64,000 nt of DNA from contig OZ024754.1 in assembly GCA_964016885.1 (NCBI GenBank), forward strand, positions 41,726,001 through 41,790,000. The letters are read 5' to 3'. This DNA comes from Eledone cirrhosa (taxonomy: Eukaryota). The notes beneath the pieces are model-generated. The model had not been told where the DNA came from and searched no databases. It was given only the letters and a program-made list of their open reading frames with translations. Below are positions 1 through 64,000 of this stretch, piece by piece. Positions within the stretch are counted from its first letter, which is position 1, and each line of letters opens with the position of its first letter. A program made the translations under genes and the position numbers.

Positions 1-283
1 CCTGTTAGAAAAAGATTCTATGATTATAAAAAGTTGTAAAGCAGTATTGTCATTGATTTGTGGAATTATGATTTTGTGTGTGTGCGGGGAGGGGATTTAT
101 CTTCTATTTATGCCTGAAGAGGTTTGATAAATTTATTCATTGCACATAAATGTGGATGAAAAACATACTTTACTATATATAAATATATATTAAATCAAAA
201 GTAGGATGATATATATATATATATAAAATAAACACATCAAACAATTACAGGGAATAATTTGTAGTATATATAATCCTCGTTCT

Positions 284-317
<34 letters not shown>

Positions 318-789
318 CTACTACTAAAACTCTGTGATTGTGTGCTTGTCTGTAATTTAATACAGCCAAAACGGCGCAAAATGGGGAAATACTTTGATAG
401 GAAGTTGCCCCTAAAATGGGCATGTAGTTACAACCCTTTATGTTCTGAGTTAAAATCTCGTGGAGGTTAACTTTGATGTTAATGAGAGCAAACTTTTCCT
501 TACAGAGTCAATAAAATAAAGTACCAGTAATGCACTGGAATCAATTTAATTGACTCTCCCATTCAACTAAAAAATGGTTGGCCATGTACCTAAATCAGAA
601 ACCATATTTATCATTAAAAAGACACAAACTTCTATAATTTTATATAAGAATCATTGTTCCAAACCCCAGCTTAATGAGAAAGTTCTTTTATTAAATTCTA
701 CCAGATTCTTGCCTATTTTCAAAATCTTATACAGTGTCTTTCATTCCAAATATGGAAGAGAAAAAGTTAAACTTGACAGTAATATAGTA

Positions 790-1950
790 ACAGCAATAAA
801 CAGTAGCAGTAACAGCAACAACAGTAACAACAACCACAATAACAATTACAGCAATAACAGCTACAGTAACAACAGCTACAGTAACAACAGTAACAGCAGC
901 AACAACAGTAACAGCTACAGCAATAACAGCTACAGCAATAACAGCTACAGCAATAACAGCTACAGCAATAACAGCAACAGCAATAACAGCAACAGTAACA
1001 ATAACAGCTACAGTAACAACAACAGCTACAGCAATAACAGCAACAGCAATAACAGCTACAGCAATAACAGCTACAGCAATAACAGCTACAGCAATAACAG
1101 CTACAGCAATAACAGCTACAGCAATAACAGCTACAGCAATAACAGCTACAGTAACAACAGCTACAGTAACAACAATAACAGCTACAGTAACAACAGCTAC
1201 AGTAACAACAATAACAGCAACAACAATAACAGCAACAGCAATAACAGCTACAGCAATAACAGCTACAGCAATAACAGCTACAGCAATAACAGCTACAGCA
1301 ATAACAGCTACAGTAACAACAGCTACAGTAACAACAATAACAGCTACAGTAACAACAGCTACAGTAACAACAATAACAGCAACAACAATAACAGCAACAG
1401 CAATAACAGCTACAGCAATAACAGCTACAGCAATAACAGCTACAGCAATAACAGCTACAGCAATAACAGCTACAGCAATAACAGCTACAGCAATAACAGC
1501 TACAGCAATAACAGCTACAGCAATAACAGCTACAGCAATAACAGCAACAGCAATAACAGCAACAGCAATAACAGCTACAGCAGCAATAACAGTAACAGCA
1601 GCAATAACAGTAACAGCAGCAACAACAGTAACAACAGCTACAGCAATAACAGCAACAGCAGCAGTAACAACAGCAACAACAGTAACAACAGCAATAACAG
1701 CTACAGCAATAACAGTAACAGCAGCAGTAACAACAGCAACAACAGTAACAACAGCAATAACAGCTACAGCAATAACAGCTACAGCAATAACAGCTACAGC
1801 AATAACAGCTACAGCAATAACAGCTACAGCAATAACAGCTACAGCAATAACAGCTACAGCAATAACAGTTACAGCAATAACAGCTACAGCAATAACAGCT
1901 ACAGCAATAACAGTAACAGCAGCAACAACAGTAACAGCAGCAATAACAGT
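790..1950. repeat. AAC/AGC/TAC-type minisatellite, mainly 15-bp AATAACAGCTACAGC
   Basis: Direct inspection; explains the N/S/Y and C/Y ORFs. Confidence 0.95.
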
Positions 1951-2737
1951 TACTGGTTATCAACAAGTTGTTACTACGACTTCCTTTGTGGTGTCTAGGC
2001 TAAAATAGTTATGAACACAGCTTCACTGTAACAGATACCTTAACAGTAACAGCAATAATTATTTGATTATTGCCTTTTTATTCTTCTCGTTGAACGTAAT
2101 ATAGTTTGTACATCTTTCTTTTCCATTATTCTAATCTCTGTTGATCACTGATGCAATATTCAATGATATAAGTTCCTATTCTCTTTATAGTTTATTTTCA
2201 GAAGATATTTTTGGTAAAATAAATGTGTAAATTGATTGGAATCATTCAGTTGTTATAGAAACCATGATTTCGAAAGGTGAAATTCCTGTTGTTTATCTAA
2301 AGACTATTTTATAATCAACTTGAGATCTAATGTTACGCTTTACATTTTATTTGTTTCCATAAATCGCACCTTTTGAATCAAACAAACTCCATTGCTCCCT
2401 TTGAAACTCCATGGAGATTAATAAACCCCTAATACACGTTTAAGGCCTTTTTTTACATTTCTAAATATTTTTTTCTATTGATTTGATACACATATATATT
2501 AAAATATCTTGTTTATCACCACCTTTAGCTCTAACAGGCAAACAACAAAGAAAGCAATAAACGGGGGGGGGGGGGGGGTCAAAACTGCTTTCTTTCTCTG
2601 TTTCTTTCTTTCTTTTTCTCTTTCTTGCTTTTGTTTCTTTGTTTGTTTCTTTTTTTTATTCCTGTCTTTCTCAGTGTTGGTTGTTGACTGCTTTGATGTC
2701 AGTTCTTCAGTGCCATGTTCTCTCTTCTCCTCCTGCC

Positions 2738-3080
2738 AACCATCCCCTCACCCACCAACCCAGCTACCCAGCCATCCAACCATCCAACCACATTCTCTCC
2801 TCCACCCAGCCATCCAACCACCCAGCCACATTCTCTCCTCCACCCAGCCACCCAACCATCCCCTCACCCACCAACCCAGCTACCCAGCCATCCAACCATC
2901 CAACCACATTCTCTCCTCCACCCAGCCATCCAACCACCCAGCCACATTCTCTCCTCCACCCAGCCACCCAACCATCCCCTCACCCACCAACCCAGCTACC
3001 CAGCCATCCAACCATCCAACCACATTCTCTCCTCCACCCAGCCATCCAACCACCCAGCCACATTCTCCGTCCTCCACCCA
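2738..3080. repeat. 116-bp C-rich tandem repeat x3
   Basis: AACCATCCCCTCA at 2738, 2854 and 2970. Confidence 0.9.
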
Positions 3081-3389
3081 GCCACCCAGCTATATTCTCT
3101 CCTCTCCACCCAAAGCCACCCAGCCAGCCACCCCAGCCAACCTGTACCCAATCACTCTTCCTAAGCTATATAGTCAGAGTAAATAGAAATTAGAACATTC
3201 CTTTTTAGTTTAACATTGCAGTAGGGTTAAGCATTTTCAGTGTGTGCAAGTGGTGTGTGTATGTGGTGCATGTATGTGTGTGTGTATGTGGTGCATGTAT
3301 GTGTGTGTGTGTGTGTATGTGGTGCATGTATGTTTGGTTGCATACTGAAAATAGGAACCATTTGAGTGTTTTAAATAGTTTGATTAGCT

Positions 3390-3431
<42 letters not shown>

Positions 3432-3489
3432 CCCAAAATTGCTGGCCTTGTACCTTAATCAGGAACCATAACGCTATTATTATTATTAT

Positions 3490-3680
3490 AGATTGCCAGT
3501 ATCGGTAGAGGGTTGGACGCCATGCTTTCCAGCATAGTTACGTCCCTTTATGGTCTGAGTTCAAATCCCGCCGAGGTGAACTTTGCCTTTCATCCTTACG
3601 GGGTCGATAAAATAAAGCACCAGTAATACACTGGGGTAATTGCTGGCCTTGTGCCTAAAGTAGAAACAATTATTATTATT
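3490..3680 (+). mobile_element. tRNA-derived SINE group A
   Basis: A-box-like TGCCAGTATCGG, B box GAGTTCAAATCC, central GCCTTTCATCCTTACGGGGTCGATAAAATAAAG, (TTA)n tail. Confidence 0.85.
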
Positions 3681-3959
3681 TGTTTTGTTTTCCTCTTCCT
3701 TCAGTTTTGTTTCCATTTCTTGCTGTTTTCCCCACACTCTAGGGCAGAGAAACTCACTGTATACATTAAGCCACAAATATAAACACCAGATTGTTCATGT
3801 CACGTACTTTACGCAGTTACAAGTATGTCAATTACTTTATACATATGTACATTATCTGTTTACAATCATATTTACCACACAATCATAATCAATCATATAT
3901 GAGTGTTCAATTATTTACAACTTACATAATTATGGAATATAATCAAATAAAATAAAATA

Positions 3960-4130
3960 AATCATCATCATCATCATCCAATGGCCTCAGCCGAAATGGA
4001 CTCAACAATTGATCTCCACGTGGGTCTGTCGTTCATTGCTGTTGCCAAGTCCTGGATTTCAATACCAGAATCTCTGGAGATGACATCGGGGATAGGAAAG
4101 CTTGCACCCCCTGTTATTAGGGACTGCTTG
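3960..4130 (-). mobile_element. RTE-clade LINE 3' end
   Basis: Minus-strand translation PDVISRDSGIEIQDLATAMNDRPTWRSIV followed by (GAT)n. Confidence 0.7.
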
Positions 4131-4394
4131 TGGTTTCTAAAGCTCTAATGGGGACACAGCCTCATAAAATAAATATTAAATAGATTATCTTTTTCACAGA
4201 GATATTGCTCTTCTCAATATGTGTGACATACCTGTTAAAACAATTGTTTTCCACTTCTTACAGAGGTGCTAAGCCAGTGATCGTTCTCAAATAATTTCCG
4301 GTTGTTGTTTCTAACATTCCTACTACTCATACAATCACTGATATTTTAACCATCTTCAGAGGCCATATCTTTTTCAATTTCAATGAGCAAATCT

Positions 4395-5376
4395 TTTTGA
4401 AGATCCACATCCTATGTGGCCCACCTTTTGAAGATCCACATCCTATGTGCCCCACCTTTTGAAGATCCACATCCTATGTAACCCACCTTTTGAAGATCCA
4501 CATCCTATGTAACCCACCTTTTGAAGATCCACATCCTATGTGGCCCACCTTTTGAAGATCCACATCCTATGTGGCCCACCTTTTGAAGATCCACATCCTA
4601 TGTGCCCCACCTTTTGAAGATCCACATCCTATGTGCCCCACCTTTTGAAGATCCACATCCTATGTGGCCCACCTTTTGAAGATCCACATCCTATGTGCCC
4701 CACCTTTTGAAGATCTACATCCTATGTAACCCACCTTTTGAAGATCTACATCCTATGTAACCCACCTTTTGAAGATCCACATCCTATGTGGCCCACCTTT
4801 TGAAGATCCACATCCTATGTGGCCCACCTTTTGAAGATCCACATCCTATGTAACCCACCTTTTGAAGATCCACATCCTATGTGGCCCACCTTTTGAAGAT
4901 CTACATCCTATGTAACCCACCTTTTGAAGATCCACATCCTATGTGCCCCACCTTTTGAAGATCTACATCCTATGTAACCCACCTTTTGAAGATCTACATC
5001 CTATGTAACCCACCTTTTGAAGATCCACATCCTATGTGGCCCACCTTTTGAAGATCCACATCCTATGTGGCCCACCTTTTGAAGATCCACATCCTATGTG
5101 CCCCACCTTTTGAAGATCCACATCCTATGTAACCCACCTTTTGAAGATCCACATCCTATGTGGCCCACCTTTTGAAGATCCACATCCTATGTAACCCACC
5201 TTTTGAAGATCCACATCCTATGTGGCCCACCTTTTGAAGATCCACATCCTATGTAACCCACCTTTTGAAGAGCCACATCCTATGTGCCCCACCTTTTGAA
5301 GATCTACATCCTATGTAACCCACCTTTTGAAGAGCCATATCCTATGCGGCCCACCTTTTGAAGAGTCACATCCTAT
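4395..5376. repeat. 31-bp minisatellite (~31 units)
   Basis: TTTTGAAGATCCACATCCTATGT[GGC/GCC/AAC]CCACC. Confidence 0.95.
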
Positions 5377-5635
5377 ACTGGTGCTAAATCTTTCTATACA
5401 GAGGTTATTGTTATTATCGTTGTCATCGTTAGGGTGTCAGACATGGTTTATAGCATATAGATTTGGTCCTTTACATTTTGAGTTCAAATCCTATTGAGGC
5501 TAGCTTTGCTGTTAATCCTCACGGGGTCAATAAAATAAAGTACCAGTAACACATGGGGGTCGATTTAATCAACTTTGTCCTCCATCAAAACATTGTTAAC
5601 CTTGTGCCTAATTCAGAAACCATTATTGCTATCAT

Positions 5636-5862
5636 TTAACCCTTTAGTGTTCAATCCGGCCAAAACCGGCCAGAATTCTCTACCTCTTTCTGTTGAAACT
5701 GGCTGTAACTGGTCACTTAAACTGATGTTAAGGTATTGTTCTCAAAATAAATACTTTCAAAATCTCATAGATTCGATATTATATGAGATATTATGTGAGG
5801 TAAAGCCTTTACCATGAACATATAATAGTAAATATAAAGTAATGTGAATGCTAAAGGGATAA
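5636..5862. mobile_element. piggyBac-like MITE family 1 copy
   Basis: TTAACCCTTTAG...GCTAAAGGGATAA; shared internal GTATTGTTCTCAAAATAAAT/CTCATAGATTCGATATT. Confidence 0.85.
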
Positions 5863-6008
5863 GAAAACAATGCTTCATTCTTTCCATACAAATGTACTTG
5901 TTATCTGAAAATCTGTGAAGTGTAAAATATATTAAATATAGTTGAGAACTTTGTTGATTGTGTTACTATATTTAATATCTGTAGCGATGTAGAACTGTGC
6001 AGGGAGGC

Positions 6009-6189
6009 GATATCAACAAAAGGGTGGGTGGTATCAACAAAAGGGTGGGTGGTATCAACAAAAGGGTGGGTGGTATCAACAAAAGGGTGGGTGGTATCGA
6101 CAAAAGGGTGGGTGGTATCAACAAAAGGGTGGGTGGTATCAACAAAAGGGTGGGTGATATCAACAAAAGGGTGGGTGGTATCAACAAAA
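6009..6189. repeat. 21-bp minisatellite
   Basis: GTATCAACAAAAGGGTGGGTG x~8.5. Confidence 0.95.
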
Positions 6190-7064
6190 TCCCTCTCCAA
6201 GCCACTGAAGTTGTCCAAGGGTAAGGCAATGGCCAATACAGCTTGGCGCCAGTGATATACACACACTATATACACATTACATTATATATATACACTGTGT
6301 ATTTATAAATACACTATATATACATTGTGTATACATTATATATACACTATATATACATTATATATACACTATATATACATTATATATACACTATATATAC
6401 ATTATATATACACTATATATACATTATATATACACTGTGTATACGTTATAAATACACTATATATACATTATAAATACACTATATATACATTATATAAACA
6501 CTATATATACACTGTGTACATTATAAATACACTGTATACATTATAAATACACTATATATACACTGTGTATACATTATAAATACACTATATATACATTATA
6601 TAAACACTATATATACACTGTGTGTACATTATAAATACACTGTATACATTATAAATACACTATATATACACTATATGTTATATATACATTATATATACAT
6701 CATATATACACTATATATAATTTTGTCCAAGAGAAAGAAAGCCAATGGCTGATACAGCTTGGCACCAGTGACATTGCAAGTCATTTTTACAGCTGAGTAA
6801 ACTGGAGCAATGTGAAATAAAGTGACTTGCTCAAGGAAACCAAGCCTGGTGCAGGATTCCAACTCACAACCTTGCAATTGTGAGCTCAATGCTCTAACCA
6901 CTAAGCCACACACCTAAGTATTGTAGAACCAGGGACAAGTTTAGGCAGTTTGGTTTTAACAGGATTAATTTATCACTTAGTGTCACATGAATAAATAGTC
7001 CGAGATATAATGAGTGATGGGGACCTTGTTGGATATATATTGAGAGAAGGGGGGGGGGGGGAGA

Positions 7065-7857
7065 AGCCATGTTGGATATTTATTGAGAGAGGGGGGAGTA
7101 GCCATGTTGGATATGTATTGAGAGGGGGGAGTTGCCATCTTGGATTTGTATTGAGAGAGAGAGGCGGGGGTAGTCATCTTGGATTTGTATTGAGAGAGAG
7201 AGAGGGGGGGAGTAGCCATGTTGGATATTTATTGAGAGAGAGAGGGAGTAGCCATGTTGGATATTTATTGAGAGAGAGGGGGAGTAGCCATGTTGGATAT
7301 TTATTGAGAGAGAGGGGGGAGTAGCCATGTTGGATATTTATTGAGAGAGAGGGGGGAGTAGCCATGTTGGATATTTATTGAGAGAGAGGGGGGAGTAGCC
7401 ATGTTGGATATTTATTGAGAGAGAGGGGGAGTAGCCATGTTGGATATTTATTGAGAGAGAGGGGGGAGTAGCCATGTTGGATATTTATTGAGAGAGAGGG
7501 GGGAGTAGCCATGTTTGATATTTATTGAGAGAGAGGGGGGAGTAGCCATGTTTGATATTTATTGAGAGAGAGGGGGGAGTAGCCATGTTGGATATTTATT
7601 GAGAGAGAGGGGGGAGTAGCCATGTTGGATATTTATTGAGAGAGAGGGGGAGTAGCCATGTTGGATATTTATTGAGAGAGAGAGTGAGTAGCCATGTTTG
7701 ATATTTATTGAGAGAGAGGGGGGAGTAGCCATGTTGGATATTTATTGAGAGAGAGGGGGAGTAGCCATGTTGGATATTTATTGAGAGAGAGGGGGAGTAG
7801 CCATGTTGGATATTTATTGAGAGAGAGAGGGAGTAGCCATGTTAGATATTTATTGAG
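7065..7857. repeat. ~37-bp minisatellite (~21 units)
   Basis: GTAGCCATGTTGGATATTTATT(GA)nG(n)A. Confidence 0.95.
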
Positions 7858-8210
7858 AAAAAAGATGGGTAAATAGACCATTATTTTCTAAGTCAACAAG
7901 TGGAAGGAAATTTGGGTCAAACCCATTAGCTTTTAAGTGACAAAAATCACTTCTTAGGTGATATGTTTGAGCTCTCCACTACAATTGAAAATACTCAAAC
8001 TTATCGTTGAATTCAAGCACCAATGGTATGCTATTAACATGCCAAGACATCTTGTACAGCTGAGAAAGGGTTATATCTCAAACTACTGCTTTTTTAGATT
8101 TTATTTGCCTGCAATTAGAGATGCAAACAATCGATTGTTGTTATAACTTTCAACGTATTTCCTGGTTACTCTCTATCTTCTTTGGAATGTCCGAAGTTTC
8201 CTCCCTGAAT

Positions 8211-8507
8211 TTAACCCTTTAGCATTTACATTACTCTGTATTTACTATAGTATTATTTCTACTTTTGGCACAAGGCCAGCAATTACTCTAGTGCATGACT
8301 GGTGTTTTATTTTATCGACCCCCGTAAAGATGACGGGCAAAGTTAATCTAAAGGCTTTACCTCACATAATATTGAATCTATGAGATTTTGATATTATTTA
8401 TTTTGAGAACAATACCTTAACAGTATGAGCAACCAGTTACAGCCAGTTTCAACAGGAGTTGAGAGAATTCTGGCAGGATACGGCTGGTTTAGATGCTAAA
8501 GGGTTAA
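8211..8507. mobile_element. piggyBac-like MITE family 1 copy with a nested SINE fragment (~8255-8350)
   Basis: TTAACCCTTTAGCATTTA...AGATGCTAAAGGGTTAA. Confidence 0.85.
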
Positions 8508-8846
8508 ATATTGAACTGATATATATATATATAGGAAGACGTATACTAGCAGCTGAGGTATATGATAGTTTTATCTGTATAAATACAGTGTGTGTAACCA
8601 AGACTGCACCAATATATATATTTATATATATACCTTTGCAAGCAGGGAAAAGCGGACATAAAATGATGATGATGATGATATATGTGGTTGGTGTTAGGAA
8701 GGGCATCCAGCTGTAGAAAACCCGCCAGACAGTCCTATGCGAGCAATGACAACCACTCTTGCCTCAAGTGGGAAAATTCCCGTCCAAACCCATGCAAGCG
8801 TGGAACATGGACGTTAAACGATGATGATGATGATGATGATATATAT

Positions 8847-9039
8847 ATAGGAACGAGTAGGACCCCGACGGCTGAGCTCAAGCCGTTTCGACGGCTAATT
8901 CTGGACCAGAATTAGCCATCGAAATGGCTTGAGCTCAGCCGTCGGGGTCCTACTCGTTCCTATTACCCACTCTACTACCCTAAGTATTGAGTACTTTGGT
9001 GCGTTATGGTCCACCTGGTTCCTTACCACATTTCCTTCG

Positions 9040-9040
<1 letters not shown>
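8847..9040 (+). mobile_element. Hairpin-plus-tail element (family H), best-preserved copy
   Basis: 58-bp arms 8847-8904 / 8906-8963 with 2 mismatches, then ~75-nt tail TACCCACTCTACTACCCTAAGTATTGAGTACT...; flanked by (TA)n. Confidence 0.85.
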
Positions 9041-9093
<53 letters not shown>

Positions 9094-9695
9094 TCGTTGA
9101 CAAGTATATTAATGTGCACAGACGCGCAGATATACTGCCCTTGGTATGACAGTGTGGTTTTAGCTGTCTATGTGCTGGGTATATGTTTTGGAAACATAGT
9201 ATTATATCGCCTAACGCTTGGAACTGGGAGCAATGGATGGAGGGTGTTGGTATGATATGGAGGAATCGACCTGTTACAAGGCGATATAACTGGAGTGCAC
9301 CATCCTTCCTAGAGACAATCCTATATGTGCAGCTGCACCACAGCTAACCAACTTTTCTTTTCACTGACTCATGCTTGCAAGCTTTCATACGCTGCCCTGT
9401 ACATCCTGTATTTGCACTGCTTGGGAATTGATGTGTCTATGCTTTGTTTTGTTTTTTCTTGTTTTTTTATCATGCTGAGTAACACCCTCACTCATTTCTT
9501 GCTCTCCTCTCTCAACCTCCTTATCATCTATTGCACCATTTATGTGATAAACTTTTGATGTAATTTTTTATGACATTATATGCGTCATGTATTGTGTGTT
9601 TTTCTATATAGTGCTGACCTTGGGACCCCCCTACTTGTCCTTTATCCTTGTTCTGGTGACTGAGCTCGATGGAGCCTGCAACCTTTGATATATTT

Positions 9696-9761
9696 TTGTT
9701 TATAAGCTCTGATGATTCCTGCCATAGGGTATGGATGAAACACTGTTAGCAAATAAAACAA
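9696..9761 (+). ncRNA. Type I hammerhead ribozyme motif (Penelope-like pLTR)
   Basis: TTTATAAGCT-CTGATGA-TTCCTGCC ATAG GGTATGGAT-GAAAC-ACTGTT-AGCAAATAAA; core intact, stem I interrupted, GUU site, AATAAA follows. Confidence 0.65.
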
Positions 9762-10506
9762 TGTATTTCTAAGCACTCTTTGGTTATTCCTAAACTTACA
9801 TATATATATATATATATATATATGTACGCATGTATGTATGTATGTAAACATGCCAGAAAATATGAATTTCCCTATAAACATCACGAGCTCCCGGTTATCG
9901 CCAGTTTGAAAAAGAAGAGAGAATTCTGGCCAGATACAACCAGTTTAAATGCTAAAGGGTTAATAAGGATAATTTTAGTTATTCCTAAATCGCTCCTATT
10001 TTTTAAGTTATTTTCAACATGTTTCCGAAGTACAGTCTTTCATGAGAAATATAATGGTGAAGAGGTTAAGATTCCACACTCAATCTCTCTCACTCAAGCC
10101 AGTTATTATCCCCAATATATGAAGCTGGTATGCAGCAGATACTTGTTCTTTATTTTTATGTTTTCATTTGTATGTGATGGGAGTTTTTGATTGAGTATTT
10201 TAGCAGTTTTCTATATAAATAATTAATACTCTCCCCTTCATCTTCTAATTAATCTTTAATGCTTGATTGGTAAAACTATACACGATGTCTGTTGGTGCAG
10301 ATTTATTGGCAAAAATTGTTATCAATTTAGGTGTTTATTTATTTACATTTTAACCCGTCATTGATGTTTGAACTCTTTTGAAAGTTCATGTAGAGAATCA
10401 ATTTGTTTATGTTGCTTTCAACATTTGTGTGCATGTGTGTGTGTGTTTGTGTGTGCATGTGTGTGTGTGTAATGGAATGAAAACTGACACAGTTGCAACA
10501 TGTATG

Positions 10507-10579
<73 letters not shown>

Positions 10580-11194
10580 ATTTGCATGTTTGTAATTCCA
10601 TGAATTATTCCATAGCTTTCAATAATATATATGGCAGAGAAAGTAAAGGGTTGGTCTAATGTGTCAATAAATTGTGAGTTCATATCTACTGCAGATGTTT
10701 TGTTGTATATGTACAGGGTTACTTTATTTTGTATATGTTTGACATGATTAACAAGATCCCAGTCCTCTCTCGCTTACCAAGTGGTGTGGAGATCATCAAA
10801 TTGGACCAAGGAAGCAATGTTTCCATTGCTCATACTACCTACTAGCTGAAGGAGCAACGTGAAATAAAGTGTCTTGCTCAAGGACATAACGCATCTTACG
10901 TTATCAGCCCAGCACTCACTGTAAATGAGGTTGGTGTTTGGAAGGGCGTCCAGCTGTAGAACTCAAGCCAGAATCGGTTCCCGTCCCACCCTTGCCAGCA
11001 GGGAAAAGCGGACGTAAAATGATGATGATGATGATGATGTATATATAAAAAATAAAAAAGCTGCAAATAGGACTTCCTATTGTGTGTGTGTGTGTGAGCA
11101 AGACAAGGACAGCTGACCTAACATTGACCACAACAGGACAACTCGTCTAACCCATGCTAGCATGGAAGAATGGATGTAAAACGGTGATGATGAT

Positions 11195-12207
11195 GATATA
11201 TGTATGTGTATGATATATATATGTATGTGTATGATATATATATGTATGTGTATGATATGTATATGTATGTGTATGATATGTATGTATGTGTATGATATAT
11301 ATATGTATGTGTATGATATATATATGTATGTGTATGATATATATATGTATGTGTATGATATATATATGTATGTGTATGATATATATATGTATGTGTATGA
11401 TATATATATGTGTATGTGTATGATATATATATATGTATATGTATGTGTATGATATATATATATATGTATGTGTAATATATATGTATGTGTATGATATATA
11501 TATGTATGTGTATGATATATATATATATGTATGTGTAATATATATGTATGTGTATATATATATGTATATGTATGTGTATTATATATATATGTATGTGTAT
11601 TATATATATATGTATGTGTATTATATATATATGTATGTGTATTATATATATATGTATGTGTATTATATATATATGTATGTGTATTATATATATATGTATG
11701 TGTATTATATATATATGTATGTGTATGATATATATATGTATATGTATGATATATATATGATATATATATGTATATGTATGATATATATATGTATATGTAT
11801 GATATATATATGTATATGTATGATATATATATGTATATGTATGATACATATATATGTATATGTATGATACATATATATGTATGTGTATGATACATATATA
11901 TGTATGTGTATGATACATATATATGTATGTGTATGATATATATATATGTATGTGTATGATATATATATATGTATGTGTATGATATATATATATGTATGTG
12001 TATGATATATATATATGTATGTGTATGATATATATATATGTATGTGTATGATACATATATATGTATGTGTATGATACATATATATGTATGTGTATGATAC
12101 ATATATATGTATGTGTATGATATATATATATGTATGTGTATGATATATATATATGTATATGTATGATATATATATGTATGTATATGTATATATATATATA
12201 TATATAT
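11195..12207. repeat. Compound (TA)n/TATG minisatellite
   Basis: TATGTATGTGTATGA(TA)n units. Confidence 0.95.
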
Positions 12208-12369
12208 TGTCCTACCCATGCTAAACAATGCCGATGATATATATATGTGTATATATATACACACATGCTTATGTATGTCTATATGTATATATCACTGTTT
12301 TAATGGCTACTTTCCCTGCAAGAGTTGGACACGACTACATGATCAAAAGATGGTTAAAAGAGTTCCAAG

Positions 12370-12440
12370 TATTTTATTATGCGCATTTCAAAAACAAATC
12401 TCATCATGGGATGATATTTGCGTTCTCATCAGATAAAATA
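12370..12440 (-). ncRNA. Type I hammerhead ribozyme motif (Penelope/retrozyme-like), apparently intact
   Basis: Minus strand TATTTTAT-CTGATGA-[stem II GAACGCAAATATCATC CCAT GATGAGATTTGTTTTT]-GAA-ATGCGCAT-A-ATAAAATA: full core, 8-bp stem I, palindromic stem III, AUA cleavage triplet. Confidence 0.8.
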
Positions 12441-12640
12441 GGGAGACATGATATGAAGCTTAAAAAACACTTGTGAGCAGTATATATATATATATAGCAT
12501 GTATATATATCATCATCATCATCATCATGTTTAGCGTCCGTGTTCCAAGCTTGCATGGGTTTGGACGGGGGTTTTCCCACCTGAGGCAAGAGTGGTTGTC
12601 TTGCTCGCATAGGACTGTCTGGCGGGTTTTCTACAGTTGG

Positions 12641-12734
<94 letters not shown>

Positions 12735-13317
12735 CAGAAGTTGCAACCGGTAGATAGTATCAGCAATGGAAAGACCAATGAAAACATTTGTTTCCTTGGA
12801 CGAATCTCCTCCCCTCCCTCACTCATTAACTGAATGAAGTCTGGGATCTTGTTGGTCTATCTCTCTTCCTACTGTATATGTGTGTGTGTATATATGCCTG
12901 TAAATACTTTGTGTGTGTATGCACATATGTGTATGTATATTTATGCATGTATGTATGCAAGTATGGATATATATGCAAATATGTATATTTATGCATGTAT
13001 ATATATATATATATCATCATCATCCTCCTCGTTTATGCATGTATATATATGTATGCATACATATGTATATATGTATGTCTGCATGTATATATGTATATGT
13101 ATGCATATATGTATATGTATGCGTATATATATATATATATGCATGTATATATGTATATATATGTATGCGTATATATATATATATGTATGCGTATATATAT
13201 ATATATGCATGTATATATATGTATGCATGTATATATGTATATATATGTATGCGTATATATATGTATGCATGTATATATGTATATATATGTATGCATGTTT
13301 ATATATATATGTATGCA

Positions 13318-13391
<74 letters not shown>

Positions 13392-14101
13392 TGTATGTAA
13401 ATCTAATCTCTTCCTGTGTTTTGACCCAGTTTTTGCTGGTGACTAATGACGGGATAGAATGTTCACATGCTGAGAAATATTTGAACTAGCAGCTAATAGT
13501 TGTGTGTGAATATTGATTATTTGCTGGCCTCTGGTAAGAATAATGTCAAATTGCTCTCTATCCTGTTGAAATATATTCCTTCTATGACTAATGAAAATCT
13601 TACAATCACGTATCAACCACAACAACAAAAGCTGTAAATTATTTTGTTGGCTACATTTTAAAGAAATATGTCTTTTTGGAACGGTATCTGATTACATAGA
13701 AGAAAAACATATTTGAGAATTAAAAGAAAGAGTGTGAAAGAAATTTTAGCCAAGTGTTATAAAGAATGCATTCCTGAGATGCATTACACCCAGTAAACTA
13801 CTTTATTTGTATATTTACTGCCTTTGTGTGGATTATATATTATAATGTTAAAGAAAGCTGTTGTTTCTCCTTAGAGTTTCACACATTTCTATTGATGTTT
13901 ACTGAGTAGTGACCTTTGTTATTACTATAGGGTGTAATGACCCTAACCCCCTCCCATGCACGAGTAAGTCTTGGGCTGAGCTGGTTATGGTTGACAGTGT
14001 CTGGTATGGGACCCTTTTTGAAATGCTGAGTTGGTATCCAACCCTCGTTGAGAAGGAATTTGTGATGATAGAAAACAAAGCTAGCAACAACCTTGCCTTT
14101 A

Positions 14102-14469
14102 TTAACCCTTTAGTTACCAACCCAGCCAAAACCAGCTCTGGTTCTTTGAAATAAAACCACCCATTTTAACCCTTTAGTTACCAACCCAGCCAAAACCAGC
14201 TCTGGTTCTTTGAAATAAAACCACCCATTTTAACCCTTTAGTTACCAACCCAGCCAAAACCAGCTCTGGTTCTTTGAAATAAAACCACCCATTTTAAATG
14301 TTTCCAATCTAAAATTAAAATCTTTCAACACAATTTTATATAAGAACCTACATTAAGTTACTATCTTAGTAATGAAATCATTAATAATTTTAGAAAATCG
14401 CTCAAAATTCTCCATTAATTAATTAAAATAGAGTGTATTTCATTAGAAATGTGGTCATGAAAGGGTTAA
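14102..14469. mobile_element. TTAA-flanked MITE family 2 with a triplicated 64-bp left end
   Basis: TTAACCCTTTAGTTACCAACCCAGCC x3 at 64-bp period; ends AAAGGGTTAA. Confidence 0.75.
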
Positions 14470-14780
14470 TCAAATTTACTACAGAAACGACAATCACCCA
14501 ATATTCTATAGGGAGCTTAAGGAACTAAAAAAATAAAATAAGTTGCTATTATTCAAATTCAACTTTTAATTACAGCTGCTATTAATTTAATAACATTTCA
14601 ATTGAAGTGTTTAATTACAGAAAAATCTAATAGTTTTGAATATTACATGCCTTGTTGGCTGTAGCAGGAAAAACAGGTGTTCTAATACTGGTCTAATGTG
14701 TTGTAATAGGGGTCTGAAAGAAAGTGCTTGGTGTTGGTAATTAGTAAGGTACAACAGGTTGGGGATTTATTAGGATTGTC

Positions 14781-15011
14781 TTAACCCTTTAGCATTTAAA
14801 CCGGCCATATCCGGCCAATTTCCTCTCACCTCTTTCTGTTCAAATCAGCCATAACTGGCCACTCTTACTGATGTTAAGGTATTGTTCTCAAAATAAATAT
14901 AATATCAAAATCTCATAGATTCGATATTATGCGAGATGATTATGTGAAATAAAGTGCTTACTGTGAAAATACAATAGTGTATATAGAGTAACGTAAATGC
15001 TAAAGGATTAA
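14781..15011. mobile_element. piggyBac-like MITE family 1 copy
   Basis: TTAACCCTTTAGCATTTA...TAAATGCTAAAGGATTAA. Confidence 0.88.
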
Positions 15012-15108
15012 ATTGCAAAATCTTCTTACCCCCTACCTGTCTCTCTCTACGATGATGATGATGATATATATATAAATAAATCTACCCATTTTTTTTAAGG
15101 GTGCCTGT

Positions 15109-15326
15109 TTAACCCTTTATCATTTACATTACGCTATATATACTATTATATTTTCATGGTAAAGGCTTTACCTTGCATAATTATCTCACATAATATCGAA
15201 TCTATGACATTTTGAAAGTATTTATTTTGAGAACAAAACCTTACCATTAGTTTGAGCAACCAGTTACAGCCAATTTCAACAGAAAGGGGTAGAAAATTGT
15301 GGCCAGTTTGAACATTAAAGGGTTAA
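15109..15326. mobile_element. piggyBac-like MITE family 1 copy (opposite orientation to 14781)
   Basis: TTAACCCTTTA...TAAAGGGTTAA. Confidence 0.85.
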
Positions 15327-15494
15327 ATTAAAATCTGAACTTTTCACTAAATTATATTAAATTTTAATAATGGTTTTTGATTTGGGAACGAGGCTAACGA
15401 TTTCGGAGGAGTGAAAGTCGATTAAATCGACCCCATTGGTGCTTTATTTTATTGACCCCATAATTTATTTTAGTAAATCCCACCAAATTCTTCA

Positions 15495-15749
15495 TTAACC
15501 CTTTAGTATTTAAACTGGCTGAATCCGGCCAGAATTCTCTCACCTCTTTCTGTTCAAACCGGCCATAACCGGCTGCTCACACTTAATTTCAAACATCTCA
15601 TAGATTCAATATTATGTGAGATAAAGCCTTTACTGCGAAAATACAATAGTAATTATGGAGGTATTTATACATTTTCTGGTGGTAGGGGGTGATGGGTGGA
15701 GGTCATTGGTTGATGGATTGTAAGAGTAATGTAAATGGTGAAGGGTTAA
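15495..15749. mobile_element. piggyBac-like MITE family 1 copy, rearranged
   Basis: TTAACCCTTTAGTATTTA...TAAATGGTGAAGGGTTAA. Confidence 0.75.
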
Positions 15750-15968
15750 TTAATTTCACTAGAAATATGAAAATGAAATGGTTAATCTCAGGCTCTCAAC
15801 ATATTCTACTCCAGTCCCTGAATATGTCTGAGGCCAACAACTTATCTATTTTCTCTCCATCCTCTCGGCATTCTTATTCTTTCTCACTGGCTAACTACTC
15901 TCTTCTCTCTTTCTACTCACTTTTGCCTCTCTCTCTCTCACCTTTCCACCTCTCATCCCTTCCACACA

Positions 15969-16028
<60 letters not shown>

Positions 16029-16312
16029 TGGTCTCCTTCATCCTCCAACATTCCTCATGGCTGTCTATATTTATTTAGCAACCTGTCTCCTCCACCTACT
16101 GCCTTTTTTTTTGTTTTCTTTCCTGTGTTTCTTCTTATTTTCACCTTCTCTTGTTGGCTTCCAGCCAGAGAAACCATGCCGAACAAAGACCTGACAGGAC
16201 TCTTAGTTGTGTCAAGGACAGGACAGCTTCATTAGTGTTGATACCATGGTAAAATACACCCAGTACACTCTGTAAAGTGGCTGGTGATAGAAAGGGCATC
16301 CAGCTGTGTGTT

Positions 16313-16526
16313 TTAACCCTTTAGCATTTTAACTGGCCATATCCGGTCAAAACTTTCTCATCTCTTTCTGTTCAAACCAGCTGTAACTGGCTGCTCATAC
16401 CTACATTAAGGTATTGTTCTCAAAATCTCATAGATTCAATATAATGTGTGATAGTTATGTGGGGTAAAGCCTTTACTGTGAAAATATAATAGTAAATATA
16501 GAATAATGTAAATGCTAAAGGGTTAA
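16313..16526. mobile_element. piggyBac-like MITE family 1 copy
   Basis: TTAACCCTTTAGCATTT...AAATGCTAAAGGGTTAA. Confidence 0.88.
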
Positions 16527-17879
16527 GTAATTTTGAAAATAACCAAAAATTAGGAGGAATTTAATAAAATTATGAAAACTTCAATGTACCCTTTTGACGA
16601 TGAAAAATAGCCTCTCCAGTCAAGTATATAAGCCCCTTGAGATGGAAAATAATGGACATTATTATTGTTCACTTTCTTCTATCTCCAGGGGTTTATAAAC
16701 CCAGCTTGAGAGATTATTTTTCATAATAAAAAAAAATGTGCATTGAAGCTTCTAACTTTCAAATTAATTTCAATAAAATTTATACCCACTTAACAGTTCT
16801 AAAAATATATCGTTTGTTTAAAATTATGAAAGGTTTTAATATAAAAATAAACATTAAAAAAAATGAGCAATTTTGTAACATAAACCCCAATCAGTTTCAA
16901 GTGGTTTGGTATCAAAAGGTTTAATATTTAATTTTAGGTTTGGTAGGTTTTATAAGAACTAGTTTAGGTGGTTTGTGTTATTTTGGTTTCAACTGAGTTT
17001 TGTGTTGAAATCTTTCTATATTTGATATTAGCTTTCATTTCTCTTTTATCTATAAAATATATAGGATGTTTAGAATCAACCCCTTTAAAATGGGGTCTTA
17101 TTAAGGATAAAAAACCCATCAGGTTTTTAACTTCTGATGAAATTTTATCTAAAAAATTCAGGTTGTATTTGAATAAAGAACAGGTAACACAGAGCAGCTT
17201 TGTTGCTTTCTTTTATCTTAAATCATATCATACCTTTCACATTGTCACAACCTTCGAATTACCTTCTTAACCCATCAGTATTTGAATTATAATTTTGGAA
17301 GAAACTTATATATTCTTTTGCTTACTACAGCTCTTTGAAGGAAAACAACAAATGTTGGCAGTTTGTCAGATATAATTAGAGATTTTCAGAAATAGATCTT
17401 TGTAGCATTGTAATAGTTATTTTCTGCAGCATATTTAGAGAAGTAGTGTAAGTTAGTGATGAGGAATAAAAGTGTGTATCAAGATAAAAGGTGGGTGTTT
17501 TGTAGGAGTTAAGATTATGAATGGTTCATGTTATCAAACCTTCTCACACCTGCCACAATGCACCAGGAAAATGTTGAAGATAGTAATTGTGTAATAAGCA
17601 GAAAAGATGTATTTTTCTACTATAAGTTTTACTATTAGGTTGAGCAGATATCGCGTAAGCCATTTGATGTTTATTTAGATAATAGATGGAATCAGTCATG
17701 CCAAATATGTTTTTTTAATGGAAGTAATGAGTTGAAAGAAATAGCAAGGAATAATAATATGGTTTTTGTTTATTTGTTTGTATTTTTTGTTGTTTTTTTT
17801 TTGTTTTGTTTTACCTTTGAAAAGCTATCTTTTGATTGTTACAGTGAAGGATTTCTAATATAGGCACAAGGTGACAGAA

Positions 17880-18063
17880 TTTATGGGAAGGGATAGACCC
17901 GAGCAAGATTGTTGGATAACATCCATGAGCTTGGCTGGTCTCACTTGGGGATCCAGCGGGATCAGTTGGAGACAGTTGCTTCCGACAGGACCTGCTGCAG
18001 GGAGTGTTTGAGGACTATTCCCTCATGACCCTCTCGGGTATAAGTGGGTAAAGAAGAAAAGAA
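17880..18063 (+). mobile_element. RTE-clade LINE 3' end with GAA-rich tail (second copy on minus strand at ~52010-52210)
   Basis: RPRARLLDNIHELGWSHLGI...ASDR; matching reverse-complement copy. Confidence 0.7.
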
Positions 18064-18681
18064 GGGGTATATTTGTTTAAATTAGTAAACCTGGAAGAAA
18101 GACAAAGTCAAGTCTGATGGGATTTGAGTTAAATATGTAGAGAGACATAGATTAATACAATAAGGCGTCAATACAAAAAGCGCCAACTCCACTCTGGAAG
18201 GTGGTAGTGCTGGTGTCACAAAAAATGCTACCAGTACATGCTGTAGGTTGACATTAGGAAGGGCATCAGGCCCTAGATTCTAAGCCCAAAACGGAACATA
18301 TGGGCAAAACATGGTCACCTGACCTGTCTAATATCAGACATGACAACCTGGCTAACCCATGCAAGTATGGAAGATAGACATTAAACTGGGATGAGGATGG
18401 TGGAATCATGGTTTAAATTCCAACCATTCGATGCATTCATCACAAATGTCTTTCTTCCAAAGAAAATGTTAAGTTGTTAGATCTGACATAGTGCTGAAAT
18501 GGCACAAAAGTTTATTTAAATCTGAGATTACAAGAAAAGTTATAGAATATCATCTGATAAGAACTGTAGCGCTTCTCTTATCTTTACCAGGTATATATAT
18601 AGATATATGTGTAAAAATATACTCATATATATATATATGCATATATATATATATATATATATAAAAATATACATATATATA

Positions 18682-18738
<57 letters not shown>

Positions 18739-18917
18739 TTATTTATATAGATAGATAACACACACATATATATGCACATATATAAATATACACACATACA
18801 CATAGATATGTCAAAATGTTGCAATTCTAAATTTTGCCCCAACTGAAGAATTTTATCATTTTTTGTTTTTCTTTAACACCCCCCCCCCCCTCTCTATCTC
18901 TCTCTCTCTCTCACTCA

Positions 18918-18952
<35 letters not shown>

Positions 18953-18971
18953 CCTTTCTCTCTCTCTCTCT

Positions 18972-19002
<31 letters not shown>

Positions 19003-19096
19003 ACTCACTCACTCACTCACTCACTCACTCACTCACTCACTCACTCACTCACTCACTCACTCACTCACTCACTCACTCACTCACTCACTCACTCAC

Positions 19097-19136
<40 letters not shown>

Positions 19137-19824
19137 GCTACATATGAATGAGATTGTTTTACATACCCCCCCCCCTCCTTTATCACACACGCATTCTTTC
19201 TCTTTCTCTGTTTATCTCGCTCTCATCTCCTTCTTTTATGTCACCCTGACTCCTCCCCTGTTTATCACACATTGTTGATATCGCACACATTCCCCCCCTT
19301 TCCCCCTGTTTATTTCTCTCTTTCATCACCACCCTCATTTGTCACCCTCACTCCCTCCCCATCAATCTCTCTTCCTCCATCAACCTATTTAATGCCTTTT
19401 TTTTTTTTTTCATCCAATCTCTTTTTACTGACAATCACAATGTAGCTATCTCTACCCCCCCCCTCCTTCCCTTTTTTCTTCATCCCCCTCTCCTCTCTCT
19501 TCTTCATCCCCCTCTCCTCTCTCTCTACCCCCACTCCTCTTTCTACATCTCATAGGTTTGTCAGATGTTTTAATAATACCCCCCCCCCCCTCCATAGCCC
19601 TAGCAATGTGATAAGAAACATCTTCAAGAACATGATGTGGCCCTCACTTCAGGATTCAAAGTCCTGACCTTACAATATTGAGTCAAACACCCTAACCACA
19701 AGGCCACACATTTACTACAACTAATCAACTATGAATTAGACACCAATTTAAATGTAATTCTCTGACTGTTCTCTAAGAATAAAACTATTGGTAAAAATGC
19801 CAAATGTTTTTAATACATGTTCAG

Positions 19825-19972
19825 CAGAGTACTCAATACTTAGGATAGTAGAGTATAACTATATTAAAAAGAGTCAGGGCCCTATGGTCGAGCTCTTGCC
19901 ATTTAGACAGCTAATTCCAGACATCTGGAATTAGCTGTTGAAATGGCTAGAGCTCAGCCCTGACTCTCTTTA

Positions 19973-19975
<3 letters not shown>
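19825..19975 (-). mobile_element. Hairpin-plus-tail element (family H) copy
   Basis: AAGAGTCAGGG...CAGCTAATTCCAGA CA TCTGGAATTAGCTG...CCCTGACTCT with tail on the left. Confidence 0.8.
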
Positions 19976-20029
<54 letters not shown>

Positions 20030-21295
20030 ACCACTCTTGCCTCAAGTGGGACTACCCCCGTCCAAACCCATGCAAGCATGGAACACGGACGTTGATGATG
20101 ATGATGATGATGATATCATCATCTTCGTTGTCCCACTTGAGGCAAGGTTGGTCGGGTGACCATGTCTCGCTCATATAGGACTATCTGGCAGGTTTTCTAC
20201 GGCTGGATGCCCTTCCTAACACCAACCACATTTACAGTATATATATATCTAGTCGTAAGTGCTTGTATCCAGTGTTTCTATAAGCTATATCCTGTTAATC
20301 TTCCAGATTGGGTTACAGGTATCAATCACCATTAGTATTGAGTAATCATCAATTATGTTTCCTGATAAGTATCAAGAATATCGAACTAGTTAATAACATA
20401 TTTTTAGTGTTGTGAGACTTTTTGTTTCCTCATAGAAAATACCTTTTATTGTAAAAAAAAATAAGAAAGAATCTGATTGACGTGAACAATATGAGTAGAG
20501 TAGAGTAGAGAAGAGAAGAGAGAGAAGAGAAGAGAGAGTAGAGAAGAGAAGAGAGAGTAGAGAAGAGAGAGTAGAGAAGAGAAGAGAGAGTAGAGAAGAG
20601 AGAGTAGAGAAGAGAGAGTAGAGAAGAGAAGAGAGAGGAGAGAAGAGAGTAGAGAAGAGAGTAGACATTAAAATTTGATCTGTACATTAAACATTTCTGT
20701 ATTAATGGAGTACATTAATTCTTTCTTTCTGGAATGAAAGATCTATATTTCATGTTAATATTATAACGATAATAGAATTGAGGTAATGATTAGATGAACA
20801 TGTTGATGACGAGGAAGAAAGGAGAAGAAAGATCTTGATTAATATTTATATTTTTGTGTATGTATATATATATATATGTGTGTGTGTTGTATATATGTGT
20901 ATATATATATATATGTATTTAAAAGGTAAATAGAAATAACACAATTGGTACAGTATCTGTATATACACACACACACGCACGCACGCACGCACGCACGCGC
21001 GCATCTGTGTATATACATGTGTTTTGTATATGTATGTGTATATATATATATAGGTGTTTGTGTGTATATATATATATATACACACACATGTATCTATGTA
21101 TATATATGTGTGTGTGTGTGTGTGTGTATATACATGTGTGTATATACATGTGTATATATACATGTGTATATATACATGTGTATATATGTGTATGTATATA
21201 CATGTGTATATATGTGTATGTATATACATGTGTATATATGTGTATGTATATACATGTGTATATATGTGTATGTATATACATGTGTATATATGTGT

Positions 21296-21525
21296 ATCAA
21301 CATATGTTAACCTTGGTCTTCCCCTTCTAGTAAGTCCATGTAGGGGCTCCCAAAGGAGCACTGAGTGCAATGTCAACTCTGGATGTCGGTGAGCATGTCC
21401 AGCCAACCTCAGTCTCCTCTGTGTCACTTTTGAGCTGACTTTTGGGATGCTCCCATACAGCTCTGAGTTTTTCATCCTCAGTGTATACTGATTAATGTTC
21501 AGAGCCATCCTCAGCATTCTCGTTG
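21296..21525 (-). mobile_element. RTE-clade LINE ORF C-terminal fragment
   Basis: RMLRMALNI...NSELYG...QRRLRLAGH...LLWEPLHGLTRRGRPRLTYVD. Confidence 0.85.
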
Positions 21526-21716
21526 GAGATGCAGGATATGGCAGCGATAATGAGGGACAGAGACCGCTGGAGAGAACTCGTCCATGGATCTCGGGAATTT
21601 TACCCGCCTTAGATAGATAGATATATGTGTATGTATATACATGTGTATATATGTGGATGTATATACATGTGTATATATGTGTATGTACATATGTATGTAT
21701 GTGTATATATATATAA

Positions 21717-21752
<36 letters not shown>

Positions 21753-21756
21753 CTAT

Positions 21757-21787
<31 letters not shown>

Positions 21788-22161
21788 CACCCCCCCCCCC
21801 TCCTCCCCACACCACATATGTATAAACCTCTGTTAAAGAGACTGGAGCTGAGTGGGAAAAGATTCCAATACTTGTAAGTCTTATAAAAGACTATATTTCT
21901 CAGCAGTACTGTTAGTCTATTGAAATAGGATTTCTATAACATTTACTAATCCATTTATCTCATCATCTTAATGGTAATTTCTGATCACTTGCTGAAATAT
22001 TGCTTTTATCTTCAACACATGTAGTATTTAAAAGCTTGTTTAAGACTTCTCCCTTCTATATATATACTATACATTCATGATTATACATTCTCAAGCATAT
22101 ATATATATAGTCTTGCTTCCTTGTGTGTTTATGCATACGCCATATATATATATAGATATAT

Positions 22162-22196
<35 letters not shown>

Positions 22197-22323
22197 AAAA
22201 TGTGTGAAATCCTTGACACAGTTATATTTGAAAAAAGGAAAAGAAAGATCTACCAACTCATAATATTATAAAATTAAATCAAATTGTTTAGAACTACAAG
22301 TGAAGTCATTCTTTTCCTTTCTT

Positions 22324-22359
<36 letters not shown>

Positions 22360-22367
22360 ATAGAGTT

Positions 22368-22480
22368 GGAACTAGATGTTGAAATGGTAAGAGCTCAGCT
22401 GTCGGGTCCTGACTGTATAATATAACCATACTCTACTACCCCAAGTATTGAGTACTCTGTTGAGTAATGGTCCAACCAGT
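22368..22480 (+). mobile_element. Family H copy retaining only the right arm and tail
   Basis: GTTGAAATGGTAAGAGCTCAGCTGTCGGGTCCTGACT...ACTCTACTACCCCAAGTATTGAGTACT. Confidence 0.7.
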
Positions 22481-22521
22481 TTCAAGCTGGTTCCATTCTG
22501 ATTTATATATATATATATATC

Positions 22522-22706
22522 TGTTTCTTCTTTAGGCACAAGGCCAGCAAATACCCAGTTCATTACTGGTACTTTATTTTATCGACCCCGTAAGGATGAA
22601 AGGCAAAGTCAACCTCGACAGGATTTGAACTCAGATCGTAAAGGGACGTAACTATGCTGGAAAGCATGGCGTCCGACCCTCTACCGATACTGCCAATCCA
22701 CCGCCT
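22522..22706 (-). mobile_element. tRNA-derived SINE group A, full length
   Basis: Reverse complement starts GGCGGTGGATTGGCAGTATCGG; same body as 3490. Confidence 0.88.
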
Positions 22707-22764
22707 TATATATATATATATATCATCATCATCATCATCATTATATATATATATATATATATAT

Positions 22765-22942
22765 AAAGAGAGTGTGGTGAGATACCAAGTGGACCATAAT
22801 GCACCAGAGTACTCAATACTTGGTGTAGTAGAGTGGGTAATATGAAAAGATTCAGGACCCCGACGTCTGAGTTCTGGCCATTTTGACAGATCAGGCTGTC
22901 GAAACGGCAGGAGCTCAGCCGTCGGGGTCCTGAATCTTTTCA
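22765..22942 (-). mobile_element. Hairpin-plus-tail element (family H) copy
   Basis: TGAAAAGATTCAGGACCCCGACG...CGTCGGGGTCCTGAATCTTTTCA with tail on the left. Confidence 0.82.
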
Positions 22943-23172
22943 CATATATATTGAAAAACATTTAAAAGTTTAGATGCTTAATGAATTAATTTACAAATTA
23001 TACACCTAGAGAAATTATTTAGTGAAGCAGAGGCAGTTGTTAATTAGCTCCAGGTGAAAAGCAATCCAATCATGACCATCTCTTAATTTGTCTTGGGATT
23101 CTTTTTAATACAATAGCGTCTGATGTGAAGGGAATTTTGTTGGTTTGTTTTTGTTGTATTTGGTAAATTCTG

Positions 23173-23393
23173 TTACCTCTTAACATCCTGTAATGGTTTA
23201 GTAGAGAATATCTAAAAACATGTTAACTCCAATGTCTATATCTATAGTAGATTTACTAGTGGAAAGATTGTTGTGAAAATCTGTAATATTAGGGTAATGA
23301 CTTTAATTTTTAATGTCATAATGCTGTTTTGTACCTTTTTAAAAGAATGTCTTGTTAATGTGGTTTCATTTGGTACAGGATGTTAAGAGTTAA
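23173..23393. mobile_element. TTAA-type MITE family 3
   Basis: 16-bp perfect TIR CTCTTAACATCCTGTA / TACAGGATGTTAAGAG flanked by TTAC and TTAA. Confidence 0.75.
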
Positions 23394-25110
23394 AACAGAG
23401 AAGTTTAACTAAATATTCAACTGAACAATAGTGTAAATTGATAGTGAAAATAAGCATCATAAAAATGTAGAAAATATCTTTCATGAAACCAACACTAAAA
23501 TAAACTAACTTAACAAAAGTAAGTTGTAATATATTTTATTGGTCTTAAATTCTTTCCCAGTGTTCAGAGCAATAAATCTAGATTGGTTTAACTTTTGGAC
23601 AAGTTAAATATTCTTCTCTATCTTTGAATATATTACATATTGGTTTGTTGTGTTTGATGATAATGTGAATTAGGTATCTATTTCTGACATAGGTACCAAG
23701 ACCTCATATTTATTGTACTGTAGTCATGCCTATTCTAATTATTATCCATAGACCCCTTTCAGTCATAAATGGCAATGGATTTGCACCTAGATAGTTCCTC
23801 TCTGAGGCACAAGCCTGGACAAGGTTGTTTGTGGAAAACCAGTAGTCACCCATTCATGTCAGTCTCCACTCTCCACACCACTAATATTGTCTAAGGGAAA
23901 GGCAATGGCTAATACAACTTGGCACCAGTGACATTACAATATATATATACACTATATATATATATATATAGTATATATACACTATATATATATATATATA
24001 TACAGTATATATACACTATATATATATATATATATACAGTATATATACAATATATATATATTTATTAAAATAACAGATTAAAGTTTAAGCAAAGAATCGC
24101 TGCTTTCACCCTTAACAGTATATATGTTGTTGTCCAAGGGAAAGGCAACTCATTTCTGCAGCTGAGTAAACTGGAGCAATGTGAAATAGTGTCTTGCTCA
24201 AGTACACAGCACACCACCCACTCCGGTATTTGAACTCACAACCTTATGATTATGAACTCAATGCTCTAACTACAAAGCCATGTACCATCACATTGTAATG
24301 ATATAAACTACATAAATGAGATTTGCACAACTAGCTGACAAACACTGTTGCTTTCTTAATAACTTCTGTTCTATTGCTTGACATGATGGAAATAGAATTT
24401 CTTTAAGTCAAATCTGGTTTCTAATTTTGGTCCTTTCTAACTTTTGCTCAGCTAAGTTAGTTTATTTCAGAAAGAATATTTTATAAAAAAAAAAAATAAA
24501 AAAAATAGATTCTATCTTATCATTGGAAATGTTTTGATAAAATTGTTTTTTTTAATATAATTTGGTTTACTGATTTTAAAAAATGTCAATAAGTTTCTGA
24601 GGAAATAGATGTTTGCCGTTCATAGCCATCGCTAATTTCATTAGTTTCTGGCCAATGAAACCTGTAATCTAAGGCAAATCAATTGCTGAAATGGTTTTAC
24701 TACTATGTTTAATGGGGAAATACTAGAAGCCATACATTCTCTTCCCACACCCAATAAAATGTGATTTCATGCCTAATTAACAAAGTATTTTTGTAATTAG
24801 AACTCTAAATACTCAGGAAATTTCTGCCAGCCTATTTTATATTATGTTAGGGAAAATACTTGCATTGACTCTGTTGGTTTTGTTTCAAATGTATTTCTGC
24901 AAAGTAAGTGATATCATTGAACATTGTTGTAGAATTTGGAACCATGTAGTCTCAGGGTTAGGGTGTTCCCTTCACGTTCATTAGGTCTTAGGTTTGATTC
25001 TTGGACTGGGCAGTGTGTTGTGTTCTTGAGCAAGATACTTCATTTCACATTGTTTTTATGTTAGGACTGGGGCCTTTAATTACATCACATCACAGTGTAT
25101 CGCATGACAT

Positions 25111-28100
25111 CATATCACATTACACCACAGCATATCACATTACACCTCAGCATATCACATTACACCACAGCGTATCACATTACACCACAGCATATCACAT
25201 TACACCACAGCGTATCACATTACACCTCAGCATATCACATTACACCTCAGCATATCACATTACACCTCAGCATATCACATTACACCTCAGCATATCACAT
25301 TACACCACAGCGTATCACATTACACCTCAGCATATCACATTACACCACAGCATATCACATTACACCTCAGCATATCACATTACACCTCAGCATATCACAT
25401 TACACCACAGCATATCACATTACACCTCAGCATATCACATTACAACTCAGCATATCACATTACACCACAGCATATCACATTACACCACAGCGTATCACAT
25501 TACACCACAGCGTATCACATTACACCTCAGCATATCACATTACACCACAGCGTATCACATTACACCTCAGCATATCACATTACACCTCAGCATATCACAT
25601 TACACCACAGCATATCACATTACACCACAGCATATCACATTACACCTCAGCATATCACATTACACCACAGCGTATCACATTACACCACAGCATATCACAT
25701 TACACCTCAGCATATCACATTACACCACAGCATATCACATTACACCACAGCATATCACATTACACCTCAGCATATCACATTACACCACAGCGTATCACAT
25801 TACACCTCAGCATATCACATTACACCACAGCATATCACATTACACCTCAGCATATCACATTACACCACAGCATATCACATTACAACTCAGCATATCATAT
25901 TACACCACAGCATATCACATTACACCTCAGCATATCACATTACAACTCAGCATATCACATTACACCACAGCATATCACATTACAACTCAGCATATCATAT
26001 TACACCACAGCGTATCACATTACACCTCAGCATATCACATTACACCACAGCGTATCACATTACACCTCAGCATATCACATTACACCTCAGCATATCACAT
26101 TACACCACAGCATATCACATTACACCTCAGCATATCACATTACACCTCAGCATATCACATTACACCACAGCATATCACATTACACCACAGCATATCACAT
26201 TACACCTCAGCATATCACATTACACCACAGCATATCACATTACACCTCAGCATATCACATTACACCTCAGCATATCACATTACACCACAGCATATCACAT
26301 TACACCTCAGCATATCACATTACAACTCAGCATATCACATTACACCACAGCATATCACATTACACCACAGCGTATCACATTACACCACAGCGTATCACAT
26401 TACACCTCAGCATATCACATTACACCACAGCGTATCACATTACACCTCAGCATATCACATTACACCTCAGCATATCACATTACACCACAGCATATCACAT
26501 TACACCACAGCATATCACATTACACCTCAGCATATCACATTACACCACAGCGTATCACATTACACCACAGCATATCACATTACACCTCAGCATATCACAT
26601 TACACCACAGCATATCACATTACACCACAGCATATCACATTACACCTCAGCATATCACATTACACCACAGCGTATCACATTACACCTCAGCATATCACAT
26701 TACACCACAGCATATCACATTACACCTCAGCATATCACATTACACCACAGCATATCACATTACAACTCAGCATATCATATTACACCACAGCATATCACAT
26801 TACACCTCAGCATATCACATTACAACTCAGCATATCACATTACACCACAGCATATCACATTACAACTCAGCATATCATATTACACCACAGCGTATCACAT
26901 TACACCTCAGCATATCACATTACACCACAGCGTATCACATTACACCTCAGCATATCACATTACACCTCAGCATATCACATTACACCACAGCATATCACAT
27001 TACACCTCAGCATATCACATTACACCTCAGCATATCACATTACACCACAGCATATCACATTACACCTCAGCATATCACATTACAACTCAGCATATCACAT
27101 TACACCACAGCATATCACATTACACCACAGCGTATCACATTACACCACAGCGTATCACATTACACCTCAGCATATCACATTACACCACAGCGTATCACAT
27201 TACACCTCAGCATATCACATTACACCACAGCATATCACATTACAACTCAGCATATCACATTACAACTCAGCATATCACATTACACCTCAGCATATCACAT
27301 TACACCTCAGCATATCACATTACACCACAGCATATTACATTAAAACTCAGCATATCACATTACACCTCAGCATATCACATTACACCACAGCGTATCACAT
27401 TACACCTCAGCATATCACATTACACCACAGCATATCACATTACACCTCAGCATATCACATTACACCACAGCATATCACATTACACCACAGCGTATCACAT
27501 TACACCTCAGCATATCACATTACACCACAGCGTATCACATTACACCTCAGCATATCACATTACACCACAGCATATTACATTAAAACTCAGCATATCACAT
27601 TACACCACAGCATATCACATTACACCTCAGCATATCACATTACACCTCAGCATATCACATTACACCACAGCATATTACATTAAAACTCAGCATATCACAT
27701 TACACCACAGCATATCACATTACACCTCAGCATATCACATTACACCTCAGCATATCACATTACACCACAGCATATCACATTACACCACAGCATATCACAT
27801 TACACCACAGCGTATCACATTACACCTCAGCATATCACATTACACCACAGCATATCACATTACACCACAGCATATCACATTACACCTCAGCATATCACAT
27901 TACACCTCAGCATATCACATTACACCACAGCATATCACATTACAACTCAGCATATCACATTACACCACAGCATATCACATTACACCACAGCATATCACAT
28001 TACACCTCAGCATATCACATTACACCTCAGCATATCACATTACACCTCAGCATATCACATTACACCACAGCGTATCACATTACACCACAGCATATCACAT

Positions 28101-28680
28101 TACACCACAGCATATCACATTACACCTCAGCATATCACATTACACCTCAGCATATCACATTACACCTCAGCATATCACATTACACCTCAGCATATCACAT
28201 TACACCTCAGCATATTACATTACAACTCAGCATATCACATTACACCTCAGCATATCACATTACACCACAGCATATCACATTACACCACAGCATATCACAT
28301 TACACCTCAGCATATCACATTACACCTCAGCATATCACATTACACCTCAGCATATCACATTACACCACAGCGTATCACATTACACCACAGCATATCACAT
28401 TACACCACAGCATATCACATTACACCTCAGCATATCACATTACACCTCAGCATATCACATTACACCTCAGCATATCACATTACACCTCAGCATATCACAT
28501 TACACCTCAGCATATTACATTACAACTCAGCATATCACATTACACCTCAGCATATCACATTACACCACAGCATATCACATTACACCACAGCATATCACAT
28601 TACACCTCAGCATATCACATTACACCTCAGCATATTACATTACAACTCAGCATATCACATTACACCACAGCATATCATAG
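25111..28680. repeat. 20-bp satellite (~178 units) with higher-order repeats
   Basis: CATATCACATTACACC(A/T)CAG, invariant length; decays into CACAT pentamers to ~28865. Confidence 0.97.
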
Positions 28681-29981
28681 CATATCACATATTATATCAC
28701 ATCATGTCATATCATATATCACATCATATCATATATCACACCACATCATATCATATTACATCACATCACAACACATCATATAATATAACACCATATCGCA
28801 TCATATCGCATCACATCACATCACACTGTACACCACATCATCACACCACACCACATCACATCACACGGCCATTCTATAATATAATAGTTGTTTTAACTCT
28901 TTTATTTCAGTTTTTCCACATCTTTCATTCAGTTTCCTTATCATAAAACTCGTTATCTCCTGAGAGCTAGAACTTATTATTATTATTATTCCACAAGTTT
29001 TAAAACTTTATTCAAACGTAATGATGTTTTCTTTTTTAATTCTTTTGTGTTATTAATGTATATTTGTTGGCTAATTATGTTGTAATTATTGCCTCTAGCA
29101 ACTTGAGTTCCTCCACCCCACCACCATCACACCCGTCGTTATAGACAAACAGACATTAATTTTGTAAATTCCTTAGTGGCATATGTATTGAAATATTTAG
29201 AATTTTGCTTTGGGGCTAATAAAATTATCAGTTTTGTTTGTTTTTCTAAATAGTTAGATATTAAATTGTAATTAAATGGTAAATATGAAAGTTTTCGTGT
29301 TAACTTCTAAATTCTAATTAAGCGTTAACTATATATTTGTTTATCTGTATTGTTTTTAGCTTATTTTTATGTTATATTTTTGTTTTTAAACTATTTTGTC
29401 TGCAATAAAATTAGTATTTTTTAAGTTTATAATTACCAATGTGCAAAACAGTTTGGTGCAATTTTTATAATTTGGAATTTTGTAAAATAAAAATCAGTTA
29501 TTTGTGACTAATAAGGAAACAACAGTGCCTGGGTTAGTCACAGACTGCACCAGGTTGCCGCTGGAGAATGTGCCACAGCATGTGGCATCACAGGTGAGGG
29601 GTCTATCACCATGGAACGGGAAGATGGTCATGCCGTCAGACCTTTTGACATCCCCTCGGTCCAGCCCCACGGCTCAAGCTGGGAGAGGAAGCCTGCAGCA
29701 TCCAAGCCATGCTTTATGACCTCATTGAGAGCAGCATGGTGTGGAAGACAACCTCACTAAATCCCTCAAAATTCTTGATTATTTTCAAAAATTATTTGAA
29801 AGTGATAGGCAGCATCTTTCAAAAGGAATATGCTAATGAAAGGGTTCCAGGGATTTATTCAATTAATATTAATTTTCATGTTTAAGCTGAAAAACTATTT
29901 CTATCTTGTTTATATATTGCCAAAATGAGTACTTACTAGTGGATATTTTAAAGAATAAATTTGATAGTGTTTCAGGTATGT

Positions 29982-30212
29982 TTAACCTCTTCAGTGCCGT
30001 AGACAAGATAACTGGTCCCAACATGTTTGAACGTTTTTCCAACAGTTCATAACTTCAAAACTAGATGGAGTTACTAGTTTATTGATGTGACATTTGTCAA
30101 TCATTCAGATATGTGTTGTTAATAAATGTTTGTTAAAAAAAATTTGTCATTTTACTGGGAAAAAAACCCCAGCACAGCAACTGTAAAATATACACGGCAG
30201 TCAACAGGTTAA
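29982..30212. mobile_element. TTAA-type MITE family 4
   Basis: TTAACCTCTTCAGTGCCGT...ACGGCAGTCAACAGGTTAA imperfect TIRs. Confidence 0.65.
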
Positions 30213-30291
30213 AGGCTTTAACATTTGTCTCATGGAAAGTAAATTTCTAAGACTTTTAATGATGATAAAGACCAGAAAAATGCTGGAAACA

Positions 30292-30483
30292 CGAGGATCA
30301 GCTGAAAAGTTCATAAGCAGATACTCTCATGGAATGACCAAATGAGGTTTATTTTTCAAGATAGTCCCTGGAAAGAAACAATGCAGTTGTTAATAAAAAG
30401 AGTTGAAATTAATGCATGCAAGATTTCACAGCTCTAGCATCACTCCTTCATAGTTAGCCTCTGAACTTTTCAGCCGACCCTCA
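30292..30483. mobile_element. mariner-like MITE
   Basis: CGAGGATCAGCTGAAAAGTTCA...TGAACTTTTCAGCCGACCCTCA-TA; CGAGGG-type mariner termini. Confidence 0.75.
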
Positions 30484-31567
30484 TATAAGAACTTTGTGGT
30501 AAATCATAAAAGTGAAAAGTGTTAACAGCCCCCCCCCCCCACAAAAGATCTATCATCTAATAAAGGCAATTTCCAATTAATTATTGTTAATAATGAGTTA
30601 ATTAACTTGTAACAGACATGAATACTACTTAATTAACTGAACCATAGTAGAGCTACACAGAAGAGAGAATGTTTGTATTATCTAGAGATTAACTTTGAGA
30701 ATAAGATCTGTTGTGAATAGATAACAACTGTTCAGTCATGTAATATCAACTAATAAGTAATGTTGTAGGGCACCTTTTTTTTTAGTTTTTGTTTTACATG
30801 TATTTCTAAAAAAGAAATTTTAACATGCCAGTGTGGCTAGGATAGTTTTTGTTGACACAGTTTACAACTGGCTAACCGTTCATATACAATCTACAACCAC
30901 TTATATATATTTATACATGAAGTAATACTGACACCTACTGTTTGCTCTGTTGTCTAAAGCAAGCAGAGTTAAATACCTTACTTGTGAACAAAACAATGGT
31001 TGATTTTATAATCATATAGTTAATAGTCTAGTGTGTATTCCATTCTTTGGTAAACAATTCTTGAAACTTGTTTGATTTCCTCCTATCTATTAAGTACTGT
31101 TTCAATTTTATTGTGTCTGGGGAAATACATGCAACTATGTATTTTATTGTTGTAAACATTACCATAAAGATATAACTAGCTTTCGGTTCAGTGTTTCAAG
31201 CTATGGTTTTATGTTTTTTTATGGTGATTTATGCATCTAAGGATAAAAGAAATGAAATCAGTACTCAGAAATATACTTAATATAAGACAATCTTGATTTA
31301 AACCACTTTAAAGTCAGCTGACCATCTTGATCAATAGTTTGATTATGAGTATATTGTATTGTATTGGCATTCACTGTGATAGTGTTGGACATCACAGAAA
31401 TTGAGGTGCTTGGCATTACTGAAGTAGTCCTATCCATGCTAGCGTGGAAGATGGTCGTTAAACGATGATGATTACACTGAAGGAATATAGGGCAGTAACA
31501 GAAGTATTGATTAATATAAGACATGTTGATGGACTTACTAAGGTTTATTGTGTTGGTCAGTATCTTG

Positions 31568-31792
31568 TTAACCCTTTAGCATTTAAACCAGCCATAACCG
31601 ACCAGAATTCTTTCACCTCTTTTTGTTCAAACCGGCCGTAACTGGCCACTCCTACTGATGTTAAGATATTGTTCTCAAAATAAATAACATTAAAATCTCG
31701 TAGATTCGATATTATGTGAGATAATTATGTGAGGTAAAGCCTTTACCATGAAAATACAATAGTATATATATAGAGTAATGTGAATGCTAAAG
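31568..31792. mobile_element. piggyBac-like MITE family 1 copy (right TIR damaged)
   Basis: TTAACCCTTTAGCATTTA...GAATGCTAAAG. Confidence 0.82.
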
Positions 31793-32114
31793 ATGCTTGA
31801 GATTTGATTCAAGTAAAACTTGCAAAGTCCATATTCTGCAGCCCATTCTTCCTGACCAACATTGGTCTTGGTGGGCTTTCAGAGACCATCGACCACAGTC
31901 GATTCTTCCAGACCAATCCAATACAGACCCACTCCACCCAACCTCCACTTACTACAAATTCCAGGCCATTCTTTCTTGTTGGCTGTTTAATGTTTCCAAC
32001 TAATAACTAGACTGAAATATTCTTCATAAAGTCATGTCTGCTTTATAAAAAGGCTGGATTCTATTTCAGGACCAGAAAACACATCTGACACATCTGAGCT
32101 GTTAACATTATAGA

Positions 32115-32282
32115 TAGTCGGACGCCATGCTTTGCAGCATAGAGTTATGCCCCTTTATGGTCTGAGTTCAAATCCCGCCGAGGTTAACTTTGCCTTTCAT
32201 CCTTACGGGGGTCGATAAAATAAAGTACCAGTAATGTACTGGGATAATTGCTGGCCTTGTGCCTAAAGTAGAAATAATTATA
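32115..32282 (+). mobile_element. SINE group A
   Basis: GAGTTCAAATCCCGCCGAGGTTAACTTTGCCTTTCATCC. Confidence 0.85.
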
Positions 32283-33080
32283 GTACATGTAACACTCTGT
32301 ACTATATTAGGAGTACTTTTTATACATATGGAATGGTGTAGATATATTAGGGGTACATCTCACACATGGGATAGTATAGATATAGAAAGTACATGTAATA
32401 CTCTGTACTATATTAGGAGTACATTTCACACATATAGAATGGCATAGATATATTAGGGGTACATCTCACACATGGGATAGTATAGATATAGAAAGTACAT
32501 GTAATACTCTGTACTATATTAGGAGTACATCTCAGACATATGGGATGGTGTAGATATATTAGGGGTACATCTCACACATGGGATAGTATAGATATAGAAA
32601 GTACATGTAATACTCTGTACTATATTAGGAGTACATCTCAGACATATGGGATGGTGTAGATATATTAGGGGTACATCTCACACATGGGATAGTATAGATA
32701 TAGAAAGTACATGTAATACTCTGTACTATATTAGGAGTACATCTCAGACATATGGGATGGTGTAGATATATTAGGGGTACATCTCACACATGGGATAGTA
32801 TAGATATAGAAAGTACATGTAATACTCTGTACTATATTAGGAGTACATCTCAGACATATGGGATGGTGTAGATATATTAGGGGTACATCTCACACATGGG
32901 ATAGTATAGATATAGAAAGTACATGTAATACTCTGTACTATATTAGGAGTACATCTCAGACATATGGGATGGTGTAGATATATTAGGGGTACATCTCACA
33001 CATGGGATAGTATAGATATAGAAAGTACATGTAATACTCTGTACTATATTAGGAGTACATCTCAGACATATGGGATGGTA
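32283..33080. repeat. 106-bp tandem repeat (~7.5 units) built of three GTACAT-initiated subunits
   Basis: GTACATGTAATACTC at 32495, 32601 and onward. Confidence 0.93.
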
Positions 33081-33924
33081 TAAATATAAACACATCCCAT
33101 CCTGGAACATACCCCTCCTCATTCCCTTCCCTCATTCCCTTCCCTCATTCCCTTCCCTCATTCCCTTCCTTCTACTTCCTCACCACAAAGGATGGTTGCC
33201 TGGCAGGCTGGTCTTCAATGAAACTCTGTATCAAAAGACTCCAGTTGTATAAAAATAACAATGTTAGATGACTAAAAGTGTGGGGAACTTGCTTTGTAAA
33301 AATCTTATCTCAAAGTATTGTGGTTGGAATACATGACAAAATATTAGAAATTATTTTACAGAGAATCAGTTTATATTTCAATTGTGTTTTTACTCCATAT
33401 AAATACTTAGATCTTGTCATCTGTTCTACTTGGTTAGAAGAAACTATTTTAAAGAATCTTCTATTTGTGGTTATGTGTGTGTATGTTGTTGATATTAGTG
33501 GTGTGTACTGTGTGGGGTTGTGTGTCTGGTTATGTATGTGTGTGTATGTGGTTGATATTAGTGGTGTGTACTGTGTGGGGTTGTGTGTCTGGTTATGTAA
33601 GTGTGTGTATGTGGTTGATATTAGTGTACTGTGTGGGGTTATAGATTATGTATGTGTCTGGCTGATATTAGAACTGTGTGTGATGTGTTGTGTGAGGTGT
33701 GTTATTATATAGGTTGTGTTGTGTGAGGTGTGTTATTATATAGGTTGTGTTGTGTGATGTGTTGTGTGAGGTGTGTTATTATATAGGTTGTGTTGTGTGA
33801 TGTGTTGTGTGAGGTGTGTTATTATATAGGTTGTGTTGTGAGGTGTGTTGGGTGATGATTGTATATGCTATGTGTTATACAGACTGTTTTGCATGTGTTG
33901 TACTATTGAATTAAAAGTGTCTTA

Positions 33925-34351
33925 TATAAGATATAGACCATGTCTAACTTGGTTATATTTTAGACTGTATAAGATATAGACCATGTCTAACTTGGTTATA
34001 TTTTAGACTGTACAAGATATAGACCATGTCTAACTTGGTTATATTTTAGACTGTATAAGATATAGACCATGTCTAACTTGGTTATATTTTAGACTGTATA
34101 AGATATAGACCATGTCTAACTTGGTTATATTTTAGACTGTATAAGATATAGACCATGTCTAACTTGGTTATATTTTAGACTGTATAAGATATAGACCATG
34201 TCTAACATGGTTATATTTTAGACTGTATAAGATATAGACCATGTCTAACATGGTTATATTTTAGACTGTATAAGATATAGACCATGTCTAACTTGGTTAT
34301 ATTTTAGACTGTATAAGATATAGACCATGTCTAACTTGGTTATATTTTAGA
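33925..34351. repeat. 43-bp minisatellite (~10 units)
   Basis: TATAAGATATAGACCATGTCTAACTTGGTTATATTTTAGACTG. Confidence 0.95.
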
Positions 34352-34929
34352 TTGTGTGATGAGTGGTTAACACTGGTGTAGACTTTTGTTCATGTTTATC
34401 TTATCTAGTCTTGTAATCATTACTAGTACTGCAATTATTATTGCTTGTACTGTGATAAAATGTACTCAGTACAAACTATAAAGTGGTTGGCATCAGGAAG
34501 GGTATTCAGCTGTAGAAATCCTGTCACCAAAATAGAACATATGAGAAAGACAGGGTTCTCTAACCTGTCTTTCTCCTGGACTGTGACAACTGGTTCAACT
34601 CATGTAAACATGGAAAACAGATGTAATATGATGATAATGATGATGACTGTTTTTACATTCACACCACACATCCTGCTTATTTTAATTTCAAGTTGCTTCT
34701 ACTTTGACAGTTGATATGTAAATATATCTATAAAAGACTTTACTCTGACACATATAATACACACAGTTTTCTAACATGACCTATCTTGTTATCAGGTTAA
34801 ACGTGGTGCTTGAATGGAAAAGTGTAAAATTATTGAGATCATTATGGAAAATCTATATTTATATAAATATATAATATTTTGTGTAGGTGCATGGCTTACT
34901 ACAATCATGTCGGGCTTACTACAATCATC

Positions 34930-35195
34930 ATATTGTGAGTTTGATTCCTAGACTTGGCGTTGTGTTGTGTCCTTGAGCAAGACACTTTATTTCACGTTGC
35001 TTCAGCTGTAGAAATGAGTTGCCAAGCTGTATCAGCCATTGCCTTTCCCATTTGAGGATATTAGTTGGGTAGAGAGGAAAGACTAGTATGGAAGGGCGAC
35101 TGCTGGTCTTCCACAAATAACCATGCCCGGACTTGTCTCAGAGGGGGACCTCTCTTGGTGCATATCCCATGTTGGGGGGGGGGGGGGTCTTTACC
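34930..35195 (+). mobile_element. SINE group B with third tail type
   Basis: Core followed by GCCAAGCTGTATCAGCCATTGCCTTTCCC...CTGCTGGTCTTCCACAAA; related minus-strand copies at ~6725-6912 and ~23750-24290. Confidence 0.8.
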
Positions 35196-35269
35196 TGTAC
35201 CTTATATAATATGAGGCTAATCATACCATATATATAGGTGTTAAAACTATGTGTTTGCACCTATATGAA

Positions 35270-35361
35270 GTTCCAGCAGAAAAGCGAGGTAGAGAAGTAC
35301 ATTACTTAGATAACAACCATAAGTCAGAAACAGCTGTCAGTAACCTTGCTTCTGCTGGAAC
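35270..35361 (+). ncRNA. Decayed hammerhead: long stem I and 3' core retained, CUGAnGA lost
   Basis: GTTCCAGCAGAA..GCGAGGT pairs with ACCTTGCTTCTGCTGGAAC; ACTTA/TAAGT stem II; GAAACAGCTGTC. Confidence 0.5.
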
Positions 35362-35684
35362 TCACTAGGTGGCGTCCTGCCACCACCTTTTAAAATTCAT
35401 AGCTAAAGGCTTTCAAATGTTTATTTGTAAACATAGCATATATTATTCGATATACAAAATTTACATGCTTATATAATTATATTAAGATTTAGTATAAAAA
35501 GTTAGGAAAGAAATACTTTGAGAGTTAATGTCTGTCTTAATGCTTAAAGAAAGACAAGAAAACCACAACTTAATTGGTTCAATTAAAAACAATCAAACAA
35601 AACATTTGTGTAAAGCCATCATAATTAGGTGTTCATTTATTGGTATAATTTAAATTAAATTGTTGGCAATATATATATATATAA

Positions 35685-36270
35685 TAATGAAATTATTGTG
35701 TACAGTGCTCAGATGCACTACAACTCATCAAAGGTGCATGTATAGCACATAGAATAATGTACAAATGTCAGGAAAGTAAACCGTGTATGAGTCATGTTAT
35801 ACATGTGTGTGTGTATGGAGGGGGGATATCAGGTGTAGTGTTGGTGAATTTCAGCAAACCTGGAGGTTTTAAAGGATACAGTGTCTCAGCAGCTAACAAC
35901 TGATGCAGGTAGTTTGTTCCATGGAGGTTTTAAAGGATGCAGTGTCTCGACAGCTAACAACTGATGCAGGTAGTTTGTTCCATGGAGGTTTTAAAGGATG
36001 CAGTGTCTCGACAGCTAACAACTGATGCAGGTAGTTTGTTCCATGGAGGTTTTAAAGGATGCAGTGTCTCGACAGCTAACAACTGATGCAGGTAGTTTGT
36101 TCCATGGAGGTTTTAAAGGATGCAGTGTCTCGACAGCTAACAACTGATGCAGGTAGTTTGTTCCATGGAGGTTTTAAAGGATGCAGTGTCTCGACAGCTA
36201 ACAACTGATGCAGGTAGTTTGTTCCATGCTTCAGCAACTCTGAGCGTGAAAATTGTTTCCGAAAGTCATA
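35685..36270 (-). mobile_element. CR1/L2-group LINE 3' end containing a 61-bp tandem expansion (35861-36228, ~6 units)
   Basis: Minus-strand WNKLPASVVSCRDTASFKTS motif; 3' end ...CACTGTACACAATAATTTCATTATTA. Confidence 0.75.
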
Positions 36271-36499
36271 TATAAAGATGGATTGGAATTGAACCCCTTT
36301 CATTGTCAGGTTGTTAATGAAAATAACAGTTTAGAGGTACTAGATAACATTCTCATTATTAAGCTTGTGTTGGGAACATAATTTAACAAAGGTTCTTATT
36401 TATTTATTTAATCAATTTAAATGTCCATATACAGTTAGTAAGCCATGATAGACTAGGGGAAGTATTGAGTACTTCTTACAGTTGAGAAACAAAAAAACA

Positions 36500-36830
36500 A
36501 GATATACAGTTGTCCTTTTGTATGCAAGGAGAAACCTTTTGTTGTCAACAGTGGGAGTAGCTCTCTAAACTTCCATCTTATCCTTATTCTAGCTATTATG
36601 CTCTCAGAGCACCCTCCTCTGCTGCTAATGAAGTCACCTAAATAAGCAGAAGCTATCAACTACTTCTATGGATCCTTCCTGTGACTGGGAAAGGTTTATA
36701 TCATTGAAGCTCTTCCTCTCAATTACCCCTGTACATCTTCTACATACAAAGTCTTCCCTTCCTATTAGTCCACCTGTTATCCCACTACATGTCTTGTGTA
36801 CCCAGGATTTACATTGTATAGAGTGGTGTT
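36500..36830 (-). mobile_element. RTE-clade RT fragment with a PHD-like Cys motif
   Basis: IQCKSWVHKTCSGITGGLIGREDFVCRRC then YLGDFISSRGGCSESIIARIR...KFRELLPLL. Confidence 0.8.
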
Positions 36831-36878
36831 TATATAAACCTATATTATGTAAGTTGGAGTGGTGTGTGTGTGTGTATG

Positions 36879-36918
<40 letters not shown>

Positions 36919-36921
<3 letters not shown>

Positions 36922-37063
36922 TTATTAAAATAACAGATTAAAGTTTAAGCAAAGAATCGCTGCTTTCACCCTTAACGGGATCTTCTGAAAGTTTCAGAAG
37001 ATCCTGTTAAGGGTGAAAGCAGCGATTCTTTGCTTAAACTTTAATCTGTTATTTTAATAAATA
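36919..37063. repeat. 145-bp near-perfect palindrome (72-bp arms, 1 mismatch, 1-nt spacer)
   Basis: Centre CTGAAA-G-TTTCAG at 36991; a truncated single arm recurs at 24060-24118. Confidence 0.95.
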
Positions 37064-37169
37064 TTTGCTCTACGGTTCTTATATATTTGATATATATTTA
37101 TCCTTATCGAGCCCTCTTTGGATTTTAGTTTTCAAATTTATTATTATTACTATATATATATATATATAT

Positions 37170-37512
37170 CATCATTTCATCATCATTTCATTTTATATCC
37201 ACTTTTCCCTGCTTGCAAGGGTGGGACGGGAACTGATTCTGGCTTGATTTCTACAGCTGGATGCCCTTCCTAACACCAACCTCATTTACAGTGAGTGCTG
37301 GGTGCTCTTTTGCCGTGGCACCTACACGACCACTTTGCAGTGGAATGATAGGGACCCCAGTCCCTATCATCTCATTTCTACAGCTGAGTAAACTGGAGCA
37401 ATGTGAAATAAAGTGTCTTGCTCAAGGAAACAACGCATCACCCGGTCTGAGAATTGAACTCACAACCTTTCGATTGCAAGGCCAATGCTCTAACCACTAA
37501 GCCATGTGCCTC
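37170..37512 (-). mobile_element. tRNA-derived CORE-like SINE group B, full length, with (GAT)n tail
   Basis: Minus strand TGGCTTAGTGG A box, GAGTTCAATTC B box, CCTTGAGCAAGACACTTTATTTCAC core, tail GTTAGGAAGGGCATCCAGCTGTAGAAA...GATGATG. Confidence 0.88.
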
Positions 37513-37652
37513 CATATATATATATATACCAATGATGGTTGGCAAATCACTGATGAGGGACTAATTTTATAATATATAACCCATGTGCAACCACGCAGTG
37601 TTACTCTTTCTTCCCATGTTTTTCATATATATATATTACCCAAGTTAGGGTG

Positions 37653-37696
<44 letters not shown>

Positions 37697-37710
37697 CCCA
37701 AGTTGGAGTG

Positions 37711-37872
<162 letters not shown>

Positions 37873-38017
37873 CCAAGTTGTGGTGTTTATATATAAACTG
37901 GCATCATTCCTTCTAACCTATATTATGTTGTTACTTTATTTTGTTCACTTGTTAAAAGGCTTGCAGGACTTCATAATTGCTGCTAACAATCTTTTATAAT
38001 TTGAGCAGTCACATGTC

Positions 38018-38069
<52 letters not shown>

Positions 38070-38135
38070 TAATATATATATATATATATATGAGAGAGAT
38101 GACAAAAACAATACAGGAGAACAATACACTATAAT

Positions 38136-38268
38136 TGTTTCTACTTTTGGCACAAGGCCAGTGTATTACTGGTACTTTATTTTATCGACCCCCGTAAGGA
38201 TGAAAGGCAAAGTTAACCTCGGCGGGATTTGAACTCAGAATGGCAAGGGCTGTAACTCTATGCATCAA
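38136..38268 (-). mobile_element. 5'-truncated SINE group A with 16-bp TSD
   Basis: AACAATACACTATAAT at 38120-38135 and 38269-38284. Confidence 0.85.
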
Positions 38269-38319
38269 AACAATACACTATAATGATGATATATAGCAAA
38301 TGCTTATATATATATATAT

Positions 38320-38370
38320 AGTAGGAAAAAAGATTTAATGTTTCTGACATCAGTCCTTTAACGGAAAGAG
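38320..38370 (-). mobile_element. Degenerate copy of the 62377 hammerhead-bearing element
   Basis: Minus strand CCGTTAAAGGACTGATGTCAGAAACATTAAATCTTTTTTCCTACTAT aligns with 62381-62428. Confidence 0.55.
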
Positions 38371-38797
38371 AAGTAGAAATAGAAAGACGTGTGTCAGAAA
38401 AGAAAGACCATGAAAAAAGTTTGTTTTTATCTCTAGTCAGCCATTTTGTAAGATTGCATGTAAAGCGATAGTGCTGGTGCCATGTTAAAAGGCACCCAGT
38501 GCACTATGCAAAGTGTTATTGCTGGTATCATGATAAAATGTACTCAATACATTATTTCTACGCACACACATACACACATACACACACACGCGCTGTAAAG
38601 TGGTTGTGTTGGCGACACAGCAAAAAGCACCCAACGCCCACTGTAAGTTAGGAAGGGCATCCAGCTGTAGAAACCAAGCTAAAATCAGTTTTGTGTGAGC
38701 GAATTCACAGCACCCCTCCCCGGATTGATCCCTCGTAAAAGGACAGCCCGTCCAACCTATGCTAGCACGTTAATGATGATGATGAGATATATATAAT

Positions 38798-38984
38798 TGT
38801 TTCTACTTTAGGCACAAGGCCAGCAAATTACCCAGTACATTACTGTTACTTTATTTTATCGACCCCGTAAGGATGAAAGGCAAAGTTAACCTCGGCGGGA
38901 TTTGAACTGTCTGTAAAGGGACGTAACTCTGTGCTGCAAAGCATGTCGTCCAACCCTCTACCGATACTGCCAATCCACCACCCT
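38798..38984 (-). mobile_element. Full-length SINE group A with 15-bp TSD
   Basis: TGAGATATATATAAT on both sides. Confidence 0.88.
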
Positions 38985-39925
38985 TGAGATATATATAATG
39001 TGAAAGAAAGATGCTTACTTTCCTTAATGACACCAAATTTCTTATATATTTTGTAAATTTAAATGTCTTAAGTAAAAGTTCTTTATCTTCTGTTTATCAA
39101 CCGTTTGGTCCTTCATTGCTGCATACATGTCAGTGTCGTTGTTGTTGTTGTTTTTAAAACAACAATGTTTAACCTGTTGTACTTCTGAGCTGTCTAGAAA
39201 GGTGGAAAGGTTGCTTTCCTTATAAGGATGTTCATTGAGTAATATCTTCAGTATACAGGCTGTGGAGCCTCCAGTATTTAGTAACTCCTGTCCTACATAT
39301 TTGGCCACATATTTTAAGTTGACATCCGACACTTGTGATTTAACAGATTATGATTGGTTCCATCTATTTCCAGTATGTAAGCAAACATCTCGGTGCCTTT
39401 CCTGCCCACCGTTCTGTAGCAACCTTCTCTTTCACATCCACTTCTTGTTATTAAATAAATGATATGGTTCATGGTTCCATGGTGAGATGTCCCTTAGATA
39501 AGACCTCTTCCATTAGCTGGTCATTGTTTGGTGCTGGTGTGGAGAGGATGGTTCCATGGTGAGATGTCCCTTAGATAAGACCTCCTCCATTAGTCATTGT
39601 CTGCTGGTGTGGAAAGGATGGTTAATGGCTCCATGGTAAAGTGAAGATATGTATGTGTGGATACATGTGTGTGTGTGTGTAGATATGTATATACGTAGGA
39701 CTATGTTGAAAAATAAACCGCATGTGGTCCTTCCATGAGAGCATCTTGTTCAACCTATGAACTTTTCATCTGACCCTTGTAATTTAAAGAAATAATAATT
39801 TTTATAAAAAGCCCCAAATTTCTGGAATCTCACATTATTTTCTCTAATTATAATGTACTATTTCATATTTGCATATTGTAAAATTGATTCAAGATAACTG
39901 CAATCTTTGAAAGTTTAACCCTTTA

Positions 39926-40863
39926 ACATTTCCATTACTCTATATATGCTATTGTATTTTCATAGTAAAGGCTTTACCTCACATAATATCTCATAACATT
40001 TACATTACTCTATATATACTATTGTATTTTCATAGTAAAGGCTTTACCTCACATAATATCTCACATAACATTTACATTACTCTATATATACTATTGTATT
40101 TTCATAGTAAAGGCTTTACCTCACATAATATCTCACATAACATTTACATTACTCTATATATACTATTGTATTTTCATAGTAAAGGCTTTACCTCACATAA
40201 TATCTCACATAACATTTACATTACTCTATATATACTATTGTATTTTCACAGTAAAGGCTTTACCTCACATAATATCTCACATAACATTTACATTACTCTA
40301 TATATACTATTGTATTTTCACAGTAAAGTCTTTACCTCACATAATATCTCACATAACATTTACATTACTCTATATATACTATTGTATTTTCACAGTAAAG
40401 GCTTTACCTCACATAATATCTCACATAACATTTACATTACTCTATATATACTATTGTATTGTCACAGTAAAGGCTTTACCTCACATAATATCTCACATAA
40501 CATTTACATTACTCTATATATACTATTGTATTTTCACAGTAAAGGCTTTACCTCACATACTATCTCACATAACATTTACATTACTCTATATATACTATTG
40601 TATTGTCACAGTAAAGGCTTTACCTCACATAATATCTCACATAACATTTACATTACTCTATATATACTATTGTATTTTCACAGTAAAGGCTTTACCTCAC
40701 ATAATATCTCACATAACATTTACATTACTCTATATATACTATTGTATTTTCACAGTAAAGGCTTTACCTCACATAATATCTCACATAACATTTACATTAC
40801 TCTATATATACTATTGTATTTTCACAGTAAAGGCTTTACCTCACATAATATCTCACATAACAT
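39926..40863. repeat. 72-bp tandem array (~13 units) derived from the MITE left end
   Basis: Unit CATTTACATTACTCTATATATACTATTGTATTTTCACAGTAAAGGCTTTACCTCACATAATATCTCACATAA; 24-aa periodicity in ORF track. Confidence 0.95.
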
Positions 40864-41073
40864 CTCGTATACGAGAGACGTGTGTTGACGTGTGTGAACA
40901 AGCTCGGCTACCGAGTCGGATTTACTTACTCAAAAAGTGAGTTTTGATTAATTTTTTATACTGTAATATACGTTAACCCCTTGCCTTGGTCGTCAAACTT
41001 TGAGTTTATTTATTTTCGCCCCTTTTTGGGGCGAATTTTCCAGTTAAAAATTTATTACGGCAAACTAATAGAA

Positions 41074-42810
41074 ATGGACGGAATTTTCACATCTCATCCT
41101 AACGTGAAAGCCACGCCCCCTAAGAAAGGTGATACAGAGAAGCTAGAAGCACAAGGCTCTAAGTCTTCCCTCCTCACTTCTGCAAAAGAAACATGGAACA
41201 CGGAATTAAAAGAAAAATTTGTAGAAATGGGTGAAAACCCAGAAAGTCACATAAACGCAGACAAAAACATCAACGACAATAACAGCAATAGTCACAACAC
41301 CAACCAAGGAAAAAATAACGATAACACCAAACAAAGTGAACCCACTACTGGTACCTCCTTTGCACAGGCGGTCCGGAAAACACAAACCTGCAAGCAACTG
41401 GACATTACAACTCTGAGAGAAAAGATGAAGGAAGCGAAACAGTATGTAACTTTCAAAGAAGGAGGAGACTTCACAATCACCTCCCCACAAGAAATCAAAA
41501 GAGACACGACGCTAAGAACGATATCTTTCAGAACAATTTCCAACATAACAAGGAAACCAACTCAATTATCCCAAAAAGAGATTGAGCTGGTCCTAAAAAA
41601 TGTGTGGAGTGATATATCGTTCATACAAAAAGGGCCACTCTATGGGAATATAACGGTCCTAATGAAGGATCAATTGACGGCCAGGAAATACTCTGTGGCA
41701 CCAATTGTTTCCAAGATATATACATTTTTCCCCACATATTTAGGGAAAAGAACGCAGAAGATAAGGGTCTCCGGAATCCGGCCAAATGCATGCATTTCCT
41801 GGGTACTAACAGGATTTTTAGAAGACGAGGACGGAATCCTCTCAGTAGGAGAAGTCACCACAGACGTTTTCGGCGGTTTGAGCGTGGAGGTTCTGGTCCA
41901 AATGAGACCAGAACGAATCGCTAGAATACCACAGAGGGTGTCCCTCGATGGAGAAACATTTATATATATTTCAGCCGAGGGTAGGAGGCCCATATGTTAC
42001 TACTGTTCAAGCAGGGGTCATCTAAGGGCTGCTTGTCCTCAATTGACAAAAAAAAAGGCTCTTTTGCCTACACCCCACACACCACCACCGCCACCACCAC
42101 CACCACCTCCACCACCACCACCACAACAACAACAAAAACAACAGGGAAAAATAACACAAGACACGGCCCCACCCAAAACAACTCCCAAAACACACACAAA
42201 TACAACAAAACCCCAAAATACACCACTACCCGACAGCACGGACGAGGACCCAGCGGAAACGGCACCTAGTGACGAAGAGGGGGAACCCTTCCAACCTGTA
42301 AAAAGGAAAAAAAGAAAGCACCACTCGAACATAAACGAAACAAACACACAACCACCAACAAAAACAAAACAAACAGAACAAACAAAATCCGCCCCACCCC
42401 AAAACATAACACATACAACAAAACGTAAGCACACACAAGAACAACAAACAAACACAACACAAATAAAACAGTATACATACATTAACACAAATAACAAAGA
42501 ACTAGTAAAAACAATACACAAAGACCCTTTGGTGGAAACTGAAGGGCAATTCTTTGCAAGCGCGGCCAACAAACCGCATTTAAAAATGATAAGACTCCCA
42601 ATGGACATCTATGCAAAACTAAGAGAGAACTTTCCTGAGGACGTGGGGAAAACATGTACTCGACCCTATAACCGCGTCCTCTTGAAACGTTTCCCCACCC
42701 ACACCTCACCAAACACCCCCACTCCACCACAGAACAACACCCCACCAAACAACCCCTCCAATACGCCCATGGATATTGTGCAACCTGCTCCTCAGGAGCC
42801 GAACAGGTAG
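41074..42810 (+). CDS. ORF1p, nucleic-acid-binding protein with CCHC zinc knuckle (~578 aa from first ATG)
   Basis: CYYCSSRGHLRAAC = C-X2-C-X4-H-X4-C; SFAQAV motif; poly-Pro tract; basic KRKKRK. The track start at 40981 is TTG; first in-frame ATG is 41074. Confidence 0.88.
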   Translation: MDGIFTSHPNVKATPPKKGDTEKLEAQGSKSSLLTSAKETWNTELKEKFVEMGENPESHINADKNINDNNSNSHNTNQGKNNDNTKQSEPTTGTSFAQAVRKTQTCKQLDITTLREKMKEAKQYVTFKEGGDFTITSPQEIKRDTTLRTISFRTISNITRKPTQLSQKEIELVLKNVWSDISFIQKGPLYGNITVLMKDQLTARKYSVAPIVSKIYTFFPTYLGKRTQKIRVSGIRPNACISWVLTGFLEDEDGILSVGEVTTDVFGGLSVEVLVQMRPERIARIPQRVSLDGETFIYISAEGRRPICYYCSSRGHLRAACPQLTKKKALLPTPHTPPPPPPPPPPPPPPQQQQKQQGKITQDTAPPKTTPKTHTNTTKPQNTPLPDSTDEDPAETAPSDEEGEPFQPVKRKKRKHHSNINETNTQPPTKTKQTEQTKSAPPQNITHTTKRKHTQEQQTNTTQIKQYTYINTNNKELVKTIHKDPLVETEGQFFASAANKPHLKMIRLPMDIYAKLRENFPEDVGKTCTRPYNRVLLKRFPTHTSPNTPTPPQNNTPPNNPSNTPMDIVQPAPQEPNR

Positions 42811-42831
42811 GTCCTTCCTCTTTTAACCAAC

Positions 42832-45800
42832 ATGGCTGATATAAGAGTTGGGTTTCTGAATGTACGTGGCCTGGGACTGTCTTGGAAACAAGGCAAACTT
42901 TTAAACGATCTCAGGTCACATAGAATGGATGTAATGGCTATTTGCGAGTCCAGGATCAGCAGCGAGCACCAACTGGCGCCCCTCTTCGACGACTTTGAGA
43001 TCTTCGCATCTCTCTGTCAACCGGGGGGTGGGGGTGGAGTTGTCGTTCTGCTGCGAAAACACCTGGGCCTCGCCATACAGAAGGTGCACCTGGACCCGGA
43101 GGGTCGACTGGTGGTTTTAGACGTCGGCAGTAGTGAAAGTGGAGCCCTTAGACTAATAGCTGTGTACGCCCCTTTTTGGGCAGCGCGGCCGGAATACTTC
43201 CAACGTCTGGAAACTTTTCTGGGAACGTCCCGCTCCTTGCTTTTAGTGGGGGACTGGAATGGTATCCTGGATGCACGTTGGGACTATGTAGGGGCATGTG
43301 CCAATAGAGGGGGGTGTAAAAGCCTCAAAAGGTTAATCGGCCGATTTGACCTGGCCGATAGATATCGACTAGATTTTCCGACTGTACCACTATGGACGTG
43401 GACCAATCGCAGTGGAACATCTAGGTCGTACCTAGATAGGGTCCTAGTTAGAGAGAACGATAGGGACACATTTAGCTGTCCAAAAATGTTCATGGTTGAC
43501 TATTCGGATCACAAGTTAGTGACCTGCATAGCCAACCTTGATAGAACCCATAGACAGGGACCCGGTTACTGGAAGCTGAACTTGTCCTTACCGAGAAGCA
43601 AAGCTTACAGTAAACGGATTAGCACGTTAGTTAAGCAGAATTTGACAGGGGCAATTGTCAACAACAGGTGGTGGAGCTCTCTTAAGAGAGCAATTAGAAT
43701 AGAATCGATAGGTTTTAGTCAGGAATTAGCAAGGGATAGGAACAAGACGGAAAGGGAATTAGTAGATAGAGTAGAAGAGGCGATTAGGAGTGGCAATGTA
43801 GCCGGCGTGCTGGCATCAAGAATGGCCTTAGACCAGTTCTTTGAGGTGAAGCATGAAGGCTGCGTTGTCAGGAGTAAAATACGTGCTCTGGGTAATGAGG
43901 GAGCCAAAGCTGTAAGCTGGGCCCGAGTGACAGAGGCAAAAAGTGGGAACAAGTCCACGATTCGGTCTTTGAAGGACCAGGATGGGCGTGTGATCCTTGA
44001 ACCTGGGCAGATGTGTGCGGCCTTTCAGCGGCACTTTGCACGACTGTTCGAGAGGGGCGGCGCGCCGGGTGAGACTATGGATTTCAATCCATACCTCGAC
44101 GGTCTGCCGCGCCTCTCGGACGCGGAGGCGAAGTCCTGCGAAAGGACGATTTCAGCTGCTGAGATAGGGGCGGCGCTGAGCCAATGCGGCAAACGCAAAT
44201 CCCCGGGTCTCGATGGTCTACCATACGAGCTATATGTAGCGATGCCGGACTTGTTCTCCGATATCCTCGAAGCGGTCTACTGCAACTGGCAGCAGAACGG
44301 GAGAATTCCCAGTTCTGTGACCAAGGGCGTAGTTACGCTGGTGAGGAAGGATGAGAACAAGGGGGATGACATAAGTAACTTCAGGCCCATAACTCTGCTA
44401 AATACAGAGTTAAAGATTTTGGCCAAGGTGTTAGCGAAGAGGTTGGCGCTTGTCGTTGGAAACCTGGTGGGAGAAGCGCAGACATGCGCAATCCCGTCCA
44501 GGTCCATTCACGACAATCTCCACCTTATGCGATACATCATAGAGAGGGTAGGGAATGAACCCGGCTTTGGTGGGGCCCTGATCAACTTGGATCAATCTAA
44601 AGCTTTCGATAGGGTTGACCATCGTTACCTGGATGCGGTGCTCGCGGCGGCAGGCTTCGGACCCGTTTTCAGGGGTTGGATTGCTGCGATGCACAGCAGC
44701 AACGTCTGCTCAAGGGTCAAGGTGAACGGCCACCTCTCGGAGCCGTTCCAAATCATGCGATCCATCCGACAGGGATGCCCTCTCTCCTCCCTACTGTATG
44801 TGCTGGCTCTTGAGCCACTACTGCGGAAGTTGGAGCGGTTGCAGGGCATCCCTTTGGAACCGGGATTGCAGAAAGCGGCGTCGGCCTACGCCGATGACGT
44901 GACAGTAATGGTGTCGAAAACCTCGCAAATCGGTGAGATCGGCACCTTACTGGAGGAATATGAAAGGTTTACAGGAGCCAAGCTGAACCGGGACAAGTCC
45001 GTCGGTTTGCAACTCGGAACATGGAGAGGCAAACCGATGCCCTCCAACGACGTCGTCGGACGCTGGACGGAGGGCCCGGTGAAGCTGCTTGGGGCCTGGT
45101 TCGGACCAGACCTCCAGGTGGAGAAAAACTGGAACGAGGTAACGGCCAGGGTGTTTGCACTCACCCAGAAGTGGGCCCAGTGCAAACTATCCCTGAAAGG
45201 TCGAGCGGAGGTGGCGAATACTTATATAGCATCCGTCATCTACTACCGCTTGACCGTCGTGCCTTGCCCAGTGAAAAGACTCGCCAAAATGGAGTGCGCG
45301 CTGTTCCAATTTCTTTGGAACAAGCGGACCCCTTTGGTGAGGAGATCCATCTGCTGTCAACACCCTTCGAAAGGAGGGCTGGGGATGCCGTGGCTACAGA
45401 TGCGTAAACACGCATTAAGGCTACGGCACCTCCAGGTATTCCTCACCGGTCAACCGGTGTGGGCCCCGTTTGTGAGGCGAGCCTTTCCCAGACTCGTCTC
45501 GCTCACCGAGCTGCAATCCTGGGTCAAGCAAAGACCGAGAAAAGTGGGCGACTGGCACATTGAATGTGCCCAGGCGCTCACGGCCCTCTGGAAAGCGGAC
45601 CCGGCAATCAGTGGAGACTCCACCTCGACATTCTATAGAGGGTTGGTACGCAGCAGGTGCGACGATGCTCTCGGAGAAGCTCTAGGCATGGAGGAAGATG
45701 AACTGGCCAGTCTGTTCGGTAGGACGTTTGGCCCTGGACCGATGGACAACTTTCAAAAGTCCCTGGCTTGGCAGTGCTACCGAGGGGCTCTACCCGTTCG

Positions 45801-46269
45801 AGACAAGCTCCACAGGCATGGGAGCCTGGGTAGAGATCCTTTGAATAAGATCTGTCCGAGATGCGTGCATGATGACGAAACCGTTGCGCACGCATTCGTA
45901 CACTGCCCAGGCATTGCTGACCTGTGGGGCTATGTGGAACGACTACTGTCGAGGGTGGGACCAATCCGGTTGACCACCGAGTCCATTGTCACGATCAAAC
46001 CGCCTCCCCCTTTCAAAAACGAAGGAGAGGCGGTTTTTCTCTGTGTGGTAGCCATGGCTAAAGAAGTTGTATGGTGGACGAGGCTGAAAGGGCTGAGGTC
46101 AGACACCTTTCTCTCCGGCCAACAACTGGTCCCCTTTTTCAAATACCATTTTAAAAGAAGGATCAGAATGGAGAGAGAGGTGCTCTACCCCAGCAAGTTT
46201 TATGAAAGGTGGGTGAAAGTAGGGAGAATGGCCAGAGTGAATGGGTCTTCTCTCTATATCAGCCTGTAG
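42832..46269 (+). CDS. ORF2p: apurinic-like endonuclease, reverse transcriptase and C-terminal Cys/His finger (1145 aa)
   Basis: APE motifs FLNVRGL, ICES, GDWN, YLDRVL, SDHKLV; RT motifs KSPGLDG, FRPITLLNTELKILAK, LDQSKAFDRVDH, QGCPLS, YADD; C-terminal CPRC...ETVAHAFVHC; no stops or frameshifts. Confidence 0.97.
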   Translation: MADIRVGFLNVRGLGLSWKQGKLLNDLRSHRMDVMAICESRISSEHQLAPLFDDFEIFASLCQPGGGGGVVVLLRKHLGLAIQKVHLDPEGRLVVLDVGSSESGALRLIAVYAPFWAARPEYFQRLETFLGTSRSLLLVGDWNGILDARWDYVGACANRGGCKSLKRLIGRFDLADRYRLDFPTVPLWTWTNRSGTSRSYLDRVLVRENDRDTFSCPKMFMVDYSDHKLVTCIANLDRTHRQGPGYWKLNLSLPRSKAYSKRISTLVKQNLTGAIVNNRWWSSLKRAIRIESIGFSQELARDRNKTERELVDRVEEAIRSGNVAGVLASRMALDQFFEVKHEGCVVRSKIRALGNEGAKAVSWARVTEAKSGNKSTIRSLKDQDGRVILEPGQMCAAFQRHFARLFERGGAPGETMDFNPYLDGLPRLSDAEAKSCERTISAAEIGAALSQCGKRKSPGLDGLPYELYVAMPDLFSDILEAVYCNWQQNGRIPSSVTKGVVTLVRKDENKGDDISNFRPITLLNTELKILAKVLAKRLALVVGNLVGEAQTCAIPSRSIHDNLHLMRYIIERVGNEPGFGGALINLDQSKAFDRVDHRYLDAVLAAAGFGPVFRGWIAAMHSSNVCSRVKVNGHLSEPFQIMRSIRQGCPLSSLLYVLALEPLLRKLERLQGIPLEPGLQKAASAYADDVTVMVSKTSQIGEIGTLLEEYERFTGAKLNRDKSVGLQLGTWRGKPMPSNDVVGRWTEGPVKLLGAWFGPDLQVEKNWNEVTARVFALTQKWAQCKLSLKGRAEVANTYIASVIYYRLTVVPCPVKRLAKMECALFQFLWNKRTPLVRRSICCQHPSKGGLGMPWLQMRKHALRLRHLQVFLTGQPVWAPFVRRAFPRLVSLTELQSWVKQRPRKVGDWHIECAQALTALWKADPAISGDSTSTFYRGLVRSRCDDALGEALGMEEDELASLFGRTFGPGPMDNFQKSLAWQCYRGALPVRDKLHRHGSLGRDPLNKICPRCVHDDETVAHAFVHCPGIADLWGYVERLLSRVGPIRLTTESIVTIKPPPPFKNEGEAVFLCVVAMAKEVVWWTRLKGLRSDTFLSGQQLVPFFKYHFKRRIRMEREVLYPSKFYERWVKVGRMARVNGSSLYISL

Positions 46270-46506
46270 GTGAAAGAAGAGGAAAAAGCGGAGACGAGGG
46301 AAGCACCTACTCTTTGTGCTCCTGAGGAGAAGGGTTACACATTTTTTCCGGGGTGTGTGCGACCCATGTTAATGCCCCCTCCCTATTGAGGACTTCGTTT
46401 GTTGTTGTTATTTCATTGTTATATTTTTGTACTCGTTAATTATATGTAAACTTCCCCCCTTGTATCTGTCCCTACCTTTTGTGCCCTAGTGGCAAATAAA
46501 GAAACC

Positions 46507-46700
46507 ACTCTATATATACTATTGTATTTTCACAGTAAAGGCTTTACCTCACATAATATCTCACATAACATTTACATTACTCTATATATACTATTGTATT
46601 TTCACAGTAAAGGCTTTACCTCACATAATATCTCACATAACATTTACATTACTCTATATATACTATTGTATTTTCACAGTAAAGGCTTTACCTCACATAA
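46507..46700. repeat. Continuation of the 72-bp array (~2.7 units) after the Tx1 insertion
   Basis: Same unit resumes at ACTCTATATATACT. Confidence 0.95.
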
Positions 46701-47613
46701 TATCGAATCTATCAGATTTGAATGATGTTATTATTTATTTTGAGAACAATACCTTAACATTATAAGCAGCTGGTTACAGCCGGTTTAAACAGAAAGAGGT
46801 GAGAGAATTCTGGCTGGATATGGCCAGTTTAAATACTAAAGGGTTAAGGAACAACTCTTTTCTATATGATTAATTAGAAAGTTGCTAAAGAGAGGGTAAA
46901 AAGCACTCGTTAGTTGTGTCATAGACATAACAACCTCCCTAGTGTTGGTGCCATGATAAAGTACACAGTGTATTCTATAGTGCAGGGAAGGTGAGATCAG
47001 TCTTGGCCTATCAGAGACATCTGTGGTTTTGGTTAGGTATTGATTGGTGTGATAACCCATCCAAACTTTGCTAGTAGAGAAAACAAACATTAAGTAATGG
47101 CGCACACACAAACATTCACATTCACACACATGCACTCACATTCACATTCACACATGCACACACATACACATTCACATTCACACATACGTTCACATTCACA
47201 TTCACACATACACATGCACTCACATACACATGCACTCACATTCACACATACACATTCACATTCACACATACATTCACATTCACATATACACATGCACACA
47301 CATACACATTCACACATACACATTCACACATACACATACACATTCACACATACACATTCACACATTCACATTCACATGCATACACATACACATGCATACA
47401 CATTTACATTCACACATTTACATTCACACATTTACATTCACATATACACATGCACACACATACACATACACACACATAGACACACACACACATGCACAAA
47501 CATATACACTCATACACACACACAATTGACTATTTATTTGTCAAACATACATAAATGCAATATGTATATGCACACACTCTCTCTCTCACTCACTCACTCT
47601 CTTTCTCACTCAC

Positions 47614-47662
<49 letters not shown>

Positions 47663-47822
47663 CACTCTCTCTCTCTCTCAATCTCTCTCTCTCTCTCAAT
47701 CACTCTCTCTCTCTCTCGATCACTCTCTCTCTCTCTCTCTCTCTCTCTCGATCACTCTCTCTCTCGATCACTCTCTCTCTCTCTCTCGATCACTCTCTCT
47801 CTCGATCACTCTCTCTCTCTCT

Positions 47823-47857
<35 letters not shown>

Positions 47858-48357
47858 ATCAATACTTTAAGCAGTGAAAAATATATGACTGATTTTTTTG
47901 CCTTATTAGTGATCAATACAAATATAACTTTAAAATTTGTAAATTATGAAATAGTTAAAAAAATGGCCGTTCAATATTTATAGATTTTATCTCAGCATGT
48001 ATAATTTTCCTTTTTCAACGGTTTTATGACAGTATTTATCGTGTGTAATGTTTGTTGTCTTTAAGAAGATATTTTCAATGTTGCAATAATATGTATCAAT
48101 CTAGTCAGTAATGAATTTCAGGTGTGGTGTGTTTGGCATGCCTCTTTAATGACATTTGGTGATAGGAGAGGCACCCATCCATAGAAAACCTGCCACATGA
48201 AGGGCCGAATGGAGTTTTTGGCCATGTGAAAGACATGGCAACTTCCTTAGTATTGGAGCCATGAGAAAATGCACTTGGTAGAGTATGGGATCAGATGTAG
48301 CTCCCACCCACTTAGTTTTTCTTAATGTAAGCCTCTTGTGGTTAATAAAGAAATCAA

Positions 48358-49000
48358 CATAACTTTGCCTTTCATCCTAACGGGGTCGATAAAATAAAGT
48401 ACCAGTAATGCATTGGGATAATTGCTAACCTTGTGCCAAAAGTAGAAACGATTATCGTTAGAGCATCGGACAATATGCTTTGAGGCATAGTTATGTCCCT
48501 TTGTTCTGAGTTCAAATCCTGCCGAGGTTAGCTTTACATTTCATCCTTACCGGGTCCATAAAATAAAGTACCAGTAACACACTGGTGTCGATTTAATCAA
48601 CTTTCCTCTCCACCAAAATTGTTGGCCTTGTGCCTAAATCAGAAACCATTATTATTATTATTATATTATCCCACCGAGGTTAACTTTGCCTTTCATCCTT
48701 ATGGGGGTCGATAAAATAAAGTACCAGTAATGTACTGGGTAATTTCTGGCCTTGTGCCAACAGTAGAAACAATTATTATTATTATTATTATTATTATGTC
48801 TACTTTATGTAAACCCTTGTGGTTAATAAAGAAAGTATTATTATTATTATTATTCATGGTAGAATCAAGAGAGTGTCAAACAAAATGCCTTGCGCTTTTC
48901 AGTTATCTTTTCTTTGTTTTGACTGCAAACCTCATCAGAGTAGATTTTGCCTGTCTTCTTTTCAGGGTCAATGAAATATGTTAAATATTGGGGTCAATTA
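48358..49000 (+). mobile_element. Cluster of about four head-to-tail SINE group A copies
   Basis: Repeated CTTTGCCTTTCATCCT...GATAAAATAAAGTACCAGT...GGCCTTGTGCC, separated by (TTA)n. Confidence 0.8.
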
Positions 49001-49829
49001 AACCAACCAGACCTCTTCTCCTTTCCCCAGCCCTTATAAAAAAAACAAAGGGAAAAGAAAAAAATTGTGGCCTTATGCCAAGGACATAATGCATCGCCTG
49101 TATTAGACAGTCAGCAAGGGTAACTTCGCAAGGTCTGTGAAGTTATGCTGTCCAACACCCTAATATGTCTGCCAGTTCACCACTCTAGATTAAACTAATA
49201 ATTATTGACTTGGATACTTTATACTGTCAGTTTTCTTAACTTTATTTCTTTGTTTGTTAAAACACTAGCCCATATTTTTAAGAGATTTGGTCAGGTGTCA
49301 TAAATATACAGTTTTGGTCAGGTGTCATAAATATACAGTTTTTGTCAGGTGTCATATAAATATACAATTTCACACAATTTACCTATTTAGTTACCTTCAT
49401 AATCTAATCTAACAATAGGTTCGTCTAACTTGATATTTTCCTTCTCCTATTCAGTCTTGTCATGTGATCTTTCAAATTAAAATTCTCTCTATAATATTGT
49501 TACATAAATACAACAAACATAACGTCTATTAAATTTTCTGTAATTCTATTTGTTATGTTTTTCTAGTAATCACTTGATATTGTTTTGTTCACAAACTTTC
49601 TCTTATCTTTTATGTAATTGTCATAATCAGCAATTATGTTCACTGTTAATTAGCTGTGTAATTTAAAAAAAGAAATGACAATTTGTCCTACTTTTAGTAA
49701 CTGATTAAACTCACTTCTGATGAACTGCTGAGAGAGTTTAACACAGTTTAATTCTTCTGATGCCAAAATGTCCCTGGTTTTATGAGGAACTGATAAGAGA
49801 GTTTAACACAGTTTAATCCTTCTGATACC

Positions 49830-50090
49830 AAAATATCTCTGGTTCTATGATACCAAACTGTCTCTGGTTCTATGATATCAAACTGTCCCTGGTTCTATGA
49901 TATCAAACTGTCCCTGGTTCTATGATATCAAGCTGTCCCTGGTTCTATGATATCAAACTGTCCCTGGTTCTATGATACCAAACTGTCCCTGGTTCTATGA
50001 TATCAAACTGTCGCTGCTTTTATGAGGAACTGATGAAAAAGTTTAACACAGTTTAATCCTTCTGATACCAAACTGTCTCTGGTTCTATGA
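49830..50090. repeat. 25-bp minisatellite within a larger duplication
   Basis: TGGTTCTATGATATCAAACTGTCCC. Confidence 0.85.
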
Positions 50091-51262
50091 TTCAGAACCA
50101 TTTGTTACATTTAAACCTTCCAGTATAATCGTAAGAAAATTTTAGGTTATGTTTCAAATACAAGCTTAAAAAATGAATAAGGTTACTTTATTAAATCCCT
50201 AAAAATTCTTGATTATTTGAAAACATTTATTGAGAATCATAGGCAGTGTCTTTCACTAGAAATACATTAAAAATGGCAGTTGGTTGAGCTGGTTCAGTTT
50301 GTATCTGTTATTTTTCATTGCTTGTGTCTCTGACAATAACACCTCTCAGTAATATTAGCTTATATAGTGTTAAATAGCCTATCACAAATAATTGAAGTTC
50401 ACAGCTGCAAGCAGCTGAAGCATTTCTAATTGAAGAATGTTCTGGAAGCTTGTATTCCTGACATAGCTTGTCATGACATTCTGGCATGCCATGACATAGT
50501 TTGAAGAACAATTAGCTTCAGCTAAGCTGCCATTACAAGACCATAAAACCTGTTTTGTGATATTTCATTTTAAATTATTACAATCGTGGAATAATAAACA
50601 AAAAAAAAATCTAGAAATATAATTGTTAAAATCTGAAATGATCAAACTATTGAAAACCTTAAAGAAAAAATACATATCAAGTTATTTGAAATTTTATGAG
50701 ACTTAACATTTTGTTTTTACTCATTCTTTTGCAGTATTAAACAGACTTTTACAATAAAACATGTAAAGAAAGTCTTTCAAGTGTAGAGGTAAGTAATCTC
50801 TTGAAAATATATATTTTATGTAGAACTTCTAAAGTGGTGTTACTTTAATATGTTTCATTAGAATAGATTCAGTCAACCTCCAAAAGTATTTCTTTCCTCA
50901 TCTAACTTCAAATATCGTTATCATCCCACTTTATTTGGTGAGATGATATTAATTAAAAGAGATAACTGTAAGAAAGACAAAAAACAAATAGAAATCTTAT
51001 GTGACTTTGTTTATACTAAAAGATATTTTCATTAATATTTCTCCATATTTACAATGTTGAAAAATAAACCTCATTTGGTCATTCCAAAAGAGTATCTTGG
51101 TCAGCTTAAGAACTTTCCAGCCTACTCTTGTATGCTACTGTATATACACTATTGGTGGTTATTGTGTATGTAATACTATAAGCTGAGAAGATCAGGGTTG
51201 TAATATAATATTCTAGAAATAATTTGTTCCTATTATTTAAATGGATTGTTTGGTAAAAACAT

Positions 51263-51310
<48 letters not shown>

Positions 51311-51478
51311 GATAACAAGTTATCGTTGTAGGTAATCCAGTTAGAGGTTGTCAGTACTCTGTATTGTGGATAGTTTTAACGTACGGTGTTGTTTGACTCA
51401 ACAAGAGGTTTCCATAGTTAGGTAGCGAGTTTACGAGAATTCCCATGTAGCTGACCATGTAATTCTTCACTCTTTCAC

Positions 51479-51521
<43 letters not shown>

Positions 51522-51561
51522 GAGAATAGGAAGTCCTATTTGCAGCTTTTTTATATATATA

Positions 51562-51889
51562 TCATCATCATCATTTTACGTCCGCTTTTCCCTGCTTGCA
51601 AGGGTGGAACGGGAACTGATTCTGGCTTGATTTCTACAGCTGGATGCCCTTCCTAACACCAACCTCATTTACAGTGAGTGCTGGGTGCTTTTTTTTGCCG
51701 TGGCACCTCCACAACCACTTTGCAGTGGAATGATATGGACCCCAGTCCTATCATCTCATTTCTACAGCTGGAACATTGTGAAATAAAGTGTCTTGCTCAA
51801 GGAAACAACACATCACCCGGTCTGAGAATTGAACTCACAACCTTTCGATTGCAAGCCCAATGCTCTAACCACTAAGCCATGTTCCTCCA
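51562..51889 (-). mobile_element. SINE group B, full length, same tail as 37170
   Basis: Close match to 37170-37512. Confidence 0.88.
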
Positions 51890-52424
51890 CACATATATGT
51901 GTGTGTATATCGACTTAAGAAAATTAACAAAGAGAGGACAAAACAATTTGAATGGAAACAAGGCAAAACGAAAAACAGATTTTTTAAGGGGAAACCTTAA
52001 AAAATCTTTTTCTTCTTCACCCACTTATTCCTGAAAGGGTTGTTGGGGAAGAGTCCTCAAACACTCCCTCCAGTGGGTCCTGTCAGAAGCAACCATCTTC
52101 AACTGATCCAGCTGGATCCCCAAGCCTGACCAGCCAAGCTCAAGGATGTTATCCAACCATCTTTATCAGGGTCTACCCTGGGTCTCTTGCTGGTTGGTTT
52201 TGCCAGGAAAGAATCGCTGGACCATAAAAAATCTTTTTTTAATAAAAAAAAAACAAAAAAACAAAGGAAACAGAACTCCATGGCCATTGGCTGTTGAGAT
52301 GGACTTTGGCTGTTTCAACCCCTATCAACAGTTCTGCTGGTCCACCCGGGGTCACAGTGTCTGACACAAGCCAAACACTCTGCAGTGGAGTAAAAGATGA
52401 GAGAGAAAACATTAATTTATAGCA

Positions 52425-52455
<31 letters not shown>

Positions 52456-52502
52456 ATAGAATAAATATAGTTTTATAAATATAGTTTCCATTTGTTAATA
52501 TC

Positions 52503-52550
<48 letters not shown>

Positions 52551-52553
<3 letters not shown>

Positions 52554-52770
52554 GCTGAGTGGTTAGAGAACTGGATTCGCAATTGTGAGGTTGTGAGTTC
52601 GATTCCTGGACCAGGCGATGCGTTATGTCCTTGAGCAAGACACTTTATTTCACGTTGCTCCTTCTACCTGGAGTTGCGAGCGATAGATAGTATTAGCAAT
52701 ACGAAAGACCAACGGAATCATTGTTTCCTCGGTCCGATTTGACGAAAGTCGATCGACTAAAAAAAAAAAA
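52551..52770 (+). mobile_element. SINE group B with alternative tail and poly(A)
   Basis: TGGCTGAGTGG A box, GAGTTCGATTCC B box, GTCCTTGAGCAAGACAC core, unrelated 3' segment, A-tract. Confidence 0.85.
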
Positions 52771-53299
52771 AATATATATATATATATATATAATTCATTT
52801 GAACATAGTAATGAAATAACTCCAGTTCTCTGCTAGCTACTATATGAACACAAGGAGTGGAAGGTGAAGGGAAGCAATATATATATATTAAATACACTTT
52901 AGGGTTATATATAGACTTCAGCTGTTGATGGAATAATTTTCATTACAAACTACTTTGAGTGTGAAAAGATTAAAGTGATGAGATTTTAATCAAAGTTAGT
53001 ATTTCGCTTATTTACCAATGATACCAAATTTAAAAACAACACTATATGAATTATGAATAGTTTATAACCTAGTGACACTTGCTTCAATTCAACTAGTTGT
53101 AAATTGTTCAAAAGCTATTAGTGTTGATAACCAACCAATATGTTCTAAAGATATTTATATATAGCTTTACTACATGGTTTCGACTTCTATGAAATTTGGG
53201 ATGCCTGCATAAATTGTTGGGATAAATGGCTTCACTCTTTAGCTGCTCTCAAACATTAAATAGGATTTATGTTCATTTTTAATTGATGTCAGGACAGAA

Positions 53300-53998
53300 A
53301 CCACCCAGTCCACTTTGTAAGGTTGTAGTGCTGGTGCCACAACAAAAAGCACCCAGTCCACACTGTAAGCTGGTATTGCTGGTGCCATGACAAAAAGCAC
53401 CCAGTCCACCCTGTAAAGTTGTTGTGCTGGTGCCATGAAAAAAAGCACCCAGTCCACACTATAAGCTGGTATTGCTGGTGTCTTGACAAAACCCACCCAG
53501 TTCATGCTGTAATGTGGTAATGCTGGTGCCATGACAAAAGGACTGTCCACACCGTAAGGTGGTAGTGCTGGTGCCATGACAAAAGGACTCAGTCCACACC
53601 GTAAGGTGGTAGTGCTGGTGCCATGACAAAAAGACTCAGTCTACACCGTAAGGTGGTAGTGCTGGTGCCATGACAAAAAGACTCAGTCTACACCGTAAGG
53701 TGGTAGTGCTGGTGCCATGACAAAAAGACTCAGTCTACACCGTAAGGTGGTAGTGCTGGTGCCATGACAAAAGGACTCAGTCCACACCGTAAGGTGGTAG
53801 TGCTGGTGCCATGACAAAAGGACTCAGTCCACACCGTAAGGTGGTAGTGCTGGTGCCATGACAAAAGGACTCAGTCCACTCTGTAAGGTGGTAGTGCTGG
53901 TGCCATGACAAAAGGACTCAGTCCACACCGTAAGGTGGTAGTGCTGGTGCCATGACAAAAAGACTCAGTCCACTCTGTAAGGTAATAGTGCTGGTGCC
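53300..53998. repeat. 47-bp minisatellite (~15 units) derived from the SINE group B tail
   Basis: GTGCTGGTGCCATGACAAAAGGACTCAGTCCACACCGTAAGGTGGTA. Confidence 0.9.
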
Positions 53999-55091
53999 AA
54001 AAAATAGTTTTCAAATAGGAATTGGAACTTGGTTGGTTCCATGGTGTGTGTGTCATGACCTTACCTTATATTCTGAAATTTAGTTTTAACATTAACAAAA
54101 TGAAATCTTTTGATTAAAAAGTAGTATTTTGTAAAACTCTTTGAAAAATTGCACTGAAAACAATTTCAAAGTATATTGTAGTAATTTGTTTGAACATCAT
54201 TCAGCTTTAATGTTTATATGTTAAGAATCCTGACAGATTAGATCTATTCCATCACAGATGCTTTTAGCATTCACAGCTAGTGGAGAAACAAAGAGGTTTT
54301 TAATAGCACACTGCTTGATCAAAGATTCTGTTTGACAGCTTCCTTTTTTTCTTTTTCTGATCAGAACTAAAAATACAATTGTGATTTCATTCATCAGTCA
54401 CTTGGCATCTTATTTTTAATTTGAAATCAGGAAGTATTCTTTATCACAACAAAACTTTCTGGCAGCTATTCTAACTGATTACATTGCGAACAGTTCAGTT
54501 TCATTTTTATTTCACAGTAATAGAATGTTATTTGACTGGGGGTTGCAAATCTATTGGCTCTTAATACAATCAAATGAAGCAGCATTTCCTACTAGCACAG
54601 GTAGAGAGCTAAATTGTGCTTGAAATGTCAGTCTGGTTTGTTGGCTAATTTCTTTTAGATTAGGTAATCTTTTTATCTGGCATTGCTTGCTTCAGTTAGT
54701 AAACAATAGGTTTTCTTCTAGGGCTGCTACAGTGTAAATCTAATAAGTTGCTGTGATAGAAATGAGAGACGGGGGAAATGTAATTGATAAATATAGGACA
54801 ACTTTTTGTGGGTGGAGAATGGGGTGATGAGACATTGTTGCCGTTCCTGAAGTCATTAAGGTGTTAAATAAGATGAATTGATTTAAAACTTGTGTTATTA
54901 AAGATAGCATGATCATCATCATCACCACCATCATCATTTAACATTAGTTATTCAATGCTGGCTTCTGTTGGGTAGGTCATCACAGACTAAAGTTGTACTT
55001 AATCAGAGCAACCAACATTTTCCTTACGTTCTGGTTTTGGCATGGGTTCTACATCTGGATAAATTTATCTGTTTATAGATCAGTTTATTGA

Positions 55092-55306
55092 TTAACCCTT
55101 TAGTATTCACATTACTCTATATATCCTATTATATTTTCACAGTAAAGGCTTTATCTCACATAATATCGAATCTATGAGATTTTGAAAGTATTTATTTTGA
55201 GAACAATACCTTAACATCAGTTTGAGCGACCAGTTACAGCCAGTTTCAACAGAAAGAGGTAGAGAATTCTGGCCGGTTTTGGCCGGTTTGAACACTAAAG
55301 GGTTAA
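55092..55306. mobile_element. piggyBac-like MITE family 1 copy
   Basis: TTAACCCTTTAG...CTAAAGGGTTAA. Confidence 0.88.
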
Positions 55307-58300
55307 CACATGTTGCTGTTTTTTGTTTTAAGCTGTAATATATGTTAAGGGAATGAAAAAAAACTCAGGTGTATGGATAGATGGATTGCAATGGTTTCTG
55401 TCACAGAATACCTTTCCTAATGCCAACCACTTTACTGCATCCATAAACCCACCCACCTCATCTACCCGCTTACCTACCTATTTTCCTATCCATCTATCCA
55501 CCTACCCACATACCTATCTCCCCCACCTGCCTACCTTCCCACCCACACACCTACCTACATATCCACCACCCCACACACACCTACCTACATATCCACCACC
55601 CCACACACACCTACCTACATATCCACCCACCTACACACCTACCTATCTACCCCATCTACCTACCCACCCACTCACCTACCTAACCACCCACCCACACATC
55701 TCCCTATCTATCCACCCCACACACACCTACCTATCTATCCACCCACAGACACATCTACCTATCTATCAACCCATCCACCTACGCCCGCCCCCACCTACGC
55801 CCGCCCCCACCTACCTACCTATCTATTCACCAACAGAACTATCTACCTATCTATCCACTCCCCCACCCACCTACCTACCTATCCACTCCCCCACCAACCT
55901 ACCTACCTATCCACTCCCCCACTCACCTACCTATCAATCCACCCACCCACCCATCTACCTATCTATTCACCAACACATCCATCCATCCATCCGTCCATTC
56001 AGTCACATGACCAATAACCTATACATATTTTCAATTCTAATTAGTTGAAGCTAACGAGCTAAATATATAGAAATAGAAACAATTGCTGTATTGTTGCCAT
56101 GGTGATTTAGTGACAATTGTAATCTTGTTATTGTTACCTGTCCTCTCATATGAAACTTCCCTAGATATGGTTCTTAGGCCAAAAAACTACACAAAGCTTT
56201 TGCTACTTAATACCAGAAACAGTTCTATGTGAGCAAGACATGGTCATCTGATCTCTCTTGTCTCACAACAGGACAACCTGTCTAACCCATGCTCGCATGG
56301 AAAATAACATTAAACAGTGATGATGATGATGAAGATATAACTATTGTACATTTATTCATATGATGGTTCCTTAATTTTGTTATTTAGCACACTGTAGCTG
56401 CTTCATTTACTGTATCTTGTAGTGTCTCAATGTTTATATAACCTTTGAGGAAAAAATGGTTAGTTTAGAGAAGAAAGTCCTAAGTTAATTGACACAAGTC
56501 GTTTTCATGCTGTTGTGACACCTTATGTAAATCTACAAGATATTTATTTACATTTTAAAAAGATTTTTCCTGTACCAAATGTGAAAACAAATTAAACGTG
56601 AGGAGTGAGAGGACTTTTTCTTTGCTTTTACATTTGTTTTGTATATTTACAACACAGTTTAAGACATTCCAACATGTCTATTTACTGGTCACTGTTTGTT
56701 TACCCACCTCTAAAAAGGATTAAAATGTAAAATTCAATTGTACTTAGATATCTATATTCAAAGGTGGTGAATTGTTAGAACATTGAATAGAATGCTTGCT
56801 GTATTCTTTCCAGCTTTCTTTGCTCTGAGTTCAAAGTCTGCCCAGGTCAACTTTGCCTTTCATTGCTTCAAGGTTAATAAAAGGTCCCAGTCCAGTACTG
56901 TGGTCAATTCTTTCTCTATATCTCTTCATCACTTCCTCTTTATCACTCAGCTGATTTCTTCCAGAGAAAGAGAGACAATGTTAAGACCTGATGAGGAGTT
57001 CTGCTAGGTTTAAAATGCCCATAACATGCCGTATGTCACTATGGCACCCCTATGACTCCCTCAGGAATAATCAGTTCATACATTTACATTCAAATGAGCT
57101 CCTGAGATATTAGAACATCTATTAATGTATTTTGTTTATATAACCTGCTTATATTCAAAAAACAATGATTTCTGTATTTATTTAGCAAGAAGTTTGTATT
57201 TGGTAGAAGTAGTAGAGTGAACAAGATGTCCCATTCCTTGGGAGTTTGTATTTGGTAGAAGCAGGAGATTGTTTGTAATGTTTAGATTTAAATTTGAACC
57301 TTCCATTATAATTTTGTTGTAACATTTCTGATGCTTCAAACACCTTAATTACAAGAAAGTTAGTTTATATTACTAAACCCCTTCCATTTTTTTTTTATTT
57401 TATTTAAAAAAATTATTTAAACACATAGGTTGTGTATTTCATTAAAAATTTGATACCAAAAGTTAATAATTACTTTGACGAACTCCTTTCCTTCAAATGT
57501 GTTTATAAACTTAATCCTTCTTTAAAGTTTTATTAATCATATCAATCTCATACATCACCTCCTCTCTCTTCTTATCTGAAGATTTCCTTTCTAACAGTTA
57601 GTAAAAATTTGTATAATGTTGATTATTTATGAACGGAGAAATGGAATGTTGTCACATCCATAATTTACCGAACTCTTTCATTACAATTTTTCTAATGAAA
57701 GACTGCCTATGATTTTTAATTAAATTTGAAAATAATCAATAATTTGTATGGATTTTGTAAAATATCTAACTTTCTTGTTATTAAGCTGATATTTGAAACA
57801 TAACTTAAAATTTACTTACATAATATCGGTATTTATTATATTTGCTTTTCATTGAAGTTATATTTAAACATAGTCTGGAGGCATTTGAACTGATTAGTTT
57901 AGAGTTAGAAAATACTGCGAAGCATTTAGTAGATCTTAAGAAGTAAATTGGCAGAGTTGTTAGGATGGCGGATAGAATGCTTTGAAGTATTCCAACTTTC
58001 TGCACTTAGAGTACAAAACCTGTCAAGGTCAGTTTTGCCCTTCATCCTTTCAAGGTTGTACTGGGGTTGATTCTTCTATATCTCTTTCTCATAAACTCTC
58101 TCTCCTTCTCTGGAAGAAATCAACTTTGTTCAGACCTGGAAAGGGGATGAACTCCACCAGGTTTAAAATAACCAAGTCACATTCATATTTGAACTAAGAA
58201 CATAAAGGCATTTTTCTCTGGTTGCTCTAACAATTCTGTCAGTCCATTATAATAATTATTTGTAACATTGGCACAAAACCACAAATTATAGAGCAGGGAA

Positions 58301-58664
58301 CATTTGATTAAATTAACCCCAATATATGACTAGTACTTCTTTTAATCACCAAAACATGGGAGGTGAAGGACACGGGAATGGAGATTGAAATCCGAACATA
58401 AAAGTGTTATAATTAAATAAAGTAAAAATATTTAATCCAACAATTTGTCGAATACTTTGCTTTAATTAATTTTAAAGATGATTATTTTTCTAAAGTATTA
58501 AAATATTTCTGATTTTTAAGGTATAGAGTTTGAAAAATTATTTTTTTTTTTTGTATATTTTTTTCAATTATCTTCTATAAGATGATTATATCTGTTCACA
58601 TGTTACATCCACCTAAACTATAAGCCACCTCCACCTAAACCCATTTGTGGTATACTACCTTTAT

Positions 58665-59089
58665 TTAACCCTTTACCATTTACATTACTCCATATTTACT
58701 GTTATATTTTCACGGTCAACACTTTATCTTACATAATATCGAAAGTATGAGATTTTGTTATTATTTATATTGAGAACAATACCTTAACATAAGTATGAGT
58801 GGCCAGTTATGGCCAGTTTGAACAGAAAGAGGTGGGAGAATTCTGGCCGGATACAGTCGGTTTAACCCTTTAGCATTTACATTGCTCTATATTTACTATT
58901 GTATTTTTGCAGTAAAGGCTTTACTTCACATAATTATCTCACATACTATCGAATCTATGAAATTTTGATATTATATCTTTTGAGAACAATACTTTAAATC
59001 AGTATGAGTAGCTATTTATGGCTGGTTTGAACAGAAAGAGGTGAAAGAATTCTGGTCAGCTCCAGCTGGTTTAAATGCTAAAAGGTTAA
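58665..59089. mobile_element. Two piggyBac-like MITE family 1 copies head-to-tail, joined at TTAA 58862
   Basis: TTAACCCTTT at 58665 and 58862; TAAATGCTAAAAGGTTAA at end. Confidence 0.85.
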
Positions 59090-59319
59090 CTTGAAACTAT
59101 TTTCATTAACAATTTTATTATTGTTTTTCAGTCAGTTTTTTCATTGATTGATCTCGATTCCAATCCAATCCAGGGCCTTCTCGTTGCTGTCGGGGGAACC
59201 CCACCGCTTTCTGTTTGGTTTTGACATGTATTCAGGGGTGTAGCCATACTCACCTTGTTTGGCCAATTGCGGGTTAGTGATTTAACCATAGCTGGGTTAA
59301 ATATATATATATATAATAG

Positions 59320-59503
59320 TTTAAACTTTTTGGCACAAGGCCAGCAATTGCCCAGTGCATTACTGGTACTTTATTTTATCGACCCCGTAAGGATGAAAGG
59401 CAAAGTTAACCTCGGCGGGATTCGAACTCAGAACGTAAAGGGACGTAACTCTATGTGTCAAAGCATGGCGTCTAACCCTCTACTGATACTGCCAATCCAC
59501 CAC
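59320..59503 (-). mobile_element. Full-length SINE group A
   Basis: GGCACAAGGCCAGC...GGGATTCGAACTC...ACTGCCAATCCACC. Confidence 0.88.
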
Positions 59504-60001
59504 TCTATATATAATGTGTATAATATAGACATACACATATATATATTGTGTGTGTGTATATATATAATATACACACACATATATGTTCCAAGTTGGAAAA
59601 TTATATTTATGCTTCATTTGTTATACCTATGCCTTTTACTTAACAACTGGTAATCTTACTTAATCTGCTTAAATTATTTAATCTCTTCACTGAATCTCCT
59701 CCTCCTCCTCCTTGTCCTCCTCCTCCTCGTCCTCCTCCTTGTCCTCCTCCTTGTCCTCATCCTTGTCCTCATCCTTGTCCTCCTCCCCCTCTTCCTCCTC
59801 CGTGTCCTCCTCCTCCTATTACATCAGTTGTTTATCATTTTAACATCAACTCTATTACAACGACCACAACCAACATTTTTTACAGCTGTGTGAATTCAAG
59901 TCACATTTCACTACTTTTTATAGCCTAAGCCATTCCCTATTAAATGGTGTTTTTATTCGTTATGCCTCTCTTAATTTTATTTATGATCTTTTCTTTGATT
60001 T

Positions 60002-60033
<32 letters not shown>

Positions 60034-60097
60034 GATTTTTTGATTTTTTGATTTTTTATAACTCGTATTTTGAAACAATATTTTCTCAGGATCAACA

Positions 60098-61011
60098 TTA
60101 ACTCCTTTGATGACAACCCCAACTCCCACCAAAACTGGCTCTCATTTAACATTAACTCTATTGATACCAACTCCCACCAAAGCTGGCTCCAGTTTAACAT
60201 TAACTCTATTGATACCAACTCCCACCAAAGCTGGCTCTCATTTAACATTAACTCTATTGATACCAACCTCACCAAAACTGGCTCCAGTTTAACATTAACT
60301 CTATTGATACCAACTCCCACCAAAGCTGGCTCCAGTTTAACATTAACTCTATTGATACCAACTCCCACCAAAGCTGGCTCTCATTTAACATTAACTCTAT
60401 TGATACCAACCCCACCAAAACTGGCTCCAGTTTAACATTAACTCTATTGATACCAACTCCCACCAAAGCTGGCTCTCATTTAACATTAACTCTATTGATA
60501 CCAACCCCATCAATTGCCTCTCGTTTTACAAAACAAAGCCATCCATTTTAAAGGATCCTATATGTTTGAATTATAATCTTCCAACATAGTTTTCTACAAA
60601 AACCTTTTGTTGAGTTATCTTAGTAATGTATCGGCAATAATCAGCAGAGCATGAGACGCCATGCTTTGCCGCATAGTTATGGCCCTTTATGTTCTGGGTT
60701 CAAATCCCACCGAGGTTTTGCTTTGCCTTCCATCCTTACGGGGTTAATAAAATAAAGCACCAGTAATTAACTGGGGTAATTGATGGTCTTGTGCCAAAAG
60801 TAGAAACAATTATCTTAGTAATAAAGTAATTAATAATTTTCGTAATTATTTGAAATGTATTTGAGTTATTTCATTAGAAATATGGTCGCAAATCTGTTAA
60901 AACTTATACATGAAGTTTAGTTTATTTTAATTAAAGAAAATATTTCAAACAAATGGTACTGTATCATAGAAATGGGGCCAGTTTTAGGCAGTTTGGTATC
61001 AAAAGGGTTAA
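60098..61011. mobile_element. TTAA-flanked MITE (family 2-related) with 48-bp tandem of its left end (60098-60510) and a nested SINE
   Basis: TTAACTCTATTGATACCAAC unit x~8.5; right end TTGGTATCAAAAGGGTTAA. Confidence 0.7.
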
Positions 61012-62376
61012 ACTAACAACTTGTTTATGAGACACACTCAATTACTTAAAATTCTGAAGTTGTATTGTCAAAATTAATTAGCTTTTTACACCTGCACAAG
61101 AATAGTAAAATATCGAACCTGTGTACAGGTATAATTGACTGGAAGCTTGTTAATACCTGGGTTGTATGTTGTGTTCTTGAGCAAAACACTTCATTTCACG
61201 TTGCTTCAATATACTCAACTGAAAATGAGTACCAGCATTAGCTGGGAGTTTAACCCTGTGATGGACTGGTGTCCTATCCAAGGGGAGCCTTGTACTTTCA
61301 GGCTCTGAACAGACTTTAGACTTTTAGACACAGGTATAATTGACTGAAAGCTTGTTAATATCTGCTGTTTTTAACAACTGATTGACTACCCTCACGCTGT
61401 AAAGTGGTCGTGTAGGAGACAAGGTAGAAAGGCTCCCAGTCCACACTGTAAATGTGGTTGCTGTTAGGAAGGGCATCCAGCTGTAGAAAACCTGCCAGAT
61501 ACAGTCATATATGAGCGAGATATGGTCACCCGACCAATCTTTTCTCAAGTGGGACAATTCCCGTCTAACCCATGCTAGCATGGAAGATGGACATTAAATG
61601 ATGATGATGATGATGATATACATTTAGATCTAACATTAAAGCAACATTCTGTTAGAGACTCATGTGTTCCTGGTTTCCTGACATAACACTGAAGTTATTC
61701 ACATATCAACGTAAAGTTGAGTCTGTTTGAGGTTTTATAAAAATATATATTGTTGATATGAAAGAGAAATGATATAAAAACTGACATATTATCAGTTGGA
61801 TAGTTTTCTTTTTTTTAATATATATTTTTTGATATGAAAGAAAAATGTTATAAAATTTACCATTATGAGAAATGTGTTTTTATTCTTTGCTATTGTTTCT
61901 TCAATCGGTTATATCAGTATAACAACCAACAATGATATTATTGTTATTATTGTTCATGAGATGAACAGTGTGAAGGGAAAGTGAGGTTTATTATCACCCT
62001 TCACTTCACTTGAATGTGTCTAGTCTTTAAAATTACTAGCAAGATATGTGTGTATGTACATTATATATATATATATATATCATTATCATCATCATTTTAT
62101 GTCTGCTTTTCCTTGCTTGCAAGGGTGGGACGGGTCCTTTTCAGTACAGCATCTCTCCATTCATCACAGTCCTTCGTCATTTCCTCTGTGAGCCTCAGCT
62201 CTCACCACCACCACCTCTGACCATGATTGTCATCGTCTTCCTCTATATATGAGATGTCAACATGAATGGACCTGTTATTATTTTTCTCTAAAAAAAAAAA
62301 AATGTTTTTTTCTGTTTGCACGTTGCTCATCTCCTCAGTCTTTCTCTTTCTCTTTCTTCTTTAATTCCTCACTCTT

Positions 62377-62412
62377 TCTTCTGGTGAAGGACTAGCGTCC
62401 GAAACGTTAAGA
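62377..62412 (+). ncRNA. Minimal hammerhead motif with one core substitution (CTGGTGA)
   Basis: TCTT-CTGGTGA-A-GGAC TAGC GTCC-GAAACGTT-AAGA; palindromic AACGTT stem III. Confidence 0.6.
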
Positions 62413-62515
62413 CTCTTTTCCTACTATATCAAGTGTATAGCTAATAATATATTTCTTCATTGTACTGTGTTGTTTGCTTTGTTATTTCTGTTTACCTTTT
62501 GCGCACACACACATA

Positions 62516-62558
<43 letters not shown>

Positions 62559-62561
62559 GCC

Positions 62562-62860
<299 letters not shown>

Positions 62861-63479
62861 ATTATATATATATATATACTCAAGTGGGAAAACCCCCGTC
62901 CAAACCCATGCAAGCGTGGAACACGGACGTTAAACGTTGATGATGATGATGATATATACATACATGCACACACATAACTTGGTAGCAGGGAAAATGGACA
63001 TTAAACGATGATGATAATGGTGATGTGTTTGTGTGATCTAAACAAAATACCAGTGTGTGCCACAGTTGACTTATATAGCAACTGTGGCAGTAGTGAATTG
63101 ATCAAAGATATTATCTGCAATTGCTGTAAAATATACGTGATTTCATTGACAGTTTCATCATAACCTTCGATTGATAAATATACTTTAATGGTACAACAAG
63201 CACTTTACTACCTTGCTTTTATAGAGATTAGGAAAGTCATCTTGCCATACAACTATATGTGTGTGTGTTAGTGTATGTATGTATATATATATATATATAT
63301 ATGTGTGTTTGTGTGTGAGTGTATGTATATATATGTATGTGTGTGTTTGTGTGTGTGTGTGTATGTATATATGTGTGTTTGTGTGTGTGTGTGTGTGTAT
63401 ATATGTGTGTGAGTGTATGTATATATGTGTGTTTGTGTGTGTATGTATATATATATATGTGTTTGTGTTTGTGTGTGTG

Positions 63480-63512
<33 letters not shown>

Positions 63513-63615
63513 ATATATATATATGTGTGTGTGTGTATATATATATATGTGTGTGAGTGTATGTATATATATGTGTTTGTGTGTGTATGTATATATATAT
63601 ATGTGTGTTTGCGTG

Positions 63616-63656
<41 letters not shown>

Positions 63657-63751
63657 GTGTGTTTGTGTGTGTGTGTATATATATATATGTTTGTGTGTGT
63701 ATATGTATATATATATATGTGTGTTTGTGTGTGTGTATATATGTTTGTGTG

Positions 63752-63786
<35 letters not shown>

Positions 63787-64000
63787 ATATATTCTTGGCA
63801 GTACAGGATATGGGATGTGGGAATGGAGCCAAACTATTCTGGTAGCTTCAAGAGTAAACACTGCTATAATAGAATCATCATCACAATCATCATCATCATC
63901 ATCATCATCATCTTTATCACCACCATCACTGTCATCAGCATCCACATCATCACCGCCATCACCACCACCACCATCATTGACATCACCATCACCACCACCA

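Follow-up and report, generated by a model that had tools for sequence, protein, structure and literature searches.

Within a 64-kb stretch of DNA (hereafter the window), we find a small repeat of about 190 nt, a hairpin extended by a one-sided tail, inserted into TA microsatellites. A Penelope-like reverse transcriptase/endonuclease probably produced these hairpin-plus-tail insertions, using as its source the 3′ end of a pseudo-LTR of likely hammerhead ancestry. A Penelope-type origin is supported by the fact that both the layout and the target match the signature published for Penelope-like elements (PLEs), whose insertions are described as carrying an adjacent inverted and 5′-truncated copy, a tail of 30-40 bp that is often present at one end only, and a bias toward (TA)n (PMC8557442), with palindromes at the head-to-head junctions (PMC3846280). 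A previous interpretation made from the letters alone (the sequence-only reading) had supposed that this layout was undescribed, which the two sources just cited contradict. It had also called the element Penelope- or retrozyme-type. Layout and target support the first half of that label, but the second does not apply to an element with neither tandem units nor a complete ribozyme.

Five copies of a hairpin with a one-sided tail

The anatomy of the element is seen directly in five copies, located at 8847, 19825, 22368, 22765 and 62661 as the sequence-only reading had noted. BLAST with the 8847 copy as query recovers the other four, with E values of 3e-53 (62661), 9e-35 (22765) and 3e-16 (22368 and 19825). 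No sixth copy rises above chance in the window, where the next-best match is a 15-mer with an E value of 0.034. A 15-mer at 36460 and a match at 16887 were rejected as chance similarities. The whole unit spans about 140-200 nt depending on the copy.

8847-8963, plus strand: palindrome of copy 1, with the tail-less (inverted) arm at 8847-8904 and the tail-side arm at 8906-8963
8964-9040, plus strand: tail of copy 1, followed by (TA)n to about 9090
62661-62783, plus strand: palindrome of copy 2, centered on 62722 and preceded by a (TC)n tract
62784-62860, plus strand: tail of copy 2, with (TA)n beyond
22766-22942, minus strand: copy 3 (22765), with the palindrome at 22843-22942, the tail at 22766-22840 and (TA)n past the tail
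19822-19972, minus strand: copy 4 (19825), with a decayed palindrome at about 19862-19972 and a tail remnant at 19822-19861
22362-22503, plus strand: copy 5 (22368), a single arm from about 18 nt before GAAA, with a variant tail at 22424-22503

The 8847 copy is the least decayed, and its two arm mismatches are both CpG transitions. The earlier description of a near-perfect hairpin suits this copy, in which 56 of 58 positions pair without gaps (8847-8963), but not the others, for which the figures are 51 of 61 (62661-62783), 42 of 52 (22765) and 36 of 54 (19825, whose tail-less arm carries a deletion of about 9 nt). The inverted, head-to-head copy is present in four of the five copies, and 22368 keeps one arm, as had been stated. 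Equally correct were the claims that the tail is one-sided and that element-wide terminal inverted repeats (TIRs) are lacking: no such repeats occur in the five copies, and a tail of about 77-80 nt is found on one side only in all four two-armed copies, that of 19825 ending after about 40 nt. Partial tandem (pLTR) forms are also absent from the five window copies. The tail-less end of the element is precise, and the arm holds a 20-nt palindrome about 18 nt from the element end. Small stem-loops are possible in the tail, whose folding relative to shuffles gives z scores of -0.25 (8847) and -2.24 (22368).

The copies generally lie beside (TA)n or (TC)n tracts, as previously reported, and (TA)n flanks 22368 on both sides. 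The exception is the tail side of 19825, where no (TA)n adjoins the shortened tail. Target-site duplications are unreadable within these microsatellite flanks. At three of the five copies, the adjoining (TA)n tract also borders the end of a different common repeat, whose last part is (GAT)n (8780-8840, 20030-20110 and 62880-62955); this probably reflects co-nesting in microsatellites.

Abundance, ends and variants in sequencing runs

Reads or contigs of 4 of the 19 listed sequencing runs were mapped onto positions 8849-9042. No RNA run is listed among the holders. For organism A, the element is covered by 20,098 contigs in run X1 and by 24,697 raw RAD reads in run X17; runs X4 and X7 (organisms B and D) contribute just 3 and 4 contigs and are uninformative on spread to other species. 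Depth summed over the tail is about 3 million, compared with 7-22 for the single contigs listed, and such a depth is not a copy number. Together with the density of five copies per 64 kb, this read depth points to a very large family in one organism, which may amount to as many as 10^5 copies.

Both ends of the element usually adjoin (TA)n in the read population. The outer arm end joins (TA)n directly in 1,228 reads and in 90 + 23 contigs, and the tail end does so in 1,440 loose-end reads. Most loose ends past the center show low agreement (0.34-0.49) and are AT-rich, resembling host flank. One class, the loose end at 8897, runs on into a consistent 30-nt continuation, with an agreement of 0.78 over 1,284 reads (median 80 nt) and of 0.49 over 102 contigs from run X1, which indicates that a longer form of the element exists. 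This continuation is not found in the window.

The 15 joints listed out of 107 comprise 11 skips, from 8891-8907 to 8943-9002, and 4 strand switches that we put down to indels of the reference copy. The skips, whose short sides measure 21-46 nt, could be later deletions or artifacts; their spread is also as expected from variable truncation of a tailed cDNA. In the RAD run, read ends pile up at two positions, 8900 and 8910, that coincide with AATT sites, and these would be library cuts rather than element ends. Two further ideas were dropped. A parvovirus-like flip/flop of the hairpin was abandoned, as CpG decay accounts for the loop variants, starting from a subfamily state that reads CG and occurs in the read population (8880/8881). 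A coding tail was rejected as well: one frame is open, yet the 14 variant sites are split 4/5/5 over codon positions 1, 2 and 3.

A hammerhead-like 3′ half in the arm

The sequence-only reading likened the palindrome to a mirrored half-hammerhead ribozyme, and this likeness exceeds what shuffled sequences provide.

62739-62762, plus strand: hammerhead-like 3′ half, comprising C11.1, GAAA, helix III with a palindromic GAGCTC loop, and the GTC triplet

A C-GAAA followed by a helix of at least five pairs from A-U and by UH appears in 26, 25 and 23 of 5,000 dinucleotide shuffles for the three intact arms, corresponding to a chance of about 0.5% in a test that was designed after the motif was seen. 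The two arms also come together at the place expected for helix II and its loop. The proposed order GAAAC, helix, GTC is intact in three of nine arms (the tail-less arms of 8847 and 22765 and the tail-side arm of 62661), whereas four of the others read GAAAT, one AAAAT and one TAAAT. Similarly, five base pairs of the 6-bp stem III that had been proposed are conserved, but the sixth varies in the population, with A8937>T found in 610 of 1,824 and in 1,842 of 6,182 reads. None of the variants listed reaches 5% or more at GAAA, at G16.2-U16.1-C17 (the GTC triplet) or in the GAGCTC loop, and the positions flanking this loop vary freely in reads. Of the five CpG sites, four are listed with C>T as read on the hammerhead strand and one with G>A (where it equals the reference allele), a strand bias such as tolerance of G-U wobble pairs would give. 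Among the traits given for PLE hammerheads are a loop 3 that is palindromic and a helix II as long as 7-8 bp (PMC4209133).

Copies with CUGAnGA before the central stem, which had been envisaged, did not emerge. This core precedes none of the nine arms in the window and, judged by eye, occurs on neither strand of the 30-nt continuation of the longer form. The 5′ strand of helix I is likewise absent from the element copies. A type II (permuted) hammerhead with its core in the tail was rejected, as the tail contains no CUGAnGA. The Rfam hammerhead model, suggested earlier as a check, does not match the element. The same model fails to detect the 62381 motif and family B (both described below), which are better motifs than the arm; the best 150 of 163 Rfam matches are weak miRNA-hairpin and microsatellite matches. 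Furthermore, what would be the 3′ strands of helix II and helix III form a direct repeat, and as a result a rival hairpin across GAAA is favored in the predicted fold of the 8847 arm. Arm folding is no better than that of shuffles (z scores of -0.06 and 0.19). On balance, we lean toward a hammerhead ancestry for the arm, and we give no credence to a working ribozyme in the window copies. The expressions ‘converted ribozyme’ and ‘dsRNA hairpin’ used in the sequence-only reading would be apt only by inference.

Other hammerhead-like families in the window

A scan of the window for long non-microsatellite palindromes returned five, namely four element copies and 36919-37063. The last of these belongs to an unrelated family with the same layout (family B), which provides an internal control. 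A minimal-hammerhead family is also present.

36919-37148, plus strand: family B, with 72-bp arms and (TA)n on both sides
24058-24121, minus strand: single arm of family B, 98% identical, tail-less, cut inside helix II and lying in (TA)n
62377-62430, plus strand: minimal-hammerhead family (motif 62381) with the core CUGGUGA, its 3′ end sharing a 13-mer with the arm end of the element
38316-38366, minus strand: decayed copy of the minimal-hammerhead family, running into (TA)n

On one side of family B, a segment of about 85 nt precedes (TA)n and is taken to be the tail, as judged from one copy only. Family B carries a near-complete type I hammerhead scaffold at 36988-37043, with a 7-bp helix I (also present in the predicted fold), the core CAGAAGA, helix II, GAAA and a 4-bp helix III, and its center falls in the 5′ strand of helix I. 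The minimal-hammerhead family fits the metazoan PLE consensus in its U-rich lead and short helix I. It has a possible third place at 51460-51486, and (TA)n is entered at two of the three.

The sequence that the element was said to share with this minimal hammerhead is real, but the 13-mer alone has a BLAST E value of 0.26-0.43. We rejected the 62381 motif as the missing full form of the element, since its helices are different and its core is altered to CUGGUGA. TA-targeted stumps that bear hammerhead motifs, whether inverted or not, form a pattern in this genome.

Shared arm variants and variable centers

In each of the four two-armed copies, the outer-end state of that copy appears in both arms. 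It amounts to three changes in 8847, two in 22765 and an AT-rich end in 19825, while the arms of 62661 carry the common state. By pairwise alignment, the sister arm is strictly the nearest for five of the eight arms and is tied for one. The two arms of 62661 are not mutually nearest, with 8 differences between them versus 5-7 to others, and this exception could be due to decay or to the use of two templates. If the hairpin were copied as one linear unit, each change would be needed twice, and thus the mirror arm was likely rebuilt rather than inherited. The shared arm variants and the differing centers indicate that the rebuilding likely took place at insertion.

The centers of the four two-armed copies measure 31, 35, 16 and 34 nt, the 16-nt center of 22765 being short and asymmetric. 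The stretch of arm kept upstream of GAAA measures about 15-18 nt in three copies and about 18 nt in the copy with one arm, but for 22765 the figures are about 5 and 11 nt, so that the junctions cluster within about 18 nt of GAAA, in the helix II region. A direct-repeat scan of the centers yielded weak scores only, and we do not claim that they arose by loop duplication.

A probable Penelope-type mechanism and its alternatives

The anatomy, ends, target, variable centers, shared arm variants and abundance of the element are seen in the data, whereas the enzyme, an RNA step and a joining step, like the ribozyme ancestry, are what we infer. A PLE enzyme would nick both strands of a (TA)n tract, and cDNA synthesis would then start once at the tail end and once, about 80 nt inside the RNA, at the arm end. 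Both cDNAs would break off within the helix II region, which is self-complementary and lies upstream of GAAA; at this point, about 5-18 nt from GAAA, they would be joined head to head. The expected outcome is a tail-less mirror arm, a copy-specific center, and template variants in both arms. Everything upstream would be lost at joining, any CUGAnGA core included, and the use of a single cDNA would leave a one-armed copy such as 22368. A PLE protein studied in vitro is reported to cut and extend both target strands and to use two internal RNA start sites that delimit the tail, with ribozyme cleavage being dispensable (PMC11167929).

No PLE open reading frame is linked to the element. A 43-aa frame that runs through arm and tail matches none of 1.84 billion proteins and no Pfam family. 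Scans with element patterns gave no matches in metagenome contigs (0 and 0) or in genome contigs (0); in a viral contig collection, an 18-mer from the tail had three matches whose unrelated flanks mark them as chance, and two other patterns had none. Given that no reverse transcriptase/endonuclease partner was found, that the tail is twice the published length, and that the ribozyme is incomplete, we do not assign the element to a named PLE family.

The source of the RNA could be a long, ribozyme-bearing master or the hairpin itself. It is possible, though doubtful, that the copies of about 190 nt serve as their own template and constitute a self-propagating, ribozyme-free miniature parasite of Penelope enzymes. 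If so, cDNAs from the tail end and from the arm end would both copy one arm and would anneal through the relic helix II, and the hairpin would be rebuilt in every round, thereby supplying its own joining step. Self-propagation of this kind would explain why subfamilies stop at the same helix, why the longer form lacks CUGAnGA, and why the element is so abundant.

Three other explanations were weighed against insertion by two cDNAs. One of them, the main mechanism of the sequence-only reading, keeps the PLE origin and supposes that a single cDNA snapped back at helix II and copied itself, in line with the self-priming that has been proposed for PLE junction palindromes (PMC3846280). Junctions that cluster at helix II and variants common to both arms are what this process would leave behind. 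However, it does not explain why the mirror arm ends exactly at the arm end without a tail, as two in vitro start sites do, nor why the arms of 62661 differ as though they came from two templates. We consider a single snap-back very unlikely, and on our analysis two priming sites would give the better account of the one-sided tail. A fold-back MITE derived from a cut-and-paste transposon or another DNA transposon, in which the tail is captured flank, the arms are kept alike by hairpin repair or gene conversion (the quasi-palindrome correction of the sequence-only reading), and the hammerhead likeness is chance or a relic, is quite improbable. Long inverted arms, a very high copy number, TA on both sides and repeats nested within the arm are all in keeping with such a transposon, and palindrome instability could also produce center-anchored skips. 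Yet the tail is fixed in five copies and in the reads, which leaves one TIR about 80 nt from the end. The precise tail-less end, a hammerhead motif expected by chance at about 0.5%, and the recurrence of the layout together with a hammerhead scaffold in family B also speak against it.

The third explanation, a non-autonomous rolling-circle Helentron (a HINE, DINE-1-like) with terminal and subterminal asymmetric repeats and a mostly deleted middle, strikes us as unlikely. It would place one repeat at the terminus and the other subterminally, as observed, and it accommodates the 20-nt palindrome of the arm, the small stem-loops that the tail can form, and the longer middle that reads reveal in some copies. 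HINEs are also described as common in molluscs (PMC7492417). Nevertheless, the subterminal inverted repeats given for HINEs measure 12-15 bp, with 2-4 nt separating them from the 5′ terminus and 38-60 nt from the 3′ terminus, and the targets are TT or T-rich (PMC4067079), whereas the repeats of the element measure 50-60 bp, the inner palindrome lies about 18 nt from the end, the tail is about 80 nt long, and the target is (TA)n. In addition, the 8847 tail folds no better than shuffles (z score of -0.25), and both the whole-arm homogenization and the one-armed copy are left unexplained.

Further features of the window

Several additional features were recorded. The microsatellites and SINEs of the window suggest an octopod host. 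An apparently intact non-LTR retrotransposon at 40948-46269, which we take to be Tx1-like, has an open ORF1 (620 codons between stops, without a Pfam match) and an open ORF2 (1,152 codons, with endonuclease, reverse transcriptase and zf-RVT). It interrupts a 72-bp tandem array (39906-40876, and again from about 46507) built from MITE-like end sequence. A short open stretch on the minus strand at about 21300-21620 presumably represents the C-terminal end of an RTE-type LINE. Weak tRNA-model matches at 51822-51879 and 37447-37504 (minus strand), scoring 31 and 28 bits, are likely SINE heads. A decayed long inverted repeat at 16576-16751 (70% identity over about 175 nt) adjoins a short terminal sequence that ends in TTAA and has many other copies, and frames are open throughout a long tandem array of about 3.8 kb at 24992-28866.

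Significance and comparison with known systems

How PLE strands are synthesized and joined, and what purpose the hammerheads serve, are treated as open questions in the cited papers. Thousands of tiny insertions that can be read copy by copy are a data set on which priming from two templates and joining guided by a helix can be tested. Should the hairpin propagate without a ribozyme, then a hammerhead structure can matter after catalysis has been lost, and the genome would gain a large source of potential double-stranded RNA. Among PLEs, such a self-propagating hairpin would correspond to a MITE or SINE. If the copies are merely stumps of a long element, this is an ordinary annotation result.

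The closest parallel is with the complex insertions described for EN+ PLEs (Arkhipova et al., 2013, PMC3846280; Craig et al., 2021, PMC8557442; Frangieh et al., 2024, PMC11167929), with which the element shares a head-to-head inverted copy, a tail at one end, a palindrome at the junction, a (TA)n or AT-rich target, variable truncation, and one-armed copies. It differs from these published insertions in that its unit is about 140-200 nt, its tail is about 80 nt as opposed to 30-40 nt, its junctions lie near GAAA, no ORF or complete hammerhead was found, and it is apparently very abundant. Relative to the PLE hammerheads described by Cervera and de la Pena (2014, PMC4209133), the arm has in common C-GAAA, the 15.1/16.1 and 15.2/16.2 pairs, a palindromic loop 3, a helix II of 7-9 bp and an NUH triplet, but its helix III of 5-6 bp is long for the metazoan motif, and it lacks CUGAnGA as well as the 5′ strand of helix I. 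The PLE hammerheads in that account include opposite-strand pairs 100-700 bp apart.

The Naiad elements designated ‘HHR_half_core’ (Naiad_Ovul and Naiad_Obim; Craig et al., 2021, PMC8557442) likewise have a (TA)n target and no canonical hammerhead, and their 3′ ends are depicted as a hairpin ending in GTC and then GAAAC. Unlike the element, Naiads retain a nearby CUGAnGA, and by eye, the 3′ ends given there do not match its arm and tail. The 8847 copy is young, whereas cephalopod Naiads are called long inactive in the same source. With the non-LTR retrozymes of animals (bioRxiv 10.64898/2026.07.22.740005), the element shares being short, non-coding and PLE-related. As presented in that preprint, however, retrozymes are tandem units that each contain a complete type I hammerhead, whereas the element is a dispersed inverted unit without one.

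Asymmetric inverted repeats, an inner palindrome and the absence of element-wide TIRs are shared with Helentron HINE/DINE-1 elements as characterized by Thomas et al. (2014, PMC4067079), from which the element departs in repeat length, position, distance from the end, and target. It is also unlike the MITE of a DDE transposon, in that one of its repeats lies about 80 nt inside and is not terminal. Penelope expansions in octopus are mentioned without such detail in the part of PMC8967140 that bears on them. In the literature searched, we found no description of this repeat family, which Repbase or Dfam, outside that scope, may already catalogue. The insertion layout is already known from PLEs and is not new. 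What sets the element apart is its small size, its tail of about 80 nt, the placement of junctions at helix II across subfamilies, the absence of the core, which extends to the longer form, and its abundance.
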